Of a stretch of DNA of 64,000 nt, positions 1 through 64,000 are shown in pieces; position 1 is the first letter of the stretch, and every line of letters begins with the position of its first letter. The translations under genes were made by a program, and so were the position numbers. The notes beneath the pieces are model-generated. The model was not told the origin of the DNA and searched no databases. It saw only the letters and a list, made by a program, of their open reading frames with translations. Source of the DNA: Rhodothermales bacterium (GTDB lineage: Bacteria > Bacteroidota > Rhodothermia > Rhodothermales > VXPQ01); the NCBI GenBank assembly GCA_951812345.1, contig OX638295.1, positions 814,759 to 878,758 on the forward strand, given 5' to 3'.

Positions 1-130
1 AACACAAACGGTGCCTGAAGGGCCCGGCGGCGAACGCTAAATAAACCATATGTTTCAGGCAATGCCATAGATTATCCTGTTTCCACGAAACGAAGTTGCA
101 ATCCTTCCGGATCGAACCGAAAAATCTCCT

Positions 131-3100
131 ATGCCCGGCCAGCTCTTCACGCATTATTTTCTGACCGATGGCATACGCGAGACGCCGGAGTGGAAAGCTT
201 CGGTAGCCGACCGGGAGGCGTTCGATTCGTTCAGAGAGGACGTGGCCGGGCGCTATGAGGCGCTTCGTCGGTCCAGCGATCCCAACGAAGCCGTCACCGA
301 GCAGGATCTGATTCGTCCGGTGCTGGATTTGCTGGAGTGGGAGGATTATCTGCCGCAGCAGGGCGCGGCGCGCAACGAGGATATTCCGGACCACCTCCTT
401 TTTTCGGACGCCGCATCGAAGGCGCAGGCGGGCGCCCGCGCCAACTCGCAGGACCGGTATCTGGATGCGCTGGCGATAGAGGAAAGCAAGCGTTTCGGGC
501 TGCCTCTCGATAATCGCGACGGGAGCGACCGGGTGCAGCGCGGCACCCCGCACGGGCAGATACTGCGGTATCTGTCGACCGCCGAAAGCGTTACGGACGG
601 ACGCATTCGCTGGGGCATCCTGACCAACGGCAGCGTCTGGCGTCTCTACGACTACCGCGCCCGGCCCCGCGCCAGCGGCTATTACGAGGCCGATCTGGCG
701 GACCTGCTCGAACCCGGCAACGAAGACGCGCTCCGGGTTTTCCATCTGCTGTTCCGCCGGGCGTCTTTCGTACCCGAATCGGGGGCCGCGACCACATTCC
801 TCGAACGGGCGCTGGCCGAGGGCAAGCGCTACGAGGAACAGGTTGCGCAGGACCTTTCGGGCGTGGTGTTCGAGCGCGTTTTCCCGAACCTTGTCGATGC
901 GATCGCCCGGGAATCCGGAAAGGCACTCGACGAAAGCCGGGATGCGGCGCTGATTTTCCTCTACCGCCTGCTCTTCGTGCTCTATGCGGAGGACCGGGGC
1001 CTGCTGCCCGTGAACGATGCGCGGTACGACGATTACGGTTTGCGCAAGCGGGTGCGGGACGACATTGCGCGCAGGATGGCCGACGAGGATACGTTTTCCG
1101 CAAGGGCCGCGAACTACTGGAGCCGCCTTGCCGATCTTTTTCGGATCGTCGACGAAGGGGACGCTTCCATTGGTTTGCCGCCTTACAACGGAGGGTTGTT
1201 TGCGCCGGAAGCGGCTCCGCTGCTGGACACGGTGCGTCTGTCCGATGCGGAAATCGCTCCCATTGTGCACGATCTGAGCCATGCGAGGGACGCGCAGGGC
1301 GTGCGCCATTTTGTGAATTACCGCGACATGTCCGTGCAGCAACTGGGTTCGATCTACGAACGGCTGCTGGAGCGCGAGCCGGTCCGGGACGACGAGGGAA
1401 AGATTGTGGTGCGTCCCAACAGTTACGCCCGCAGGGACAGCGGCAGTTTTTATACCCCGCAGGAACTGGTCGATCTGATCGTCGAGCGGACCCTGAAGCC
1501 GCTTGCCGAGGAGCGGCTCGACGCTTTCGAGAAAAGGGCCGACGAACTCGCAAGCGACCGCAGGCCCAAGGCGCAGCGGCAAGACGAATTGTGCAAACTC
1601 GATCCGGCGGAGGCGGTGCTCGATCTGAAGGTGCTGGACCCGGCGATGGGAAGCGGGCATTTTCTGGTTACGGCGGTGGATTTTCTATCGGATTACATTG
1701 CCGAGTTGATCGAGTACGTGCCTGCGGTCCCGGAATGGCTCGACGGGGAGTACGCATCGCCGCTGGTCGAGCGCGTGGAGGCGATTCGCAGCGAAATCGT
1801 TCGCCGGGCCGAGGAATCGAACTGGGTTCTGGACAAGACCCAACTCACCGATCAGGCCATCGTCCGCCGGATGGTGCTCAAGCGCTGCATCTACGGGGTG
1901 GACAAGAACCGCCTGACCGTCGAACTGGCCAAGGTGTCGCTCTGGCTGCACAGTTTCACGGTGGGCGCGCCGCTGTCCTTTCTGGATCACCACTTGCGCT
2001 GCGGCGATTCGCTGATCGGCCTGCGGGTGCAGGAGGCGGTGCAGGATATATACCGGCTGGGCGGGGGACTATTCGCCGGTTCCGCCATAGCGGGGGCGGA
2101 GGCCGCTACAACCGGCATGCAGCGCATCGAGGAAATGTCCGACGCCGACATTGCGGAGGTGCGCGAATCGGCGTCGCTGTTCGGCACCGTGGAGGAAACG
2201 ACAGCCGATCTCAGGGGGCTGCTGGATTTCTTCTGCGGCTGGCGCTGGTTGACGGCGGGGATGAAGAAGAAAGCGCAGGGCGTCTTCGAGGCGCCGCTTC
2301 TCAAAACGCTCGGTCAGCAGTCGGAGCATGTGTACGAACTGCTGGCCCGCGGCCCGGAGCATCTCGGCGATGATGCGCCCGGTTCGGAAGATGCGGAATG
2401 GGCGACGTTTTGCGAGCGGTGGAATAAGGTCCGGACTCTTGTCGACCGGGAAGGCTTCCTGCATTGGGAAGCAGCTTTTCCGGGGGTGTGGCGGCGGTGG
2501 CAGGACGTTCGTCCCGAGGGCGGCTTCGATGCGATCATCGGAAATCCGCCGTGGGACCGGATCAAGTTGCAGGAAGTGGAGTGGTTCGCGACGCGCGCGC
2601 CCGAACTCGCGCTGGCCCCGACCGCGGCGGCGCGCCGGAAAGGCATCCGGCAATTGCGCGAACAGGGATCGTCTTTAGCAGAAGAGTTCGACGCGGCCAA
2701 GGTGCGCTCGGACCAACTCGGCTGCCTGATCCGGGAATCCGGGCATTATCCCTTGCTGGGCGGCGGCGACATCAACCTGTATTCGCTGTTCGTGGAGCGG
2801 GCCCTGAGTCTTGTCAAACCGGATGGGTTTGTGGGACTGCTGACGCCTTCGGGCATTTATGCGGACAAGACGGCGGCCCGTTTCTTCCAATCCGTTTCCA
2901 CGAAAGGGAGGGTGTCCGGGCTGTTCGATTTCGAGAACAAGAAGATTTTCTTCAAGGATGTGCATGCTTCCTTCAAATTCTGTGCGCTCATTCTTGGCGG
3001 AGAAGAGCGGCGATTCGAGCGGACCGAATGCGCCTTTTTCCTACACGACATGCAGGCGATCCGCGACGAGGACCGTTGTTTTCCGTTGACCCCGGACGAT

Positions 3101-4168
3101 TTCGCCCGCGTGAACCCGAATACGGGCACGGCGCCCATCTTCCGCACCCGGCGGGACGCCGACATCACGCGCCGCATCTACGAACGGCATCCGGTGCTGG
3201 TGGATCGTTCAGGGAGTGGAGAACGCAAGGCGTGGCCGGTGAAGTACGCCACGATGTTTCACATGGCCAACGATTCGCACCTTTTCCATACCGCCGAGCA
3301 ACTTGAAGCCGAAGGGTTTTATCCGGTCGCGGGCAATCGCTGGAAGCGGGGTGAGGAGTTGTATGTGCCGTTGTACGAAGGAAAGATGGTGCAGGCATTC
3401 GACCATCGGGCTGCCAGTGTGGTATTCAATCCGAACAATCTGTTTCGCCCAAGACAGCCTAAGGGGACCTCGTACGAGGAACATCGAGATCCGACTTTTA
3501 TGCCTACTCCTCATAGCTGGATTAACTGGCAAGAAAGCTTATACATGCAGAGTCTCGAATGGATGCTCTGTTTCAAGGACATCACGGCATCAACCAACGT
3601 TCGTACCATGATTGCGTCCATGATCCCCAAAGTGGGATGTGGGCACAAATTGCCGCTCCTTCTTCCTGACGGAGAAGGTCTTAATGGCTTGGACGCGGCG
3701 TGTGTGTTAGCAAACTTAAACAGTTTTATTTTCGATTACATTGCTCGTCAGAAGGTTCAAGCCACAAACCTCACGTGGTATATCGTCGAGCAACTTCCCG
3801 TCATCGCCCCTGCCGACTATGATCGCCGGTTTGGCGACAAGACCGTCCGCGAACTTGTCCGCGACCACGTACTCCGCCTCACCTACACAGCCCACGATAT
3901 GGCGCCCTTCGCTCGCGATCTTGGCTACGACGGCCCGCCCTTCGTTTGGGACGAGGAAGAACGCCGCCACTTACGGGCCCGGCTCGATGCGCTGTACTTC
4001 CACCTGTACGGCCTGGACCGGGAAGACGCGGAGTACGTGCTGAGCACTTTCCCCATTGTCCAACGCGAAGACAAAAAGCAATTCGGCCGCTACCGCACCC
4101 GCGACCTGATCCTGGCGTATATGAGCGCCCTGACGGCCGGGGATACGGAGACGGTGGTGGCGGTGTAG
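131..4168 (+). CDS. Type IIG restriction-modification enzyme: N-terminal PD-(D/E)xK-like nuclease fused to an N6-adenine DNA methyltransferase and a C-terminal specificity region
   Basis: 1345-aa ORF. SAM motif I 'VLDPAMGSGHFLV'. Catalytic motif IV 'IIGNPPWDRIK'. N-terminus has 'IPDHLLF...ALAIEESK...WGILTNGSVWRLY', typical of the nuclease heads of single-chain RM enzymes. C-terminal 'LYEGKMVQAFDHR' block. Confidence 0.85.
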   Translation: MPGQLFTHYFLTDGIRETPEWKASVADREAFDSFREDVAGRYEALRRSSDPNEAVTEQDLIRPVLDLLEWEDYLPQQGAARNEDIPDHLLFSDAASKAQAGARANSQDRYLDALAIEESKRFGLPLDNRDGSDRVQRGTPHGQILRYLSTAESVTDGRIRWGILTNGSVWRLYDYRARPRASGYYEADLADLLEPGNEDALRVFHLLFRRASFVPESGAATTFLERALAEGKRYEEQVAQDLSGVVFERVFPNLVDAIARESGKALDESRDAALIFLYRLLFVLYAEDRGLLPVNDARYDDYGLRKRVRDDIARRMADEDTFSARAANYWSRLADLFRIVDEGDASIGLPPYNGGLFAPEAAPLLDTVRLSDAEIAPIVHDLSHARDAQGVRHFVNYRDMSVQQLGSIYERLLEREPVRDDEGKIVVRPNSYARRDSGSFYTPQELVDLIVERTLKPLAEERLDAFEKRADELASDRRPKAQRQDELCKLDPAEAVLDLKVLDPAMGSGHFLVTAVDFLSDYIAELIEYVPAVPEWLDGEYASPLVERVEAIRSEIVRRAEESNWVLDKTQLTDQAIVRRMVLKRCIYGVDKNRLTVELAKVSLWLHSFTVGAPLSFLDHHLRCGDSLIGLRVQEAVQDIYRLGGGLFAGSAIAGAEAATTGMQRIEEMSDADIAEVRESASLFGTVEETTADLRGLLDFFCGWRWLTAGMKKKAQGVFEAPLLKTLGQQSEHVYELLARGPEHLGDDAPGSEDAEWATFCERWNKVRTLVDREGFLHWEAAFPGVWRRWQDVRPEGGFDAIIGNPPWDRIKLQEVEWFATRAPELALAPTAAARRKGIRQLREQGSSLAEEFDAAKVRSDQLGCLIRESGHYPLLGGGDINLYSLFVERALSLVKPDGFVGLLTPSGIYADKTAARFFQSVSTKGRVSGLFDFENKKIFFKDVHASFKFCALILGGEERRFERTECAFFLHDMQAIRDEDRCFPLTPDDFARVNPNTGTAPIFRTRRDADITRRIYERHPVLVDRSGSGERKAWPVKYATMFHMANDSHLFHTAEQLEAEGFYPVAGNRWKRGEELYVPLYEGKMVQAFDHRAASVVFNPNNLFRPRQPKGTSYEEHRDPTFMPTPHSWINWQESLYMQSLEWMLCFKDITASTNVRTMIASMIPKVGCGHKLPLLLPDGEGLNGLDAACVLANLNSFIFDYIARQKVQATNLTWYIVEQLPVIAPADYDRRFGDKTVRELVRDHVLRLTYTAHDMAPFARDLGYDGPPFVWDEEERRHLRARLDALYFHLYGLDREDAEYVLSTFPIVQREDKKQFGRYRTRDLILAYMSALTAGDTETVVAV

Positions 4169-4269
4169 GGGGGTAGAGGGAGCAGGGTTGCTCCGGCGTC
4201 TCAGGAATACGCTCCGGCATTTCCCGTTCCAAGTACAGCCGCGTCTCCCGGATACCGGACACGCCCCGG

Positions 4270-4605
4270 TCAATGGGCTCCGGCATATGCGGCGGGCTGC
4301 ACACTGCCTGTACCGCCAATGGCATGGAAGGCGTCATTTAGCAACCGTTTCAAAAAATCAGGACCAAATGCGATATATGCATCTCCCACCTCCCCTATTT
4401 TCACGTTAAATCGCAGTATGCCTTCGTATAGTTCAAACAGAATAGCATAATCGTCTGCTTTCTGCAGAGCAGCGGCTTTTTCGAAGCCGTCTTCCGGCTC
4501 ATTTGCCACTACTTCACGAATAAACAGGTCTTTCAGGGAGCCTGCCTCTTCACCCCTTATTACCACGCAGTCTTCCAGGTTCGGGAATTTCATGGCGCCC
4601 TCCAA
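4270..4605 (-). CDS. Hypothetical acidic protein (111 aa; an alternative start 'MKFPNLEDC' lies near 4593)
   Basis: ORF in a low-GC patch, 11 nt downstream of the 64-aa membrane ORF on the same strand. No family recognised. The last ~18 codons run into high-GC DNA. Confidence 0.45.
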   Translation of the reverse strand: MEGAMKFPNLEDCVVIRGEEAGSLKDLFIREVVANEPEDGFEKAAALQKADDYAILFELYEGILRFNVKIGEVGDAYIAFGPDFLKRLLNDAFHAIGGTGSVQPAAYAGAH

Positions 4606-4616
4606 TGGCTTGGCGA

Positions 4617-4811
4617 CTATTTAAGGATTGCTGTGATCAAGGCCGCTGCTGCGGTAGCTCCCACGCCGACAACGACGCCCACTATTTTCCAGAGAAACTT
4701 ATTCTCAAGGTCTGTGATCTTGCGTTCAACCCAATCCCTGGTAACCTTTTCGGCCTCCCTGGTCGATTTCTCATAAAGCCTGCCTAATTCGAATTGCGTT
4801 GGCTCTGGCAT
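4617..4811 (-). CDS. Small tail-anchored membrane protein (64 aa)
   Basis: Charged helical N-terminus 'ELGRLYEKSTREAEKVTRDWVERKITDLENKF' followed by a hydrophobic C-terminus 'LWKIVGVVVGVGATAAAALITAIL'. Low-GC DNA. Confidence 0.45.
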   Translation of the reverse strand: MPEPTQFELGRLYEKSTREAEKVTRDWVERKITDLENKFLWKIVGVVVGVGATAAAALITAILK

Positions 4812-5028
4812 GGTTCTCCGGTCAGGGTCGATGGTGGCGTCTTCCCGTTCGCTGCATACAAATAATATACGGTTTAAAAACGTTCCTGCTCCTGCCCGGA
4901 ATGGGAAAAATTGTAACTTTTTGCATGGCTCTTCGTCATGCGATCAGGGCGCCCCGGCGTGGAGGACCAACGGTGCTGTCGATGCTTGTTGAGAGTCGTA
5001 TCGAAACAATCTGCGTCAGGTATTGTAT

Positions 5029-5050
5029 ATGTGGCCTCATGAGGCTACAT
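5029..5050. promoter_or_regulatory. Inverted repeat (candidate antitoxin operator) abutting the phd-like start
   Basis: 'atgtggcctca' / 'tgaggctacat' are 11-bp arms with one mismatch, ending 9 nt before the ATG at 5059. Confidence 0.4.
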
Positions 5051-5058
5051 TGTTTCTT

Positions 5059-5349
5059 ATGCTTACCGTCGGGGTCAGAGAACTTAAGGATCGTTTGAGC
5101 GAGTGCATTCGCATGGTTCGCGAAGGCGGGACAGTATATGTCACCTATCGCGGCCGGATTGCGGCAGAGATTCGCCCGCCGTCTCGCACTACGGAGGACG
5201 AAGCTCGTATGGGTTTGCGTCGTCGCGCCCGGGAAGGAAAGGTGCGTCTCGGGGCGCCTAACCGTCCCGAAGTATATGCTCGAAGGAAACCTCTTCTCAC
5301 CGGGAATGAACTTCAGCAGTTGTTAAGCGAGACCCGGGGCGATTCGTGA
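5059..5349 (+). CDS. Phd/YefM-type antitoxin
   Basis: 'LTVGVRELKDRLSECIRMVREGGTVYVTYRGRIAAEIRPP' resembles Phd/YefM N-termini. There is a 4-nt overlap with the downstream PIN gene. The start was moved from the track TTG at 5023 to the ATG at 5059. Confidence 0.75.
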   Translation: MLTVGVRELKDRLSECIRMVREGGTVYVTYRGRIAAEIRPPSRTTEDEARMGLRRRAREGKVRLGAPNRPEVYARRKPLLTGNELQQLLSETRGDS

Positions 5350-5786
5350 ATTTGTATGCCGAGACAAGCGCCGTATTATCGTGGTTGCTTGGTCAGGATA
5401 ATGGCTGTCGGGCTTATCGGGCGTTGGCCGAAGCGGAATTGGTCTTTACTTCCGACTTGACGTTGATCGAGTGCGATCGCGTCCTGCATCGCGCCGCCGT
5501 TATTGGCCAGTTAGACGAGTCGGTTGCTATCGAAGCGCGGACTATTGTCGAAACTGCGTCTGCACACTGGACGCTATGCGCTATGGATGCCGAAATCGTG
5601 GAGGCCTCTCGCCGCCGATTTCCTCACGAACCCATTCGTTCCCTGGACGCAATACATCTCTCGACGGCGGTGTTTGTGCGGAATCTCGCGCCGGATGTAT
5701 GTATGCTCTCTTTCGACGAGCGGATACGGCAGAATGCCGCAGCGCTTGGGTTCAGGATTATTCCCGAAGAAGTTCTTCACTCGTAG
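5346..5786 (+). CDS. vapC: PIN-domain toxin (VapC-like)
   Basis: Acidic PIN positions are visible: 'LYAETSAVL', 'LIECDRV', 'IRSLDAIHLSTA', 'SFDERI'. The GTG start overlaps the antitoxin stop. Confidence 0.8.
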   Translation: MNLYAETSAVLSWLLGQDNGCRAYRALAEAELVFTSDLTLIECDRVLHRAAVIGQLDESVAIEARTIVETASAHWTLCAMDAEIVEASRRRFPHEPIRSLDAIHLSTAVFVRNLAPDVCMLSFDERIRQNAAALGFRIIPEEVLHS

Positions 5787-5818
5787 CAGCACGGATCGGA
5801 GCGCCTTCAATTTTCCAA

Positions 5819-5856
5819 AATTACGCTATTGAGTAATTTTGCTCAGTAGCGTAATT
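5819..5856. repeat. Imperfect 17-bp inverted repeat between convergent 3' ends; its core is shared with the repeats at 12321-12360
   Basis: 'aattacgctattgagta' attt 'tgctcagtagcgtaatt' matches at 15 of 17 positions. On the minus strand it is followed by a 'ttttggaaaa' run. Confidence 0.6.
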
Positions 5857-5879
5857 GCATCCCTGCGGCAACCCCTCAT

Positions 5880-6132
5880 TTACCCCCTTCTTTTCAGCAC
5901 CTCGGCCGCCTCGGCCGCGCCACAGAACTCTGCCCACACAAGGGGAGTGGCGTGGTGGGCGGCGTCGGTAACAGTCGGATCGGCGCCGCGCTCAAGCAAC
6001 AGATTCAGACACTTCACCGCGTCGTGCTGCGCCGCCAGGTGCATGGCGACGGCCCGAACGCCGTGGCTCCAGGGCCTCGACGCCGCCATCGCGCAGGGCT
6101 ATTGCGGCTTGCTGGAAAAGTTTTTGCGCCAT
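5880..6132 (-). pseudogene. Small ankyrin-repeat gene, apparently frameshifted
   Basis: The track ORF 5880-6089 reads 'HLAAQHDAVKCLNLLLERGADPTVTD..HHATPLVWA', which is ANK-like. A different frame from the ATG at 6132 reads 'MAQKLFQQAAIALRDGGVEALEP', an ANK-like N-terminus. The two frames meet near 6050-6075. Confidence 0.4.
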
Positions 6133-6182
6133 GCCGGGTTGTGTTTCCCGAGAGCAGCGGAACCAGCGATTGCGCTGGAATT

Positions 6183-7349
6183 TTACTCCACCTCACTTCC
6201 CTCGTCAAGAATGGCAAGATACTGGTCATAGACGAATAACCGACCGCGCCGCTTTCCGGTTATCTCCCTTGCAATTCCGTGCGAGGCGAGCAGTTTCATG
6301 GCCGAGGCCGTTGCCTGAAAAGACAACCCGGTGGAACGGCTACCCTCCGTCAACGACAGGATCGGTCGTGCCTTCAATGCTTCATGCACTCGGAGCGCGG
6401 AGCCCGCTCTACGCCTTGCATTTTTTTCGATTTGCTCCCGGTCATTTTGAAACATTCTGGAAAGGCGCTCGGCGGCGAGAACCGCACTTTCGGCTATTAC
6501 CTTGACTCCTTCGAGGAAAAAAGCAAGCCATGCTTCCCAGTTGCCGGTGCGGCGTACCTGATTCAGCAGATCGTAGTAAACCGTGCGGTGGCGCTTGAAA
6601 TACAGGCTCAGGTACAGGAGCGGTTCGCGCAGTGCGCCGTAGTGACACAGTAATAACGTTATGAGCAACCGCCCTACGCGTCCGTTGCCATCGAGGAAAG
6701 GATGAATCGTTTCGAACTGCACATGTGCAAGGCCTGCCCGGAGCAGGATCGGTAGCCCGTCCGTTTCATTGTGTAGAAAGCGCTCTAACGCACTCATACA
6801 GTCAGGTACGGCGGTATGTGGAGGCGGAACAAAGGCGGCATTGCCGGGACGGGTGCCGCCGATCCAGTTTTGCGAACGCCGGAATTCGCCCGGCGTTTGG
6901 GTGCTGCCCCGCCCACGTCGCATGAGCACATTGTGTACCTCGCGGATCAGACGATTCGAAAGGGGGAAACCCTCTCTCAGGCGGTCCAATCCATGTTCGA
7001 GCGCAGCTACATGGTTCGAGACCTCGACCACATCGTCGGACGGAACGCCTGGCGCTTCGTCGATTTCGAAAAGCAGAAGGTCCGACAAGGACGATTGCGT
7101 ACCTTCGATTTCGGACGAGAGCACCGCCTCTTTGCGCACATAAGTATAAAGAAAAAGTGCCTTGTCTGGCAAGAGTGTTGCAATACTGTCAAGCCGTCCC
7201 AAGGCAAGTCCCGCCGATTCCAGCGCCTGCTGCAGCGAACCGTCCGGAACAAGCGGTGGTTTGGGAGGCAACGGGGCTGGTATGAAGGCTCGGACCTGTT
7301 CGCCGCCGGCGCTCGTAATCTCGTATCTGCCTCTTGCTGTGCGTTCCAT
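6183..7349 (-). CDS. Fic family protein with an N-terminal inhibitory helix and a C-terminal wHTH-like tail
   Basis: Fic active site 'HPFLDGNGRVGR'. N-terminal 'SSEIEGT' fits the [ST]xxxE[GN] auto-inhibition motif. 388 aa. Confidence 0.9.
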   Translation of the reverse strand: MERTARGRYEITSAGGEQVRAFIPAPLPPKPPLVPDGSLQQALESAGLALGRLDSIATLLPDKALFLYTYVRKEAVLSSEIEGTQSSLSDLLLFEIDEAPGVPSDDVVEVSNHVAALEHGLDRLREGFPLSNRLIREVHNVLMRRGRGSTQTPGEFRRSQNWIGGTRPGNAAFVPPPHTAVPDCMSALERFLHNETDGLPILLRAGLAHVQFETIHPFLDGNGRVGRLLITLLLCHYGALREPLLYLSLYFKRHRTVYYDLLNQVRRTGNWEAWLAFFLEGVKVIAESAVLAAERLSRMFQNDREQIEKNARRRAGSALRVHEALKARPILSLTEGSRSTGLSFQATASAMKLLASHGIAREITGKRRGRLFVYDQYLAILDEGSEVE

Positions 7350-7533
7350 GGCGTCGGATCCTTATGTGCAATGTGTAAATAACAGATTATTTTATTTTAT
7401 TTTCGGGCTTAAATTAAAATAAAGACATTTTCGATGCAAATATAATTTTCTGATCGTAAGCCTTGCCTTCAGTCCATAAAGCACCTCCCCCTTGCCATCA
7501 TCCCCGCATAGGCTTACTTTGATCGCAAGGGAT

Positions 7534-7550
7534 TTAATCAGAGCATCCTT
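7534..7550. repeat. Solo copy of the 18-bp terminal motif of the dispersed repeat family
   Basis: 'ttaatcagagcatcctt', compared with the family end 'ttaatcagagtatcctta'. Lies 62 nt upstream of the ATG at 7612. Confidence 0.5.
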
Positions 7551-7611
7551 CAGGAAGTTTTCTCAAAAAATCATTCTCTGCCCATTCCTCATCCGCCAAC
7601 CCGCTGCCGCC

Positions 7612-8391
7612 ATGTCCCGCTCTCTATTCGCTCCGCTGTTCGCCTGCACCGTCCTGTTTCTCGCCGTTTCCTTTCCCGCGCAGGCCCAGGAGGACCTTGT
7701 GCGTCCGGAAGGATGGCAGGTCCGTTTCGACAATCCCGAAGCATCCGAGGACGATCTGGAGATGTTCGTTTCCATGCCGCCCGGATGGCACGTGACCTCC
7801 GGCCCGGCAGCGATCTACTGGGGGCCGGACATGGAAGCGTCCGGCGAGTACCGCATTGAAATGGAAGTCTACCTGTTCGATCCGGCGGGCCGCCGGGAGG
7901 CTTTCGGCATCTTTGTCGGCGGATCGGACCTTACGGGAGACGCCGTCGATTACACGTATTTCCTGCTGCGCGACGGGGGAGAATTCATCGTCAAGCGGCG
8001 TGAAGGGCCGGAAGCGCCCACCATTCATCCCTGGACCGGACATGAAGCCATTCTCGGTTGGGCCGATCGCGAAGAGGAAGCGGCCACCGTGAAGAACGTG
8101 CTCGCCCTGGAAGCCGGCGCCGAAACAGTACATTTTTTCGTGAACGACGCGGAAGTGGCCGCCTTGCCGCGGGCCGATCTCGGTATGGACGGCGTGTTCG
8201 GCATGCGGGTAAACCATGCCCTCAACCTCCATATATCGAGGCTGGAGACCGTGGCGATGGGAGGGGAGGAGGAAGAAGGGCACGATCAGGATGAAGGGGC
8301 CGATCATGGCGAAGGGCATGATGAGGGTGAAGGGCACGACGGGGCCGAAGGAGACGATCAGGAAGAAGAAAGCGATCAGGATGACGGGTAG
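7612..8391 (+). CDS. Secreted protein, possibly jelly-roll/LamG-like, with a His/Asp/Glu-rich C-terminal tail
   Basis: Signal peptide 'MSRSLFAPLFACTVLFLAVSFPAQAQ'. Tail 'EEEEGHDQDEGADHGEGHDEGEGHDGAEGDDQEEESDQDDG'. The fold call is only an impression. Confidence 0.6.
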   Translation: MSRSLFAPLFACTVLFLAVSFPAQAQEDLVRPEGWQVRFDNPEASEDDLEMFVSMPPGWHVTSGPAAIYWGPDMEASGEYRIEMEVYLFDPAGRREAFGIFVGGSDLTGDAVDYTYFLLRDGGEFIVKRREGPEAPTIHPWTGHEAILGWADREEEAATVKNVLALEAGAETVHFFVNDAEVAALPRADLGMDGVFGMRVNHALNLHISRLETVAMGGEEEEGHDQDEGADHGEGHDEGEGHDGAEGDDQEEESDQDDG

Positions 8392-8450
8392 CGCGCTCCG
8401 GAGATACGTTGTGCCGTTTGGATCGGCAAAGTGCGTCTCGGGGCGGTAAT

Positions 8451-9767
8451 TTACCCCACCCCTTCTTTTTCGATATCCAGCAGAAAACGCCATGCCGGAA
8501 CGACCTCGATGGTTCCTGCTTCCACCTGAATCTGCTCTTGCTCTCTGCGGGTCACAATGACGGCATGCATCAAGTCCAGCGAGGCCATCGCTTCGCCAAG
8601 CGCCCTGATTTCCCGCCGGCGGGTTTGCGGGTTCGCCATGGATTCGCATACCTGCACCAGCATACGAGTCCGATCCTGCATCAGAGCGATGAAGTCCACT
8701 TCCCGTCCGTTGCGGGTTTTGACGTAGAAGATATTCGGCGTGATTCTGCGCAGGGCCACAAAGATCAGGTTTTCCAGTAAATGCCCTGCATTTCTCAGAA
8801 TGCCCGGCCCGATGGATGTGGCAAGCGCATGGTCGATTCCGTAGATTTTCTTCGGGTTGACGTTAGCGCGTGCACGGGAGGCGTCAAAAATGCGCACCGT
8901 GAAAAAGACATAGGCGTCCTCGAACCATTCCAGATAGTCGGAGACCGCGTCTTTGGGCGCTTTATGCCCAAGCGATTTCAGATACCCGGTAAGCTTGTTG
9001 ACGGAATATCTTGAACCGATGTTGTCCATCAGCCGGTGCGCCAGATCGGTGACCGCCCTCGGATGAGGTATATCGTGCCGTTCGATCAGGTCGCGAAACA
9101 ACATGGCGTTGAAGTATTCCTGATGTGTCTTGATCCGCAGACGCCGGTCAAGTCCGACTACCTCGGGAAAGCCGCCTGTTTCCCGGTATTCCTCGAAAGC
9201 TTGCTGCACGAGAAGGCGCTGCCGGGTGGTCAGGGGGGTATCGGCGTCGAGTTCCTTGTAATCAAGAAATTCCCGGAACGAGAAGGGGAACAGTTCATGG
9301 GACAGCGCCCGCCCGCGCATCTGCGTGGCAATCTCCCTGGATAGCATCTGTGCGGAGGATCCGGTGATATATACTTCACATTTTTCCGTACGCATCAGGC
9401 GGTCCACAAACGGCTCCCAGCCGGGAATAACCTGTATCTCGTCGAAGAAACAGTAAACGGTTTCGGTGTTTTTCTTTTCCGGATAGAGCGAGAAGTAGGC
9501 TTCAGGGATAATGCCCAATCCGTCGCGTTGCAGGTTGTGGAGGCGATCGTCAAAGAAGTTCAGGAACAGGATGTTCTGGCGCGGAACGCAGTTGTCGAGC
9601 AGCCGCTGGACAATCTGGAGCATGAGTGTCGATTTGCCGCTGCGACGGGCGCCCATGCACACGGTTGCTTTTCCGGGCACTGGTCTTATGTCGATGCGCC
9701 GGGCGGTCCCGATCGAATATTCGGCCTCCTGGAAATCGAGGATGATTTCTTTCAACGTATCGAGCAT
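8451..9767 (-). CDS. AAA+ ATPase with a DUF4143-type C-terminal domain (copy A)
   Basis: Walker A 'GARRSGKST' and Walker B 'CFFDEIQ'. The C-terminal 'REVDFIA...LVQVCES' has QVC where copy B has EVK. Confidence 0.8.
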   Translation of the reverse strand: MLDTLKEIILDFQEAEYSIGTARRIDIRPVPGKATVCMGARRSGKSTLMLQIVQRLLDNCVPRQNILFLNFFDDRLHNLQRDGLGIIPEAYFSLYPEKKNTETVYCFFDEIQVIPGWEPFVDRLMRTEKCEVYITGSSAQMLSREIATQMRGRALSHELFPFSFREFLDYKELDADTPLTTRQRLLVQQAFEEYRETGGFPEVVGLDRRLRIKTHQEYFNAMLFRDLIERHDIPHPRAVTDLAHRLMDNIGSRYSVNKLTGYLKSLGHKAPKDAVSDYLEWFEDAYVFFTVRIFDASRARANVNPKKIYGIDHALATSIGPGILRNAGHLLENLIFVALRRITPNIFYVKTRNGREVDFIALMQDRTRMLVQVCESMANPQTRRREIRALGEAMASLDLMHAVIVTRREQEQIQVEAGTIEVVPAWRFLLDIEKEGVG

Positions 9768-9796
9768 TGTCTTAGTTGGTTAAACTGGAAACATTT

Positions 9797-9859
9797 ATTC
9801 TCACTTTCAATGTTAAGTGAAAATATTTGTTTCTAATTATAATGTCAAGTGAAAATATT
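9797..9859. promoter_or_regulatory. Operator-like repeats upstream of ATPase copy A
   Basis: Direct repeats 'aatgttaagtgaaaatatt' (9809-9827) and 'aatgtcaagtgaaaatatt' (9841-9859), period 32 bp, plus an inverted partial copy 'attctcacttt' (9797-9807). They lie 30-92 nt upstream of the start at 9767. Confidence 0.4.
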
Positions 9860-9992
9860 CGTTCCCGATTTGTTGTTTAATCGACTTTCGACCGCGCAGC
9901 GGTGCGAATATGCCGTCCGGGACATCCTGTTACCCACCATAGACAGGTCGCCGACTCTCTGCTCTGCTTCCACGAAGAACGCCTTCCGCCCG

Positions 9993-10021
9993 ATTGACAA
10001 GGCACCCGCGGAATGGTATTA
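9993..10021 (+). promoter_or_regulatory. Near-consensus sigma70-type promoter for the alpha/beta hydrolase gene
   Basis: TTGACA (9993-9998), a 17-nt spacer, then TATTAT (10016-10021), about 113 nt upstream of the ATG at 10135. Confidence 0.45.
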
Positions 10022-10134
10022 TGCGGGTGGAATTTGTTGCGCCGATCCCCACAAACCAAACGGGGCATTTATGCGTCCGGGCTACCCGGTGTTCTCCAGT
10101 CGTTTTTCCCTTTCCCCAACGCTATGCCAGAGAT

Positions 10135-11052
10135 ATGGAACCTCGCTACCCCAAAGATAAGGAATGGGTGCTGCCTGAACCGCTGGCTACCGCCGAGATT
10201 GCTGTAACCGACGGTGCAACCAGTGTAATCCGGCAGCACGGTAATCCGGACGGCCCGCGGCTCGTTCTGTGTCATGGAAACGGGCTGGCAACCGACCTGT
10301 ATTACCCTTTCTGGTCCGCGCTTGTCGACCGTTTCGATATCGTGCTCTACGATCTCCGAAATCACGGTTGGAGTTCGTTGAGCGATATCCAGACACACAA
10401 CATCGCAACCTTCGTTTCCGACAATGAGCACATCTTTCAGGGTATTGACCGGCACTTCGGCGAGAAGCCGAAAATCGGCGTATTCCATGCCCTGTCGGCG
10501 GTAGTGGCGCTCAACCACGAGCCGCCGGGAGAAGGGTTTGCGGCGCTCGTCCTCTTCGATCCGCCCATTTATCCGCCCAGCGGCGACCCTCTCGAAGTCG
10601 ACGCCTTGTGGCGGCGGTCCGGAATTGTCGCCCAAATGCGCCAGGAATGGTTTGGAAGCTGGGAAGATTTCGCGGAGACAATCCGGCGCCTGCCGACCTT
10701 CGGTCGCCTGCAGCCCGGCGTGGCAGAACTCTTCGCCGAGACGACGCTGCGCCCCGCTTCCGGCGGAAAGGGCTATAAACTCCGGTGTCCGCGCGAGTAC
10801 GAGTCCTGCATATTCGAGTATAGCTTCGCCTACAATTTCGAGCCCAAGGCGCACGATATCGCTTGCCCCATCAAGGTGATCGGGGGAGATCCGACCATGC
10901 CTTTGTCGTTTTTGCCCAGTATGGACCTCACCGGCCTGTCCGGTCTCGACTACGACTTCGTGCCGGAGACCACCCATTTCCTCCAGCTTGAAAATCCCCA
11001 GGAGTGCGCCGACATCATGCTGGAGTTCCTCGAAGATCAGGGGGTCGCATAG
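10135..11052 (+). CDS. Alpha/beta-fold hydrolase
   Basis: 'LVLCHGNGLATDLYYPFW', 'YDLRNHGWS', and a nucleophile-elbow-like 'GVFHALSAVVAL'. The start was moved to the ATG at 10135. Confidence 0.75.
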   Translation: MEPRYPKDKEWVLPEPLATAEIAVTDGATSVIRQHGNPDGPRLVLCHGNGLATDLYYPFWSALVDRFDIVLYDLRNHGWSSLSDIQTHNIATFVSDNEHIFQGIDRHFGEKPKIGVFHALSAVVALNHEPPGEGFAALVLFDPPIYPPSGDPLEVDALWRRSGIVAQMRQEWFGSWEDFAETIRRLPTFGRLQPGVAELFAETTLRPASGGKGYKLRCPREYESCIFEYSFAYNFEPKAHDIACPIKVIGGDPTMPLSFLPSMDLTGLSGLDYDFVPETTHFLQLENPQECADIMLEFLEDQGVA

Positions 11053-11064
11053 GGCGTTTCTCCA

Positions 11065-12324
11065 CTACGGCATTACCCCTCCTGCCCATGCTCGCACCGG
11101 CATGGACAGAAACGCTTCCACGGGGACGCCGTCCCCGCCCACCAGTAGTTTACGGGCGGGGCCAAAGGCTTGATCGAATGCAATCATACCCGGTAGCGTC
11201 CGTTGCGACGGGCCGCTTTTTACCTCGATCGCGATCAGGTTCTGGCCTGTGCGCACGACGAAATCTACCTCGCGGTTACGTTCGCGCCAGTAATAGAGCG
11301 TAATATCTCCCGTCATGGCGGCGTTGGCCAGATGGGCGCCGACTGCGGATTCCACCAGCCGCCCCCAGAGCGCCAGATCCTCGCGAGCTTCGGCCAGCGT
11401 TCGTTCGGATTGGGCGTTCATCAGGGCCGTGTTGAGGACCTGCAACTTGGGACTCGACGCCCTTCGCCGGACCGTGCTGCCCGAGTACTTTTGCAGACCT
11501 GTGAGCATGCCTGCCCCGGACAACAAATCGAGATAATGCGCCAGCGTGGTTGTGTTGCCTGCATCCTGGAGTTGCCCTGTCATTTTAGTGTAGGAGAGTA
11601 TCTGCCCCGAATATGCACACCCCAGTTCAAACAACCTGCGCAGTAGTGCGGGTTTGTCCACGCGGGACAACAGGAGCACATCGCGCGAAATGGTTGTTTC
11701 GATGAGCGCGTCTCGAAGGTAGCGCACCCAGCGTTGCGGTTGTTTTATCAGCGGCGCGGCGCCGGGATAGGCTCCGTAAAAAATATATTTGTCCAATGTC
11801 CAGCCGAAAGCCTCGCGCATCTCGGAAAAACTCCAGTGGGGCAGACGCAAGACCTCGAATCGACCCGCCAGACTTTCGGTCAATCCCCGCTGGATCAGCA
11901 GGGGAGCCGAACCGAGGGCCATTATTTTCAGGGGGTATCCACGGCGGGTATCCTCATCCCAGAGGCGCTTGACCGTTTCGGACCAGTTCGGCGCTTTTTG
12001 CACTTCGTCCAGCACGAGAAGGGCTCCTTGTCCACCGGCTCCGCCCGCCAGCAGTCGCGCCGTTTCCCACTGGGTCTCGATCCATGCGGAGTCTCGCAAG
12101 GTTGGTTCGTCGGCGCTGGCGATATGGTGCGGTAACCCGCATTCCGCTGCTACATGCAGGGCCAGTGTGGTTTTGCCCACTTGCCGCGGGCCTGCTACGA
12201 TCTGAATGAACCGGCGCGGTTCCTGCAGACGACTTAGGAGTTTGGCAGCCTGGGGACGGACGAAGGTCTTTGAAGGGAAGTTGTTCAATGTGTTGTATCC
12301 ATTCTGTTTATACATTTTGCTCAA
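11065..12324 (-). CDS. AAA+ ATPase with a DUF4143-type C-terminal domain (copy B)
   Basis: Walker A 'GPRQVGKTT' and Walker B 'LLVLDEVQ'. The C-terminal 'REVDFVV...IAIEVKSG' is a PD-(D/E)xK-like signature. The track start is the TTG at 12324, and the first ATG is at 12315. Confidence 0.8.
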   Translation of the reverse strand: MSKMYKQNGYNTLNNFPSKTFVRPQAAKLLSRLQEPRRFIQIVAGPRQVGKTTLALHVAAECGLPHHIASADEPTLRDSAWIETQWETARLLAGGAGGQGALLVLDEVQKAPNWSETVKRLWDEDTRRGYPLKIMALGSAPLLIQRGLTESLAGRFEVLRLPHWSFSEMREAFGWTLDKYIFYGAYPGAAPLIKQPQRWVRYLRDALIETTISRDVLLLSRVDKPALLRRLFELGCAYSGQILSYTKMTGQLQDAGNTTTLAHYLDLLSGAGMLTGLQKYSGSTVRRRASSPKLQVLNTALMNAQSERTLAEAREDLALWGRLVESAVGAHLANAAMTGDITLYYWRERNREVDFVVRTGQNLIAIEVKSGPSQRTLPGMIAFDQAFGPARKLLVGGDGVPVEAFLSMPVRAWAGGVMP

Positions 12325-12360
12325 TTTACTGAGTAAAATTACTCAATTTACTGAGTAAAA
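12321..12360. promoter_or_regulatory. Perfect tandem 18-bp repeats (period 22 bp) at or overlapping the start of ATPase copy B
   Basis: 'tcaatttactgagtaaaa' occurs at 12321-12338 and 12343-12360. Alternating TGAGT/ACTCA half-sites form palindromes. Confidence 0.5.
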
Positions 12361-12822
12361 CACAAGTTTTTGTTGGAGAAATTTCTTTTGCAGCCCCTTG
12401 AGCAGGTTCTCCTCCGGGTTTATGTACCGCCCGGATTGCTCACGTCGATGATTTGTGCCTGGTGCGATGTGTCAGAAGCGCCAAATATCCTAAACTACTT
12501 CAGGCAAGCCGAACGGGAAGCGCTTGAGAATCCCTTGTCTCGCTGATTGGTTGCAGCGCCCAGTCAAAGGCCGCGCCGCTCCGATTTCTCGCTGGTCGAA
12601 GACCTTCAATTTCTGCTCAATCATTGTTATTCCCCAATTCTTGCGCCAGTCTTCGCGAACGGCGATATTTGAAGGATAGATGAAGCAAATCCCTTGCCCG
12701 ATCCTGCATAGCCTTCCGTCTCCATGAAAACGCACCCTGTCCGCCTGTGCATGTTGCATGCGCAGAAGCCTTTTTCACAGATGCCGCGTTCGCGCACGCA
12801 TTCGCATCCGGTGTTTTCTACA

Positions 12823-15003
12823 ATGTCCGGCCTCCCCGTATTCCTACTTGCCGCCTCACTTGCTTTTGTGCTTGCTGCATGCGGCGCCATGTCGACACCC
12901 GCGCTCGACAGCGACGACATCGGCGGCGTGGTGACAGGCGCCAATGGCCCGGAAGCCGGCGTATGGGTCATTGCGGAAACAGGCGACCTGCCCACGCCCT
13001 TTGCGAAGATTGTGGTGACGGACGATGCGGGGCGCTATGTGCTGCCGGATCTCCCCGACGCCGAATACGAAGTATGGGTGCGGGGCTACGGCCTGGTGGA
13101 TTCTCCCCGGCAGCCCGGCCGCCCCGGCGATATGCTGAATCTTGAAGCGGTCGAGGCCCCCGACGAGGCCGCCGCTGCGGAGATCTATCCTTCGGGACAC
13201 TGGTTTTCTCTGATTGACGTTCCCGCGGAAAGCGAATTTCCCGGTACGGGACCGGGTGGAAACGGTATTGCCGAGCACCTCGACAATCAGGGCGAATTTC
13301 TGCGCATCCTGAAATCCGGTATGTGTATGGCCTGTCATCAGATGGGCGGTTCGGGCACCCGCCGCATTCCGGAGAATCTCGCCGATCTGGAGTCTCCGGA
13401 GCACTTTATCGACCCGGAAACCGGCGCCTTCGTGTCGTCGGAAGCAGCCTGGGAACGCCGTCTCCAGGCCGGGCAGGCCGGGGGCAGCATGATGTACGGC
13501 CTCAATGCATTGGGTCGCGAACGCGCGCTCGAAATGTTCGCCGACTGGACGGACCGCATTGCGGAAGGCGCCTTGCCGCCTGCGCCGCCGCGCCCGGAGG
13601 GCCTCGAACGCAATGTGGTCATCACCATGTGGGACTGGGCCGATCCGAAAACTTATCTCCACGATCTCGTATCGACCGACCGGCGGGATCCTACGGTAAA
13701 TGCCTACGGCAAATTGTACGGGGCCGCGGAAGCGAGTTCGGATTATGTCCCGGTGCTGGATCCGGTCACGCACGAACGGAGCGAAGTGCCGGTGTATCCA
13801 CGCGACCCGGCCACGCCCAACGCGGGTGGCAGCGTACTGGCGTCTTCTCCCTATTGGGGCGACGAACCCATCTGGAACAGCCAGACCAACGTGCATAACC
13901 CCATGTTCGATGAGGCCGGGCGCGTCTGGCTCACGTCGCGGGTCCGCCCGGCGGACAACCCGGATTTCTGCAAGGAGGGTTCGGAACATCCTTCCGCCAG
14001 ACTGTTCCCTCTTGCAAGGTCCTACCGCCACCTTGCCGTGTACGACCCGGCTACGGAGGAACTGACGAACATCGGTACGTGCTTCAGCACCCATCATCTG
14101 ATGTTCGCCATGGACGAGCAAAACACGCTCTGGACCAGTGGGGACGGGCAGGTCGTGGGCTGGCTGGATGTGGAAGCCTTCCTTGAAACGGGCGATGAGG
14201 AGACCTCGCAGGGCTGGACGGCGCTGATCATGGACACGAACGGCAATGGGCAGCGCGATGCGTACGTGGAACCGGGCGATCCGGTGGATCCGGCCCTGGA
14301 CAAGCGCTACGGACGGGGTTTTTATGCGGTCACGCCCATGCCGGACGGCACGGTATGGGGCTCCGTGCTGGATTTCCCCGGCACAGTGGTGCGGCTTGAT
14401 CCGGGAGACAACCCGCCGGAGACGGTGCTGGCCGAGGTATACGAACTGCCCTACGGGAACGAACGGGCGGACATATGGGGATTTTCTCCCCGGGGAATGG
14501 ACGTCGATCTTGAGGGCGTAGTATGGACCCCGCTTGCAAGCGGACATCTCGCGAGTTTCGACCGGCGCAAGTGCGAGGGCCCGCTGAACGGACCGGAAGC
14601 CACCGGACAGCATTGTCCGGAAGGGTGGACCTTTTATGAGGAACCGGTTCCTCAACTGGGCGGCGTAGAGGGGCCGGGCGGCGGCGGAGGCAGCTATTAC
14701 GCCTGGGTGGATTGGTATAACACGCTGGGCCTGGGGGAGAATGTGCCCATAAGCACAGGCAACCAGTCCGATGCGCTGCTTGCGCTGAAGGACGGCGAAT
14801 GGGTCGTACTGCGGGTGCCGTATCCGACCGGGTTCTATACGAAGTGGCTGGACGGGCGCATCGACGATCCGGAGACGGGCTGGAAGGGCCGCGGGGTGTG
14901 GGCCACGATCAGTACGCGCACCCCCTTCCATATGGAATCGGGCGCCGGGACAACCAGCAAGGTGTACCAGTTCCAGATGCGGCCTAGCCCGCTGGCGAAG
15001 TAG
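12823..15003 (+). CDS. Secreted lipoprotein with a carboxypeptidase-regulatory-like domain and one CxxCH heme-c motif
   Basis: Lipobox 'LAFVLAACG'. 'VVTGANGPEAGVWVIAETGDL...VVTDDAGRYVLPDLPDAEYEVWVRGYG'. 'GMCMACHQMGG'. The start was moved to the ATG at 12823. Confidence 0.65.
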   Translation: MSGLPVFLLAASLAFVLAACGAMSTPALDSDDIGGVVTGANGPEAGVWVIAETGDLPTPFAKIVVTDDAGRYVLPDLPDAEYEVWVRGYGLVDSPRQPGRPGDMLNLEAVEAPDEAAAAEIYPSGHWFSLIDVPAESEFPGTGPGGNGIAEHLDNQGEFLRILKSGMCMACHQMGGSGTRRIPENLADLESPEHFIDPETGAFVSSEAAWERRLQAGQAGGSMMYGLNALGRERALEMFADWTDRIAEGALPPAPPRPEGLERNVVITMWDWADPKTYLHDLVSTDRRDPTVNAYGKLYGAAEASSDYVPVLDPVTHERSEVPVYPRDPATPNAGGSVLASSPYWGDEPIWNSQTNVHNPMFDEAGRVWLTSRVRPADNPDFCKEGSEHPSARLFPLARSYRHLAVYDPATEELTNIGTCFSTHHLMFAMDEQNTLWTSGDGQVVGWLDVEAFLETGDEETSQGWTALIMDTNGNGQRDAYVEPGDPVDPALDKRYGRGFYAVTPMPDGTVWGSVLDFPGTVVRLDPGDNPPETVLAEVYELPYGNERADIWGFSPRGMDVDLEGVVWTPLASGHLASFDRRKCEGPLNGPEATGQHCPEGWTFYEEPVPQLGGVEGPGGGGGSYYAWVDWYNTLGLGENVPISTGNQSDALLALKDGEWVVLRVPYPTGFYTKWLDGRIDDPETGWKGRGVWATISTRTPFHMESGAGTTSKVYQFQMRPSPLAK

Positions 15004-15036
15004 ATATAACGCCCGCTGGCGAAATAGATATTAATC

Positions 15037-17199
15037 TTATTCGCCTTCTCCCGTATCGCCCCCCGTTTCCGCAGACGCCTCATCCGGCAGCGCAAACGCG
15101 ACCAGCATGCCTCCAATAGGCCGGTTCGACTTGCCGCCGCCCGCCGAAATCGCCACATACTGTTTCCCGTCCGCCATGTAGGTGCTGGGCGTAGCGTTTC
15201 CGCCGAAAGGCAGGTCGGCTTCCCACAGCACCTCGCCCGTTTCCTTGTCGAAGGCCCGTATTTTCTCGTCGGCGGTGGCGCCGATGAACAACACGCCGCC
15301 CGCCGTCACGATCGGTCCGCCGTAATTTTCCGTACCGGTCTGCGGAATCCCCCGCGCTGTCAATTCCTCGTACTCTCCGAGCGGTACGGTCCATTTGATG
15401 TCGCCCGTATTCAGATCGACGGCGTTCAGCGTGCCCCAGGGCGGTTTGATGGCCGGGTAGCCTTCCTGGTCCAGCCAGCGCTGGAACCCCCGGAAGGCGT
15501 ACGGCGGCACATATCCGTCCTCCTCGTCTTCCTCCACAGCCGTTTCTTCGCCTAAGAGATGGTCAAGAATCGCGTTCAGAAACCCCTCGGGGACCTGGTC
15601 GAAAGGAGGCATGCGCGCGCCGCCCTGTACGAGCAGCGCCATGGCTTGCTCCCGGCTGTAGCGTTCGCCCATATCCGTAAGCGCCGGAAAACCGCCTCCC
15701 GGATCGCCGCTGCCGTCCAGACCGTGGCAGGACGCGCAGAGCGACCGGTAGTATCGGTCTCCGCGAGGCAGGGGCGTACCGTCCGGACGCCTTGTCGGGA
15801 TAAGCTGGTAAAACCACGGCATCTCGTTGACATTCACATACAATACGCCGTCGGGGTCGGCAGCCGATCCGCCCCATTCCATGCCCCCGTCGTATCCCGG
15901 AAACTTGATTTTCTGTTCCAGACTTGGCGGCGGGAACGATCCGTAGGTTCCGGACTGCGTAATCAGATCGGTGGTCAACTGTCGGGCTTCCGGCGAGATA
16001 TTCGATACGTCGTCCAGCGTGTATTCCTGCCGTATGAGCGGCGGCGGCCATATGGGGTGGGGCTGCGTGGGCCATGCCTGCATATCCGGCAATTCCGATA
16101 CGGGGGCAGGGCGCTCTTCGATCGGCCACAGCGGCTCGCCCGTAACCCGGTCGAAGACGTACAGCAGTCCCATCTTCGTGCCCTGGGCGGCTATGTCTAC
16201 CCATTCTCCGTCGTGCCGGACGGTCAGCAGCGTGGGCGGGGTCGGAAGGTCCATATCCCACAGGTCGTGATGAACGAACTGGAAGTGCCACAGGCGCTCG
16301 CCGGTCCGCGCATCCAGCGCAATAAGGGAGTTGGCGAACAGATTCTCGCCGTACCGGTCGCCGCCGTAGAAGTCGGGGCCTGCGGTTTCCGTGGAGGAGT
16401 ATACGATGCCTCGCTCCATATCCATTGCGATGCCGGACCAGTCCGAGGCGCCCCCCGTGTATTCCAGATAGCCTTCCGGCCACGTCTCCGACCCGAATTC
16501 CCCCGGACGGGGCAGAGTATGGAAGATCCAGATGCGTTCGCCGGTCCGCGCGTCGAGCGCAATGACCGCCCCGGGCACGTTCTCCGCTACCCGCACGCCG
16601 AAAATAAGCATGTCTTCAAAGACATATCCGCCCGAGTTCAGGCCCACGTTCGGACGGCCTTCCCAGTCGATGCGGTCGCCTATATGGAGCCAGCCGCCTT
16701 CGCCGAACGCGGGGACCGGCTCGCCCGTCTCTGCGTCGAGGGAGTACAGCCAGGGGCCTTTCGTCGTGAAGATGCGCCTGTTTTCCCCGTCTTCCCAGTG
16801 TATGAAGCCTCGTTGCCGGCCGCCGCCCTGGTGCATGCCGCCGTCGTGGGAATTGGTTTCGTCAGGATTGAAGGTCCACAGATGTTCGCCCGTTGCGGCG
16901 TTCAGCGCCGTCATCTTGCGGTTCGGGGTAGCCGTGTACAGCACGCCGTCCACGATGAGGTTGTTGGCCTGGTATTCGCTCACTTCCCCCGTATCGTACG
17001 CCCACGCCATTTCCAGCAGGTGGACATTCTCCGTGTTGATCTGATCGAGCAGGGAATACTGGTTGCTGCTCGGATGGCCGAGATAATTCGCCCAGTCCGC
17101 ATCGGCGCCGACCGGCGCGCGCGGGGGCGCTTCGGAACAGGCGGACAGGGTTGCGGCAAGCGCCGCAGCAACGGCCAGGCGGGAGAGAAAGCGGGTCAT
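15037..17199 (-). CDS. PQQ-dependent dehydrogenase (beta-propeller) with an inserted cytochrome c module
   Basis: 'NYLGHPSSNQYSLLDQINTENVHLLEMAWAYDTGE' is a PQQ-dehydrogenase N-terminus. A 'CASCHG' heme site lies between propeller blades. Lipoprotein signal 'LAATLSAC'. Confidence 0.8.
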   Translation of the reverse strand: MTRFLSRLAVAAALAATLSACSEAPPRAPVGADADWANYLGHPSSNQYSLLDQINTENVHLLEMAWAYDTGEVSEYQANNLIVDGVLYTATPNRKMTALNAATGEHLWTFNPDETNSHDGGMHQGGGRQRGFIHWEDGENRRIFTTKGPWLYSLDAETGEPVPAFGEGGWLHIGDRIDWEGRPNVGLNSGGYVFEDMLIFGVRVAENVPGAVIALDARTGERIWIFHTLPRPGEFGSETWPEGYLEYTGGASDWSGIAMDMERGIVYSSTETAGPDFYGGDRYGENLFANSLIALDARTGERLWHFQFVHHDLWDMDLPTPPTLLTVRHDGEWVDIAAQGTKMGLLYVFDRVTGEPLWPIEERPAPVSELPDMQAWPTQPHPIWPPPLIRQEYTLDDVSNISPEARQLTTDLITQSGTYGSFPPPSLEQKIKFPGYDGGMEWGGSAADPDGVLYVNVNEMPWFYQLIPTRRPDGTPLPRGDRYYRSLCASCHGLDGSGDPGGGFPALTDMGERYSREQAMALLVQGGARMPPFDQVPEGFLNAILDHLLGEETAVEEDEEDGYVPPYAFRGFQRWLDQEGYPAIKPPWGTLNAVDLNTGDIKWTVPLGEYEELTARGIPQTGTENYGGPIVTAGGVLFIGATADEKIRAFDKETGEVLWEADLPFGGNATPSTYMADGKQYVAISAGGGKSNRPIGGMLVAFALPDEASAETGGDTGEGE

Positions 17200-17280
17200 A
17201 TCGTCAGGGGTTGAATGCGTGCCGGGTTGCCGGCGTCGGGTTGCGGCGGCTATTACAATAAGGAGTGCCGTGCCGCAGGA

Positions 17281-18429
17281 TCACGAGTCCGGGAAGAGGG
17301 CAGGGTCCAGTCCGGGAATGATCCTGAGCGCGTTTTCGTAATAGATTTTCCGCAGCACGTCGTCCGGGAGGTCCATGCCGTACATGCTCCAGAAAGCATG
17401 CCGCTTGCGGTAATACGGGAAGTATTCGTCCGCCGTCTCGAAGATGCGGAAATAGACGTAGTATTCGGACGGTTCCCACGAATCCTTGCCCATGAGTACG
17501 CGGTCCTGATATTTCGTCAGGAAGGCCTTCGCCGTGTGCGGCTGCCGGCCCAGTTCGCCGATGACCGCTCCGAGTTCGGTGTACATGTTGGGCATTTTGT
17601 CCAGCAGGCTGCCCAGCCGCCCGAGATCGTTGCCCAGCCAGCCGAGGTGTGCGCTGAGGAAAATGGTGTTCGAGTGTCTGGCGATCAGATCCCAGTGTTC
17701 GGTCATGAGGGTTTCCCAGGAAGGAACCGGATCGCGCTTGCGGCGCGGGCGCTCCTTGAGCTCGAACCAGCGCTCGTTGAAACGGTCCTGCGGCTCCCAG
17801 AAGGGGGCCGGGTCTGCCGTATGGATGAGGACCGGAATGCCCAGTTCGCCGGCCTTCTGCCAGATGGGGTCCAGTTTCGGGTCGTCGGTTTTCAGCCGCG
17901 TACCATCCTCGTAGAAGATGTACATGCCGAGGCTTTTGTAAATCTTCAGGCCTTTGGCGCCCTGCCGCACGTCTTCTTCCAGTTGGGCCGCCGCTTTCTC
18001 GCCGAAATCCGGATCGTCCAGGGTCTCGAAGTCGATGTTCGCGTAATGCACGAAGCGCCCCGGGGCGTGCATATCCGTGGCGGCGATTTTCGCCTGGAGT
18101 TCTTCGCCGCTGCCTCCACTGAGATTCACCATGACGGCCATGTTCATTGCGTCCATGTCCGCAACCATGGCGGCGATCTCTTCGCCGGACATCTCGGCGA
18201 TGCCCCACTGGTGCGCATGGGCGTCCACGAACGGGAATTTCGCGCGGGTCACCTCATGCTCCTCGACGACCAGCGTGGAGCGGGGCGCATAGTCTTCCCA
18301 TTGCATTTCCTGCGCCTGTGCGGGGGGAACGGGCGCGGTAACCGCCAGCGCGATCGAGGCGAACGCTGCGGCGAAGAGGAAGACGGATATTTTTCGGGAA
18401 GGGCGGAGCGAAGGAGTCGGGAGCGTCAT
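17281..18429 (-). CDS. Secreted amidohydrolase-family (TIM-barrel metal hydrolase) protein
   Basis: 'FPFVDAHAHQW' metal-binding start motif. Signal peptide 'VFLFAAAFASIALAVTAPVPPAQAQ'. The start was moved to 18429. Confidence 0.75.
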   Translation of the reverse strand: MTLPTPSLRPSRKISVFLFAAAFASIALAVTAPVPPAQAQEMQWEDYAPRSTLVVEEHEVTRAKFPFVDAHAHQWGIAEMSGEEIAAMVADMDAMNMAVMVNLSGGSGEELQAKIAATDMHAPGRFVHYANIDFETLDDPDFGEKAAAQLEEDVRQGAKGLKIYKSLGMYIFYEDGTRLKTDDPKLDPIWQKAGELGIPVLIHTADPAPFWEPQDRFNERWFELKERPRRKRDPVPSWETLMTEHWDLIARHSNTIFLSAHLGWLGNDLGRLGSLLDKMPNMYTELGAVIGELGRQPHTAKAFLTKYQDRVLMGKDSWEPSEYYVYFRIFETADEYFPYYRKRHAFWSMYGMDLPDDVLRKIYYENALRIIPGLDPALFPDS

Positions 18430-18557
18430 GGCCGGGGTCAAAACAGGTGAAGCGTCAGTGCAGAACGAAGGAAGATACAAACGGCGGATTCGGAACCGTA
18501 CCGGGAAAGGCGTATGGCGTGCATCAAAATAGCGGTATGCGGCCTAAAAGGAAATAA

Positions 18558-18870
18558 TAAGGGTACTCTGACCAAAACCGCTTCGCTCAGCGCGTCACGT
18601 TCGTACGCAAAGGATGTTATGATTCCATCGTTGAAATCAGCGGGAAACACTGAGGTTTCCGGCATCGCGGACGTGACGCGCCCTTCGGGAGACTGCGAGG
18701 GGCAAGCTGGCTGTGTCATTCCTCATTGTGTGGGGCCTGCCACACTGCTTCGTCATTCCTTGCCAGCCCGCCCCTCGCAAGCCTCTGAGCTTTGCGGACT
18801 TAATCAGAGTACCCTTAAAGGATACGCTGAGTTTTGCGGACTTAATCAGAGTACCCTTAATTAAGGATAC
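18558..18870 (+). repeat. Dispersed MITE-like element, copy 1: a full unit plus a tandem mini-unit and an extra terminus
   Basis: The full unit is 18558-18817 with termini 'taagggtactctgaccaa' and 'ttaatcagagtaccctta'. The mini-unit is 18818-18859. An abutting inverted terminus 'ttaaggatac' lies at 18861-18870. Confidence 0.7.
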
Positions 18871-18930
18871 GTGCGCGCGCGTCGTATCTTTACATCCGGG
18901 CCTGCTTATCCATTTTCTAATGAAAACCTC

Positions 18931-19056
18931 ATGCGGCGTTTGATCCTCATAGCGTTTGTCGCAATCGTAGGGGGTGCATGCGTTTCGGAGGTCCATGCAC
19001 AGGAGCAGACCGAAACGCTGCTGCGTAAGGCGGACCTCTCCGCGCCGTACCCATGA
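18931..19056 (+). CDS. Possible 41-aa signal-peptide-like micro-ORF coupled to the trmH-like gene
   Basis: 'MRRLILIAFVAIVGGACVSEVHAQEQ...'. Its stop overlaps the next ATG in an ATGA arrangement at 19053-19056. No other support. Confidence 0.2.
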   Translation: MRRLILIAFVAIVGGACVSEVHAQEQTETLLRKADLSAPYP

Positions 19057-19841
19057 CCCCTCTTCCCCAACGCCGCCTGAAAGAAATCCGCTCGCTGGCG
19101 CACAGAAAGTACCGCGACCGGTACGGGGAGACGATCGTCGAAGGCGTGCGGGCCGTGGAAGCGGCGCTCGACGCCGGGGCCGAACTGCGGACGCTGCTCG
19201 TATCGGAATCGGCGCAGAGCCGCCTTGAGGAACGGTTCCGTATCCCGGAGGACCGGGTGTATGTCGTGTCCGAACGGGATATGCGCACGGTATCCGCGGT
19301 CGAAACCAGCCAGGGCGTGCTGGCGGTCGCAGGCGTCCGGCGGGCGGCCCCGGAGACGCTTGCATCCATGCAGCGGGTGGTCCTGCTCGACGGCGTGAGC
19401 GATCCGGGGAATGCGGGGGCCATCATCCGGACGGCGGCCTGGTTCGGCGTGGAGGCCGTGGTAACCGCTCCGGATTCCGTGGATGTCTATCACCCCAAGG
19501 CGGTGCGCGCTTCCATGGGCGGGGTGTGGGATGTCGAGCATGTCGAAACGTCCGATCCGGTCGGGATGCTTGCCGACCTCGCGGCGCGCGGATTCGCCGT
19601 CTACGGGGCGGACCTCGAGGGCATTCCGGTGGATGACTGGACGCCGGCGCTGCCGTCCGTTCTGGTGCTCGGCAGTGAGGCGCACGGAATTTCCCGGAAC
19701 GTTCGGCACCGGATCGCCGAGCGGGTGCTTATTCCGGGCCGGGTGCACAGGGGTGAAAAACCGGGCGCCCGAGGCGTCGAATCGCTGAATGCGGCGGTTG
19801 CTGCGGGTATCCTGCTGCATGCCTGGGCGCGGACCGGGTAA
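19053..19841 (+). CDS. TrmH/SpoU-family RNA 2'-O-methyltransferase
   Basis: 'IVEGVRAVEAAL', 'LLDGVSDPGNAGAIIRTAAWFG', 'LVLGSEAHGIS', 'ESLNAAVAAGILLH'. Confidence 0.85.
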   Translation: MTPLPQRRLKEIRSLAHRKYRDRYGETIVEGVRAVEAALDAGAELRTLLVSESAQSRLEERFRIPEDRVYVVSERDMRTVSAVETSQGVLAVAGVRRAAPETLASMQRVVLLDGVSDPGNAGAIIRTAAWFGVEAVVTAPDSVDVYHPKAVRASMGGVWDVEHVETSDPVGMLADLAARGFAVYGADLEGIPVDDWTPALPSVLVLGSEAHGISRNVRHRIAERVLIPGRVHRGEKPGARGVESLNAAVAAGILLHAWARTG

Positions 19842-19991
19842 GCACCCGCCCCGGCAAAGACCGTTAAAAGGTTGTTACGAACCCGTTCCGAAGGGGTATT
19901 CCATATCAAACCGGGGGTTCGGCACTCGCATGTCAGGCCGTCATTTCGTTATATTGTAAGGCTGAAATAACTCACTAACCATACGAATACC

Positions 19992-21146
19992 ATGAGAATC
20001 GGTATACTGACCGGAGGCGGGGACGTACCCGGTCTGAACCCCTGCATCAAGGCGGTCGCCATGCGGGGGATGGAGCAAGGAAACGAGGTCATCGGCATTC
20101 GCCGCGGATGGGGCGGTTTGCTCTGGATGGACCGGGACGACCCCGCGAGCATCGACAAATACACGGTCGAACTGGATTTTCAGACCGTGCGCAAAATCGA
20201 CCGGACCGGCGGCACCGTGCTGCATACGAGCCGCGTCAATCCGGGCCGCGTGGCGCCGGACGACGTGCCCGATTTCCTGAAGGGCACGGTCGATATGACG
20301 GAAGAAGGCCCCTTCGATTTTACTTCCCATGCCCTTGCGAATCTGAAGCATCTGGGCGTCGACATGCTTGTTCCCATCGGGGGAGACGATACGCTGAGTT
20401 ACGGGGAGCGCATGCACCGCGAAGGGTTCCCGGTGGTGGCCATTCCCAAGACGATGGACAACGACGTATACGGCACGGATTACTGCATCGGGTTCGGGAC
20501 GGCCATCACGAGGAGCATCAAATTCATTCACCAGCTCCGCACCAGCACGGGGTCCCACGAGCGCATCGCCGTCGTCGAACTCTTCGGAAGAAATTCCGGA
20601 CAGACCAGTCTCATCAGTTCGTATCTGGCCGGGGTGGACCGGGCGCTCATTTCGGAGGTGCCTTTCGACCCGGAGAAACTGGCGGACCTGGTCATGCAGG
20701 ACAAGCGCATGAATCCCAGCAACTACGCCATGGTGACGATCAGCGAGGGCGCGTATATGATCGGCGGCGAGGTGATGGAAAGCGGGGAGGAGGACCCGTA
20801 CGGGCATCGCAAGCTGGGCGGCATCGGGGAAGCCACGGGAGATATGCTCAGCAAACTCACCGGCGAGAAGATTGTGCTGCAGTCCGTTGCGTACCTGATG
20901 CGCTCCGGCCCGCCGGATGCGCTCGACCTGATGGTAGGCGTCAACTATGCGAACATGGCGATGGACTTGCTCGGGGAAGGAGCCAGCGGCAGAATGGTGG
21001 CCTTGCGCGGCGGCGTATACACGCACATTCCCATGGACGAGGTGACGACGGGCGTGAAGCGCGTGGATGTGGACGAACTCTATGACGTGGAGGCGTACCG
21101 CCCGAAGGTGCATCATGTGCTGAACAAGCCCATGTTCCTGTATTAG
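19992..21146 (+). CDS. 6-phosphofructokinase family enzyme, sequence features of the PPi-dependent type
   Basis: '[16 protein letters not shown]', '[10 protein letters not shown]', 'IPKTMDNDV'. The GGDDT and PKT-type residues are those usually seen in PPi-PFKs. Confidence 0.85.
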
Positions 21147-21160
21147 GATACTCTGATTAA
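21144..21160. repeat. Solo 18-bp family motif spanning the PFK stop codon
   Basis: 'taggatactctgattaa', in the inverse orientation of the family end. Lies 13 nt before the ATG at 21174. Confidence 0.5.
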
Positions 21161-21173
21161 ATCCGCCTGGTTT

Positions 21174-21878
21174 ATGGAGCCGGTCGTACAGATCTCGCTG
21201 GACGTTACGTCGGTTTCGGAAGCGGTCGAGATGGCGGAGATGGCCGTACGGGCCGGCGTCGATTGGATCGAAGCGGGTACCCCGCTGGTCATTGCCGAAG
21301 GGATGCATGGCGTACGCGCCTTGCGGGAGCGGTTTCCGGACAAGCCCCTCGTAGTGGATCTGAAAACCATGGACGGGGGCGGGCTCGAAGTGGAGATCAT
21401 GGCCCGCGCCGGAGCGACCCATGTGGTGGTGATGGGGCAGGCCGAGTCGGAAACAGTAGAACTGGTGGTGCGGGCCGGCAGGGAGCTGGGCTTGGAAGTG
21501 ATGGGGGATAACCTCGGGATGCCTGATCCTGTGGCCGGGGCCCGGTTGCTCGAAGAGATGGGCTGCGATTACGTCATTCATCATATCGGGTACGACTACC
21601 GGACACTGCGGCAGGAGCGGGGACAGCCTTTCGAAACGCCGCTTCACCGGTTGCGCGACGTGGTGGCCGCTGTGGATATCCCGGTGCAGGCCGTGGGCGG
21701 ACTGGATATCGAACAGGCTGTGCAGGCGCCCGCCTGGGGTGCGCCCATCGTGGTCATAGGCGCTCCGATTGCCGTGGATGCGCATGCATTCCGGGCGACG
21801 TCCGGGGATGTGGAAGGTATTCTCCGGGAGATATGCGCGCGGGTGCATGCCTTCGGGAAAGGGACGACCGGGTCATGA
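21174..21878 (+). CDS. 3-hexulose-6-phosphate synthase / 3-keto-L-gulonate-6-P decarboxylase family (OMPDC-like barrel)
   Basis: 'VQISLDVTS', 'VDWIEAGTPLV', 'PLVVDLKTMDGG'. Confidence 0.75.
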   Translation: MEPVVQISLDVTSVSEAVEMAEMAVRAGVDWIEAGTPLVIAEGMHGVRALRERFPDKPLVVDLKTMDGGGLEVEIMARAGATHVVVMGQAESETVELVVRAGRELGLEVMGDNLGMPDPVAGARLLEEMGCDYVIHHIGYDYRTLRQERGQPFETPLHRLRDVVAAVDIPVQAVGGLDIEQAVQAPAWGAPIVVIGAPIAVDAHAFRATSGDVEGILREICARVHAFGKGTTGS

Positions 21879-22921
21879 AGCAGATTCCTCGTACGATGCA
21901 GGCCGTGGTGAATCATGCGGCGGCGCCGAAGAGCGTCGAGCTTCGCGAGATATCTGTGCCGGAGATCGGTCCCGAGGATGTGCTTGTCGAGGTCCGAGCG
22001 GTCGGCGTATGCGGCAGCGACGTACATCAATGGGCAGGCGCGCAAAGTTGGCCGGTCAACTACCCCTGCGTGCTTGGGCATGAATTCAGCGGGATCGTGG
22101 CGCGGACCGGAAACGCCGTGCGGACATTTCGGGAAGGGGATCGGATTACCAGCGAAACCGCAGCCGTCATCGACCCGGATTCCCCGCTGGTGCGGCAGGG
22201 GCGGTATCATCTGGATCCCTCGCGCCTCGGTTTCGGGTACGGGGTGGACGGCGCCATGGCGAGCTATGTGCGCGTACCGGAACGCTGTCTGCATCGCATC
22301 CCGGACGAACTGACCTTCGAGCAGGCGGCGCTTACGGAGCCGTGCTGCGTGGCGTATCATGCCGTCTGCGTGCAGACGCGGATTCGATCGGGAGATCATG
22401 TGCTGGTGCTCGGTCCGGGTCCCATCGGTTTGCTCTGCGGAGTCATGGCGCGGCTCGCGGGTGCAGGGGTCGTGCTGGTGGCCGGTTTGGCGTCGGATGC
22501 GCACCGTCTTGCTGTGGCGGGGCAGTTGGGTCTCGTTCCTGTGCCGGCGGAGGATGCAATAGAAACAGGGCGGGCGCTCGGGGACGGTCTCGGCGTCGAT
22601 GCGGTGGTGGACGCTGCAGGCGTTTCCGAGGCGCTCCGGACCGCGCTGGACGCTGTGCGTCCCGGCGGGTGGATCACCAAAGTCGGTTGGGGTAAACAGC
22701 CGTTCGGCGGCAGTCTTGATCCCCTTGTTCAGAAAGCCGTTACGTTACAGGGCAGTTTTTCGCACTATCGGGAAATCTGGGAGCGCGTGCTGCGCCTGCT
22801 TGCAAGCGGTCGCCTGGATACGGCGCCTCTTGTGGATCATATTGCCCCTATGAAAGAATGGGAAGAGGTCTTCGAGCGCATGCACGAACGGACCTATGTA
22901 AAGGCGATCCTGATTCCCTGA
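21875..22921 (+). CDS. Zinc-dependent medium-chain alcohol/polyol dehydrogenase
   Basis: 'VGVCGSDVHQW', 'VLGHEFSGIV', 'LVLGPGPIGL'. The ATGA overlaps the upstream stop. Confidence 0.85.
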   Translation: MKQIPRTMQAVVNHAAAPKSVELREISVPEIGPEDVLVEVRAVGVCGSDVHQWAGAQSWPVNYPCVLGHEFSGIVARTGNAVRTFREGDRITSETAAVIDPDSPLVRQGRYHLDPSRLGFGYGVDGAMASYVRVPERCLHRIPDELTFEQAALTEPCCVAYHAVCVQTRIRSGDHVLVLGPGPIGLLCGVMARLAGAGVVLVAGLASDAHRLAVAGQLGLVPVPAEDAIETGRALGDGLGVDAVVDAAGVSEALRTALDAVRPGGWITKVGWGKQPFGGSLDPLVQKAVTLQGSFSHYREIWERVLRLLASGRLDTAPLVDHIAPMKEWEEVFERMHERTYVKAILIP

Positions 22922-22932
22922 TTGCGTATGCC

Positions 22933-23075
22933 AAGCGCCCTTCGGGAGGCTGCGAGAAGCACGCTGGCCGCGTCATTCCTCATTATGTGGGGGGCAGGCC
23001 ACATTGCTTCGTCATTCCTTGCCAGCGCACTTCTCTCAGCCTCTGAACTTCGCGGACTTAATCAGAGTATCCTTA
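22933..23075 (+). repeat. Dispersed MITE-like element, copy 2 (right half only)
   Basis: Aligns base-for-base with the right halves of copies 1 and 3, for example 'gcgcccttcggga..gtcattcctcattatgtgg..cggacttaatcagagtatcctta'. It starts 12 nt after the ADH stop. Confidence 0.7.
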
Positions 23076-23100
23076 CGGGAGCATCGAATCCGATAGAAAT

Positions 23101-23880
23101 ATGGGACAACTCGTCAAGGACAAAGTCATTCTCGTTACCGGCTCGACTACGGGCATCGGGGAATGCACGGCCCGCCGCATCGTGGCCGAGGGCGGCAAGG
23201 TGATGATTCATGGCCGGAGCGCCGGGCGCGCCGCCGCGCTCGTGGAAGAATTGGGGGAGGCCGCTGCGTTTTCACTGGGCGATTTGCAGGATCCTGCGGT
23301 GGCGCCGCATCTTGTCGAGTCCACTGTCGAGCGGTTCGGGCGCCTGGATGCGCTCGTCAACAATGCGGCTTTTCTTGCGCGCTCCAATCTCGACAATGCG
23401 GCGGTCGAACTCTTTGACCGGCAGGTCGCCGTGAATATGCGGGCCCCTCTGCTTCTGAGCCAGGCCGCCGTGGCGCAGTTCAGGAAGCAGGGCGGCGGCG
23501 GGCATATTCTGAATGTAGGATCCGTCAATGCGCTGGGCGGAGAGCGAAATCTGCTGATCTATTCGATGACGAAAGGCGGGCTCATGACGATGACGCGCAA
23601 CCTGTCCGCGTATCTGGCGAGCGAGGGCATCCGCGTCAACCAGGTCAACGCGGGGTGGACGCTCACCGAAAACGAGAAGAGGATCAAGGTGGAGGACGGT
23701 TCCGAAGAAGGCTGGTGGGAAAACATATCCCCCGAGCATGCCCCGTCCGGCCGTATTTTCACTCCCGAAGAGGCGGCGGCCCACATCGTGTTCTGGCTTT
23801 CGGATCAGGCGGGGCCTGTCAACGGGTCCGTCTTTGAAATCGAACAGTGGCCGCTTGTGGGACAGAATGCGTCCAAGTAG
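23101..23880 (+). CDS. Short-chain dehydrogenase/reductase (SDR)
   Basis: 'VILVTGSTTGIG' cofactor motif and 'YSMTKGG' catalytic YxxxK. Confidence 0.85.
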   Translation: MGQLVKDKVILVTGSTTGIGECTARRIVAEGGKVMIHGRSAGRAAALVEELGEAAAFSLGDLQDPAVAPHLVESTVERFGRLDALVNNAAFLARSNLDNAAVELFDRQVAVNMRAPLLLSQAAVAQFRKQGGGGHILNVGSVNALGGERNLLIYSMTKGGLMTMTRNLSAYLASEGIRVNQVNAGWTLTENEKRIKVEDGSEEGWWENISPEHAPSGRIFTPEEAAAHIVFWLSDQAGPVNGSVFEIEQWPLVGQNASK

Positions 23881-23883
23881 CCG

Positions 23884-24786
23884 ATGCCGCTCGCCGTTTT
23901 TCCCAAGTGCTTTCTGGATGCGCTCTGCGTGACGCGCACCATGCGCGTCGAGGAGTGGATCGATCTTGCGGCGACGCTGGACATCGACGGGCTGGAGTTC
24001 TACGAAGGATTTACGCCTGTGGGGGACGAGGCTGCGTTGGTGCGGCTCCGCGAGCATGCTACTGGCGCGGCAGGCCTTTCGATTTCCATGATGTGCCATT
24101 CCCCGGATTTTACCCGGCCCGATCCCGGGGAGCGGAAGGAGGAGGTGGCCCGGCAGTGCCGCACCATCGAAGCGACCGCAGCCCTCGGCGGCCGCTATTG
24201 CCGCGTGCTGACGGGGCAGCGCCGCCCGGCACTCGACCGCGACCGCGCGCTGGATTGGGTGGTCGAATGCATCCGGGACGCCGCCGCTTGCGCCGCCCGG
24301 CACGGCGTAACGCTGATTCTGGAGAACCACTACAAGGACGGGTACTGGATATACCCCGAATTCGCGCAGGACAGCGAAACCTTTCTGGAGGTGCTGGACC
24401 GCCTTAGGGATATGCCCTGTTTCGGGGTGAACTACGATCCGTCCAATGCGCTGATAGCCGGGGAAGACCCGATCGCTTTACTCGAAGCCGTGAAGCATCG
24501 CGTCGTGACGATGCATGCCAGCGACCGAATGCTCGAGTGGGGTACGCTGGCGGACCTGCGCCGGATCGAAGCCGAGCCGGACACAGGCTATGCGCACATC
24601 CTGAAGCACGGTGTAATCGGCGAGGGGCTCAACGACTACGACCGCATCTTTTCCATTCTGGCAGAGGTGGGTTTCGACGGCTGGATATCCATCGAGGACG
24701 GCGACGATCCGGTCCACGGCATGGAACGCCTGCGCCAGTCCGTCACGTTCGTGCGCGGAAAGATGCTGGAGTACGGGGTGGGGTGA
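23884..24786 (+). CDS. Sugar phosphate isomerase/epimerase (xylose isomerase-like TIM barrel)
   Basis: 'LILENHY', 'GVNYDPSN', 'HASD', 'ISIEDG', the typical AP-endonuclease-2/XI-like barrel pattern. Confidence 0.8.
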   Translation: MPLAVFPKCFLDALCVTRTMRVEEWIDLAATLDIDGLEFYEGFTPVGDEAALVRLREHATGAAGLSISMMCHSPDFTRPDPGERKEEVARQCRTIEATAALGGRYCRVLTGQRRPALDRDRALDWVVECIRDAAACAARHGVTLILENHYKDGYWIYPEFAQDSETFLEVLDRLRDMPCFGVNYDPSNALIAGEDPIALLEAVKHRVVTMHASDRMLEWGTLADLRRIEAEPDTGYAHILKHGVIGEGLNDYDRIFSILAEVGFDGWISIEDGDDPVHGMERLRQSVTFVRGKMLEYGVG

Positions 24787-24888
24787 GGGGTTTTGTCGAA
24801 GCAGATATCCGATGTGAAAATCTTCATGGTGTTGTCCGGAAGTACAGATAGATAAGGTGCAGGTCCCTCTTTTACCTGTTAGGATGCG

Positions 24889-25105
24889 ATGTGTGCGACC
24901 AGGGCGGCAGGGGGAATGGGCACGTCCAGCATGAAACTACATCGTGATCTTGGTATCCGGCAGTCTACCACATGGTATATGGCAGTCTACCGCATAGTAT
25001 ATGGCACAGCGCATCCGGCAAGGCTAGTTCAACGATAGCGATGCGAAACTGACAGGGCCGGTGGAGGTAGACGAAACATACATCGGTGGCAAGGAGAAAA
25101 AAAGG
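24889..25105 (+). pseudogene. Relic of an IS1595-family transposase
   Basis: Reads 'MKLHRDLGIRQSTTWYM' then 'AQRIRQG*FNDSDAKLTGPVEVDETYIGGKEKK'. It is broken by a 22-bp tandem duplication (24961-24982 / 24983-25004) and a stop codon. The zinc-ribbon and DDE parts are absent. Confidence 0.6.
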
Positions 25106-25158
25106 ATGCTTAGATTATATATCATGACAATTTTTCTTTAAAATCTGATTTGCGCGTG

Positions 25159-25455
25159 CTATGGTTTGAGTTTATCGTCCACAGCTTTCAAAAAGGTCTT
25201 ACACACCTTGAGCAATCGGTTGGTTGCCTCAATCATTTCGTCTCTTTGGCGAGGGGTTCGGTTGCGATGTTCTTGAGAAAAATCGATATCCATTTCATGG
25301 ATGATCTCATTTCTTATTCGAAAAACTTCCTTCAATTTATTTGGCTCTTTGGAAATGATGTTGGATTTAATGTCGAAGTACGAAGCGATTTTGAATAGCT
25401 CGTCTGCGGATAGAGGTGGTTCGGGTTGATTGGACAGATTTCGGCGGAATTTAAG
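25159..25455 (-). pseudogene. C-terminal fragment of a low-GC HEPN-like gene split by IS3
   Basis: 'FRIRNEIIHEMD' contains an Rx4H motif (25297-25314). The ORF runs out of the IS left end. Confidence 0.55.
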
Positions 25456-25502
25456 GTGTACTGTTGCGACCTTGTTCCGACGCAATCAACCAGAAGAGAC
25501 CC

Positions 25503-25793
25503 ATGTCAAGACGCCCACGCAGAACCCATAGTCCTTCGTTCAAGGCGAAGGTAGCCCTCGCCGCCGTGCGCGGCGACAGCACGCTGGCCGAACTCGCCGA
25601 ACGTTTCGAGGTGCACCCGAACCAGATACAATCGTGGAAGAAGCAGCTCACAGAGAGCGCCGAGGAGGCGTTCGTTCGAAGCCGCAACGTTCCCGATGAA
25701 CGCGACAGGAAGATCGAGGCGCTTCACGCGAAGATCGGAGAGTTGTCGATGGAGAAGGATTTTTTATCGAAGGCGCTCGGACACGACCGTTAG
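25503..25793 (+). CDS. IS3 OrfA (HTH transposase subunit)
   Basis: '[44 protein letters not shown]' followed by a leucine-zipper-like tail. Confidence 0.85.
25760..25766 (+). promoter_or_regulatory. Candidate -1 programmed frameshift heptamer T TTT TTA
   Basis: In the orfA frame this reads 'gaT TTT TTA'. The -1 frame is open from here into orfB ('[42 protein letters not shown]'). Confidence 0.5.
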
Positions 25794-25807
25794 CCGAGCG
25801 CCGCGCC

Positions 25808-26635
25808 ATGATAGCGCGCACGCATCGCTTGCCGGTCGTTCGCCAGTGCAGACTGGTCGAACTGAGCCGTTCTACGGCCTACTACCGTCCCCGAGAGGAG
25901 AGCGAAGAGAACCTTGCCGTCATGAAGGAGATCGACCGGCTCTACATGGAGCGTCCCACGAGCGGATCGCGCACGATAAAGAGCAAGCTCCAGGCAAAAG
26001 GCGTTTGCATCGCCAGAAGCCGAATCGTTCGTTTGATGCGCCTTATGGGCTTTGGGGCCATCTACCCGAAGCGCCGCACGTCGTCTCCGGGGCAGGGACA
26101 CAAGATTTACCCTTATCTGCTCAGAAGTCTCAAGGTGACAAGGCCTCGTCAGGTCTATGCGGCGGACATTACGTACATCCCTATGGCGAAAGGCTTTCTC
26201 TATCTCGTGGCCGTGATCGACTGGTACAGCCGCAAGGTGCTTGCCCACCGGCTCTCGAACACGATGGACGCAGCCTTTTGCGTCGAAGCGACGGAAGAGG
26301 CCATTGTTCGCTACGGAGCGCCCGAGGTGTTCAACACGGACCAGGGAGCGCAGTTTACCTCCGAGGCGTTTACCGGAGCGCTCAAGGCGCACGGGGTACG
26401 TATCTCCATGGACGGCAAGGGCCGCTGGCTGGACAACGTGTACGTGGAGCGCCTATGGCGCAGCCTCAAACAGGAAGAAGTCTACCGGCGCGCCTACGAC
26501 ACGGTGGCCGAGGCCAGGAAGGGAATCGCCGATTACCTGCGCTACTTCAACGAAGAGCGTCCGCACCAGGGACTTGACAATAGAACGCCCGACGATGTAT
26601 TCTACAAACGAAAACCGCTGAACCGGGCGGCATAG
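25808..26635 (+). CDS. IS3 OrfB (DDE integrase-core transposase; probably made as an OrfAB fusion)
   Basis: 'VYAADITYIPMAKGFLYLVAVIDWYSRKV', 'VFNTDQGAQFTS', 'DNVYVERLWRSLKQEEVY'. Confidence 0.85.
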   Translation: MIARTHRLPVVRQCRLVELSRSTAYYRPREESEENLAVMKEIDRLYMERPTSGSRTIKSKLQAKGVCIARSRIVRLMRLMGFGAIYPKRRTSSPGQGHKIYPYLLRSLKVTRPRQVYAADITYIPMAKGFLYLVAVIDWYSRKVLAHRLSNTMDAAFCVEATEEAIVRYGAPEVFNTDQGAQFTSEAFTGALKAHGVRISMDGKGRWLDNVYVERLWRSLKQEEVYRRAYDTVAEARKGIADYLRYFNEERPHQGLDNRTPDDVFYKRKPLNRAA

Positions 26636-26652
26636 CCCGGTGCGGCAGTACA

Positions 26653-27122
26653 CTTAAAATCGCCGGAAAAACTGTCCAGTTTTTCCGGACCATTTCTGAT
26701 TGCAGGCTTTTGGCAGTCAAATCATTTACCCACATGGTGATCATCCGGTCAATCGGATTCTCGGCAACGAGAACGTCTGCCATGATTTTGTAATCAGGTT
26801 GCTCACCCTGCTTGATCTTGCGCTCCACGAATTTTTCAAGAAAGATATCGTGTATTGCAGGGTCATTCTTAATAGCGGTGGGGAGCGCGTCCTTTACAAG
26901 ATGTTTTATCATTGAATCCAGGCCAGCGCTGGCGAATACGAGCATTGCCCGCAGGAGGTCTTGCTCCGGCCTACTAGGCTGACCCGGGCTTCTACCCTTG
27001 GAAAATATTTTCAGGAACGATTCCGCCGTTTCATGCGCATATTTCAGCACGAGCCAGGCATTTTTACAATCGTCAGATTTTGGGGCAGGAGGAACTGCAT
27101 CCAGTGTTGGTTTTGCCGCCAT
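26653..27122 (-). pseudogene. N-terminal fragment of the HEPN-like gene split by IS3
   Basis: 'EQDLLRAMLVFASAGLDSMIKHLVKDALP' is a helical pattern seen in several HEPN families. The ORF reads through into the IS right end. Low GC. Confidence 0.55.
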
Positions 27123-27125
27123 GCA

Positions 27126-27440
27126 TCAAACCTCGATCTCGATATCGTATGCAGCGGCGGGAGGGGCCGAGGCTTCTGCACGGTCCGGAGCGCCCGGGTA
27201 GCCTGGATAGCCGGGATTTTCCAAGCGTCCGGGGTATCCCCGATATTCGTGATTTGAGAATCGATACAGCCGATCTCCGAGGTAGATCGTGCCCAGATAT
27301 TCGCCGCTGGGATCTACGGCCTCTTCATCGTTCCAGGGAAACCACCCGAGCCATTCTCCCATGCGGGCGAACAGGTGTTTTCCCTTGCGGAAGGCGATCC
27401 ATTCGCCTGCCGAATCGAACAGATACTGAACTTCCTCCAT
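27126..27440 (-). CDS. Small beta-hairpin-repeat protein ('4-fold beta flower'-like) with a GYPG-rich tail
   Basis: 'YLFDSAGEWIAFRKGKHLFARMGEWLGWFPWNDEEAVDPSGEYLGTIYLGDRLYRF' shows repeated G-(E)W/Y-aromatic hairpins. The stop lies 3 nt before the HEPN-like start. The start was moved to the ATG at 27440. Confidence 0.55.
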   Translation of the reverse strand: MEEVQYLFDSAGEWIAFRKGKHLFARMGEWLGWFPWNDEEAVDPSGEYLGTIYLGDRLYRFSNHEYRGYPGRLENPGYPGYPGAPDRAEASAPPAAAYDIEIEV

Positions 27441-27849
27441 GGTAGTCGACTCCGTATGCCCGGGATGCTGGACCGTTGCAAAGTCGGGGCTGCCTGTTGC
27501 GAGAACGGATGTCTCTATGCCAGAGTTGTTGGCGGCCCGATGTTTTTGAAGCCGGGTCGGCACAAGATGTTTCCGATACGGGGATTGGCTACAGCAAAGA
27601 AGGGAAACGCCCCGTGCCTTGTGCAAGCTGTGCGCTGCGTTCATGAAGAACATGGCTGACAAGTCCGTTATTGTGATTTTTTATTCCATGAGCGGAGGTG
27701 CATCCGCGGGTTGATCGCGGATTTCAACGGGATCCGTATTTCAGACACCCTGTTCGGCCGGATATAACCTTGCTGAGAAAACGAATATGCGTCGCATCTC
27801 GGCGCGTACTTCGGCGTCGCGTTGTACACTTGCATGTTTTTCTTGAAAT

Positions 27850-27896
27850 GTCTTATATTATATTCATATAGACGTATAATGTCTATTATATAAGAC
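27850..27896. promoter_or_regulatory. hipBA promoter/operator: nested inverted repeats around a perfect TATAAT
   Basis: The outer repeat is 'gtcttatat'...'atataagac'. The inner repeat is 'atagac' gtataat 'gtctat' (27868-27886). TATAAT is at 27875-27880, 21 nt before the ATG. Confidence 0.5.
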
Positions 27897-27901
27897 AATA
27901 T

Positions 27902-28234
27902 ATGAAATCCAATGCGAATCATACCTTGCCGCGCGCAGCTCGGATAAGCCTCGTCAAATTGGGCGAGGACATCGCCGTGGCCCGCAGGAAACGCCGTATC
28001 TCGACCGTCTCCATGGCGGAGCGCGCCTTTATCAGCCGGGGGACGCTCTACAAGGTGGAACGAGGCGATCCGACGGTCTCCATGGGCATTTACGCCACAG
28101 TGCTCGCCATTCTCGGGCTTGTCGAGAAACTCGGCGATGTGGCCGACCGCCGGGACGACATCCTGGGGCTGGATATCGAAGAAGATCGCCTGCCAGGGAG
28201 GATCGTGTCTTCCGGTCGCAAGGAACGCTCATGA
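27902..28234 (+). CDS. hipB: XRE-family HTH antitoxin (HipB-like)
   Basis: 'RRKRRISTVSMAERAFISRGTLYKVERGD' is an HTH. There is a 4-nt overlap with hipA. Confidence 0.8.
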   Translation: MKSNANHTLPRAARISLVKLGEDIAVARRKRRISTVSMAERAFISRGTLYKVERGDPTVSMGIYATVLAILGLVEKLGDVADRRDDILGLDIEEDRLPGRIVSSGRKERS

Positions 28235-29448
28235 ACGACACGATCGAGGTGCATATCGACTGCGGCGAGCGTACGTGCCTGGTAGGGAGGTGCCGCTATT
28301 TCGCCAGGCGCGGAAGACAAAGTTCGGTATTCGAATATGCAAACGAGTGGCTGGACCGCCCGGACGCTTTCGCCATCGATCCGGCGAATCTTCCACTGCA
28401 TACCGGCCCGTTCTACGCTTCGTCGGAAAAATCGGCGTTGCCGGGCGCTCTGCGCGATACGGCCCCCGACCGCTGGGGCCGGTTGCTTGTTCAGCGAGCC
28501 CTTCGCAAGCACGGGCAGGCGCGCACCCTGTCCGAAATCGATTACCTGCTTGCCCTCAATGACCGAACGCGCATGGGCGCCCTGCGCTACCGACGCGAGG
28601 GAGAAGACGTTTTTTGTCATGACGCGGCTGTCTGGCGCGTACCGCCCATTATCCGGTTGCCCGCGTTGCTGAACGCCGCCGACGCCATTCATAGCGACGC
28701 CGAGGCAGCGGAAGACCTGAGATTATTGTTGTATGAGGGATCGCCTCTCGGCGGCGCGCGCCCCAAATCGGTGGTAGAGGACAAAGACGGCTCGCTTTCC
28801 ATCGCAAAGTTTCCCAAGCCCGACGACATGCGCAGTATTCCGCATGGGGAAGTGCTGGCCATGACGCTGGCCCGCGAGGCCGGACTGAAGGTTTCTTACG
28901 CTCGCCTGGAGGATGTCGCTGGCCAGCCGGTTGCGCTCATAAAACGGTTCGATCGTCGCGGCCGCCGACGCATTCCGTTTTTGTCGGCGATGAGCCTGTT
29001 GGGGCTTCATGACGGCGACGTAGCTGCATACACCGACATTGCCGAGTGTATTCGCACCTGGTCCAGCGCTCCAACCGAAGATCTGCATGAACTGTGGCGG
29101 CGGATCGTATTCAACATATTGGCTGCTAATCTCGACGATCATTTGCGCAATCACGGGTTCCTGTACGACCGGGACGGCACATGGCGCCTGGCGCCGGCCT
29201 ATGACCTCAATCCGGTCCCGATCGAGGAAAAAGCACGGGAACTGACTACCTGGATTTCCGAGGAGGGCCCGGAAGCCGATTTGGATCAGGCGCGCAGGGC
29301 CGCGCCGTATTTTGCATTGAAGAGCGACCGGGCGGATACGATTATTTCCGGGATGTCGGAAGTTCTGAAAGATTGGCGAAACGTTGCGCGGAAGCTGGGT
29401 ATGAGCGCGCCGGATATCGCTGCATACGCCTCGGCGTTTGGGGAATAG
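28231..29448 (+). CDS. hipA: HipA-family serine/threonine kinase toxin
   Basis: 'GGARPK', 'IAKFP', 'ANLDDHLRNHGFLY' and 'LAPAYDLNP' are HipA_C hallmarks. Confidence 0.9.
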   Translation: MNDTIEVHIDCGERTCLVGRCRYFARRGRQSSVFEYANEWLDRPDAFAIDPANLPLHTGPFYASSEKSALPGALRDTAPDRWGRLLVQRALRKHGQARTLSEIDYLLALNDRTRMGALRYRREGEDVFCHDAAVWRVPPIIRLPALLNAADAIHSDAEAAEDLRLLLYEGSPLGGARPKSVVEDKDGSLSIAKFPKPDDMRSIPHGEVLAMTLAREAGLKVSYARLEDVAGQPVALIKRFDRRGRRRIPFLSAMSLLGLHDGDVAAYTDIAECIRTWSSAPTEDLHELWRRIVFNILAANLDDHLRNHGFLYDRDGTWRLAPAYDLNPVPIEEKARELTTWISEEGPEADLDQARRAAPYFALKSDRADTIISGMSEVLKDWRNVARKLGMSAPDIAAYASAFGE

Positions 29449-29502
29449 AGGGGCGTCGAACAGTCGAAGCGAAAAAAAAGCCTCGTTATTGTTCCGAGCG
29501 CA

Positions 29503-29763
29503 CTACCCGAGAGACGAGCTATCTGCGCCGAAAAGCCGTCCTTCGATCCGGCCTAACCGGGAATTGATTGCGCTGATGTCCTTGTTGAGGTCCTTGCGCA
29601 GGTCCTGAATATCCTTATTGAGGTCCTTGCGCAGGTCCTGCATATCCTGGTTCAGGTCCTTACGGATATGCAAGGTGCTGTACAGCAAAAAGCCGAGAAT
29701 AACGGGCAACGACAGGGAAGCCATTGCTACGATAGCGGACGTGATGGTTTCGGACAGGTTCAT
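29503..29763 (-). CDS. Small membrane protein with an N-terminal TM helix and 11-residue repeats (paralog of 43882-44196)
   Basis: 'MNLSETITSAIVAMASLSLPVILGFLLY' TM helix, then 'DLRKDLNKDIQ DLRKDLNKDIS' encoded by 33-bp DNA repeats. The conserved end is 'INSRLGRIEGRLFGAD'. Confidence 0.6.
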   Translation of the reverse strand: MNLSETITSAIVAMASLSLPVILGFLLYSTLHIRKDLNQDMQDLRKDLNKDIQDLRKDLNKDISAINSRLGRIEGRLFGADSSSLG

Positions 29764-29961
29764 GATTACTTTTTGCGATGCGGTTGGAAAGGTGCAATGC
29801 AGGCTCCGACCGCTATACGAAATATACGGGATAGGGGCAGGTCTGTTCGGGAGGGGGCGCAGTTTTTGCATTTTTTGGCATGCAATCGGGCCTGACTTAT
29901 CCGAGTTTGCCACCCATGCCTTTGGCCGGTCGATCACGTATTTCCGGGGCGCCCGGCATGT

Positions 29962-30360
29962 TTAGACACTCCGTTCCCCCGGATATAACCTTTCTTTCCA
30001 GGGATTGACCGTTTCGACGTCGAGGCCGTTGAAATTTCCCGTGTTCCGTGTTGCAATGGCGAGGTCGTGCGCTCTCGCCGTTCCTGCAATCAACGCATCG
30101 CCGAGGTGCAGGACACGCCCGCATCGCCGTGCATCCGCCCGGAATTTCGCGGCCCACTGCCCTTCTTCGTATGCGACAGGGAGGATGCGATTCGCGTACG
30201 TTTCTATGAAATCCGCCAGCATGGCCCGCAGATTTTTGCGTCGGCGCCCCTTGGGCAATAACCGCAAGCCAAACTCCAGTTCGTGCAGGACGATGGTCGA
30301 AACCCACAACTCCGAGTGTCCCGCCAGAAATTCGATAACCTGCGATTCCGGAGTATCCTT
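29962..30360 (-). pseudogene. PIN-domain (VapC-like) toxin relic lacking its N-terminal acidic motif, start codon and antitoxin
   Basis: 'WVSTIVLHELEFGL', 'HLGDALIAGTARAHDLAIATRNTGNF' and 'VNPW' match the VapC C-terminal two thirds. No D-T-N-like start segment is present. Confidence 0.6.
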
Positions 30361-30417
30361 ATCTTCCGTTTGCTGTTTCGCCTCGCCGTTCTGCCCGCAC
30401 CTTCCAGGAATTCCGAT

Positions 30418-30963
30418 TTGTCCGGGAACCGTCCCATAGACCCCGCACTCGTCAGGCAAGCGCGGGACGGCGACGAAGCGGCGTTCGAGGCGATCGTCCG
30501 ACTGCTCGATCCCATGCTGCGCGCATGGTTCGTATCGCGGATCGGGCAACGGGCGGAGGTGGACGATCTGGTGCAGAATACGCTCCTCCGTCTCTACCGG
30601 AGTCTGCCGGATCTGCATGACCCGGACCGGTTACAGGCTTTTGTCATGAAAGCGGCGGTGTTCGAAACCCAGGATTACTACCGGGGACGGTACGGCTCCA
30701 GAGAGCGTCTCGCCGGCCCCGATGTATTATCGGCATGGAGTGAAGCCGCCCCGGAGGCGGGCATGCGCATCGACGCCGAGCGGGCGCTGGGTCTCCTGAG
30801 CGAGAAGGCCCGCACAATTCTGGAAATGCGCGAATACGGCTATCGGTATGCGGAAATCGCGCGGTCGCTCGACATGACGGAAGCCGCCGTGAAGATGCAG
30901 GTGAAGCGAGCGCTCCGCAAACTGCGCAAAGCGCTTGGAGAATCCGGCGGCGGGAACGCATAA
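30418..30963 (+). CDS. ECF (sigma-70 family, group 4) sigma factor
   Basis: 'ARDGDEAAFEAIV', 'DDLVQNTLLRLYRS', 'YGYRYAEIARSLDMTEAAVKMQVKRA'. There is no in-frame ATG. The TTG at 30418 is proposed as the start, while the track ORF begins at the GTG at 30283. Confidence 0.75.
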   Translation: MSGNRPIDPALVRQARDGDEAAFEAIVRLLDPMLRAWFVSRIGQRAEVDDLVQNTLLRLYRSLPDLHDPDRLQAFVMKAAVFETQDYYRGRYGSRERLAGPDVLSAWSEAAPEAGMRIDAERALGLLSEKARTILEMREYGYRYAEIARSLDMTEAAVKMQVKRALRKLRKALGESGGGNA

Positions 30964-30976
30964 TCCGCCGTATGCC

Positions 30977-31051
30977 TTAATCGGAGTATCCATAGCCTTT
31001 ACGCGTGAAAGTGAAGCGCTGAGCAAAGTGGTTTTGATCAGAGCATCCTTA
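30977..31051. repeat. Short (~75 bp) variant of the dispersed repeat family
   Basis: 'ttaatcggagtatcca' + 'cgtgaaagtgaagcgctgagcaaagtgg' + 'ttgatcagagcatcctta'. The last 55 bp align with the end of copy 3. Confidence 0.6.
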
Positions 31052-31059
31052 AATTTCTT

Positions 31060-32409
31060 TTGGACGAGGCGTTACTTTTTCGGTCTCCACAGCGGCTTAA
31101 CAAATGTCAACGCACCGCTCTATGCCCGGATGTTTTCGTGTCTGCGCCGTTTGAACATATTGATGCGATCGCCTTGTATCGCGACCTGACCCCGGAGCGG
31201 GCCATGGAACTGCAAGATATTCTGGCCTCCGATCCTGCTGCCGCTGCGCTCCTCCGGGAGTGGTGCGCCGTACGCGCTTTGCTGGTTCGCGAGATGGGCG
31301 AAGCCTCGGCGGATCCGGAACAGTTTGTTCTGTTCGTGCTGCACGAGTACGGGCGAGCGGCTGCGCTGACCGATTCCGAACGGATGCGCGTCGAAGAGAT
31401 TACCCCTGCGTTTCGGCAGATTCTTGCAGGCAGCCCCGGACTCGAGGCCATAGCGAGCGATATTCGCCGCGACATGCAGGATTTCGAGGCGCACTGGGCG
31501 GCGTGGTTTGCGGAGGCGTCCGTTCGGGAAGCGCCCGCTTCGCCTCGCGCATCGTCTTCCCGGTCTATTCGATCTTCCCGATCTGCCCGCAGGGATCGCA
31601 TCCCCGCGCGGATATCCCGAAGAGTTCCGGCGCAAGCGCCTTCTTCCAGACGCCGCGTTTTGCAGGCAGGGATCGGCGTGGCTGCCGCGGCCGTTCTCGC
31701 AACGCTTGTGTTTTTCCTGTTGCCGGCGTCCCCGGACACGGTGACCGTTGAGACCACTGCCGCCGAAGTACGTACGATCGAGTTGCCCGACGGCTCCAGC
31801 GTACGTCTGCTGGGCGATTCGCGCCTGACCTATTCTCCCGGTGCGATGGATTCAGACGAGACTCTCCGCGTAGAATTCGAGGGGCGCGCCTTGTTCGACA
31901 TTATCCCGAGTCCCGAGCGCTTTCTGCTCGTTACTCCGGATGCGCAGGTGACGGTCCTGAGTACCTCCTTCGGTGCGCGCACTTTCGAGGATGGAACGGA
32001 AGTCGTTCTGGTCGAGGGCAGCCTGCGCATGAGCACCCGGCAGGCCCCGGACAGGGGAGTCCTGCTCGCTCCCGGTCAGATGAGCCGCATGATGGCGGGC
32101 GTCCCTTCGGAACCCGTATCGGTGCGGGTCCACGAACGCCTCGCATGGACGGGGTTGTTCGTATTCCACGCCACGCCGGTGCGCGACATCCTTCCCATGC
32201 TTTCCGGGCACTACGGAGTCGATATTTCGGCGGATGAGACGTTGCTCGACGAGCGCGTGACCGGCCGGTTTACACAAGATGAATCGCTCGCCGGAACGCT
32301 GGACATCGTAGCGCTGGCGATAGGCGCCGCCGTTGAACAGGGCGGAGTTGAATCCAGAGCCGAATCCGAAGCCGACGGCAAGGGATACCACCTCACATCT
32401 TTGCGCTGA
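31060..32409 (+). CDS. FecR-family anti-sigma factor / transmembrane sensor
   Basis: TM segment 'AGIGVAAAAVLATLVFFLL'. FecR-like 'VELPDGSSVRLLGDSRLTY...RVEFEGRALFDI...VTPDAQVTVLSTSFG'. The start is uncertain. Confidence 0.75.
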   Translation: MDEALLFRSPQRLNKCQRTALCPDVFVSAPFEHIDAIALYRDLTPERAMELQDILASDPAAAALLREWCAVRALLVREMGEASADPEQFVLFVLHEYGRAAALTDSERMRVEEITPAFRQILAGSPGLEAIASDIRRDMQDFEAHWAAWFAEASVREAPASPRASSSRSIRSSRSARRDRIPARISRRVPAQAPSSRRRVLQAGIGVAAAAVLATLVFFLLPASPDTVTVETTAAEVRTIELPDGSSVRLLGDSRLTYSPGAMDSDETLRVEFEGRALFDIIPSPERFLLVTPDAQVTVLSTSFGARTFEDGTEVVLVEGSLRMSTRQAPDRGVLLAPGQMSRMMAGVPSEPVSVRVHERLAWTGLFVFHATPVRDILPMLSGHYGVDISADETLLDERVTGRFTQDESLAGTLDIVALAIGAAVEQGGVESRAESEADGKGYHLTSLR

Positions 32410-32527
32410 CGCGAACCGCAGCGGACTTTTCCGGTACTCTCTTTTTGCGCCTTTCCCGGACGCACAGGGTCTTTCTCTTTGTCCGGCTTCGGAGGGCGTG
32501 TCCGAGGGCAAATCGGTATCTTGGGGC

Positions 32528-35149
32528 GTGCGCTGGCTATCGGTCATATTCCTCTCTGTGCTTTTGTCGTTCCCGGCGGCGGGGCAAACCATTCGCATCG
32601 AGGTCGAAGAAGCGCCGCTGCGGGATGCGCTGCTGGACGTACGGGATCAGGCGGGCGTCGATGTCGTGTTCTCGGAAGCGTTGGTCCTGGATCGACGCAC
32701 GACTTGCACGTACGAAGGATCGTCTGTCGAGGAAGCGCTGGTGTGCGTGCTTCGACCGGCGACGCTTGAAGCGCAGCGCGTGCGCCGAAGGCAATACGTT
32801 GTAGTGCGCGCTTCTATTGCCGACGGTACAGGAACCGCGCGCCGGTGGACATTGCGCGGATTCGTTATCGACCGGGAAAGCGGCGAAGCGCTGCCGGGTG
32901 CGCACATCTATCTCTCCGAACTGCGCATCGGCGCAGTGACGAACAACGCCGGGTATTTTGCGCTGTCTTCTCTGCCCCCGGGCGATTATGCCGTGCAGGC
33001 TTCCTTTTTGGGATATACGACCGGGGAACAGCGGATTGCGGAGACCTCCTCGCCGGTTATCGTGCCGCTCGTTCCTGTAGCGATTGAGGGAGGCGGCATT
33101 GTGGTGGAAGACGAACGCGCGGATTATGCGGTGGGGGCGGCTTCGCCCGGCCTGCTCAGGGAATCGGTTCGCCGTCTCGAAAGGTTGCCGTCCTTCCCCG
33201 GAGAGTCGGACCTGTTCCAGGCCCTTCAGCGGTTTCCGGGCATACGCAAGGCGGGCGAACTCCACGGGGGGATGCTGATTCGCGGGGCATCTCCCGATCA
33301 GAATCTCTACATGCTCGACGGGGCGCCCGTGTATCATCCCTGGCACGCATTCAGCCTTATTTCCATCTTCCAGACCGAGACATTCAAGGACATCAAGTTG
33401 TACCGCGGCTCTTTCCCCGTGGAATACGGGGGGAGGATATCGTCGGTGCTGGATGCGCAGATGAAGGACGGATCGCAGCAGGAGCCCCACGCGCTTATGG
33501 CAGTGAGCCCGCTCAGCGGGCGGATGGTGATCGAGTCGCCGGTGACCGCCAACAGTTCGTTCATGGCGGCGGGGCGCAGGTCCTATCTCGATAAGATTAT
33601 CGGACGCGAGCATCCTGTCGAGAACGCGGACGGCCGCCGGGACACGCTCCGCACGGGATACCATTTCTACGATGCAAGCGCCAAGTACACGCACCGGTTC
33701 GGGGGCGCGGATCGGCTTTCGATCAGTTATTATCGCGGCGGCGACGAGCTCGATCTGCGCCTGCCGTTCGATTTGTCGCTGGATTTCTCGTCCTGGCTTC
33801 GCCCGGCGGACCTTTTTTTCGAGGTGGCGCAGGAGTGGCGCAATCAATTGGTCAGCGCAAGATATCAGCATCTGTTTTCCGAGCGCCTTTTTGCGACGGG
33901 AACGGCGTACCTGTCCACCTACCGGGCCCGCGAGAGCACCTTGCTGCGCCCGACGATTTCAGCGGTTATGCAGTCCGACTACCGGGTGGACCTGCAGGAC
34001 ATAGGGGTGAAGATGGACATTGAATATTTCCGATCCGTCTCTCACCGGATACAGGTAGGTCTGCAAGCCGGCGTGCGCGATTTTTCCTCATCGCTCGATG
34101 CGGTGATCCGGCGCTCGGCAGGGACGGTAGACCGGCATGACCAGATCAACGAGGCGGCGGAGCCCGAACTGGCCGTGTATGCGCAGGATGTGTGGCAGCT
34201 GAACGAGCGCTGGATCATCCATCCGGGGGTGCGGCTGAATGTGTTCGGAGCCGAGTTTCGCACGGACGTCAGTCCCAGCCTTGCGCTTGAGCGTGTCATC
34301 GATCCCCGGCGGCTCCGCCTGCGCGCCGGCGTAAGCCGGACCATGCAATACCTCCACAGATTGCGCGACCGTTATGCCTTTACGTACGATCTCGTAACGA
34401 GCCGCTGGATTCCGGCGAGCGCAGACATTGCGCCGTCTTCCGGGTACCAGGGATCGATGGGGATCGAGAGCAGGCCCTTGCGGGGGTTGACACTCCATGG
34501 GGATATGTACTGGCGTTACGTAACGGATGTCCTGCTGCCGGAAGATGAGTTTCGCAGCAAAAATGAACTGGTGGGGCCGGGGATCGATGTGGGCGAGTTG
34601 CTTGGGCAGTATGTGCCGGGCGATGCGCGGGCGTACGGTGTTGAACTTTCCGCCGTTGCCGACCGCGGGCCCTGGTCGATGCGCCTGAACTATGCAGGGG
34701 GAAGATCCCTGACGCGCTCGGATGCGTTGGGAGAGACCTCGTTCCGGCCGTCCCGATATGATGTCCCCCGATCCTTTGGCGCGCTCGTTGCCCGGGACAT
34801 CGGAAAATGGCGGGTCACCTCCATTCTGGAGGCGCGCAGCGGCTATCCCACGACGGTGCCTGTGGCGCAGTACGCCATAGGCGACCCGCTCGACGAAACG
34901 GATCGGTATTTGTACCGTCCGTTTCTGAACAACGGGCGGTTGCCGCCCTATTTCCGGATGGACATAGCCGCGGAGCGCAGTTTCCGGGTGCTGGGCGCAT
35001 CCTGGCTTGCCCGCCTGCATCTGTACAACGTGACCAATCGGCGCAATGTGACAGCCCGGCAGTACCTCCTCTCGGATCAGGGTATGGAGGTGCAGAACCG
35101 CCGCGGTCTACCCATCCTGCCCCTGTTCGAAATCAGAATGCAATTATGA
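32528..35149 (+). CDS. TonB-dependent receptor/transducer with STN and carboxypeptidase-regulatory-like N-terminal domains
   Basis: STN-like 'IEVEEAPLRDALLDVRDQAGVDVVF'. 'RGFVIDRESGEALPGAHIYL...NNAGYFALSSLPPGDYAVQASFLGY'. Plug motif 'DQNLYMLDGAPVYHPWH'. C-terminal 'LHLYNVTNRRN'. The GTG start at 32528 is proposed. Confidence 0.85.
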   Translation: MRWLSVIFLSVLLSFPAAGQTIRIEVEEAPLRDALLDVRDQAGVDVVFSEALVLDRRTTCTYEGSSVEEALVCVLRPATLEAQRVRRRQYVVVRASIADGTGTARRWTLRGFVIDRESGEALPGAHIYLSELRIGAVTNNAGYFALSSLPPGDYAVQASFLGYTTGEQRIAETSSPVIVPLVPVAIEGGGIVVEDERADYAVGAASPGLLRESVRRLERLPSFPGESDLFQALQRFPGIRKAGELHGGMLIRGASPDQNLYMLDGAPVYHPWHAFSLISIFQTETFKDIKLYRGSFPVEYGGRISSVLDAQMKDGSQQEPHALMAVSPLSGRMVIESPVTANSSFMAAGRRSYLDKIIGREHPVENADGRRDTLRTGYHFYDASAKYTHRFGGADRLSISYYRGGDELDLRLPFDLSLDFSSWLRPADLFFEVAQEWRNQLVSARYQHLFSERLFATGTAYLSTYRARESTLLRPTISAVMQSDYRVDLQDIGVKMDIEYFRSVSHRIQVGLQAGVRDFSSSLDAVIRRSAGTVDRHDQINEAAEPELAVYAQDVWQLNERWIIHPGVRLNVFGAEFRTDVSPSLALERVIDPRRLRLRAGVSRTMQYLHRLRDRYAFTYDLVTSRWIPASADIAPSSGYQGSMGIESRPLRGLTLHGDMYWRYVTDVLLPEDEFRSKNELVGPGIDVGELLGQYVPGDARAYGVELSAVADRGPWSMRLNYAGGRSLTRSDALGETSFRPSRYDVPRSFGALVARDIGKWRVTSILEARSGYPTTVPVAQYAIGDPLDETDRYLYRPFLNNGRLPPYFRMDIAAERSFRVLGASWLARLHLYNVTNRRNVTARQYLLSDQGMEVQNRRGLPILPLFEIRMQL

Positions 35150-36087
35150 AGCCGCAAGCGATCCATAGGGTGGGGATGGTGTTTGCGGGCGTGCTGTGCG
35201 CATGCTTTGCAGCGGCGGGGTGCGATACGGTAGCCCCGGTTGACGAGGCGCAGGTCGTGGTGGAGGGATTCCTCAATACCGGGCAGTCTCTCCAGCCTGT
35301 GCGCGTGCACCGGACCTTGTCGCCCAGGCAGCCCTACGATGCTGCGCAAGCCGCCGTTTCGAATGCCGATGTGGAGATGCTGCTGGGGGACAACATGGTG
35401 CGTTATACGCCGGATCCGGAGCAGGCAGGCCGGTATTTGCCGGAGGGGAACGGCGCCGGGATTGCGGCCGCCGGCGATATATTCTCATTCAGCGTGGTCT
35501 GGAGGGATGTTGTGGTTGGGGCGCGAGGAGTCGTCCCGCCCGAAATAGAAATCCTTGCCGTATCGCTCGAAATCCCGGAGGAACCCGTTTCGGCGGTGCT
35601 GCTCGACTCGCTGGCGTTGTCGGACACCCTGGCGACCGGCGCGTATACCGGGTACATATATCCGATCGAAGCCACGATCGAATGGGCTGCGCCGGAGGAG
35701 GGATTGTTTCAGGAAGAGTCCTGGGTGCGGGCGCAGTTGCATCCTTTCACCACATTTTCTTCTCCCATTGTGGATCTGTTTCTCCGTTCCGACGATGTGT
35801 TCAGAGAGCAAACGCAGGAAATCACGGCGGATCGCAAGATATGGACCGGGGTGTATGCCGTCAGCGTACCTGAGGAAGGCGATCCGTTGCCGGAACATGG
35901 CCTGCGCGTATCGCTGGTGCGATCCGGGCCGGATTATGCCCGGTTTGCCGCAAGCAGGGACGATCCCGACCGACGCGAGCCCATTTCCGGCGTGCAAGGG
36001 GGGATCGGTATTTTTGCGGCAATCTCCGTCGATTCGGTGCACGTACAGGTGGACGGGGCGGGCGGAGCATTCCCGTCGCCGCAGTAA
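35146..36087 (+). CDS. Lipoprotein downstream of the receptor (DUF4249-like by position and size)
   Basis: Lipobox 'CACFAAAGCD'. The ATGA overlaps the receptor stop. The family assignment is an inference. Confidence 0.55.
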   Translation: MKPQAIHRVGMVFAGVLCACFAAAGCDTVAPVDEAQVVVEGFLNTGQSLQPVRVHRTLSPRQPYDAAQAAVSNADVEMLLGDNMVRYTPDPEQAGRYLPEGNGAGIAAAGDIFSFSVVWRDVVVGARGVVPPEIEILAVSLEIPEEPVSAVLLDSLALSDTLATGAYTGYIYPIEATIEWAAPEEGLFQEESWVRAQLHPFTTFSSPIVDLFLRSDDVFREQTQEITADRKIWTGVYAVSVPEEGDPLPEHGLRVSLVRSGPDYARFAASRDDPDRREPISGVQGGIGIFAAISVDSVHVQVDGAGGAFPSPQ

Positions 36088-36100
36088 GGAGGGTTTGGCC

Positions 36101-36772
36101 ATGACGCAGGATATCGAATTCGAGCCGGGACGCGTTACGTTGCTGCGGGCGCTGGACAAATCCCCAGAGCGCGTTTCCGTGCATATTGACGGCCGGTTTG
36201 CATTCTCTCTGCACCAGGATGTGGTTCTCGAATTCGGGCTGGCGAAAGGAAAACTGCTCGCCGTGGAGGAACAGGTGCGCATGGTCCGGCAAGACCTTGT
36301 GTTCAAAGCGCGAGCGATTGCCTTGCGTTATATGGCGTATCGGGACAGGACGGCTGCGGAAGTCCGCCGCCGGTTGCGCAAGGCGTATTCGGGAGAAATC
36401 GCCGATGAGGTGGTCGAGCGCCTAAAAAAATCTGGCCTGCTGGACGACGGGGCGTTTGCAGAGGCGTTTGCCGCGCACCGGTTCCGGCAGGAAGGGCATG
36501 GTCCCACGCGTGTGCGCGCCGATCTGCTTCGGAAGGGCGTGGCGCCTGTCGTACTGGAGGCTGCACTGGATGCCGTGTTCGGTGAGCAGGATGCCCTTGA
36601 AGACCGTGCGGTGGAGGTGGGGAGAACATGGTGGCAGCGGTTGTCGAGAGAGCCGGACCAGATGAAGCGAAAAAAGAAGGTCTGCGATTATCTCGTGCGC
36701 CGGGGGTACCCCTTCGATCTGGCGCGCCGTGTCGTATTTGATCTTGCAAGTGAAACGGATCGCCAGACGTAG
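36101..36772 (+). CDS. recX: Recombination regulator RecX
   Basis: 'ARAIALRYMAYRDRTAAEVRRRLRK', 'LLDDGAFAEAFA', 'GPTRVRADLLRKGV', 'DYLVRRGYPFD'. An AAGGAGG lies 9 nt upstream. Confidence 0.85.
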   Translation: MTQDIEFEPGRVTLLRALDKSPERVSVHIDGRFAFSLHQDVVLEFGLAKGKLLAVEEQVRMVRQDLVFKARAIALRYMAYRDRTAAEVRRRLRKAYSGEIADEVVERLKKSGLLDDGAFAEAFAAHRFRQEGHGPTRVRADLLRKGVAPVVLEAALDAVFGEQDALEDRAVEVGRTWWQRLSREPDQMKRKKKVCDYLVRRGYPFDLARRVVFDLASETDRQT

Positions 36773-36950
36773 CCATGCCATACCGGACACGGGAACACAA
36801 AAAATTGTCTCCGGGTTCACAGGATCGTTATATTTTGCGGTCGGATTTTCCGTAAGGTGAATGCCGTATGCAGGGGCGTTGCGTCGTTTGTTGCGCCGCC
36901 GGCCCCTTTGAAATCCATCGATACCCTATAAACAAACGTACGCAGAGCAC

Positions 36951-37313
36951 GTGACGAACGAAGAGCAGATTGGACGGGATGGCCAGGTAGATATGTATTC
37001 GCACCGCGATGAAATCTATTCGAGGCGTGTCCCCGCAGGGAAACGAACCTATTACTTCGATGTCAAGACAACCCGGTCGGGCGAGGATTTCTTCGTAACC
37101 ATTACGGAGAGCAAACGCGTTTCGGAAACCCGGCACGAGAAGCATAAGATTTTCCTCTACAAGGAGGATTTCGGCAAGTTCATTACAGCGCTGCACGATG
37201 TTGTGAAGCACGTGGTCGACGAGCGGCTCCCGGGATACGAATTCCGTAATTTGCCGGAGCTTACCGGCATCGACGACCGGGATCATTCCTCGGAAGGCAC
37301 GAACCGCCGCTAA
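36951..37313 (+). CDS. PUR-alpha-like ssDNA/RNA-binding protein (DUF3276-like)
   Basis: 'IYSRRVPAGKRTYYFDVKTTRSGEDFFVTITESKR...KHKIFLYKEDFGKF'. Confidence 0.7.
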   Translation: MTNEEQIGRDGQVDMYSHRDEIYSRRVPAGKRTYYFDVKTTRSGEDFFVTITESKRVSETRHEKHKIFLYKEDFGKFITALHDVVKHVVDERLPGYEFRNLPELTGIDDRDHSSEGTNRR

Positions 37314-37338
37314 TACGGACGGAGACGGTCTTGCATGG

Positions 37339-37371
37339 AAAGCCCTGTCGCTCGAACCGGCAGGGCTTTTG
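37339..37371 (+). terminator. Rho-independent terminator-like hairpin
   Basis: 'aaagccctg' (14-nt loop) 'cagggcttt' followed by t. Confidence 0.5.
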
Positions 37372-37453
37372 CCGTTACGGTCACGGGGCGCCGTCAGGGC
37401 AGCGCTGTTCGGGCGCCGCACGCTGAGTCTTACGCAACCTTTCTCTTCTCATC

Positions 37454-38797
37454 ATGCTTCCTGTCGTACCTTTTTGCGAGCGCCAGGAAAAACTGGAGCG
37501 CCTTTTCGGTCGCAGCGCCTTGTTCGGCGACCGGATCGACGAAGCGGTGCGTCGTATTCTGGAGGAAGTCCGTTCGGGGGGCGATGCGGCAGTGCTCGAT
37601 TGTACGGAGCGGTTCGACGGGGTGCGCCCCGCCTCGTTATCGGTGGATGTCGATCGTCTTGCCGAAGCCCATGCCCGTTTGGACGATACGCTGCGCGGTA
37701 TTCTTGTCGAAGCCGCGGACAATATCCGGCGGTTTCACGAAAAGCAGTTGCGGGCGTCGTGGTTTGACACGGAAGAAGACGGCGCCGGACTGGGGCAGCG
37801 GTATGTACCGATCGAACGGGCAGGGGTGTACGTGCCCGGCGGCACGGCGGCCTATCCGTCCAGTGTACTGATGAATGTCATTCCGGCGCAGGTTGCCGGG
37901 GTCGAGCATCTGTACCTCGCATCGCCGCCCGGGCCGGACGGGTTGCCGCATCCGCTTGTATTGGCGGTGGCCCATATTCTCGGTATCGATCGCGTATTCG
38001 CGGCGGGGGGGGCCCAGGCTATCGCCATGTTTGCTTTCGGGACGGAAACCGCGCCGCGCGTCGACAAGATCACCGGCCCTGGCAACGCCTATGTGGCGAC
38101 GGCCAAGAAGCAGGTCTACGGCATGGTGGACATCGATTCGGTGGCCGGGCCGAGCGAAATCGTCGTGCTGGCCGATTCGGGCGCCGATCCGCGTTTTGCG
38201 GCGGCCGATCTGCTTGCGCAAGCCGAGCACGACCTCCGGGCTTCGGCGGTCCTGGTGACGCCGGATGCAGGACTGGCGGAAGCCGTACGCAGCCATGCCG
38301 CCGCGATGACGGCGACGCTGCCGCGGCGCGCGATCGTCGAGGCTTCGCTCACCGATTTCGGCGCCTGCATTGTGACCGATACGCTGGATCAGGCCGTGGA
38401 GGTTGTCAACGAACTGGCTCCCGAACACCTTGAATTGCTTGTGCGGGATCCCGAAGCCTTGCTTCCCCGGATCCGGCATGCGGGCGCCATCTTTATGGGG
38501 CCGTTCTCCCCGGAACCGGTGGGCGATTATTTTGCCGGCCCGAACCATGTGCTTCCCACCGGCGGCACGGCCCGGTATGCGTCGGCGCTGGGCGTCGAGG
38601 ACTTTCTGCGCCGGCAGTCCGTCATTGCATGGACGGAAGCGCGGCTGGCAAGAACCGGTGCGCGCATCGCCACGTTTGCGAGAGCAGAGGGGCTGGAGGC
38701 GCATGCCCGCGCCGTGGAGGCCCGGTTGGCAGGAGATATTTCAACACACAGCGCATCGAAGAGGCAAGAGGATGAACAGGCAGATCCGCATGGATGA
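37454..38797 (+). CDS. hisD: Histidinol dehydrogenase
   Basis: 'GGAQAIAMFAFGTE', 'VDKITGPGNAYVATAKK', 'AGPSEIVVLAD', 'QAEHD'. Confidence 0.9.
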   Translation: MLPVVPFCERQEKLERLFGRSALFGDRIDEAVRRILEEVRSGGDAAVLDCTERFDGVRPASLSVDVDRLAEAHARLDDTLRGILVEAADNIRRFHEKQLRASWFDTEEDGAGLGQRYVPIERAGVYVPGGTAAYPSSVLMNVIPAQVAGVEHLYLASPPGPDGLPHPLVLAVAHILGIDRVFAAGGAQAIAMFAFGTETAPRVDKITGPGNAYVATAKKQVYGMVDIDSVAGPSEIVVLADSGADPRFAAADLLAQAEHDLRASAVLVTPDAGLAEAVRSHAAAMTATLPRRAIVEASLTDFGACIVTDTLDQAVEVVNELAPEHLELLVRDPEALLPRIRHAGAIFMGPFSPEPVGDYFAGPNHVLPTGGTARYASALGVEDFLRRQSVIAWTEARLARTGARIATFARAEGLEAHARAVEARLAGDISTHSASKRQEDEQADPHG

Positions 38798-39869
38798 GCT
38801 CGTACGCCGCATTCGTCCGGCTGTCCGCGCCCGGCGCCCGTATCTGGTAGGCCTTCCCGAGGCGACCACCGTAAAACTGAACCAGAACGAAAGCCCGTAC
38901 GATCTTCCGCCGGAGGTCAAAGAGGAGGTGCTCCGGGAGTTTGCGCGTATTCCGTTCAACCGGTATCCGGACGAATTTTCGGAGCGGCTGATCCAGACGT
39001 ATGCAGCGCATGCCGGATGCGATCCCAGCGGGGTGATCGTAGGCAACGGCTCCAACGATCTTGCCGGTCTGCTGGCCCTGGCGCTGATCGAGCGTGGTAC
39101 ACCGGTGGTGCTGCCGCGTCCCATGTTTTCGCTGTACGCGAAGCTGGCGCTTCTCCACGACGGCGATCTCCTCGAAGTACCCTGCCGGGAAGATTTTCGC
39201 TTCGATACGGATGCCCTGGTCGAAGCGGCAAAAGAGCGCCGCCCGTCGCTCATTGTGCTTGCGACGCCTAACAATCCTACCGGCCTCGCAATGACGCTGG
39301 ACGAGATTGCGGCGGTTGCCGACGCCTCGGAGGGATTTGTGGTGGTCGACGAAGCGTATCTGGAGTTTTCGGAAGAGGGGAGTGCGCTGCGGCTTATGGA
39401 CGAACGTCCCAACCTGATTCTGCTCCGCACCTTTTCGAAGGCGTGCGGGCTTGCCGGGTTGCGTCTCGGTTTTCTCATAGCCCATCCTGACGTGCTCCGG
39501 GAACTGCGCAAGGCGAGGATGCCGTTCATGATCGATCCGCTGGCCTCCGCGGCGGCGCATATTCTGCTCACCGCCTATCCGGACGTTATCGAGGAGCGCG
39601 CTTGCCGTATTCGAGAGGATTGTATTGCGATTACCGCTGCCCTTGCAGCGATGGAAGGCGTGGAAGTGATGCCGTCTCAGACGAATTCCGTACTATTCCG
39701 AACGCCGCAGGACGCAGCGGACCTGAAAGGGCGTTTTCTCAAGGAAGGCGTGCTTGTTCGTTCCATGTCCGGATACCCTGAATTACAGGATTTTCTTCGC
39801 GTAAACGCCGGAACGGAAGTCGAGAACAAGGCATTTATGACGGCGTTAAAACGTGCGCTGTCGGTATGA
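38772..39869 (+). CDS. hisC: Histidinol-phosphate aminotransferase
   Basis: 'KLNQNESPYDLP', 'ATPNNPTG', 'RTFSKACGLAGLRLGF'. There is a 26-nt overlap with hisD. Confidence 0.9.
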   Translation: MNRQIRMDELVRRIRPAVRARRPYLVGLPEATTVKLNQNESPYDLPPEVKEEVLREFARIPFNRYPDEFSERLIQTYAAHAGCDPSGVIVGNGSNDLAGLLALALIERGTPVVLPRPMFSLYAKLALLHDGDLLEVPCREDFRFDTDALVEAAKERRPSLIVLATPNNPTGLAMTLDEIAAVADASEGFVVVDEAYLEFSEEGSALRLMDERPNLILLRTFSKACGLAGLRLGFLIAHPDVLRELRKARMPFMIDPLASAAAHILLTAYPDVIEERACRIREDCIAITAALAAMEGVEVMPSQTNSVLFRTPQDAADLKGRFLKEGVLVRSMSGYPELQDFLRVNAGTEVENKAFMTALKRALSV

Positions 39870-40420
39870 AACACATAAAGGTAGATATCATCGGGCTGTC
39901 CACCACTCCTTCGAGTGGGGGCGCTGCCTATGCCCTTGTTCTGGGCGAGGTGGCCGGGGATCGCAGACTTCCGATTATCATCGGCGCATTCGAGGCGCAG
40001 GCCATTGCGCTCGAAATGGAAAAGATTCAGCCGCCGCGGCCCATGACGCACGATCTGCTGCGCGACTCGCTGGAGGCGGTGAAGGCCGAAATAACCGAGG
40101 TCGTTATCGACGAACTCAGAGAGGGTACGTTCTTCGCCAAGATATGCTATACCCATGACGGGAAGGCAGCCCATCTCGATTCCCGTCCGAGCGATGCCGT
40201 GGCGCTTGCCGTGCGCGTCGATGCCCCTATTTATGTGGCTCCCGACGTAATGCAGGACGCCAGCATACGCAAGGAAAAGGAACCGGCGCCGGTCGCCATG
40301 ACGCAACTGGAGCGGATGGAGCATCAGCTCGATGCGGCTGTCCAGGAAGAGAATTACGAAAAGGCTGCCGAACTGCGCGACGAAATCAAACGGCTTCAAA
40401 GCGAGCGTCAGCAGAATTAG
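39866..40420 (+). CDS. Bifunctional nuclease (BFN/DUF151) with a C-terminal UVR motif
   Basis: 'LPIIIGAFEAQAIALEM', 'RPMTHDLL', 'DSRPSDAVALAVR', 'EENYEKAAELRDEIKRLQ'. Confidence 0.8.
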   Translation: MKHIKVDIIGLSTTPSSGGAAYALVLGEVAGDRRLPIIIGAFEAQAIALEMEKIQPPRPMTHDLLRDSLEAVKAEITEVVIDELREGTFFAKICYTHDGKAAHLDSRPSDAVALAVRVDAPIYVAPDVMQDASIRKEKEPAPVAMTQLERMEHQLDAAVQEENYEKAAELRDEIKRLQSERQQN

Positions 40421-40469
40421 CGCGGCGCCGTATACAGGGTTACGCCGTTCCCATCTTTCGTCCACCGAT

Positions 40470-42092
40470 ATGCAGGCGTCCGTAGAGCGTATTCCATTTA
40501 CCGACCTGCACGGGTTTTCGGCGCTTTTCCGGGATTACTGCACGAACTACGAGGTCCTTTCGGGCTACTTCGCGGGCGACTGGAGCCAATCCGGGGAACG
40601 GGCAAACGCCGTCGAACGGGCTGCCGCATTCGGCCGGGACCGGGACGCGCTCGCCGATGCGCTGCTGCGGCAGCATGCGGCATGGGGAGATGGGGAAGCA
40701 GCGCGTGCCGGGATCGAGGCACTGCGGGAGCCGGATACCGCAGCGGTGGTTACCGGCCAGCAGGTCGGCTTGTTTACGGGGCCGATCTATACCATTCTAA
40801 AGGCGCTTTCCGCCATCCAGTTGGCCGAGCGGCTTACCGAAGAAACCGGGCGGCGCATCGTGCCGGTGTTCTGGCTGGGCGGCGAAGACCACGATGTGGA
40901 CGAGATTTCGAAAGTCGTCGCGCTGCGCAGCAACCAGCCCGTCGAGTTGTGCTTGCAGGCCGATGAGGCTGGTTCTCCGGGGCCGGCCGGGCGCATACGA
41001 CCGGGGAATGGTATTACGGACCGTCTGGAGGAGCTTCTTCCCGATACGGATTTCAAGGGAGATGTGCTGCGCATGGTCCGGGAAGCATACGGCGGCGGTG
41101 GAACGCTCTCCGAAGGCTTCGCCCGGATGCTCCGGGTCTTGTTTCCCTCTCTGGTGATCGTCAATCCTGACGACGCGTCCCTGAAACGACTGGTGGCGCC
41201 GCTCTTCGCACGGGAAATCGAGGAAGCCGAGACCGCTGCCGCCCTCGTGCGCCGCGTTTCGGACGAACTGGGGAAAGCATACCATGAACAGGTGTTCGTG
41301 CGTCCGGCCAATCTTTTTCTGCTCAACGAGGAGGGGCGCATTCCGCTCGATCTCGATGGCGAGGATTTTGTCGCGCGCGGTACGGACCGGCGCATGACAC
41401 GGGCGGAAGCCCTTGACCTGCTGCGGCGATCCCCGGAATCCTTCAGCCCGAATGTGGTGCTTCGTCCTCTGATGCAGGACCTTCTGCTTCCCACGGCGCT
41501 GTACGTGGGCGGCCCGGGCGAGATCGCCTACTTTGCGCAGTGCCATCCCCTGTACGAATGGGCGGGTCTTCCCATGCCGCTGATCTATCCCCGGGCCGGC
41601 GCCACCTTCCTCGAACCGCATGTGGCGAAGGTGCTGGATGCGTATGGGCTAGCCGTGGGGGATTTCTCCGGGGATGCGGACCGGCTTTTTCATCGCGTCG
41701 TGGTGGACTCGATGCAGGGCAATCTCGACGAGGCATTCGACGAGGCCGCGCGGCGCCTTGGCGGGGTCGTCGATCACGTGCGGGCGCCGCTCCGGGAGGT
41801 GGACGGTACGCTGGCGAAGGCCGCCGACGCCACTCAAAAAGCACTGACGGCCGAACTGTCCCGGCTGCGGGCGAAGGGCGTACGGGCCGAGAAGAAAAAA
41901 CAGGACCTGGTGCGCACCCGCCTCGAAAAGGCGCAAGGGAATCTGTATCCGAACGGAGTATTGCAGGAGCGCGAGCTGTCCGTGCTGCATTTTCTCAACA
42001 AATACGGCATAGGCTTCATGGATATGCTGCGCGAGACGCTCGATACGGACACCGCCGAGCACCAGGTGGTGCGGTTACAGGGAAGGGGGTAG
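40470..42092 (+). CDS. bshC: Bacillithiol biosynthesis cysteine-adding enzyme
   Basis: 'VVTGQQVGLFTGPIYTILKALSAIQLA', 'FWLGGEDHD', 'SPNVVLRPLMQD', and a length of 540 aa. Confidence 0.8.
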   Translation: MQASVERIPFTDLHGFSALFRDYCTNYEVLSGYFAGDWSQSGERANAVERAAAFGRDRDALADALLRQHAAWGDGEAARAGIEALREPDTAAVVTGQQVGLFTGPIYTILKALSAIQLAERLTEETGRRIVPVFWLGGEDHDVDEISKVVALRSNQPVELCLQADEAGSPGPAGRIRPGNGITDRLEELLPDTDFKGDVLRMVREAYGGGGTLSEGFARMLRVLFPSLVIVNPDDASLKRLVAPLFAREIEEAETAAALVRRVSDELGKAYHEQVFVRPANLFLLNEEGRIPLDLDGEDFVARGTDRRMTRAEALDLLRRSPESFSPNVVLRPLMQDLLLPTALYVGGPGEIAYFAQCHPLYEWAGLPMPLIYPRAGATFLEPHVAKVLDAYGLAVGDFSGDADRLFHRVVVDSMQGNLDEAFDEAARRLGGVVDHVRAPLREVDGTLAKAADATQKALTAELSRLRAKGVRAEKKKQDLVRTRLEKAQGNLYPNGVLQERELSVLHFLNKYGIGFMDMLRETLDTDTAEHQVVRLQGRG

Positions 42093-42187
42093 GGTCGTGA
42101 ATTCTTTGCACCGTTCAGGTGTGCGCCCGGATTTTGTGGTCGATCCCACGAGCCGGGTTTGCGATCCAGGTCTTTCGGTCGTTACAT

Positions 42188-42448
42188 TAAGGATATTCTG
42201 ATTAAGTCCGCAAAGCTCAGAGGCTTGCGAGAAGCGGGCTGGCAAGGAATGACGAAGCAATGTGGCAGGCCCCACATAATGAGGAATGACACGGCCAGCG
42301 TGCTTCTCGCAGTCTCCCGAAGGGCGCTTCACGCCCGCAGTGCCCGGAACCCGCAGTGTTTTCTGCTGATTTCAACGATGGAATCATGGCGTCCCTTACG
42401 TGCGAAAGTGAAGTGCTGAGCAAAGTGGTTTTGATCAGAGTATCCTTA
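42188..42448 (-). repeat. Dispersed MITE-like element, copy 3 (complete, 261 bp)
   Basis: Termini 'taaggatattctgattaag' and 'ttgatcagagtatcctta' are inverted. The interior aligns with copy 1 over its full length in the opposite orientation. Confidence 0.75.
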
Positions 42449-42453
42449 ACCCC

Positions 42454-42930
42454 ATGCGTTCCGTTTTTTGCATCATACTGACGTTTGGCTTGCTGGCAGC
42501 CGCTGCTCCGGTTACAGCGCAGTCTTCCGCTGACCTGTCTTCCGAAGGCGTGCAGGCTGTCATCGACCAGCTCTTCGACGGTATGCGGGCCGGCGACAGC
42601 ACGATGGTCCGGGAGACGTTTCACCCGGAGGCGCGCTTGCAATCCGCGTTCGTGCGCGATGGCCAGCCCGTGTTGAATACAGGCAGCGTGGACGGGTTCG
42701 TCGAAGCGGTAGGGTCACCCCATGACGAGGTGTGGGATGAGAAGATATGGGATGTGGAGATCGCCGTGGACAGCCGCCTTGCCCAGGCGTGGATGAACTA
42801 CGCATTCTACCTTGGGGAGACGTTCAGCCACTGCGGCGTGAACGCCTTTCATTTCTTCCACGACGGCTCCGCCTGGAAGATTACGCAGATTACCGATACG
42901 CGCCGGAGAGAGGGGTGTGAGGTGGAGTAG
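42454..42930 (+). CDS. Secreted NTF2-like (SnoaL/DUF4440-type) protein
   Basis: Signal 'LTFGLLAAAAPVTAQ'. 'DSRLAQAWMNYAFYLGETFSHCGVNAFHFFHDGSAWKI'. Confidence 0.6.
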   Translation: MRSVFCIILTFGLLAAAAPVTAQSSADLSSEGVQAVIDQLFDGMRAGDSTMVRETFHPEARLQSAFVRDGQPVLNTGSVDGFVEAVGSPHDEVWDEKIWDVEIAVDSRLAQAWMNYAFYLGETFSHCGVNAFHFFHDGSAWKITQITDTRRREGCEVE

Positions 42931-42968
42931 GGGGTGGAAGAAGTACCTGGACAAGCCCGGAGCCCCAA

Positions 42969-43457
42969 TCAGCATATCCCGCCCACCGGATAAAACAAAC
43001 GCCTTTTTGCGCCCGGCAGTCCAATAAAACCGAAGTGCTCGTAAAACGCCTGGGCCTGCTCGTCTTTCGCATCCACCACAACGGCGTAAACGGCAAGGAC
43101 TGCACTTGCCCGAACCACCCGTTGCAAGGCATCCGCCAAAAGCGCTGAACCCAATCCCTGTCCGCACCAGCGCCGATCTACCGCCAGACGTCCAAGTAAT
43201 GCTACAGGCACCGGATAGCGAGGCAAGCGTTTTGCTTTCTTTTCCGGTAATGCGTTTCGTTCGATACTTCCTGCACTGAGCGTATAAAATCCCGCGATTT
43301 CGTTGCTTTCCTCGGGCAAAGCCACGAACACTCGAGTAACGTTTCGTCGCTCATCCTGGGATGCCTGTCGGCGGATGTACCGGTCAAGCGCTTCGGATCC
43401 GCAATCGAACTGTGACCGATCATGCGATCCTTGCAAGGCCTCTATGGAGAACATCAC
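42969..43457 (-). CDS. GNAT-family acetyltransferase toxin (TacT/KacT-like)
   Basis: 'FDCGSEALDRYI', 'LLGRLAVDRRWCGQGLGSALLADAL'. There is a 4-nt overlap with the upstream DUF1778-like gene. Confidence 0.8.
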   Translation of the reverse strand: MMFSIEALQGSHDRSQFDCGSEALDRYIRRQASQDERRNVTRVFVALPEESNEIAGFYTLSAGSIERNALPEKKAKRLPRYPVPVALLGRLAVDRRWCGQGLGSALLADALQRVVRASAVLAVYAVVVDAKDEQAQAFYEHFGFIGLPGAKRRLFYPVGGIC

Positions 43458-43771
43458 CTCTCCGTCGCCTTCACAATCAAGCGATCATGGCTGGCAAAGG
43501 CCTTGCGCAGTGCTGCGTTGGGTTCGGGAGGATTGACGAGTGCTGCGGCAAATATCTCCCAGTCCTGATCGCTCAGCACGAGCCGCTCTCGTTCGCGTAT
43601 CAGATCATCGGCGGCTTCGAGCGCATTGTTCACGACAAAGGCCGATACCGTCATATTCGCCAGTGTCGCTGCACGCTCCAGCATGCGTTTTGCTTCAGGA
43701 TCGATACGAACCTGTACCCGTTCCGTTTTTGTTTGCGAGGCCGCCATTATCCCGCTCGTTATTTTGGTCAC
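43454..43771 (-). CDS. DUF1778 (TacA-like) ribbon-helix-helix antitoxin
   Basis: 'RVQVRIDPEAKRMLERAATLANMTVSAFVVNNALEAADDLI'. The start is the GTG at 43771 or the ATG at 43747. Confidence 0.8.
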   Translation of the reverse strand: MTKITSGIMAASQTKTERVQVRIDPEAKRMLERAATLANMTVSAFVVNNALEAADDLIRERERLVLSDQDWEIFAAALVNPPEPNAALRKAFASHDRLIVKATER

Positions 43772-43783
43772 TATATGCTCTAA

Positions 43784-43804
43784 TGTAAGCCAAAATGGCT
43801 CACA
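43784..43804. promoter_or_regulatory. 9-bp inverted repeat upstream of the TacA-like gene (candidate operator)
   Basis: 'tgtaagcca' aaa 'tggctcaca', with one mismatch. Confidence 0.3.
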
Positions 43805-43881
43805 AATACAATGATATAGACCATCAATTACTGTATCTATCCAGGAACGGAAGCCTGCCCGCCACCCGCACTACCCTGCAC

Positions 43882-44196
43882 CTACCTCGCAACAGCCGGG
43901 AAGTCTGCGCCGAAAAGATGCCCCTCGATCCGCCCGAGGCGGGCGTTGATCTCGCTCAACTCCTTGTAGACCTCTGCCCGGAGATCGCTGATATCCACTC
44001 TGATGCTGGCGATTTCTCCCCGGACCTCTGCCCGGAGTTCGCTGATTTCTCCCCGGACCTCTCCCCGAAGATCGCCGATTTGTCCCTGGAGGTCGGCGAT
44101 CGTCCTGTGCAAGTCGGCGAGCGACTTGATCATCCAGCCGATCAGGCCGGCGAGCGCTATGCCCACGGACGATATGAGAACGAGGTCGAAATCCAT
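43882..44196 (-). CDS. Small membrane protein with an N-terminal TM helix and 11-residue repeats (paralog of 29503-29763)
   Basis: 'MDFDLVLISSVGIALAGLIGWMI' TM helix. Repeats 'DLRGEVRGEIS ELRAEVRGEIA ... DLRAEVYKELS'. The conserved end is 'INARLGRIEGHLFGAD'. Confidence 0.6.
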   Translation of the reverse strand: MDFDLVLISSVGIALAGLIGWMIKSLADLHRTIADLQGQIGDLRGEVRGEISELRAEVRGEIASIRVDISDLRAEVYKELSEINARLGRIEGHLFGADFPAVAR

Positions 44197-44445
44197 GCTC
44201 GATACGATTAGGGAATGCCTGCAAGGTATACACCCCTTTCTTTCCCCGCAAGGCCCGATTCTTATCGTTGCAACATTGTTACATTTTGCCTGGGCTCCAC
44301 TTCCCGCCCCACACATTACACCCCCATAACGCCGGCGCAACCCTTACACCCCCGCCTTCTCTCCCAAACGACCCCTTCCGAACCCTTTCCCCTCTCAAAG
44401 AGTATCTACCCGCCTTGACCGATATTTTCTTCACCGAGAGCAGGC

Positions 44446-47016
44446 ATGGCCGGATATCCCTTCGCCGAAATAGAGCAGAAATGGCGGCGGTACTGGGAAG
44501 AAGAACAGACCTTTCGGACCCCTGACGATCCGGATCCGGATAAGGAAAAGTTCTATATCCTGGACATGTTTCCGTATCCGAGCGGAACGGGCCTGCACGT
44601 AGGGCACCCCGAGGGGTATACGGCGACAGACATCCTTGCACGCTACAAGCGCATGAAGGGCTTCAATGTGCTGCATCCGATCGGCTGGGATGCCTTTGGC
44701 TTGCCCGCTGAGCAGTACGCGGTGAAAACGAACACGCACCCGCGCATCACCACGGAAGCGAACGTTGCGCGTTTCCGCGAGCAACTCAAGATGCTCGGCT
44801 TTTCGTACGACTGGGAGCGCGAGATCGATACGACCTCTCCGGATTATTTCCGGTGGACCCAGTGGATATTCCTCAAGCTGTACGAAAGGGGGCTTGCGTT
44901 CCAGAGCGAGGTGCCCGTCTGGTGGTGCCCGGAACTGGGCACGACGCTGGCCAACGAAGAGGTGGTGGACGGGAAGTCCGAAGTGGGCGGCTACGATTGC
45001 GTACGCCGGCCCCTGCGCCAGTGGATGCTGCGCATCACGGAGTATGCGGAGCAGTTGCTTGAGGGGCTCGACGGACTCGACTGGCCCGAGAGCACGAAGG
45101 AAATGCAGCGCAACTGGATCGGCAAGTCCGAGGGCGCTGAAGTGGATTTCCCTGTGTGCGATTTCCCGGACGAGACGATCCGCGTGTTCACGACCCGCCC
45201 GGATACACTGTTCGGCGCCACCTATATGGTGCTGGCGCCGGAGCATCCCCTTGTGGCGAAGGTAACGACGCCCGACCGCCTCGACAAGGTTACGGCCTAT
45301 ATCGAGGAGACGTCCCGCAAGACGGATCTCGAGCGCGCCGAACTGCAGCACGACAAGACGGGTGCGTTTACGGGCGGATTCGCCCTCAACCCGGTGAACG
45401 GGGAGCGCATTCCGATCTGGATCGCGGACTACGTGCTGATTTCCTACGGGACAGGCGCCATCATGGCCGTGCCCGCCCACGACGAACGCGACTACGATTT
45501 CGCAAAAACGTTCGACTTGGCGATCCGGGAGGTCGTTTCGGGCGGCGACGTTGCAAAGGAGGCCTATATCGGGGACGGCGTGCTTGTCAATTCTTCGAGC
45601 GAGGACCGGGCGATCCCGGGCGTTGCGGAGCGGGGCGTTTCCATCGACGGATTGCCCGTGGACGCCGCCAAACGAAAAATGATCGACTGGCTCGAGGCGA
45701 ACCGCTGCGGGTGCGCGAAGATCAACTACAAACTGCGCGACTGGCTATTCAGCCGCCAGCGCTATTGGGGCGAACCGTTTCCGCTGATTTTCGTGGACGG
45801 CGTTCCGAAACCGCTCCCGGAGGATGCGCTGCCCGTTACCCTGCCCAACCTCGCGGATTTCCGGCCTTCCGGACATGTGGAAGGCCCGTTGGCCGCGGCC
45901 ACCGAATGGGTCGACACGGTCGATCCGGAAACGGGCGCGACGGCCCGCAGGGAGACCAATACCATGCCGCAGTGGGCCGGGTCCTGCTGGTATTTTCTCC
46001 GCTTCATCGATCCGCACAACGACCGCATGCTGGTCGATCCGGAGAAAGAGCGGTACTGGATGCCGATCGATCTCTACATCGGCGGAGCCGAACATGCCGT
46101 GCTGCACCTCCTGTATGCGCGATTCTGGCACAAAGTGCTCTACGACGCCGGAGTGGTCAGCACGCCCGAACCGTTCGGCAGGCTCATACACCAGGGAATG
46201 ATCCTCGGCGAAATGGAGTATACGGTCGATTGGCAGCGCGTGGAGGAATCCGAGGTACAAAAAGAAGGGGACGGGTTTGTGCTCAAGCGCGATCCTTCGG
46301 TTCCGGTCGATGCCCATGCCCACAAGATGAGCAAGAGCCGGGGCAATGTGATCAATCCGGAAGACGTGGTGCAGCAGTACGGTGCGGATTCGCTCCGCCT
46401 GTACGAGATGTTTATGGGGCCGCTGGAACAGGTGAAGCCCTGGAGCATGCGCGGCGTCGAGGGGGTGCATCGCTTTTTGAACCGGGTGTGGCGTCTCCTT
46501 ATCGACGAGGAGACGGGCGCTCTGCAGAACCGCGTGAACGGGGTCGCCGCGTCGAAGGAGCAGCTGCGCGTGTTGCACCGGACCATTGCAAAGGTCACCG
46601 CCGACATTGAACGGCTGCACTTCAACACGGCCATTGCCGCCATGATGGAGTTCGTCAACGTCGCCAACAAATGGGACGCGGTACCGCAGGATGTGGCCCG
46701 CGCGTTCGTGCTTCTGTTGAGTCCTTTCGCTCCGCACCTTAGCGAGGAGCTCTGGCGCAGGCTGGGAGGAGAAAACACGCTGGCCTATGAACCCTGGCCG
46801 GAGTGCGTGCAGGAATACCTGCATGAGGATTCCGTGGAGATAGCGGTGCAGGTAAACGGCAAGATACGGGCGACGATCACGGTGGCGCAGGACGCCGGGA
46901 AAGATGCGGTGCTGGAGACGGCCCGCATGGAAGAGAATGTGGCGAAGCATATCGGGCAAGGCGCCGTAAAGCGGGAGGTATACGTCCCCGGGCGCATCGT
47001 AAACTTTGTGGTGTAA
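44446..47016 (+). CDS. leuS: Leucyl-tRNA synthetase
   Basis: '[13 protein letters not shown]' (HIGH region) and 'KMSKSRGN' (KMSKS). 856 aa. Confidence 0.95.
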
Positions 47017-47017
47017 C

Positions 47018-47800
47018 ATGGCTTCCGGTGCTGCTTCCATAACGCCTCCGCTGGATGTGCTCGCCTTTGGTGCGCATCCCGACGATGTGGAATTGTGCGC
47101 GGGCGGCACGATCTGTTCGCTGACGAAGCAGGGCTACCGCGTCGGCGTGGCGGACCTGACGCGGGGCGAGCTGGGTACGCGGGGCACGCCGGAATTGCGC
47201 GCCGAAGAAGCGGCCCGCGCCTCGGAAATCATGCGGCTGGCCGTACGCGAAAACCTCGGCCTTCCCGACGGAAACATCGCCAATACGCCCGAAAGCAGGC
47301 TTCCCGTCATTCGCGCGCTACGGACCTGGCGCCCGCATATCGTGCTGATCGGCGGGCCGGAGTGCCGGCATCCCGACCATGGCGCCGGAGCCCGCCTGTG
47401 CGCTGACGCCTGCTTTTATGCGGGGTTGCAAGGCATACCGACCGAGGACGACGCGGGGACGTCCCAGCTTCCCTGGCGCCCGCAGCATGTACTGCACTAC
47501 ATGCATGTCGTCGAGTTCGAACCCACGTTCGTGGTGGATGTGACGGACGTGTGGGAGCAGCGGCTTGAGGCGCTGGGAGCGTTCCGTTCGCAATTTTACG
47601 TTCCCGGCTACGAGGCAGGCCCCGGCGAACCGGAGACCTTCGTATCGAACAAGGGGTTTCTGGACTGGATACAAGCCCGGGCGAAGACGTTCGGTCACCG
47701 GATCGGGGTAGAATACGGGGAACCCTTCCTGTACCGTCACGGTCCGGTCGGCGTGAGCGACTTCATGCGTACGCTCGACAACAGGAAACAATTTCGGTAG
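47018..47800 (+). CDS. bshB1: LmbE/PIG-L family deacetylase, bacillithiol BshB1-like
   Basis: 'VLAFGAHPDDVELCAGGT', 'DLTRGELGTRGT', 'HPDH'. Confidence 0.75.
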   Translation: MASGAASITPPLDVLAFGAHPDDVELCAGGTICSLTKQGYRVGVADLTRGELGTRGTPELRAEEAARASEIMRLAVRENLGLPDGNIANTPESRLPVIRALRTWRPHIVLIGGPECRHPDHGAGARLCADACFYAGLQGIPTEDDAGTSQLPWRPQHVLHYMHVVEFEPTFVVDVTDVWEQRLEALGAFRSQFYVPGYEAGPGEPETFVSNKGFLDWIQARAKTFGHRIGVEYGEPFLYRHGPVGVSDFMRTLDNRKQFR

Positions 47801-47823
47801 ACATACCTCTGCCTCCCCGCACC

Positions 47824-48282
47824 ATGGCCGAACTGAAAACCAGAAAGAACGACCGGAGCGTCGACGGTTTTATCGCATCCCTCGACGATGAGCGGAAGCG
47901 GCGCGAGAGCCATGCGCTTATTGCCCTGATGCGGGATATCACCGGTTCCGAACCCTCCATGTGGGGCGAAAACATTGTCGGTTTCGGGAATTACCGGTTC
48001 AAATATGCAAGCGGGCGGGAAATAAACTGGATGCTGACGGGGTTCTCGCCGCGCAAGCGGGCCTTATCTATCTACGTCATGACCGGATTTGACGGACAGG
48101 ACGAGATCATGGGCGCGTTAGGCAAGCACAAGACGGGCAAATCGTGCCTGTACGTGAACAAACTCGACGATATCGACCTGGATGCGTTGCGAAGATTGCT
48201 GGAAGCCTCCGTGTCGCGTCTGGTTGAAAAATACGGTCCGGCGCAGCCTGCGGAGGCCTCCGGCCATGCCCGGATTGACTGA
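47824..48282 (+). CDS. DUF1801 (YdhG-like) domain protein
   Basis: 'VDGFIASLDDERKRRESHALIALMRDITGSEPSMWGENIVGFGNYRFKYASGRE'. Confidence 0.65.
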   Translation: MAELKTRKNDRSVDGFIASLDDERKRRESHALIALMRDITGSEPSMWGENIVGFGNYRFKYASGREINWMLTGFSPRKRALSIYVMTGFDGQDEIMGALGKHKTGKSCLYVNKLDDIDLDALRRLLEASVSRLVEKYGPAQPAEASGHARID

Positions 48283-48328
48283 CAGGCCTCTCCGGGGGTA
48301 TATTAGCCCTTCGCCATACGCATTCCGC

Positions 48329-48352
48329 ACAGGGCCCTAAAGCCCTGTTTTA
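48329..48352 (+). terminator. Terminator-like hairpin
   Basis: 'acagggc' cctaaa 'gccctgt' followed by 'ttta'. Confidence 0.45.
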
Positions 48353-48394
48353 CGTCTTTTCCCGTGCAACGCACCGGTTCCCGTCCCGTTCGCC

Positions 48395-48973
48395 ATGCCT
48401 GATACAAGCGATTTTCGCAACGGTCTTACCCTCGTCCGGAACGGCGAACTGTGGACGATCGTGGAGTTTTTGCACGTAAAGCCCGGAAAGGGAGGCGCCT
48501 TCGTGCGCTCGAAGCTGAAGCAGGTTCGCTCCGGAAAAATCGTGGACCATACGTTTCGCGCCGGCGAGAAGGTGCAGACCGCGCGCATCGAGCGCCGCCC
48601 GCACCAGTTCCTGTATCAGGACGATCTGGGCCTTCATATGATGAATACGCAAACGTACGAACAGTTTTCGTTGCCGGCGGATCGTGTGGAGGGAAGGGAT
48701 TTTCTCATAGAGGGCGTCACCGTGGATATTCTGTTTCATGCCGAGGCCGAAGAGCCGCTCAACGTCGAACTGCCCGGAAAGGTCGATCTTGCCGTCGTCG
48801 ATACGGACCCGGGTTTGCGCGGCGACACGGCTACCGGCGGCACCAAACCGGCCATCATGGAGAGCGGCGCCGTTGTGCTGGTTCCTCTTTTCATCGACGA
48901 GGGGGATATCATTACCGTCAACACGCAGACCGGCGAATACGTAACGCGCGCGGCCACGGCGGACAAGGCCTGA
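48395..48973 (+). CDS. efp: Elongation factor P
   Basis: 'FRNGLTLVRNGELWTIVEFLHVKPGKGGAFVRSKLK'. Confidence 0.95.
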   Translation: MPDTSDFRNGLTLVRNGELWTIVEFLHVKPGKGGAFVRSKLKQVRSGKIVDHTFRAGEKVQTARIERRPHQFLYQDDLGLHMMNTQTYEQFSLPADRVEGRDFLIEGVTVDILFHAEAEEPLNVELPGKVDLAVVDTDPGLRGDTATGGTKPAIMESGAVVLVPLFIDEGDIITVNTQTGEYVTRAATADKA

Positions 48974-49044
48974 CCGACTGTTTCCAAACCCCGGTTTTTC
49001 CGGTTACTGTTCCGCTGAATCCGATCTTTGCCACCGCATTGCAT

Positions 49045-49581
49045 ATGGATCTTCCTCTGATCAAAAAGCTGATTAAAATCGTCAAAGACAGCGGTGTCTC
49101 CGAGGTCGAGATTACGGAAGACGATTTCAAGGTGGTTATCCGTACGCAGCCGCCTTCTGCGCCGGCGCCTACCCCGTCGCCCCCGGCCTGGGCCCCGTAT
49201 GCAGCGCCTCCTCCGGTCGCCTATGCGCCGCCTCCGGCGCCTGCCCCTGCGCCTCCTGCACAGGCCCCGCCCAGCGCTCCTGCGCCCGAACCGCCTCCAT
49301 CGCAGGAAGCGGCGGGCGCAAGCAAACTGGCCGCCGCCCGGAACGGCACGGTCGTCAAGGCGCCCATCGTGGGTACCTTTTACCGGGCCCCGGCGCCCGG
49401 CGAAACGCCGTTCGTGGAAGTGGGGGATATCGTGCGCACAGGGGATACGCTGTGCATTATCGAGGCGATGAAACTCATGAACGAGATCGAGAGCGAGGTG
49501 GACGGCAAGGTGGCGGAGATTCTGGTCGATGATGCGTTGCCGGTCGAGTACGATCACCCTCTCTTTTTGATAGAAACCTGA
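49045..49581 (+). CDS. accB: Acetyl-CoA carboxylase biotin carboxyl carrier protein
   Basis: Pro/Ala linker and the biotinylation motif '[13 protein letters not shown]'. Confidence 0.9.
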
Positions 49582-49613
49582 TATCTGCCGGGCAGGTCGA
49601 TCCCGTTGCCGTC

Positions 49614-50969
49614 GTGATCAAGAAGGTACTCATCGCTAACCGCGGAGAAATCGCGCTCCGCATCATTCGAACCTGCCATGAGATGGGGCTTCGGACGGTG
49701 GCCGTGTATTCGACGGCGGACCGGGACGCGTTACATGTTCGATTCGCGGACGAAGCGGTGTGCATCGGCCCGCCTCCTTCGCGGGAAAGCTACCTCCGCC
49801 CCGATCGGATCATTGCCGCCGTAGAAGTGACGGGGGCGGACGCCGTACATCCCGGCTACGGGTTTCTTGCCGAGAATGCCGATTTCAGCGCCATTTGCGA
49901 AGATCACGGGGTGGTTTTTATCGGGCCGAAAGCGGGGACCATCTCCCTGATGGGGAACAAGAGCACGGCCAAGGAAACCATGCGGAAAGCGGGCGTACCG
50001 GTGGTGCCGGGTTCCGACGGAGCCGTGCCTGACGTACGAACCGGCAAGAAAATTGCCGACGATATCGGATATCCGGTGATGGTCAAGGCGTCCGCAGGCG
50101 GAGGCGGGCGCGGCATGCGGATCGTTCGGGAAGCGGGCGACTTCACGCGCCAGTTTTCGGCAGCCAGCGCTGAATCCGAGGCCGCCTTCGGAAGCGGCGA
50201 ACTGTATATCGAAAAATATGTGGACGGCCCGCGCCACGTTGAAATTCAGGTGTTCGGAGACGGCAAGGGGCATGTCGTGCATTTCGGCGAACGGGAATGC
50301 TCCATACAGCGGCGGCACCAGAAACTGCTCGAGGAATCGCCTTCCCCCGTGGTCGATGCGGATCTGCGGGCCCGCATGGGCGCTGCGGCGGTGCTTGGGG
50401 CGGAGGCCGTACAGTACGCCGGCGCCGGGACCGTGGAGTTTCTTCTCGATGCTTCCGGCGATTTCTATTTCATGGAGATGAATACGCGCATCCAGGTGGA
50501 GCATCCGGCCACGGAAGAGGTAACCGGCGCCGACCTGATCGAACTCCAGATTCGCATTGCGATGGGCGAAGGAATTCCGGAAAAGGAAGTTCCGATGACG
50601 GGCCATGCCATAGAGTGTCGGATCAATGCCGAGGACCCGTTCAATGATTTCCGTCCTTCGCCAGGCGTCGTGACCGCGTTTCATACGCCGGGCGGGCAAG
50701 GTGTTCGCGTGGATACGCATGCGTATGCCGGATACGCCATTCCCCCGTACTACGATTCCATGATCGCCAAGCTCATCGTGTATGCCAGGACCCGCCCGCT
50801 TGCGATTCGGAAAATGATGCGCGCGCTCGACGAATTCGTGATCGAAGGCGTACATACCACGATCCCGTTCCATCGCCGGCTTATGGAAGATCCTTCTTTT
50901 CAGGCGGGCGAATTTACGACGGCGTTCCTCGACACCTTCGATCTGACGCCTGCGGAGGCGGAAGCCTGA
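49614..50969 (+). CDS. accC: Acetyl-CoA carboxylase biotin carboxylase subunit
   Basis: '[17 protein letters not shown]', '[10 protein letters not shown]', 'GGGGRGMR', '[11 protein letters not shown]'. Confidence 0.95.
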
Positions 50970-51002
50970 CATTTTTTGCTGTATTTAGCCACCACGGTTT
51001 CC

Positions 51003-51386
51003 ATGAAATACCCTGCCGACCTTCTGTACACGAAAGACCACGAGTGGATACGCATCGAAGACGACGGTGCGTCGGCGACCGTGGGCGTTACGGATTTTGC
51101 GCAAGACGAACTCGGGGACATCGTGTTTGTCGAATTACAACCGCCGGGTTCGGAGATTGCCCGGGACGAGCCGTTCGGCGCCGTCGAGGCGGTCAAGACG
51201 GTGTCCGATGTGTATATGCCTCTGTCGGGCCGCATTCTGGAAATCAATGAGGACCTGGAGGCGCACCCCGACTACGTCAACACCGATCCGTACGGGAAAG
51301 GCTGGATGATTCGCATTGCGCTTTCCGACGCCGCGGAGACGGGCGAGTTGCTTTCCACGGACGATTACGAACGCATGACCGGGTAG
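51003..51386 (+). CDS. gcvH: Glycine cleavage system H protein
   Basis: 'YTKDHEWI', '[19 protein letters not shown]', '[11 protein letters not shown]' (lipoyl-Lys). Confidence 0.9.
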
Positions 51387-51396
51387 GCCGGGCAAG

Positions 51397-52965
51397 ATGC
51401 ACGAACGCATCGTTATTCTGGATTTCGGGAGCCAGTATACGCAGCTCATTGCACGGCGCGTGCGCGAGGCGGGCGTGTATTCCGAAATTCACCCCTGCAC
51501 TAAACCTGCGGAGGAAATCCGGGCGATGAACCCGCAAGGGATCATCCTGTCGGGAGGCCCCTGCTCCGTATTCGACGAAGGAGCGCCCCAACTGGACGCC
51601 ACGTTCCTCGAAATGACGCGGAGTGACGGGTCGCCGACACCGGTGCTCGGCATCTGCTACGGCCTGCAGGCTATGGCTTGCCTTTCGGGAGGAGAGGTCG
51701 CTCCGGCCGAGCGCCGCGAATTCGGGCGCGCGCATCTGCACATCGACGACGCCAGGGGACTCTTTCAGGGCATACCCGACGGCTCCATCGTCTGGATGAG
51801 CCACGGCGATCATTTGACTCGCCTTCCGTCGAATTACCGGGTTATCGCCCATACCGGCAATGCGCCTATTGCGGCGGTAGCGTCCGACCGGCTTCCCCAC
51901 TACGGCGTACAGTTTCATCCCGAAGTGGTGCATACGGCCGCCGGGCGCCTGCTCATCGAAAACTTTGCAATGGGGATCTGCGGGTGCCGGGGCGACTGGA
52001 CGCGGGCCTCCTTCGTGGACGAGAAGAAACAAGAGATACGGGAGACCGTCGGCGACGCCCACGTGATTCTCGGCCTGTCCGGCGGGGTGGATTCGTCGGT
52101 GGCCGCCGTGTTGCTGCACGAGGTGATCGGCGACCGGCTCATTTGTATTTACGTGAACAACGGGGTGCTTCGGAAAGGCGAATGGGAGGAGGTGCAAGCT
52201 GTTTTTCGGGATCATTTTCACCTGCGCCTGGAGGCTATTGACGCCACCGACCTGTTTCTGGATCGTCTGGCGGGCGTATCCGATCCGGAGACGAAACGCA
52301 AGATCATCGGCAATGCGTTCGTGGAAGTATTCGACCGCGCAGCCCACGACATTGCGGAAGAGGCGGGCGACCGGCCCGCGTTTCTGGCCCAGGGGACCCT
52401 GTATCCGGACGTCATCGAAAGCGTTTCGTTCAAGGGGCCGTCGGCCACGATCAAAACGCACCACAACGTGGGAGGCTTGCCCGAAAAACTCGACTTCGAA
52501 GTGATCGAGCCTTTCCGGGAGCTCTTCAAGGACGAAGTGCGCGAAATAGGCCGCCTGCTTGGCCTTCCGGAGCTTATTGTCGGACGGCATCCTTTTCCGG
52601 GGCCTGGCCTGGCTGTGCGGATTGTGGGTCCGGTGACGCGGGAGTCTCTCGCCACACTGCGCGAGGCCGACGCCATTTTTATCGAGGAACTTCGCTTGAG
52701 CGGTCTGTACGATGCGGTATGGCAGGCCTTTGCCGTGCTGCTGCCCGTGCAGACGGTGGGCGTCATGGGCGACGAGCGCACGTACGAAAACGTGTGCGTG
52801 CTCCGTGCAGTGACCAGCGTGGACGGCATGACGGCGGACTGGGCGCGTCTTCCGGACGATTTTCTGGCCCATGTGTCCAACCGGATCGTGAACGAGATCC
52901 GAGGGGTCAACCGGGCCGTATACGACATCAGTTCCAAACCTCCGGCAACGATCGAATGGGAATAA
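51397..52965 (+). CDS. guaA: GMP synthase (glutamine-hydrolysing)
   Basis: '[18 protein letters not shown]', 'GICYGLQ', '[11 protein letters not shown]', C-terminal 'KPPATIEWE'. Confidence 0.95.
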
Positions 52966-52979
52966 CGAGACGATTTGCG

Positions 52980-54428
52980 ATGCAGGGCCCGGTGCGTACG
53001 TTGCTTTTAAGGGCGGTGTTGTATGTATGCCTGGTATTTGCGCCTGCCCTTGCGTTTGCCCAGGACGCCCAGCCTGCCCCCGATGTGCCTGAAATGGAGG
53101 ATGCGGAGCGGATGTTCGAGGACGCCCTCGAGGCGTTCGAACAGGGCGAATACGCCATGGCCGGCCGGCTGTTCGGAATCGTCCGCTCGGCCTACGACCT
53201 GCACCGGAAGACCACGGCGGCCTTGCTTATGGAAGCCAAAGCGCTCTACCGGGAGGGGCGTTTCGAAGAAGCCGTGGAGCGCGCCCGACTCCTCGAGTCG
53301 GAATTTCCGTCGAGCGGCTACGTCGAAGCAGCCCGGCTTCTCCGGGAGATGGCCGAAGAAGGGCTGGAGCGCGATATTCCGCTGCCGCGCAACCTGGGCA
53401 TTCTGTTGCCGCTGGACGGCAATGATGCGCCGCTTGCCCAGGCCCTTTTTACCGGGGTGCGCATAGCCGTGGACGAACATAACGAGCAGCATCCCGACCG
53501 TCCCGTGCGCATGATTTTCCGGAACACGGGCGCCGATTCGGCCCGTGCCGCCGGAGCTGTCGAGGAACTGGCCCTCCTGGGCGTGCAGGCGGTCATCGGT
53601 CCGCTCTACAGCAGCGAGGCGATAGCTTCCGCCGGGGCGGCCGAACGGGCCGGGGTGGTGCTGGTGGCGCCTCTTGCCACGGACGAGCGCGTGTCGAGCG
53701 GGAAGCGCTACGTTTTTCAGGCGAATCCCACCATTGTCATGCGCGGGCGGCTCATGGCCCGCTTTGCCGCAAGGAGCCTGCGGCTGGACGATTTCGGGGT
53801 GATTGCCGAACAGGATCGCGACGGGATCAGCGAACGCATGGCGCAGGGATTCGTCGAGGAGGCGGTGCTGGAGGGAAGGACAGTGCAGTACGATACGCTG
53901 CTGGTTTCTCAAACGGCCTGGGGCCGCTTGTCCGAAACGCTGGCCCGGGACACTATTCTGAGTGCAAGCGCCGTGTACATGCCGATCGTGTCGGGGGAGA
54001 GCGTGGCCCGCATTGATGCAGCCATGGGAAGTTTCGAAGGCATGGGACTCGGTGAGCGGATCCGCATACTGGGCAACGGGGATTGGCGGCTTGCTCCGAA
54101 TCCGCTGCGGGCTTCCCGGTACGCCACGACCTACGCCGACGATTTTTACGTAGAGACAGATGATCCTGCTGTACAGGAATTTACGGAGCGGTACCGCGAG
54201 CTTTCGGATGCGGAGCCGGAAGGCCGCCTTGCGATCACCGGGTACGATGTGGCCCGTTTTCTGCTTCCGCTTCTCGTGGACGATTCCGAAGAGGCGCTTG
54301 CAGATCGCGTGCGTACGGCGCCGTTCCAGGAAGGGCTGGGGATGCGCATCGATTTTGATGGGGGCAACGTGAACGCGGCCATGTTCTGGTTCAGATATCA
54401 GGACGGCATGGTGCGGCGTCTTCGGTAG
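52980..54428 (+). CDS. Secreted TPR + periplasmic-binding-protein-fold protein (LppC/LpoA-like or ABC substrate-binding-like)
   Basis: Signal 'VLYVCLVFAPALAFAQ'. TPR-like N-terminus. 'LGILLPLDGNDAPLAQALFTGVRIAV', 'AVIGPLYSSEA'. Confidence 0.55.
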   Translation: MQGPVRTLLLRAVLYVCLVFAPALAFAQDAQPAPDVPEMEDAERMFEDALEAFEQGEYAMAGRLFGIVRSAYDLHRKTTAALLMEAKALYREGRFEEAVERARLLESEFPSSGYVEAARLLREMAEEGLERDIPLPRNLGILLPLDGNDAPLAQALFTGVRIAVDEHNEQHPDRPVRMIFRNTGADSARAAGAVEELALLGVQAVIGPLYSSEAIASAGAAERAGVVLVAPLATDERVSSGKRYVFQANPTIVMRGRLMARFAARSLRLDDFGVIAEQDRDGISERMAQGFVEEAVLEGRTVQYDTLLVSQTAWGRLSETLARDTILSASAVYMPIVSGESVARIDAAMGSFEGMGLGERIRILGNGDWRLAPNPLRASRYATTYADDFYVETDDPAVQEFTERYRELSDAEPEGRLAITGYDVARFLLPLLVDDSEEALADRVRTAPFQEGLGMRIDFDGGNVNAAMFWFRYQDGMVRRLR

Positions 54429-54573
54429 CGCGCCGGGTGAAACACCGAGCCGCGCTGTACGCCGGATGACAGGAACAGCAGGGGCGGGTGGAGGTACATA
54501 CTCTCAGTCTTTTCTTTCCCGGCGCGTTTCGCGCGCTTTCCTTGTTCCTGGGTACGTATTCACGCCGCTGGTT

Positions 54574-55389
54574 ATGTCCTGGTCCTTGCGTCCGTTTCTT
54601 CCTGTCGTATTGTTGCTTGCAGCGATAGCGCTGTCCGCGTGTGCCGGCGCGGGGCGCATCCGGTACGATTCTCCTGAAGATGCTTATTCAAAGGGTTTGC
54701 GCCTGTTTGAGGCAGGGAGATACGACCGGTCCGTTCCGTTTTTCCAGGGCGTTTTCGATTACGGACGGACCTCTGAGGTGGCTGCCGATGCGCAACTTCA
54801 CCTTGCGCGCGCTCATTTCGAAAGCCGCGATTATATTCTGGCCGCTTCCGAGTACACGCGGTTCGTGAACACCTACCGGACCAGCGAGAATGTCGAGGCG
54901 GCCACGTTCGAGCGGGCTATAGCGTACTATCATCTTTCTCCGCAGTACGACCTCGATCAAACCAGTACCCGTCAGGCGATTACGTATCTGCAGCTGTTTC
55001 TGGATCAGTTTCCCGATTCCGACTTGCAGGAGGAGGCGGAAGATCACCTGAGGGTCTTGCGGGAGAAGCTGGCGCGGAAGGGATACGAGTCGGCGGGCTT
55101 GTACGAGCGCCGGGGCATCTATGAGGCGGCGGCGCTTTCGTATGAGCGGGTCTTCGATACGTATCCGGATACCCCGTGGGCCGACGATGCGCTGCTGGGC
55201 GCAATGCGTTCGTATATGGCCTTCGCCAATTTGAGTATCGAATCGCGCCAACCTGAACGGCTCCAGTTGGCGATCGACAATTACACCCGCCTCATCGAGC
55301 TTTTCCGCGACAGTCCGATTGCGAAAGAAGCGGAGGGGCTTTACGAAGAGGCGTCCGGGCGGCTTGCCGAACTTGCAAGTAGCAATTGA
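54574..55389 (+). CDS. bamD: Outer membrane protein assembly factor BamD
   Basis: Lipobox 'AIALSAC'. TPR pattern 'YSKGLRLFEAGRYDRSVPFFQGV', 'YILAASEYTRFVNTY', 'AITYLQLFLDQFPDS'. Confidence 0.8.
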   Translation: MSWSLRPFLPVVLLLAAIALSACAGAGRIRYDSPEDAYSKGLRLFEAGRYDRSVPFFQGVFDYGRTSEVAADAQLHLARAHFESRDYILAASEYTRFVNTYRTSENVEAATFERAIAYYHLSPQYDLDQTSTRQAITYLQLFLDQFPDSDLQEEAEDHLRVLREKLARKGYESAGLYERRGIYEAAALSYERVFDTYPDTPWADDALLGAMRSYMAFANLSIESRQPERLQLAIDNYTRLIELFRDSPIAKEAEGLYEEASGRLAELASSN

Positions 55390-55404
55390 GGATAGTCTGA
55401 TTAA
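55389..55404. repeat. Solo family motif overlapping the bamD stop
   Basis: 'aggatagtctgattaa', 7 nt before the proposed nadD GTG. Confidence 0.45.
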
Positions 55405-55411
55405 GCGTTAC

Positions 55412-56017
55412 GTGGCCGGATCCGCAACGGAAAGCGTACTGCGCATCGGTGTTTTCGGGGGGACCTTCAATCCGCCGCACAGGGGGCATCTTCGCCTGGC
55501 GGGGATGATCCGCGAGCGATTCGGCCTGGATCGCGTGCTCTGGATTCCGAACAGCCGTTCTCCTTTCAAGACCGATGAGGAACTGGCCGACGCCGCGGAC
55601 CGCCTTGCAATGGTTCGCGCCGCCACGGCGGGAGACGCCGCTTTTTCGGTCTCGGAAATCGAGACACGACAGGGGGATACCTCGTATACGGTGGAAACGC
55701 TGCGAAAGTTACAGGAAGCGTATCCCGGCGCGGTTTTTCGCCTGATGGCAGGCAGCGATCAACTCCCCGGATTTTCCCGGTGGCGCGAGCCGGAAGAGAT
55801 CGTCCGGCGGGCGCCGCTCATCGTGTTTCCGCGCGCAGGGTACGAGCAGGCGGCGGTCCCGGAAGGGTTCGAAAAATACGTGGAATTCGCCGACACGCCT
55901 CTTATCGAGCTGTCTGGTACGGACATACGGGAACGCATCCGGACCGGGCGGTCCGTTCGGGACATGGTTCCCCCGGCGGTGCTTGAAATCATAGAGGAGC
56001 GGGGGCTGTATCGGTAG
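55412..56017 (+). CDS. nadD: Nicotinate-nucleotide adenylyltransferase
   Basis: 'RIGVFGGTFNPPHRGHL', 'SYTVETLRKL'. The GTG start at 55412 is proposed. Confidence 0.85.
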   Translation: MAGSATESVLRIGVFGGTFNPPHRGHLRLAGMIRERFGLDRVLWIPNSRSPFKTDEELADAADRLAMVRAATAGDAAFSVSEIETRQGDTSYTVETLRKLQEAYPGAVFRLMAGSDQLPGFSRWREPEEIVRRAPLIVFPRAGYEQAAVPEGFEKYVEFADTPLIELSGTDIRERIRTGRSVRDMVPPAVLEIIEERGLYR

Positions 56018-56247
56018 GGCGGGATTCATTGGATTTTTTTCGGACGGATTCCTGCGTACGTAGTACATCCGGCGGCGGTTTTTTTATCTTGCCGGGAGCA
56101 TTCTCTTCGCTCGCTTGACAATCGCACGTTCAACGATGTATCCTGCGAACGCGAGACGCTATTCGAAGCAGCGTGTACAGAACACATTGATGTCTGTCCG
56201 CTTTTTATCACCCTTTTTTCGTTTTCCACGTACTACAAGGCAGCATT

Positions 56248-56832
56248 ATGGCGCTTACCTACTCGACAATGAAGGAGCTTGGATCGGCGGCTCCGTACTT
56301 CGATCTGCCCGTCGCAAATCCCTCTGCAGACGGTCTTTCCGGCGATCGCCGGAGCCTCGACCAGTATGACGCGGCCGCGCTGGTCGTCGTCTTTACCTGC
56401 AACCATTGTCCGTTCGCGAAACATGTGGAGGATGCGCTGATCCGGTCTGCCGCCGCCTGGGCGGACAAGGACGTACAGTTCGTACTCATCAGCGCAAACG
56501 ACGCCGGGGGATACCCGGAAGACTCGTTCGATGCGATGGCGGCGCGGGCCGCCGCAAAGGGCTATCCTTTTCCCTATCTGTACGACGAATCGCAGGAGGT
56601 CGCCAAGGCGTACGGCGCCGTATGCACGCCCGACCTGTTCGTGTACGACCGGGACAAGAAACTGGTCTACAGAGGGCGCTACGACGAAACCCGTCCCGAC
56701 ATGGGCGTCTCGACAGGCAAGGATCTGCACGACGCGCTCGATCTGTTGCTTTCTTCCGGGGAGGTTCTGGCCGAGCAGGTTCCTTCCATAGGATGCAATA
56801 TCAAGTGGAAACCCGGCAACGAGCCTGCCTGA
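56248..56832 (+). CDS. Thioredoxin-fold protein (AhpC/TSA-like redoxin)
   Basis: 'LVVVFTCNHCPFAKH', 'YPFPYLYDESQEVAKAYGAVCTPDLFVYD'. Confidence 0.75.
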   Translation: MALTYSTMKELGSAAPYFDLPVANPSADGLSGDRRSLDQYDAAALVVVFTCNHCPFAKHVEDALIRSAAAWADKDVQFVLISANDAGGYPEDSFDAMAARAAAKGYPFPYLYDESQEVAKAYGAVCTPDLFVYDRDKKLVYRGRYDETRPDMGVSTGKDLHDALDLLLSSGEVLAEQVPSIGCNIKWKPGNEPA

Positions 56833-56868
56833 TCGACCGTCTCCGCCTCCGTATTTCCCGGTGATTCC

Positions 56869-58290
56869 GTGGACTGGATTGTTCTTTTACCCCCCGTCAT
56901 TGCTATTTCCCTGGCGTTGTGGAGCCGGCGGGTGTACCTGTCCCTCCTGGCGGGATTGTGGGTCGGAACCATCATCCTTGCGGGGGGAAATCCGGTGCAG
57001 GGCCTGGGCGGACTGGTGGAGCAACTGGTGGCTGTTTTCCAGGACCCGGGCAATACGCGGATCATTTTTTTCTGCATGCTCGTGGGCGGCCTGATCGCGC
57101 TGATGCAGGCGTCCGGCGGCGTGCATGGCTTTGTGGAATGGGCGCAGCGCCGGGGATGGGGAACGTCGCGGAAGGGCGCCGAACTGTTGGCCTGGGCCGT
57201 CGGGATGGTCGTGTTCGTGGAGTCGAACATTACGTCCCTGACGGTTGGCGCGATCAGTCGGCCGCTGTTCGACAAACTGAAATTGCCCCGGGAAAAGCTT
57301 GCCTATTACTGCGATGCGACGAGTGCGCCCGTGTGCATGTCTATTCCCCTGAACGGTTGGGGGGCGTATTTGCTCGGCCTGTTGGCGGCGCAAGGCATTT
57401 CGACCGGCGCCGTGTCGCTGCTGGCCCAGTCGCTGCTGTTTAACTTTTTCAGCATAGGGGCCATTCTTTTTGCTCTCGTACTGGCCCTGACGGGGTGGGG
57501 ATTCGGTCCCATGAAGCGGGCGGAATTGCGGGCGGCGCAGACGGGAGCGCTGACCCGGCCCGGGTCAAAGCCGCTCATCGCCGACGAGTTGGCGGGCATA
57601 GAACCGGCCCCGCATGCGCCTCGTCATGTCCGGGACCTGATGATTCCCCTTGGGGTCATGGTGGCGATGATTTTCGTCGGGCTGTACGTGACGGGCGATG
57701 GAAATATCATGGAGGGGAGCGGCTCGAAGGCGGTGCTGTGGGCTGTGGGATCCGCAGTGATCGTGGCCATCATTCTGTATGTTGCGCCCCGGGGCGGCCG
57801 GCCGGTTCTGACGATCGGGGATTCGATGGATCAGGTGTTGAAAGGGTCTTCCGGGCTGGTCGGGGTGTCCTTTCTGGTCGTGCTGGCCTTCGCGTTGGGG
57901 CGCGTGGCCCGCGAAATGGAAATGGGCGCCTACGTAGTGGGCCTGCTGGACGCCGCCGGCCCGGTATGGTGGATGCCTGCCGCCGTGTTTCTGATCGGGT
58001 CCTTCATCTCGTTCGCGCTGGGTTCTTCCTGGACGGGATTTGCACTGCTGCTGCCTATAGCGCTTCCGCTGGCGGAGGGGGCCGGCGTACCGGCTCCGCT
58101 TATGCTGGGGGCCGTGCTTTCCGGGGGCGTTTTCGGCGATCATGCCTCCCCGCTCTCCGACACGTCCATTATTTCGTCGATGTCGGCGGCATGCGACCAC
58201 GTGGACCATGTGAACTCGCAGATGCCCTATGCCCTCATCGTAGCGGGAGGGGCGTTGCTCGCGTACGTCGTGGCGGGATTGTCGATGTGA
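56869..58290 (+). CDS. Na+/H+ antiporter NhaC-family membrane protein
   Basis: Polytopic hydrophobic 473-aa ORF with 'GDHASPLSDTSIISS' near the C-terminus, typical of NhaC-like carriers. Confidence 0.8.
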   Translation: MDWIVLLPPVIAISLALWSRRVYLSLLAGLWVGTIILAGGNPVQGLGGLVEQLVAVFQDPGNTRIIFFCMLVGGLIALMQASGGVHGFVEWAQRRGWGTSRKGAELLAWAVGMVVFVESNITSLTVGAISRPLFDKLKLPREKLAYYCDATSAPVCMSIPLNGWGAYLLGLLAAQGISTGAVSLLAQSLLFNFFSIGAILFALVLALTGWGFGPMKRAELRAAQTGALTRPGSKPLIADELAGIEPAPHAPRHVRDLMIPLGVMVAMIFVGLYVTGDGNIMEGSGSKAVLWAVGSAVIVAIILYVAPRGGRPVLTIGDSMDQVLKGSSGLVGVSFLVVLAFALGRVAREMEMGAYVVGLLDAAGPVWWMPAAVFLIGSFISFALGSSWTGFALLLPIALPLAEGAGVPAPLMLGAVLSGGVFGDHASPLSDTSIISSMSAACDHVDHVNSQMPYALIVAGGALLAYVVAGLSM

Positions 58291-60347
58291 AGCGAGTCGC
58301 TATTCGATCCTTCCGTTGCGAAATACATCTTTCCGGCGTACTCCTTCACCATGCGTATTGCGGAGAATTGGGGCGTCAACTCCTTCATGGCGGTGCGCAT
58401 GCGTCCAATCCATTGCGTCGGGACGCCGCGCTCGTCCCGTTCGTAGAACGCCGGAACCACCCCATGCTCGATTTGCCAATAGAGGCTTTCGGCGTCGCGG
58501 CGGTCCAGTTCGGCCTCGTTCAGGCTGATGTCGGCGTGTGCATCGCCGATAGCCCAGCCGTTTTCGCCGTTGTATCCTTCCGGCCACCACCCGTCGAGTA
58601 CCGACAGATTCAGCCCGCCGTGCACAGATATTTTCTGCCCGCTCGTGCCGCTGGCCTCCATGGGGAGCTTTGGATTGTTGAGCCATACGTCGCAGCCGGA
58701 TGTCAGCATGCGGCCTATCTGCATGTTGTAATTTTCAAGAAACACGACGCGCCCCTGCAATCCGGGCCGTTGGGCCGCTTCCAGGATTTGTCGTATGAAT
58801 TGTTTGCCTTGTTCGTCTTCCGGGTGTGACTTCCCGGCGTAGATAATCTGTATCGGCCGATCCGGATTATTGAACAGGGCGATGGTTCGTTCGATGTCCG
58901 TGAACAGGAGCGGCGCGCGCTTGTACGTGGCGAAGCGACGCGCGAAGCCGATTGTCAGCGCATCGGGATCGAGTTCGCAGGAGATGGGCAGGGAGTGTTC
59001 TTCTACGTGCTTCCTGGCGAAGCGAATCAGTTGCCTGCGCAGTTCGTTGCGATATTCCCACAGCACGTCGTCCGGAATATCGTCGATGCCTTGCCAGAAG
59101 CGCAGGTCGTCGGCATGTTTTTTCCAGTCCCCGAGTTTTTCGTTGAGAAAAGCGCGCGCGATCAGGGTTGCCCAGGTGGCGACATGAATCCCGTTCGTGA
59201 TGGCGCCGATGGGCACATCCTGTACGCGCCGGTCCGGAAACATGGGGTGCCATTGCCCCTGCGCCACTTGCCCGTTGCGTTGCGATACGCCGTTCGCGCA
59301 CCGCGACATGTTCAGACCCAGGACGGTCATCGTGAACCATTCGTCGGGGTCGTGCGGGTTTACCCGTCCATAGGCCATGAGGTCGTGTTCGTTGTGCCCC
59401 AGTTCTTCCCGGTGGGTGCTCATTTCGTTAAGGAACATGCCGGGGTCGAACCGGTCGTGCCCGGCGATAACCGGCGTATGCGTCGTGAACACGCACTGGC
59501 TGCGCACGGCGCGTATGGCTTCCTCCCGGCTTTCACCCGAATTCAGTTGTTCGCGAAGCAGTTCGAGGGACAGAAAAGCGCAATGTCCTTCGTTCATGTG
59601 GTATACGTCCGTTTCCACCCCGAGGGTGCGCAAGAGCCGGACGCCCCCGATGCCGAGGACGATTTCCTGCTGGAGCCGCGTGCGGCGTCCCCCCTGGTAC
59701 AGCCGGCCGGTGATATTCCGGAATTCCTCCGGATTATCCTCGATGTGGGTATCGAGCAGGTACAGGGTCGTGCGGCCCACCTGGGCCCGCCATGCCTGTA
59801 CCCGTATGGGCTGGTTGCCGAAGTGGACGGTGACAAGAATGGGTTTCCCGTCCTTTCCGCAAACGAGTTCGAGCGGATGGTTTTCCGGATCGAGCGTGGG
59901 ATACCGCTCCTGCTGCCAGCCGTCTTCGGTGAAGTGCTGCTCGAAGTAGCCTTGCTTCAGAAAGAGGCCGATCGCCGTGAAGGGAATGCAAAGGTCCGAG
60001 GTCGCCTTCGTATGGTCCCCGGCCAGTATGCCCAGTCCACCCGCATAGATTGGCAGGCTTTCGTGGATGCCGAACTCCATGCAGAAGTAACTGGTCCGGG
60101 GGGCGTTCGGGAAGGGACAAGGCGCTTCGAGGTACGCGGTCATCGCGGCATGCGCCGTGTCTATGTCGCTTGCAAGAGTATCCTCGAACGTTGTTTTCGG
60201 GGAAAGCGTTTGCAGCACGGCGACCGGGTTGTTTCCGGCGTTTCGGAACGTCGTTCGATCCAGGCGTTCGAAGAGATCGAGGATTTCGGGATTCCAGCTC
60301 CACCAGAGATTTTCTGCGAGCGCTCCGAGTTTTTCGTACGTATTCAT
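58227..60347 (-). CDS. glgP: Alpha-glucan (glycogen/maltodextrin) phosphorylase
   Basis: 'AYFCMEFG' -like 'SYFCMEFGIHESLPIYAGGLGILAGDH', 'FTTHTPV', 'MEASGTSGQKISVHGGLNLSVLDGWW'. The start was moved to the ATG at 60347. Confidence 0.9.
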   Translation of the reverse strand: MNTYEKLGALAENLWWSWNPEILDLFERLDRTTFRNAGNNPVAVLQTLSPKTTFEDTLASDIDTAHAAMTAYLEAPCPFPNAPRTSYFCMEFGIHESLPIYAGGLGILAGDHTKATSDLCIPFTAIGLFLKQGYFEQHFTEDGWQQERYPTLDPENHPLELVCGKDGKPILVTVHFGNQPIRVQAWRAQVGRTTLYLLDTHIEDNPEEFRNITGRLYQGGRRTRLQQEIVLGIGGVRLLRTLGVETDVYHMNEGHCAFLSLELLREQLNSGESREEAIRAVRSQCVFTTHTPVIAGHDRFDPGMFLNEMSTHREELGHNEHDLMAYGRVNPHDPDEWFTMTVLGLNMSRCANGVSQRNGQVAQGQWHPMFPDRRVQDVPIGAITNGIHVATWATLIARAFLNEKLGDWKKHADDLRFWQGIDDIPDDVLWEYRNELRRQLIRFARKHVEEHSLPISCELDPDALTIGFARRFATYKRAPLLFTDIERTIALFNNPDRPIQIIYAGKSHPEDEQGKQFIRQILEAAQRPGLQGRVVFLENYNMQIGRMLTSGCDVWLNNPKLPMEASGTSGQKISVHGGLNLSVLDGWWPEGYNGENGWAIGDAHADISLNEAELDRRDAESLYWQIEHGVVPAFYERDERGVPTQWIGRMRTAMKELTPQFSAIRMVKEYAGKMYFATEGSNSDSLHIDNPATTYASNAPPATMRA

Positions 60348-60404
60348 GCAACAGGGATCGATTCGATGGTTCGTGCCGCAATGTGCAAGCGCGCCTAAAT
60401 ATAA

Positions 60405-61277
60405 ATGGGTTCGAGTGAAAAGAACGGGGTTTTTGTGGGGATTCTTTTGGAAGATTCCTTGCAACGGCTGGCTGCCGCAGGGATCGACGACCCGCGCCGG
60501 AGCGCGGAATGGCTTCTGTGCGAGGCCCTGGGGATGTCCCGCGCCGGGTTATACGCGGCGTCCCGGGAGCGGGTCGAACCGGAAGCGGCGATGCGCTTCG
60601 GCGAAATGCTGGCGCGCCGATTACAGCACGAGCCCGTCCAGTATATCCTCGGCTATACGGACTTCATGGGGCTCCGGATGAGCGTTACGCCCGATGTGCT
60701 CATCCCGCGGCCCGAAACCGAGGAAGTGACGGAGGCGGCGCTGGCGCGCCTCGATGCATGCATGTCTCCTGTCGTACTCGAAGCTGGCACAGGGAGCGGC
60801 TGCATCGCGCTGGCCATCAAAGCAGTCCGGGCCGCCGCCGATGTGTATGCATGTGACGTTTCGGGGGGAGCGCTTGCAGTAGCCCGCCGCAATGCGGCTG
60901 CGCACGATCTGACCGTTACGTGGATCGAGGCCGATATGCTGGGCGAGGATTTTCCGGATACGATCCCTGGCGGACTTGATCTGTTGATTTCCAATCCGCC
61001 GTACGTGCCGGAGGAAGAAATCCCGACCTTGCCGGAAGAAGTGCGCGATTGGGAGCCGCTCGCGGCGCTGGTTGCGTCCGGCGACCCGCTCGTTTTTTAC
61101 CGGGGGCTGGCGCAACAGGGCCTGCGCATGATCCGGGAGGGCGGCTGGATCGTACTGGAGGCGCATGCGGACTATGGCGAGGCGGCGCGGCGGATTCTGA
61201 AAGAAGCCGGATACATGGAGGTTTGTCTCGAGAAGGATATGGCCGGACGGGACCGGATCGTCATGGGGCGGCGGTAG
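60405..61277 (+). CDS. prmC: Release-factor glutamine N5-methyltransferase
   Basis: 'PVQYILGYTDFMGL', 'LIPRPETE', 'LEAGTGSGCIALA', 'LISNPPYV'. Confidence 0.85.
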   Translation: MGSSEKNGVFVGILLEDSLQRLAAAGIDDPRRSAEWLLCEALGMSRAGLYAASRERVEPEAAMRFGEMLARRLQHEPVQYILGYTDFMGLRMSVTPDVLIPRPETEEVTEAALARLDACMSPVVLEAGTGSGCIALAIKAVRAAADVYACDVSGGALAVARRNAAAHDLTVTWIEADMLGEDFPDTIPGGLDLLISNPPYVPEEEIPTLPEEVRDWEPLAALVASGDPLVFYRGLAQQGLRMIREGGWIVLEAHADYGEAARRILKEAGYMEVCLEKDMAGRDRIVMGRR

Positions 61278-61321
61278 GATACGAACCGGGCCGGCCTGAT
61301 TGCAGGAACCGTCCCGTACGG

Positions 61322-62545
61322 ATGTCGTTGCGTTTTGAGGTGGGCGTACTTCATGCGTGCTGCTTTTCTGATCCGGTTCTCTTCCTCTCACCTGATTTCC
61401 CCGTTACCCCTGTGCATGCCGAAGACCGGTTCGATGTAGCATTTGCCCTGTACGGCGACCTGCGCAATAATTCGAGGGCGCTCCGGCAACTCAGGGTTCT
61501 TGGCGGCGCCGGCCTGCGCATCCGGGTAATAGCCGCAGGATCGGGAGAATCCGGCGCTCCGGAAATACCGGGCGTAAGCCTCTGCGCTATATCCATCTCC
61601 AGCCTGTCGGGTCCTTCTTTTTTTCTGGAATTGCACCGCCGCATGCGCGAGGCGCTTCTTGAAACCCCGGCGCGGGTATATCACGCATCGGGTCTGTATG
61701 TGCTGCCGGCCGCCTGTGCGGCAGCCCGCAAGTACGGGGGGCGCGTCGTGTACGACGCCCGGGAATTGTACACCCATGTTTCCGCTACGGCGGGAAGACC
61801 CTGGGTGCGCGCGTTCTGGTACCTGCTCGAACGCCGGTACATCCGCCGGGCCGATGCCGTGCTGACCGTGGGAAACGCCATTGCGGACAGGCTCACTGAG
61901 ACATACGGGGTGGTTCGCCCTGCGGTGCTCTATAACATTCCCGATCGAAAATCCCTTGTTCTGTCGCCGTCTCCGCTTGTTCCGGACCTCGATCCGGACA
62001 CCGTAACGCTCCTGCATCAGGGCCACATGATGAAAGATCGCGGCTGCGAGCAACTCGTCGACGCCATGCGGGACATCGAAGGCGCCGTGCTTGTGTTTCT
62101 TGGCGGAGGACCGCTTCGCCCTGTACTGGAAAAGCAGACAGCCGACGCCGGTATCGCCGATCGCATACGTTTCGTCGATTCCGTGCCTGCGGACCGGCTT
62201 CCGGCTTACACTGCTTCCGCCGATCTCGGCGTCACGCTGCTTCAGGATACCTGCCTGAATCATCGTTTCGCTCTACCGAACAAATTATTCCATTACTTTA
62301 TGGCCGGACTTCCGGTCATTGCCTCGGACCTGCCCGAAATCCGACGGGTGGTTGCTCCGCACGATACAGGTATCCTGGTAGAACCCGGCAATCGAACCGC
62401 ACTGGTGGCCGCCCTGCGCCGGGCCATCGCACAGAAACCGCTTCGGGAGCAGTGGCGTCGAAACATTCCCCGTGTTTTCGAAACTTTTAACCCGGATTCG
62501 GTATCAAAACGACTTATGCATATCTACGGGGAATTGCTCCAATGA
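61322..62545 (+). CDS. Glycosyltransferase (GT4/group-1 type)
   Basis: C-terminal 'FALPNKLFHYFMAGLPVIASDLPEIRRVV...GILVEPGN' is an EX7E-like region. The start could be the ATG at 61322 or the GTG at 61412. Confidence 0.75.
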   Translation: MSLRFEVGVLHACCFSDPVLFLSPDFPVTPVHAEDRFDVAFALYGDLRNNSRALRQLRVLGGAGLRIRVIAAGSGESGAPEIPGVSLCAISISSLSGPSFFLELHRRMREALLETPARVYHASGLYVLPAACAAARKYGGRVVYDARELYTHVSATAGRPWVRAFWYLLERRYIRRADAVLTVGNAIADRLTETYGVVRPAVLYNIPDRKSLVLSPSPLVPDLDPDTVTLLHQGHMMKDRGCEQLVDAMRDIEGAVLVFLGGGPLRPVLEKQTADAGIADRIRFVDSVPADRLPAYTASADLGVTLLQDTCLNHRFALPNKLFHYFMAGLPVIASDLPEIRRVVAPHDTGILVEPGNRTALVAALRRAIAQKPLREQWRRNIPRVFETFNPDSVSKRLMHIYGELLQ

Positions 62546-63084
62546 GCGCCATAAATCGTCCCGGACCGTTTGTTTCGCTTGGTCTTGCCAGTCTGCTTGC
62601 GTTTTCGGCCTGCATGCTTGCGTCGGAAGACGTCCGCGCGCAGGACGCCAGCGTACCTGCCGAAGGACTTGACTGGCGAGTATTCGAAGAGGCCGTAACG
62701 CAGGCGGAGACGCAGGACAAGAAATTGATCGTGGATGTCTATGCGGCGTGGTGTCCCTGGTGCCGGCGATTGCAACGCGAGGTCTACACGGATGAATCGG
62801 TGCAGGCGTATGTCCGCGACCATTTTGTGCTGACCCGTCTCGATGCGGAGAACACAGAGGACAGTCTCAGTTTCCGCAATTATACGCTGACCCCCTCGGA
62901 AATGGCGGCCGGTCTTGGTGCTTCCGGATTTCCGACCACGGTATTTCTGGACGAGGAAGGCAGGTATATCACCCGTTTGCCCGGCTTCATGGCGGCTCCA
63001 GAGTTTCTGGAGGTGCTGACCTACATCGGAAGCGAGGCGTTCGAGGATTTTACGTTCGAGGAGTATCAGGAGGAAGCGGAATAG
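62542..63084 (+). CDS. Secreted thioredoxin-like protein
   Basis: Signal peptide and the 'YAAWCPWCRRL' CxxC motif. Confidence 0.75.
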   Translation: MSAINRPGPFVSLGLASLLAFSACMLASEDVRAQDASVPAEGLDWRVFEEAVTQAETQDKKLIVDVYAAWCPWCRRLQREVYTDESVQAYVRDHFVLTRLDAENTEDSLSFRNYTLTPSEMAAGLGASGFPTTVFLDEEGRYITRLPGFMAAPEFLEVLTYIGSEAFEDFTFEEYQEEAE

Positions 63085-63129
63085 GGGAACCGGATTCCCC
63101 GGCGTATCTTTGGGCGTCATCTTTCTCCT

Positions 63130-63909
63130 GTGCTCATGTACCGCCTTCTGAACGTCCTGAGGATATTCCGGCTGATGCTTTCGAGCACGTTGCGGGCAAA
63201 CCGCAAGGCTGCGGGTCTGGAGCGTACGGACGAGTTGCGGCGCCGGGCCCAACAGATTCACGAGGGGTGCGCGCAGATTTGCGAACTGGTGGGCATCCGC
63301 GTACGGCCGAAAGGAAAACTGCCGGATCGATCGGGCATGCTCGTGGTGGCGAATCACTTTGGCGTGCTTGACCCGGTCATTCTTGCTTCCGTGGCGCCCA
63401 TGGCGCCTGTTGCACGGGCCGATTTGCAGGCCTGGCCGTTTATTGGCAACGTCTCTATCTCACACGGCATGATTCCTGTGGACAGGGACCGCCGGACCGC
63501 CGCCGCTTCTTTTGTCAAACGGGTTGGCGAGCGGCTGGCGGCCGGGTTGAACGTGCTTGTTTTTCCGGAAGGGAATACCAGCGAGGAGCGCGCTATCCGC
63601 CCTTTCAAGACTGGCGCGTTCGAGGCTGTGGCCGGCAAGGCGGACGGTAGGGTGCTGCCCGTGTATCTGTCTCTTGAGCGTGTAGAGGACGAAGCGGCCA
63701 CCGAGGATGTACGCCGCCGTATCGTATGGCTGGAGCATACATCTTTTTGGGGGCACCTGTGGAGTCTGGCTGCGCTGCGGGGTCTGGAATACACGGTGCA
63801 TATCGGCGAGCCGATATCTGCCAAAGGACGGAATCGCAAGGAATTGGCACAACTTGCCCGCAATGCGGTTGAACAAATTCGGATATCGCTACATCCGGCC
63901 CGCACCTGA
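63130..63909 (+). CDS. 1-acyl-sn-glycerol-3-phosphate (lysophospholipid) acyltransferase
   Basis: 'VVANHFGVLDP' (HX4D) and 'VFPEGNTS'. Confidence 0.8.
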   Translation: MLMYRLLNVLRIFRLMLSSTLRANRKAAGLERTDELRRRAQQIHEGCAQICELVGIRVRPKGKLPDRSGMLVVANHFGVLDPVILASVAPMAPVARADLQAWPFIGNVSISHGMIPVDRDRRTAAASFVKRVGERLAAGLNVLVFPEGNTSEERAIRPFKTGAFEAVAGKADGRVLPVYLSLERVEDEAATEDVRRRIVWLEHTSFWGHLWSLAALRGLEYTVHIGEPISAKGRNRKELAQLARNAVEQIRISLHPART

Positions 63910-64000
63910 TCGGGTTTTCCATGAGTCTTTCACGAGGCCCGCGACGATGGTTGCGCCATGACCGACAAACAACTCAATAAGCGGTTGCGCACGAGCATCC

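What the first reader, a model, noticed from the sequence alone, without database searches (positions are those of the whole stretch)
29503..29763. Unrecognised family of small N-terminally anchored membrane proteins built from 33-bp (11-residue) repeats, present as two paralogs next to TA loci
This 86-aa protein has one N-terminal TM helix and then near-perfect hendecad repeats ('DLRKDLNKDIQ' / 'DLRKDLNKDIS', preceded by 'HIRKDLNQDMQ'). It ends in 'INSRLGRIEGRLFGAD'. A 104-aa paralog at 43882-44196 has the same layout (TM, 'DLRGEVRGEIS/ELRAEVRGEIA/DLRAEVYKELS') and a near-identical end, 'INARLGRIEGHLFGAD'. The ends are also conserved at DNA level ('cggatcga.gg.c..cttttcggcgcaga'). The repeat region has diverged, which points to selection on the TM and C-terminal motif and to a variable-length coiled stalk. 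Both copies lie in accessory DNA directly beside toxin genes: HipA and a PIN relic here, TacA/TacT at the other locus. I cannot assign a family.
Basis: seen in the sequence. Interest (0 to 1): 0.6.

Follow-up and report, generated by a model that had tools for sequence, protein, structure and literature searches.

The report
Membrane-anchored coiled-coil stalk of variable length
Two small genes encode an unannotated family of membrane-anchored helical stalk proteins, found only in uncultured Rhodothermales, whose length changes in 11-residue steps; the toxin-antitoxin genes beside them are variable insertions, not partners.

Summary
Windows 29503-29763 (-) and 43882-44196 (-) encode 86-aa and 104-aa paralogs. 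Each has an N-terminal transmembrane helix, 33-bp/11-residue repeats and an invariant C-terminal NxRLGRIEGxLF motif. The genes are real: dN/dS is 0.10-0.15, and orthologs occur in at least 12 species-level Rhodothermales MAGs. No Pfam, NCBIfam, PADLOC or PHROG model reaches its threshold.

Repeat number runs from 0 to about 6, and different lineages have duplicated different units. The spacing between the membrane helix and the cap stays at 0 or 4 modulo 11, which keeps one hydrophobic seam continuous.

AlphaFold2 models one continuous helix (residues 3-79). Hydrophobic periodicity is exactly 11/3. RLGRIE matches the published R-hxxhE trimerisation motif. Charge distribution predicts an N-out/C-in topology. 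My best reading is a parallel, probably trimeric, coiled-coil stalk on the cytoplasmic face of the membrane. Its biological role is unknown.

The toxin-antitoxin link is not supported. The small genes keep fixed syntenic positions, while hipBA, tacAT and vapBC are present, absent or decayed in related genomes.

A looser class of similar N-anchored and C-anchored (DUF1640-like) hendecad proteins is widespread and unnamed.

Verdict: a real, tidy, moderately interesting new family, not a new kind of system.

The parts
29503..29763 (-). Gene A, 86 aa: single-pass membrane-anchored hendecad stalk protein
   Evidence: ORF confirmed. An identical protein is found on 5 contigs. 65 homologs were retrieved. 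dN/dS is 0.10-0.15. AlphaFold2 models a single helix over residues 3-79, pLDDT 84.8.
29674..29748 (-). N-terminal transmembrane helix of A (about residues 6-30, TITSAIVAMASLSLPVILGFLLYST). It follows a 5-residue acidic N-tail.
   Evidence: In 65/65 family members with a detectable N-terminal membrane helix, Lys/Arg are commoner after the helix than before it. The N-tail averages 0.05 K/R; the next 15 residues average 4.7 K/R. G24 is invariant across A and B. dN/dS is 0.15.
29566..29673 (-). Hendecad stalk of A (residues 31-66). The 33-bp tandem array lies at 29579-29661.
   Evidence: TRF: period 33, 2.5 copies, 90% matches. Adjacent units are 31/33 identical. The hydrophobic periodicity peak is 3.67, reached by 0 of 1000 shuffles.
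29527..29565 (-). Conserved C-terminal cap of A, NSRLGRIEGRLFG. It has heptad spacing and contains R-L-G-R-I-E, which fits R-hxxhE.
   Evidence: Invariant columns N67, R69, L70, G71, R72, E74, G75, L77, F78. dN/dS is 0.10. Motif definition comes from PMC3653964.
29503..29526 (-). Short variable Ser/Pro-rich tail of A plus the stop codon
   Evidence: dN/dS is 0.39. pLDDT is below 50 for residues 84-86.
29821..29829 (-). CCGTATATT, a promoter-like element about 58 nt upstream of the A start codon
   Evidence: Conserved in the aligned upstream regions of all 13 distinct A-type copies, and duplicated together with tandem copies. The window holds 2 matches against 0.24 expected. Function is inferred, not shown.
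43882..44196 (-). Gene B, 104 aa: paralog with the same architecture
   Evidence: ORF confirmed. Homologs P0066-P0069. Orthologs sit next to leuS in L018, L017 and L024.
44010..44090 (-). 33-bp tandem array in the B stalk (DLRGEVRGEIS / ELRAEVRGEIA)
   Evidence: TRF: period 33, 2.5 copies, 85% matches. Adjacent units are 29/33 identical.
43909..43947 (-). Conserved C-terminal cap of B, NARLGRIEGHLFG
27902..29448 (+). CONTEXT ONLY: hipB (27902-28234) and hipA (28231-29448), convergent with A. Judged to be a variable insertion, not a partner.
   Evidence: Pfam HipA_C E = 2e-49 and Couple_hipA. The cassette is absent from the same slot in L006, L009, L013 and L025-27.
29965..30360 (-). CONTEXT ONLY: 5'-truncated vapC (PIN) relic upstream of A
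   Evidence: 86% identical to residues 16-147 of the intact L025 VapC. No vapB was found. PIN domain E = 3e-10.
42969..43771 (-). CONTEXT ONLY: tacA (43454-43771) and tacT-like GNAT (42969-43457), downstream of B
   Evidence: Pfam TacA1 E = 2.5e-25 and Acetyltransf_1. The cassette is absent between B and the next gene in L018 and L024.

Best explanation
A and B are real, expressed-type genes for a lineage-restricted family of very small single-pass membrane proteins.

- A short acidic N-tail is predicted to be translocated. One transmembrane helix anchors the protein.
- The rest of the chain continues as a single unbroken alpha-helix on the cytoplasmic side.
- That helix is made of 11-residue (hendecad) repeats. 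Their three hydrophobic residues form one straight seam, flanked by an Asp stripe on one side and an Arg/Lys stripe on the other. Identical chains anchored side by side can therefore zip into a parallel, nearly untwisted coiled coil held by inter-helix salt bridges.
- The invariant C-terminal heptad cap NxRLGRIEGxLF carries the R-hxxhE trimerisation motif. It most likely sets the register and the oligomeric state (a trimer) and presents a short flexible tail.
- Unequal recombination or slippage between near-identical 33-bp units adds or removes whole hendecads (about 1.6 nm each). Length changes, but the seam keeps its phase.
- The protein probably works as a passive tether, spacer or scaffold on the inner face of the membrane, with the conserved membrane helix and the cap as its two functional ends.
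- It is not a component of the adjacent toxin-antitoxin modules.

Shown: coding status, repeat variation, periodicity, motif conservation and independence from the TA genes. Inferred: topology, trimer state and scaffold role.
For: Coding and conservation:
- 65 + 23 homologs were retrieved.
- 15 genome loci were confirmed, all in Rhodothermales MAGs.
- dN/dS over 18 distinct A genes: membrane helix 0.15, first repeat 0.13, cap 0.10, tail 0.39.

Length variation:
- Protein lengths include 60, 71, 75, 86, 97, 108 and 119 aa.
- A-type stalk lengths are 11, 22, 26, 37, 44, 48, 59 and 70. B-type lengths of 55, 59 and 88 fit the same rule, always 0 or 4 modulo 11.
- Adjacent 33-nt units are 31-33/33 identical, and the duplicated unit differs between lineages.

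Helix and seam:
- AlphaFold2 gives one helix over residues 3-79, pLDDT 84.8.
- The hydrophobic moment peaks at 3.67 residues, with 0 of 1000 shuffles reaching it.
- The 11/3 helical wheel reads D/D/D | L/L/M-I | R(99%)/N/Q | K(91%)/Q.

Trimer cue:
- R69-L70-G71-R72-I73-E74 is invariant or nearly so and fits R-hxxhE, with h(a) = ILVM and h(d) = LIV. That motif specifies parallel three-stranded coiled coils (PMC3653964).
- The best PDB sequence matches are trimeric fibres. Reovirus sigma-1 tail ISTIESRLGEMDNRLVG aligns to the cap at E = 1e-3, followed by a phage short tail fibre.

Topology:
- The N-tail has no Lys/Arg and the membrane helix is followed by 4.7 K/R in 15 residues, in 65/65 members. 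The same bias holds in 41/47 of the wider N-anchored class.

Independence from TA genes.
Against: - No experiment or multimer model was available. [quoted passage not shown]
- The topology rests only on the positive-inside rule, and the C-terminal flank is also rich in acidic residues (3.3 D/E in 15 residues).
- No interaction partner, phenotype or expression data exist.
- The 'scaffold/spacer' role is an argument from architecture.
- The membrane helix is conserved more strongly than a plain anchor would need, which hints at a specific function not captured here.
- Tandem paralogs of different length, and repeated proximity to defence or TA genes, remain unexplained.
Confidence: 0.55

Rival explanations
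1. The 11-mer region is an in-plane amphipathic helix. It would lie on the membrane surface or coat lipids and proteins, as apolipoprotein, alpha-synuclein, LEA or YtxH/DUF948-type stress proteins do. On this view it acts as a membrane stabiliser rather than an oligomeric stalk.
For: - Pfam Apolipoprotein A1/A4/E is the most consistent sub-threshold hit: E = 2e-4 for A and down to 1e-9 for the 119-aa homolog P0010.
- ApoE and ApoA-I chains dominate the weak PDB matches.
- DUF948 gives weak hits that include the N-terminal membrane helix.
- 11/3 periodicity is what surface-bound 11-mer helices use.
Against: - All scores are far below the curated cut-offs (21-38 bits against 90; 14-18 against 37).
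- Only 3 of 11 positions are hydrophobic, about a 98 degree arc.
- One edge of the seam is a near-invariant Asp stripe, which is unfavourable at an anionic bacterial membrane. This differs from class-A helices, which carry Lys/Arg on both edges.
- The invariant heptad cap with R-hxxhE has no role in this model.
- The strict 0-or-4 modulo 11 phasing to the membrane helix fits a continuous rod better.
Confidence: 0.12
2. The topology is the reverse (N-in/C-out). The stalk would then be periplasmic, acting like FtsB/FtsL/DivIC, an i-spanin, or an Lpp-like spacer whose repeat number sets a periplasmic distance.
For: - Weak hits to DivIC (E = 1e-3, P0071), FtsL (0.21), the Rz-like spanin phrog_739 (0.01-0.5) and TolA_bind_tri.
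- Length variation in about 1.6 nm steps would make sense for a periplasmic ruler.
- The net charge after the membrane helix is close to neutral.
Against: - The positive-inside count favours C-in in 65/65 members. The N-tail is 5 residues, acidic and free of Lys/Arg, which is typical of translocated N-tails.
- The related tail-anchored (DUF1640-like) proteins with the same repeats must keep their stalk in the cytoplasm.
- All these family hits are far below threshold.
Confidence: 0.12
3. The small proteins are functionally tied to conflict systems. They could be a membrane effector, sensor or third component of the neighbouring TA or defence modules, or a small membrane toxin or superinfection-exclusion factor. 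This would explain their position in variable islands and their rapid repeat and copy-number evolution.
For: Defence-type neighbours recur:
- vapBC upstream (L025-27) and hipBA downstream (window, L007, L008, L016);
- tacAT downstream of B (window, L017);
- a Type ISP restriction enzyme downstream (L022, L023) and a DNA methylase upstream (L011);
- a Bflower-HEPN pair nearby.

Tandem duplication and fast length change are common in conflict genes.
Against: - Each TA cassette is dispensable for keeping the small gene in the same slot.
- vapC has decayed while A stays intact under purifying selection.
- Three or more contexts have no defence neighbour.
- PADLOC gives nothing for A, and only weak chance-level hits (E about 0.01) for B.
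- The neighbours are four unrelated TA or restriction-modification types, which argues for a shared insertion-tolerant location rather than a shared mechanism.
Confidence: 0.1
4. The ORFs are spurious readings of non-coding tandem repeats.
For: The ORFs are short, contain DNA tandem repeats and are unannotated in most sources.
Against: - dN/dS is 0.10-0.15 in the claimed frame.
- All length changes are in frame, in multiples of 33 or 87 bp.
- Substitutions are conservative.
- The promoter-like motif upstream is conserved.
- Orthologs occur in at least 12 species-level genomes.
Confidence: 0.01

Closest known systems
DUF1640 / CCDC90-like family (Pfam PF07798; MCUR1, CCDC90B and their prokaryotic relatives)
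   Same: - Small single-pass membrane proteins whose bulk is a non-heptad coiled-coil stalk on the cytoplasmic or matrix side.
- Prokaryotic members retrieved here (P0070, P0077) carry E[VI]RGE[IM]S[ED]LR hendecads 46% identical to the B stalk.
- hhalign of the two alignments gives 94.6% probability over 51 stalk columns.
- In one other lineage (L030), an N-anchored protein of the wider class (cap RVGRIEGHLFG) overlaps a DUF1640-like gene by 4 nt.
   Different: - The membrane helix is at the opposite end: N-terminal here, C-terminal tail anchor there.
- There is no N-terminal head domain and no [aliphatic]-A-T-K-x-[DE] beta-layer motif.
- PF07798 scores 10.6-20.3 bits against a cut-off of 33.5.
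- The NxRLGRIEGxLF cap is absent from DUF1640.
- The stalk similarity lies in a low-complexity repeat and may be convergent.
Parallel trimeric coiled coils carrying the R-hxxhE trimerisation motif (coronin-1, ccbeta, engineered GCN4 and cortexillin; reovirus sigma-1 tail as the nearest sequence match)
   Same: - R-L-G-R-I-E is invariant and fits the published motif exactly.
- The sigma-1 tail segment ISTIESRLGEMDNRLVG aligns to the cap.
   Different: - Those are heptad coiled coils in soluble or viral proteins.
- Here the motif caps a hendecad stalk anchored in a membrane.
- The oligomeric state was not measured.
- The PDB similarity is borderline (E = 1e-3) and not evidence of homology.
Apolipoprotein A-I/A-IV/E type 11/22-residue amphipathic repeats (PF01442)
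   Same: 11-residue periodicity, high charge content, long uninterrupted helix.
   Different: - Scores are far below the cut-off.
- The hydrophobic seam is narrow (3/11), with Asp on one edge.
- There is a membrane anchor and a conserved heptad cap.
- There are no Pro-punctuated 22-mers.
Small N-anchored bacterial coiled-coil proteins (PspB, ZapG/YhcB, DUF948, FtsB/DivIC)
   Same: Size, a single N-terminal membrane helix followed by a coiled coil, and (for PspB and YhcB, from general knowledge) an N-out/C-in topology.
   Different: - No significant sequence match: ZapG-like E = 0.025, DUF948 E = 0.002-0.07, DivIC E = 1e-3, all below cut-offs.
- None of these families is known for hendecad repeat-number variation.

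Membership tests
PF07798 CCDC90-like / DUF1640 | Pfam HMM score at or above the gathering cut-off (33.5 bits) | tested here: not met
   A scores 10.6 bits, B 18.5 bits and P0067 20.3 bits. The true members P0070 and P0077 score 46-47 bits.
PF07798 CCDC90-like / DUF1640 | N-terminal head domain followed by the beta-layer motif [aliphatic]-A-T-K-[polar]-[DE] at the start of the stalk | tested here: not met
   The membrane helix starts at residue 6, so no head domain exists. No ATK motif is present in A or B. Motif definition from PMC4786415.
PF07798 CCDC90-like / DUF1640 | C-terminal transmembrane anchor | tested here: not met
   The hydrophobic segment is N-terminal in all 65 family members in which one was detected.
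PF07798 CCDC90-like / DUF1640 | Non-heptad (hendecad-rich) coiled-coil stalk | tested here: met
   Periodicity is 3.67. hhalign matches stalk columns only, at 94.6% probability.
PF01442 Apolipoprotein A1/A4/E | Pfam HMM score at or above 90 bits | tested here: not met
   Scores are 21.3 bits (A), 15.8 (B) and at most 38.4 (P0010).
PF01442 Apolipoprotein A1/A4/E | Class-A amphipathic helix: broad hydrophobic face with basic residues at both polar/non-polar interfaces | tested here: not met
   The wheel shows 3/11 hydrophobic positions, an Asp stripe on one edge and an Arg stripe on the other.
Parallel trimeric coiled coil with R-hxxhE motif | Presence of Arg-[ILVM]-x-x-[LIV]-Glu in register with the hydrophobic core | tested here: met
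   R69-L70-G71-R72-I73-E74 is invariant or at least 90% conserved. The core spacing around it is 3-4-3-4. The motif also occurs in 24/47 wider-class N-anchored proteins.
Parallel trimeric coiled coil with R-hxxhE motif | Three-stranded oligomeric state | not testable with these tools
   Only monomer AlphaFold2 was available. Custom multi-chain constructs are not accepted.
Type II toxin-antitoxin module component (HipBA, VapBC, TacAT) | Obligate co-occurrence and co-orientation with the toxin/antitoxin pair across genomes | tested here: not met
   A occurs without hipBA in L006, L009, L013 and L025-27. B occurs without tacAT in L018 and L024. vapC has decayed next to an intact A.
Known anti-phage defence proteins (PADLOC-DB) | Match to a PADLOC model | tested here: not met
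   No hit for A. B gives only chance-level hits at E of about 0.01 or weaker.
Variable-number tandem-repeat (length-polymorphic) coding locus | Near-identical in-frame DNA repeats whose copy number differs between related genomes | tested here: met
   Units are 31-33/33 identical. There are 0 to about 6 hendecads across orthologs and paralogs.
Sec signal peptide / secreted protein | Positively charged n-region, a 7-15-residue h-region and an AxA cleavage site | tested here: not met
   The n-region MNLSE / MDFD is acidic with no K/R. The hydrophobic run is about 23-28 residues. No dedicated predictor was available.

The most novel reading that the evidence does not exclude
The strict family would be one visible tip of a widespread, unnamed prokaryotic system. 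In that system, N-anchored (this class) and C-anchored (DUF1640-like) hendecad trimers share one repeat type, sometimes sit in one operon (L030), and form a membrane-face scaffold or ruler. Its reach would be tuned genetically by adding or removing 11-residue units. A variant of this reading: the proteins are membrane sensors or effectors that defence and TA cassettes are recruited next to.
Probability: 0.12. Interest if true: 0.6.

Novelty: new variant of a known kind. Interest (0 to 1): 0.3.

Why it matters
If the structural reading is right, this family is a natural allelic series. The membrane anchor and the trimerisation cap stay fixed while 0 to about 6 hendecads are inserted between them. 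That makes it a clean model for how non-heptad coiled coils keep register and for how bacteria tune a molecular length by repeat recombination.

It also flags a large, unnamed class of small membrane-anchored hendecad proteins. The profile search gave 1046 hits at E <= 1e-3, many of them repeat-only matches. This class is missing from Pfam and NCBIfam and may relate to DUF1640/MCUR1-type scaffolds.

For genome annotation there are two practical messages. These are genuine genes. Their adjacency to toxin genes should not be read as function.

Tried and rejected
- Family libraries. Pfam, NCBIfam, PADLOC and PHROGs scans of A, B and their longer homologs gave only sub-threshold coiled-coil noise. 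The newer Pfam accessions listed in the precomputed hits resolve to weak or faint coiled-coil matches: FAM81B and NNF2_middle.
- Promoter and terminator scans. The sigma-70 and terminator consensus scans returned nothing above shuffle expectation, and the one 'terminator' lies inside the coding sequence.
- PDB sequence search. It gave only borderline matches to trimeric viral fibres and apolipoproteins.
- Cluster look-up. Ten wider-class proteins returned no informative names.
- DNA- or RNA-level element at the shared 3' end. Rejected: synonymous positions vary among orthologs (CTT/CTC, TTC/TTT, GGC/GGT, GCA/GCG), so the identity follows from protein conservation plus close relatedness.
- DUF1640-type partner in the window. 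None was found; only the B repeats cross-match.
- hipBA insertion and A-gene duplication. The flanking copies in L007 and L008 are better explained by insertion between pre-existing tandem copies, as seen in L006.
- Literature. Searches for hendecad membrane proteins and for DUF1640 found background only. No paper describes this family.
Full report
**1. Observation**

- A: 29503-29763, 86 aa.
- B: 43882-44196, 104 aa.

Supporting measurements:
- Tandem Repeats Finder gives a 33-bp period with 2.5 copies in each gene: 29579-29661 at 90% matches and 44010-44090 at 85%.
- A and B align at 40% identity over the C-terminal 60 residues, E = 4e-14.
- A six-frame regex scan finds R[LIVM]xx[LIVM]EGx[LIVMF] only in these two ORFs across the 64 kb window.
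- The quoted 3' DNA identity is correct.

Small corrections:
- A 5-8-residue tail follows ...LFGAD.
- The two membrane helices share only one invariant Gly.
- Part of the B stalk repeats as 11+11+7 = 29 residues.

**2. Are they genes?**

Yes.
- A homolog search with A returned 65 proteins. The search with B returned 23, of which about eight are true family members.
- A pattern scan of 185,579 species genomes for N[SA]RLGRIEG gave 15 confirmed loci. All are in uncultured 'Rhodothermales bacterium' MAGs.
- The window has 60% GC.
- Nei-Gojobori dN/dS over 18 distinct A-type genes:

| Segment | dN/dS |
|---|---|
| Membrane helix | 0.15 |
| First repeat | 0.13 |
| C-terminal motif | 0.10 |
| Terminal tail | 0.39 |

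- All length differences are in frame.
- A 9-nt element, CCGTATATT, lies about 58 nt upstream of the start in every aligned A-type copy, and it is duplicated together with tandem copies.

**3. Anatomy**

*Conserved ends.* The 17-sequence A+B alignment has these invariant columns: G24 in the membrane helix, then N67, R69, L70, G71, R72, E74, G75, L77 and F78.

*Stalk length.* Counted from the end of the membrane helix to the Asn of the cap:
- A-type: 11, 22, 26, 37, 44, 48, 59 or 70 residues.
- B-type: 55, 59 or 88 residues.
- All of these are 0 or 4 modulo 11. The one exception is the disrupted P0069.
- A 4-residue step is a coiled-coil 'stutter'. The hydrophobic seam therefore stays continuous in every variant.

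*Seam in A.* The core residues are I33, L37, M41, L44, L48, I52, L55, L59, I63, I66, L70, I73 and L77. The spacing is 4-4-3 repeated three times, then 4-3-4.
- So three hendecads pass into a heptad cap.
- The hydrophobic moment peaks at exactly 3.67 residues (11/3), and 0 of 1000 shuffles reach it.

*Helical wheel.* On an 11/3 wheel, the pooled A-type repeats separate into four stripes:
- acidic: D/S, D 89%, D 86%;
- hydrophobic: L/I, L/M, M/I;
- polar: R 99%, N/H, Q;
- basic: K 91%, Q/K/R.

*Model.* AlphaFold2, run as a monomer with the 17-sequence alignment, gives one uninterrupted helix over residues 3-79 at pLDDT 84.8.

**4. Repeat dynamics**

- Adjacent 33-nt units are 31/33 identical in the window A gene.
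- They are 33/33 identical in the second L008 copy and in two L023 paralogs, 32/33 in the L018 B ortholog and 31/33 in L014.
- The duplicated peptide differs between lineages. These are therefore recent, independent expansions.
- Tandem gene copies with different repeat numbers are common:
  - 75+86 aa (L006, L011);
  - 86+97+119 aa (L028);
  - 110+88+110 aa (L023).
- Decayed copies also exist (P0065 in L016), so the gene is not essential.

**5. Topology and oligomer (inference)**

*Topology.*
- The N-tail averages 5 residues, with 0.05 Lys/Arg and 1.1 Asp/Glu.
- The 15 residues after the membrane helix carry 4.7 Lys/Arg. This holds in 65/65 family members and in 41/47 of the wider N-anchored class.
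- By the positive-inside rule this predicts N-out/C-in, which puts the stalk in the cytoplasm.
- The hydrophobic run is too long, and the n-region too acidic, for a cleaved signal peptide.

*Oligomer.*
- The cap RLGRIE fits the published trimerisation motif R-hxxhE (h(a) = I/L/V/M, h(d) = L/I/V).
- That motif specifies parallel three-stranded coiled coils, though it also occurs in some dimers (PMC3653964).
- Anchoring at the same end forces a parallel arrangement.
- With Asp on one edge of the seam and Arg on the other, neighbouring identical helices can form salt bridges.
- The nearest PDB sequence matches are trimeric fibres. The reovirus sigma-1 tail aligns ISTIESRLGEMDNRLVG to the cap at E = 1e-3. 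A phage short tail fibre and apolipoproteins follow.
- None of these matches is strong enough to claim homology.

**6. The toxin-antitoxin question**

tblastn of the window ORFs against the related loci, plus the annotated contigs, show that both small genes keep fixed positions.

*Gene A.* It lies between the ECF sigma/FecR/TonB-receptor genes and the AP-endonuclease/short-chain dehydrogenase genes. The slot holds:

| Loci | Content of the slot |
|---|---|
| L025-27 | vapB-vapC-A |
| L009, L013 | vapC relic, then A |
| L006 | vapC relic, A, A, Bflower, HEPN |
| L007, L008 | A, hipA, hipB, A |
| L016 | A remnant, hipA, hipB |
| Window | vapC relic, A, hipA, hipB, Bflower, IS-disrupted HEPN |

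- The window vapC lacks its first 15 codons and has no vapB.

*Gene B.* It lies next to leuS.
- L018 and L024 have no tacAT.
- The window and L017 do.

*More distant members.* Their neighbours include:
- heme A/O synthase genes, an ABC transporter and a Type ISP restriction enzyme;
- SbcCD, radical-SAM and TonB-receptor genes;
- a DNA methylase;
- a GDSL lipase;
- a T9SS cargo protein and a methyltransferase.

*Reading.*
- Four unrelated TA or restriction-modification types come and go next to a stable small gene.
- The simplest explanation is that the small genes sit in insertion-tolerant intergenic spots.
- I could not run a formal enrichment test.

**7. Relation to known families**

- Nothing reaches a curated threshold.
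- The exhaustive profile search of 1.84 billion representatives gave 1046 hits at E <= 1e-3. Most align only to the repeat region.

*N-anchored hits.*
- Many share hendecads plus a cap built on R-h-x-x-h-E-G. Examples are RVARIEGRL, RLGRVEGHL, RVGRIEGHLFG and RISRLEGML.
- The R-hxxhE motif lies in the last 40 residues in 24/47 of them.
- They come from uncultured lineages and carry no informative names.

*C-anchored hits.*
- They include genuine DUF1640/CCDC90-like proteins: PF07798 scores 46-47 bits, and the VATKDD beta-layer motif is present.
- The existence of the Adlakha et al. 2019 description of this family is confirmed through the reference list of PMC7279490.

*Comparison.*
- The B repeats are 46% identical to the P0070 stalk.
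- hhalign gives 94.6% probability over stalk columns only.
- A and B fail three of the four defining DUF1640 features: HMM score, head domain with beta-layer, and C-terminal anchor.
- They are therefore not members. They resemble DUF1640 proteins in how the stalk is built.
- In one other lineage (L030), an N-anchored protein overlaps a DUF1640-like gene by 4 nt and is followed by a second N-anchored paralog.
- That is a single observation. It suggests the two architectures may work together.

**8. Mechanism and confidence**

*Best explanation (0.55).*
- A cytoplasmic-face, membrane-anchored, parallel and probably trimeric hendecad coiled coil.
- Recombination between 33-bp repeats changes its length by whole hendecads.
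- The conserved membrane helix and the R-hxxhE cap are the functional ends.
- The role is most likely tethering, spacing or scaffolding.

*Shown:* coding status, repeat variation, phase rule, periodicity, motif invariance, independence from TA cassettes.

*Inferred:* topology, trimer state, role.

*Rivals:*
- surface-bound amphipathic helix (0.12);
- periplasmic stalk (0.12);
- conflict-system component (0.10);
- spurious ORF (0.01).

**9. Verdict**

- The finding is real and was described carefully.
- The proposed TA association is a by-product of genome location.
- The protein is a new, lineage-restricted family within a familiar kind: small membrane-anchored coiled coils with non-heptad repeats.
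- It offers an unusually clean natural series of stalk lengths.
- It is of moderate interest to coiled-coil and small-protein specialists, and low interest otherwise.

Noticed in passing
window 25159-27122: An IS3-type transposase (orfA/orfB, about 25464-26635, + strand) interrupts a HEPN_RiboL-PSP-like gene. The N-terminal part is at 26547-27122 (-) and the C-terminal part at 25159-25485 (-). The same gene is an intact 224-aa ORF in near-identical contigs L002-L004.
   Followed up: partly
window 26547-27662 (-): A '4-fold beta flower' protein (PF21784, 24.2 bits against a cut-off of 25) is directly followed by the HEPN gene. The pair is conserved in L006 and L007, and its GC content is lower (39-52%) than the 60% window average. 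It may be a two-gene conflict module.
   Followed up: no
window 29965-30360 (-); L025 4153-4874: vapC (PIN) in the window lacks its first 15 codons, including the N-terminal catalytic Asp region, and has no vapB. An intact vapB-vapC pair sits at the same place, directly upstream of the A gene, in L025-L027.
   Followed up: yes
L007 2505-4972; L008 7001-9748; L006 6520-7261: In two related genomes the hipBA cassette lies between two A-type copies. In a third genome the two copies are adjacent with no hipBA. This is consistent with insertion between tandem duplicates, and recombination between the flanking copies could then excise the cassette.
   Followed up: partly
L030 5001-5988: In an unrelated lineage, an N-anchored hendecad protein (cap RVGRIEGHLFG) overlaps a DUF1640-like tail-anchored protein by 4 nt. 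A second N-anchored paralog follows. This may be an operon that combines both anchor orientations.
   Followed up: partly
L022 5624-5827; L023 5623-5826: A conserved 67-aa ORF (MxKTPKSPPEGIYIL.AVHGKTCWAPVRF...) precedes the tandem A-type arrays in two genomes. It has no Pfam hit.
   Followed up: no
window 29880-29899 (-), upstream of gene A: A short palindrome, TTGCATgccaaaaaATGCAA, lies about 120-135 nt upstream of the A start. It is present in some orthologs (L006, L008, L013) but not in all. It could be an operator-like site.
   Followed up: no
window 30283-30963 (+) against 29962-30618 (-): The ECF sigma-factor ORF and the long PIN-containing ORF overlap on opposite strands. Public gene callers disagree between contigs, calling either a 226-aa sigma or a 105-aa sigma plus a 218-aa PIN. 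The 218-aa PIN call is probably an artefactual N-terminal extension of the vapC relic.
   Followed up: partly
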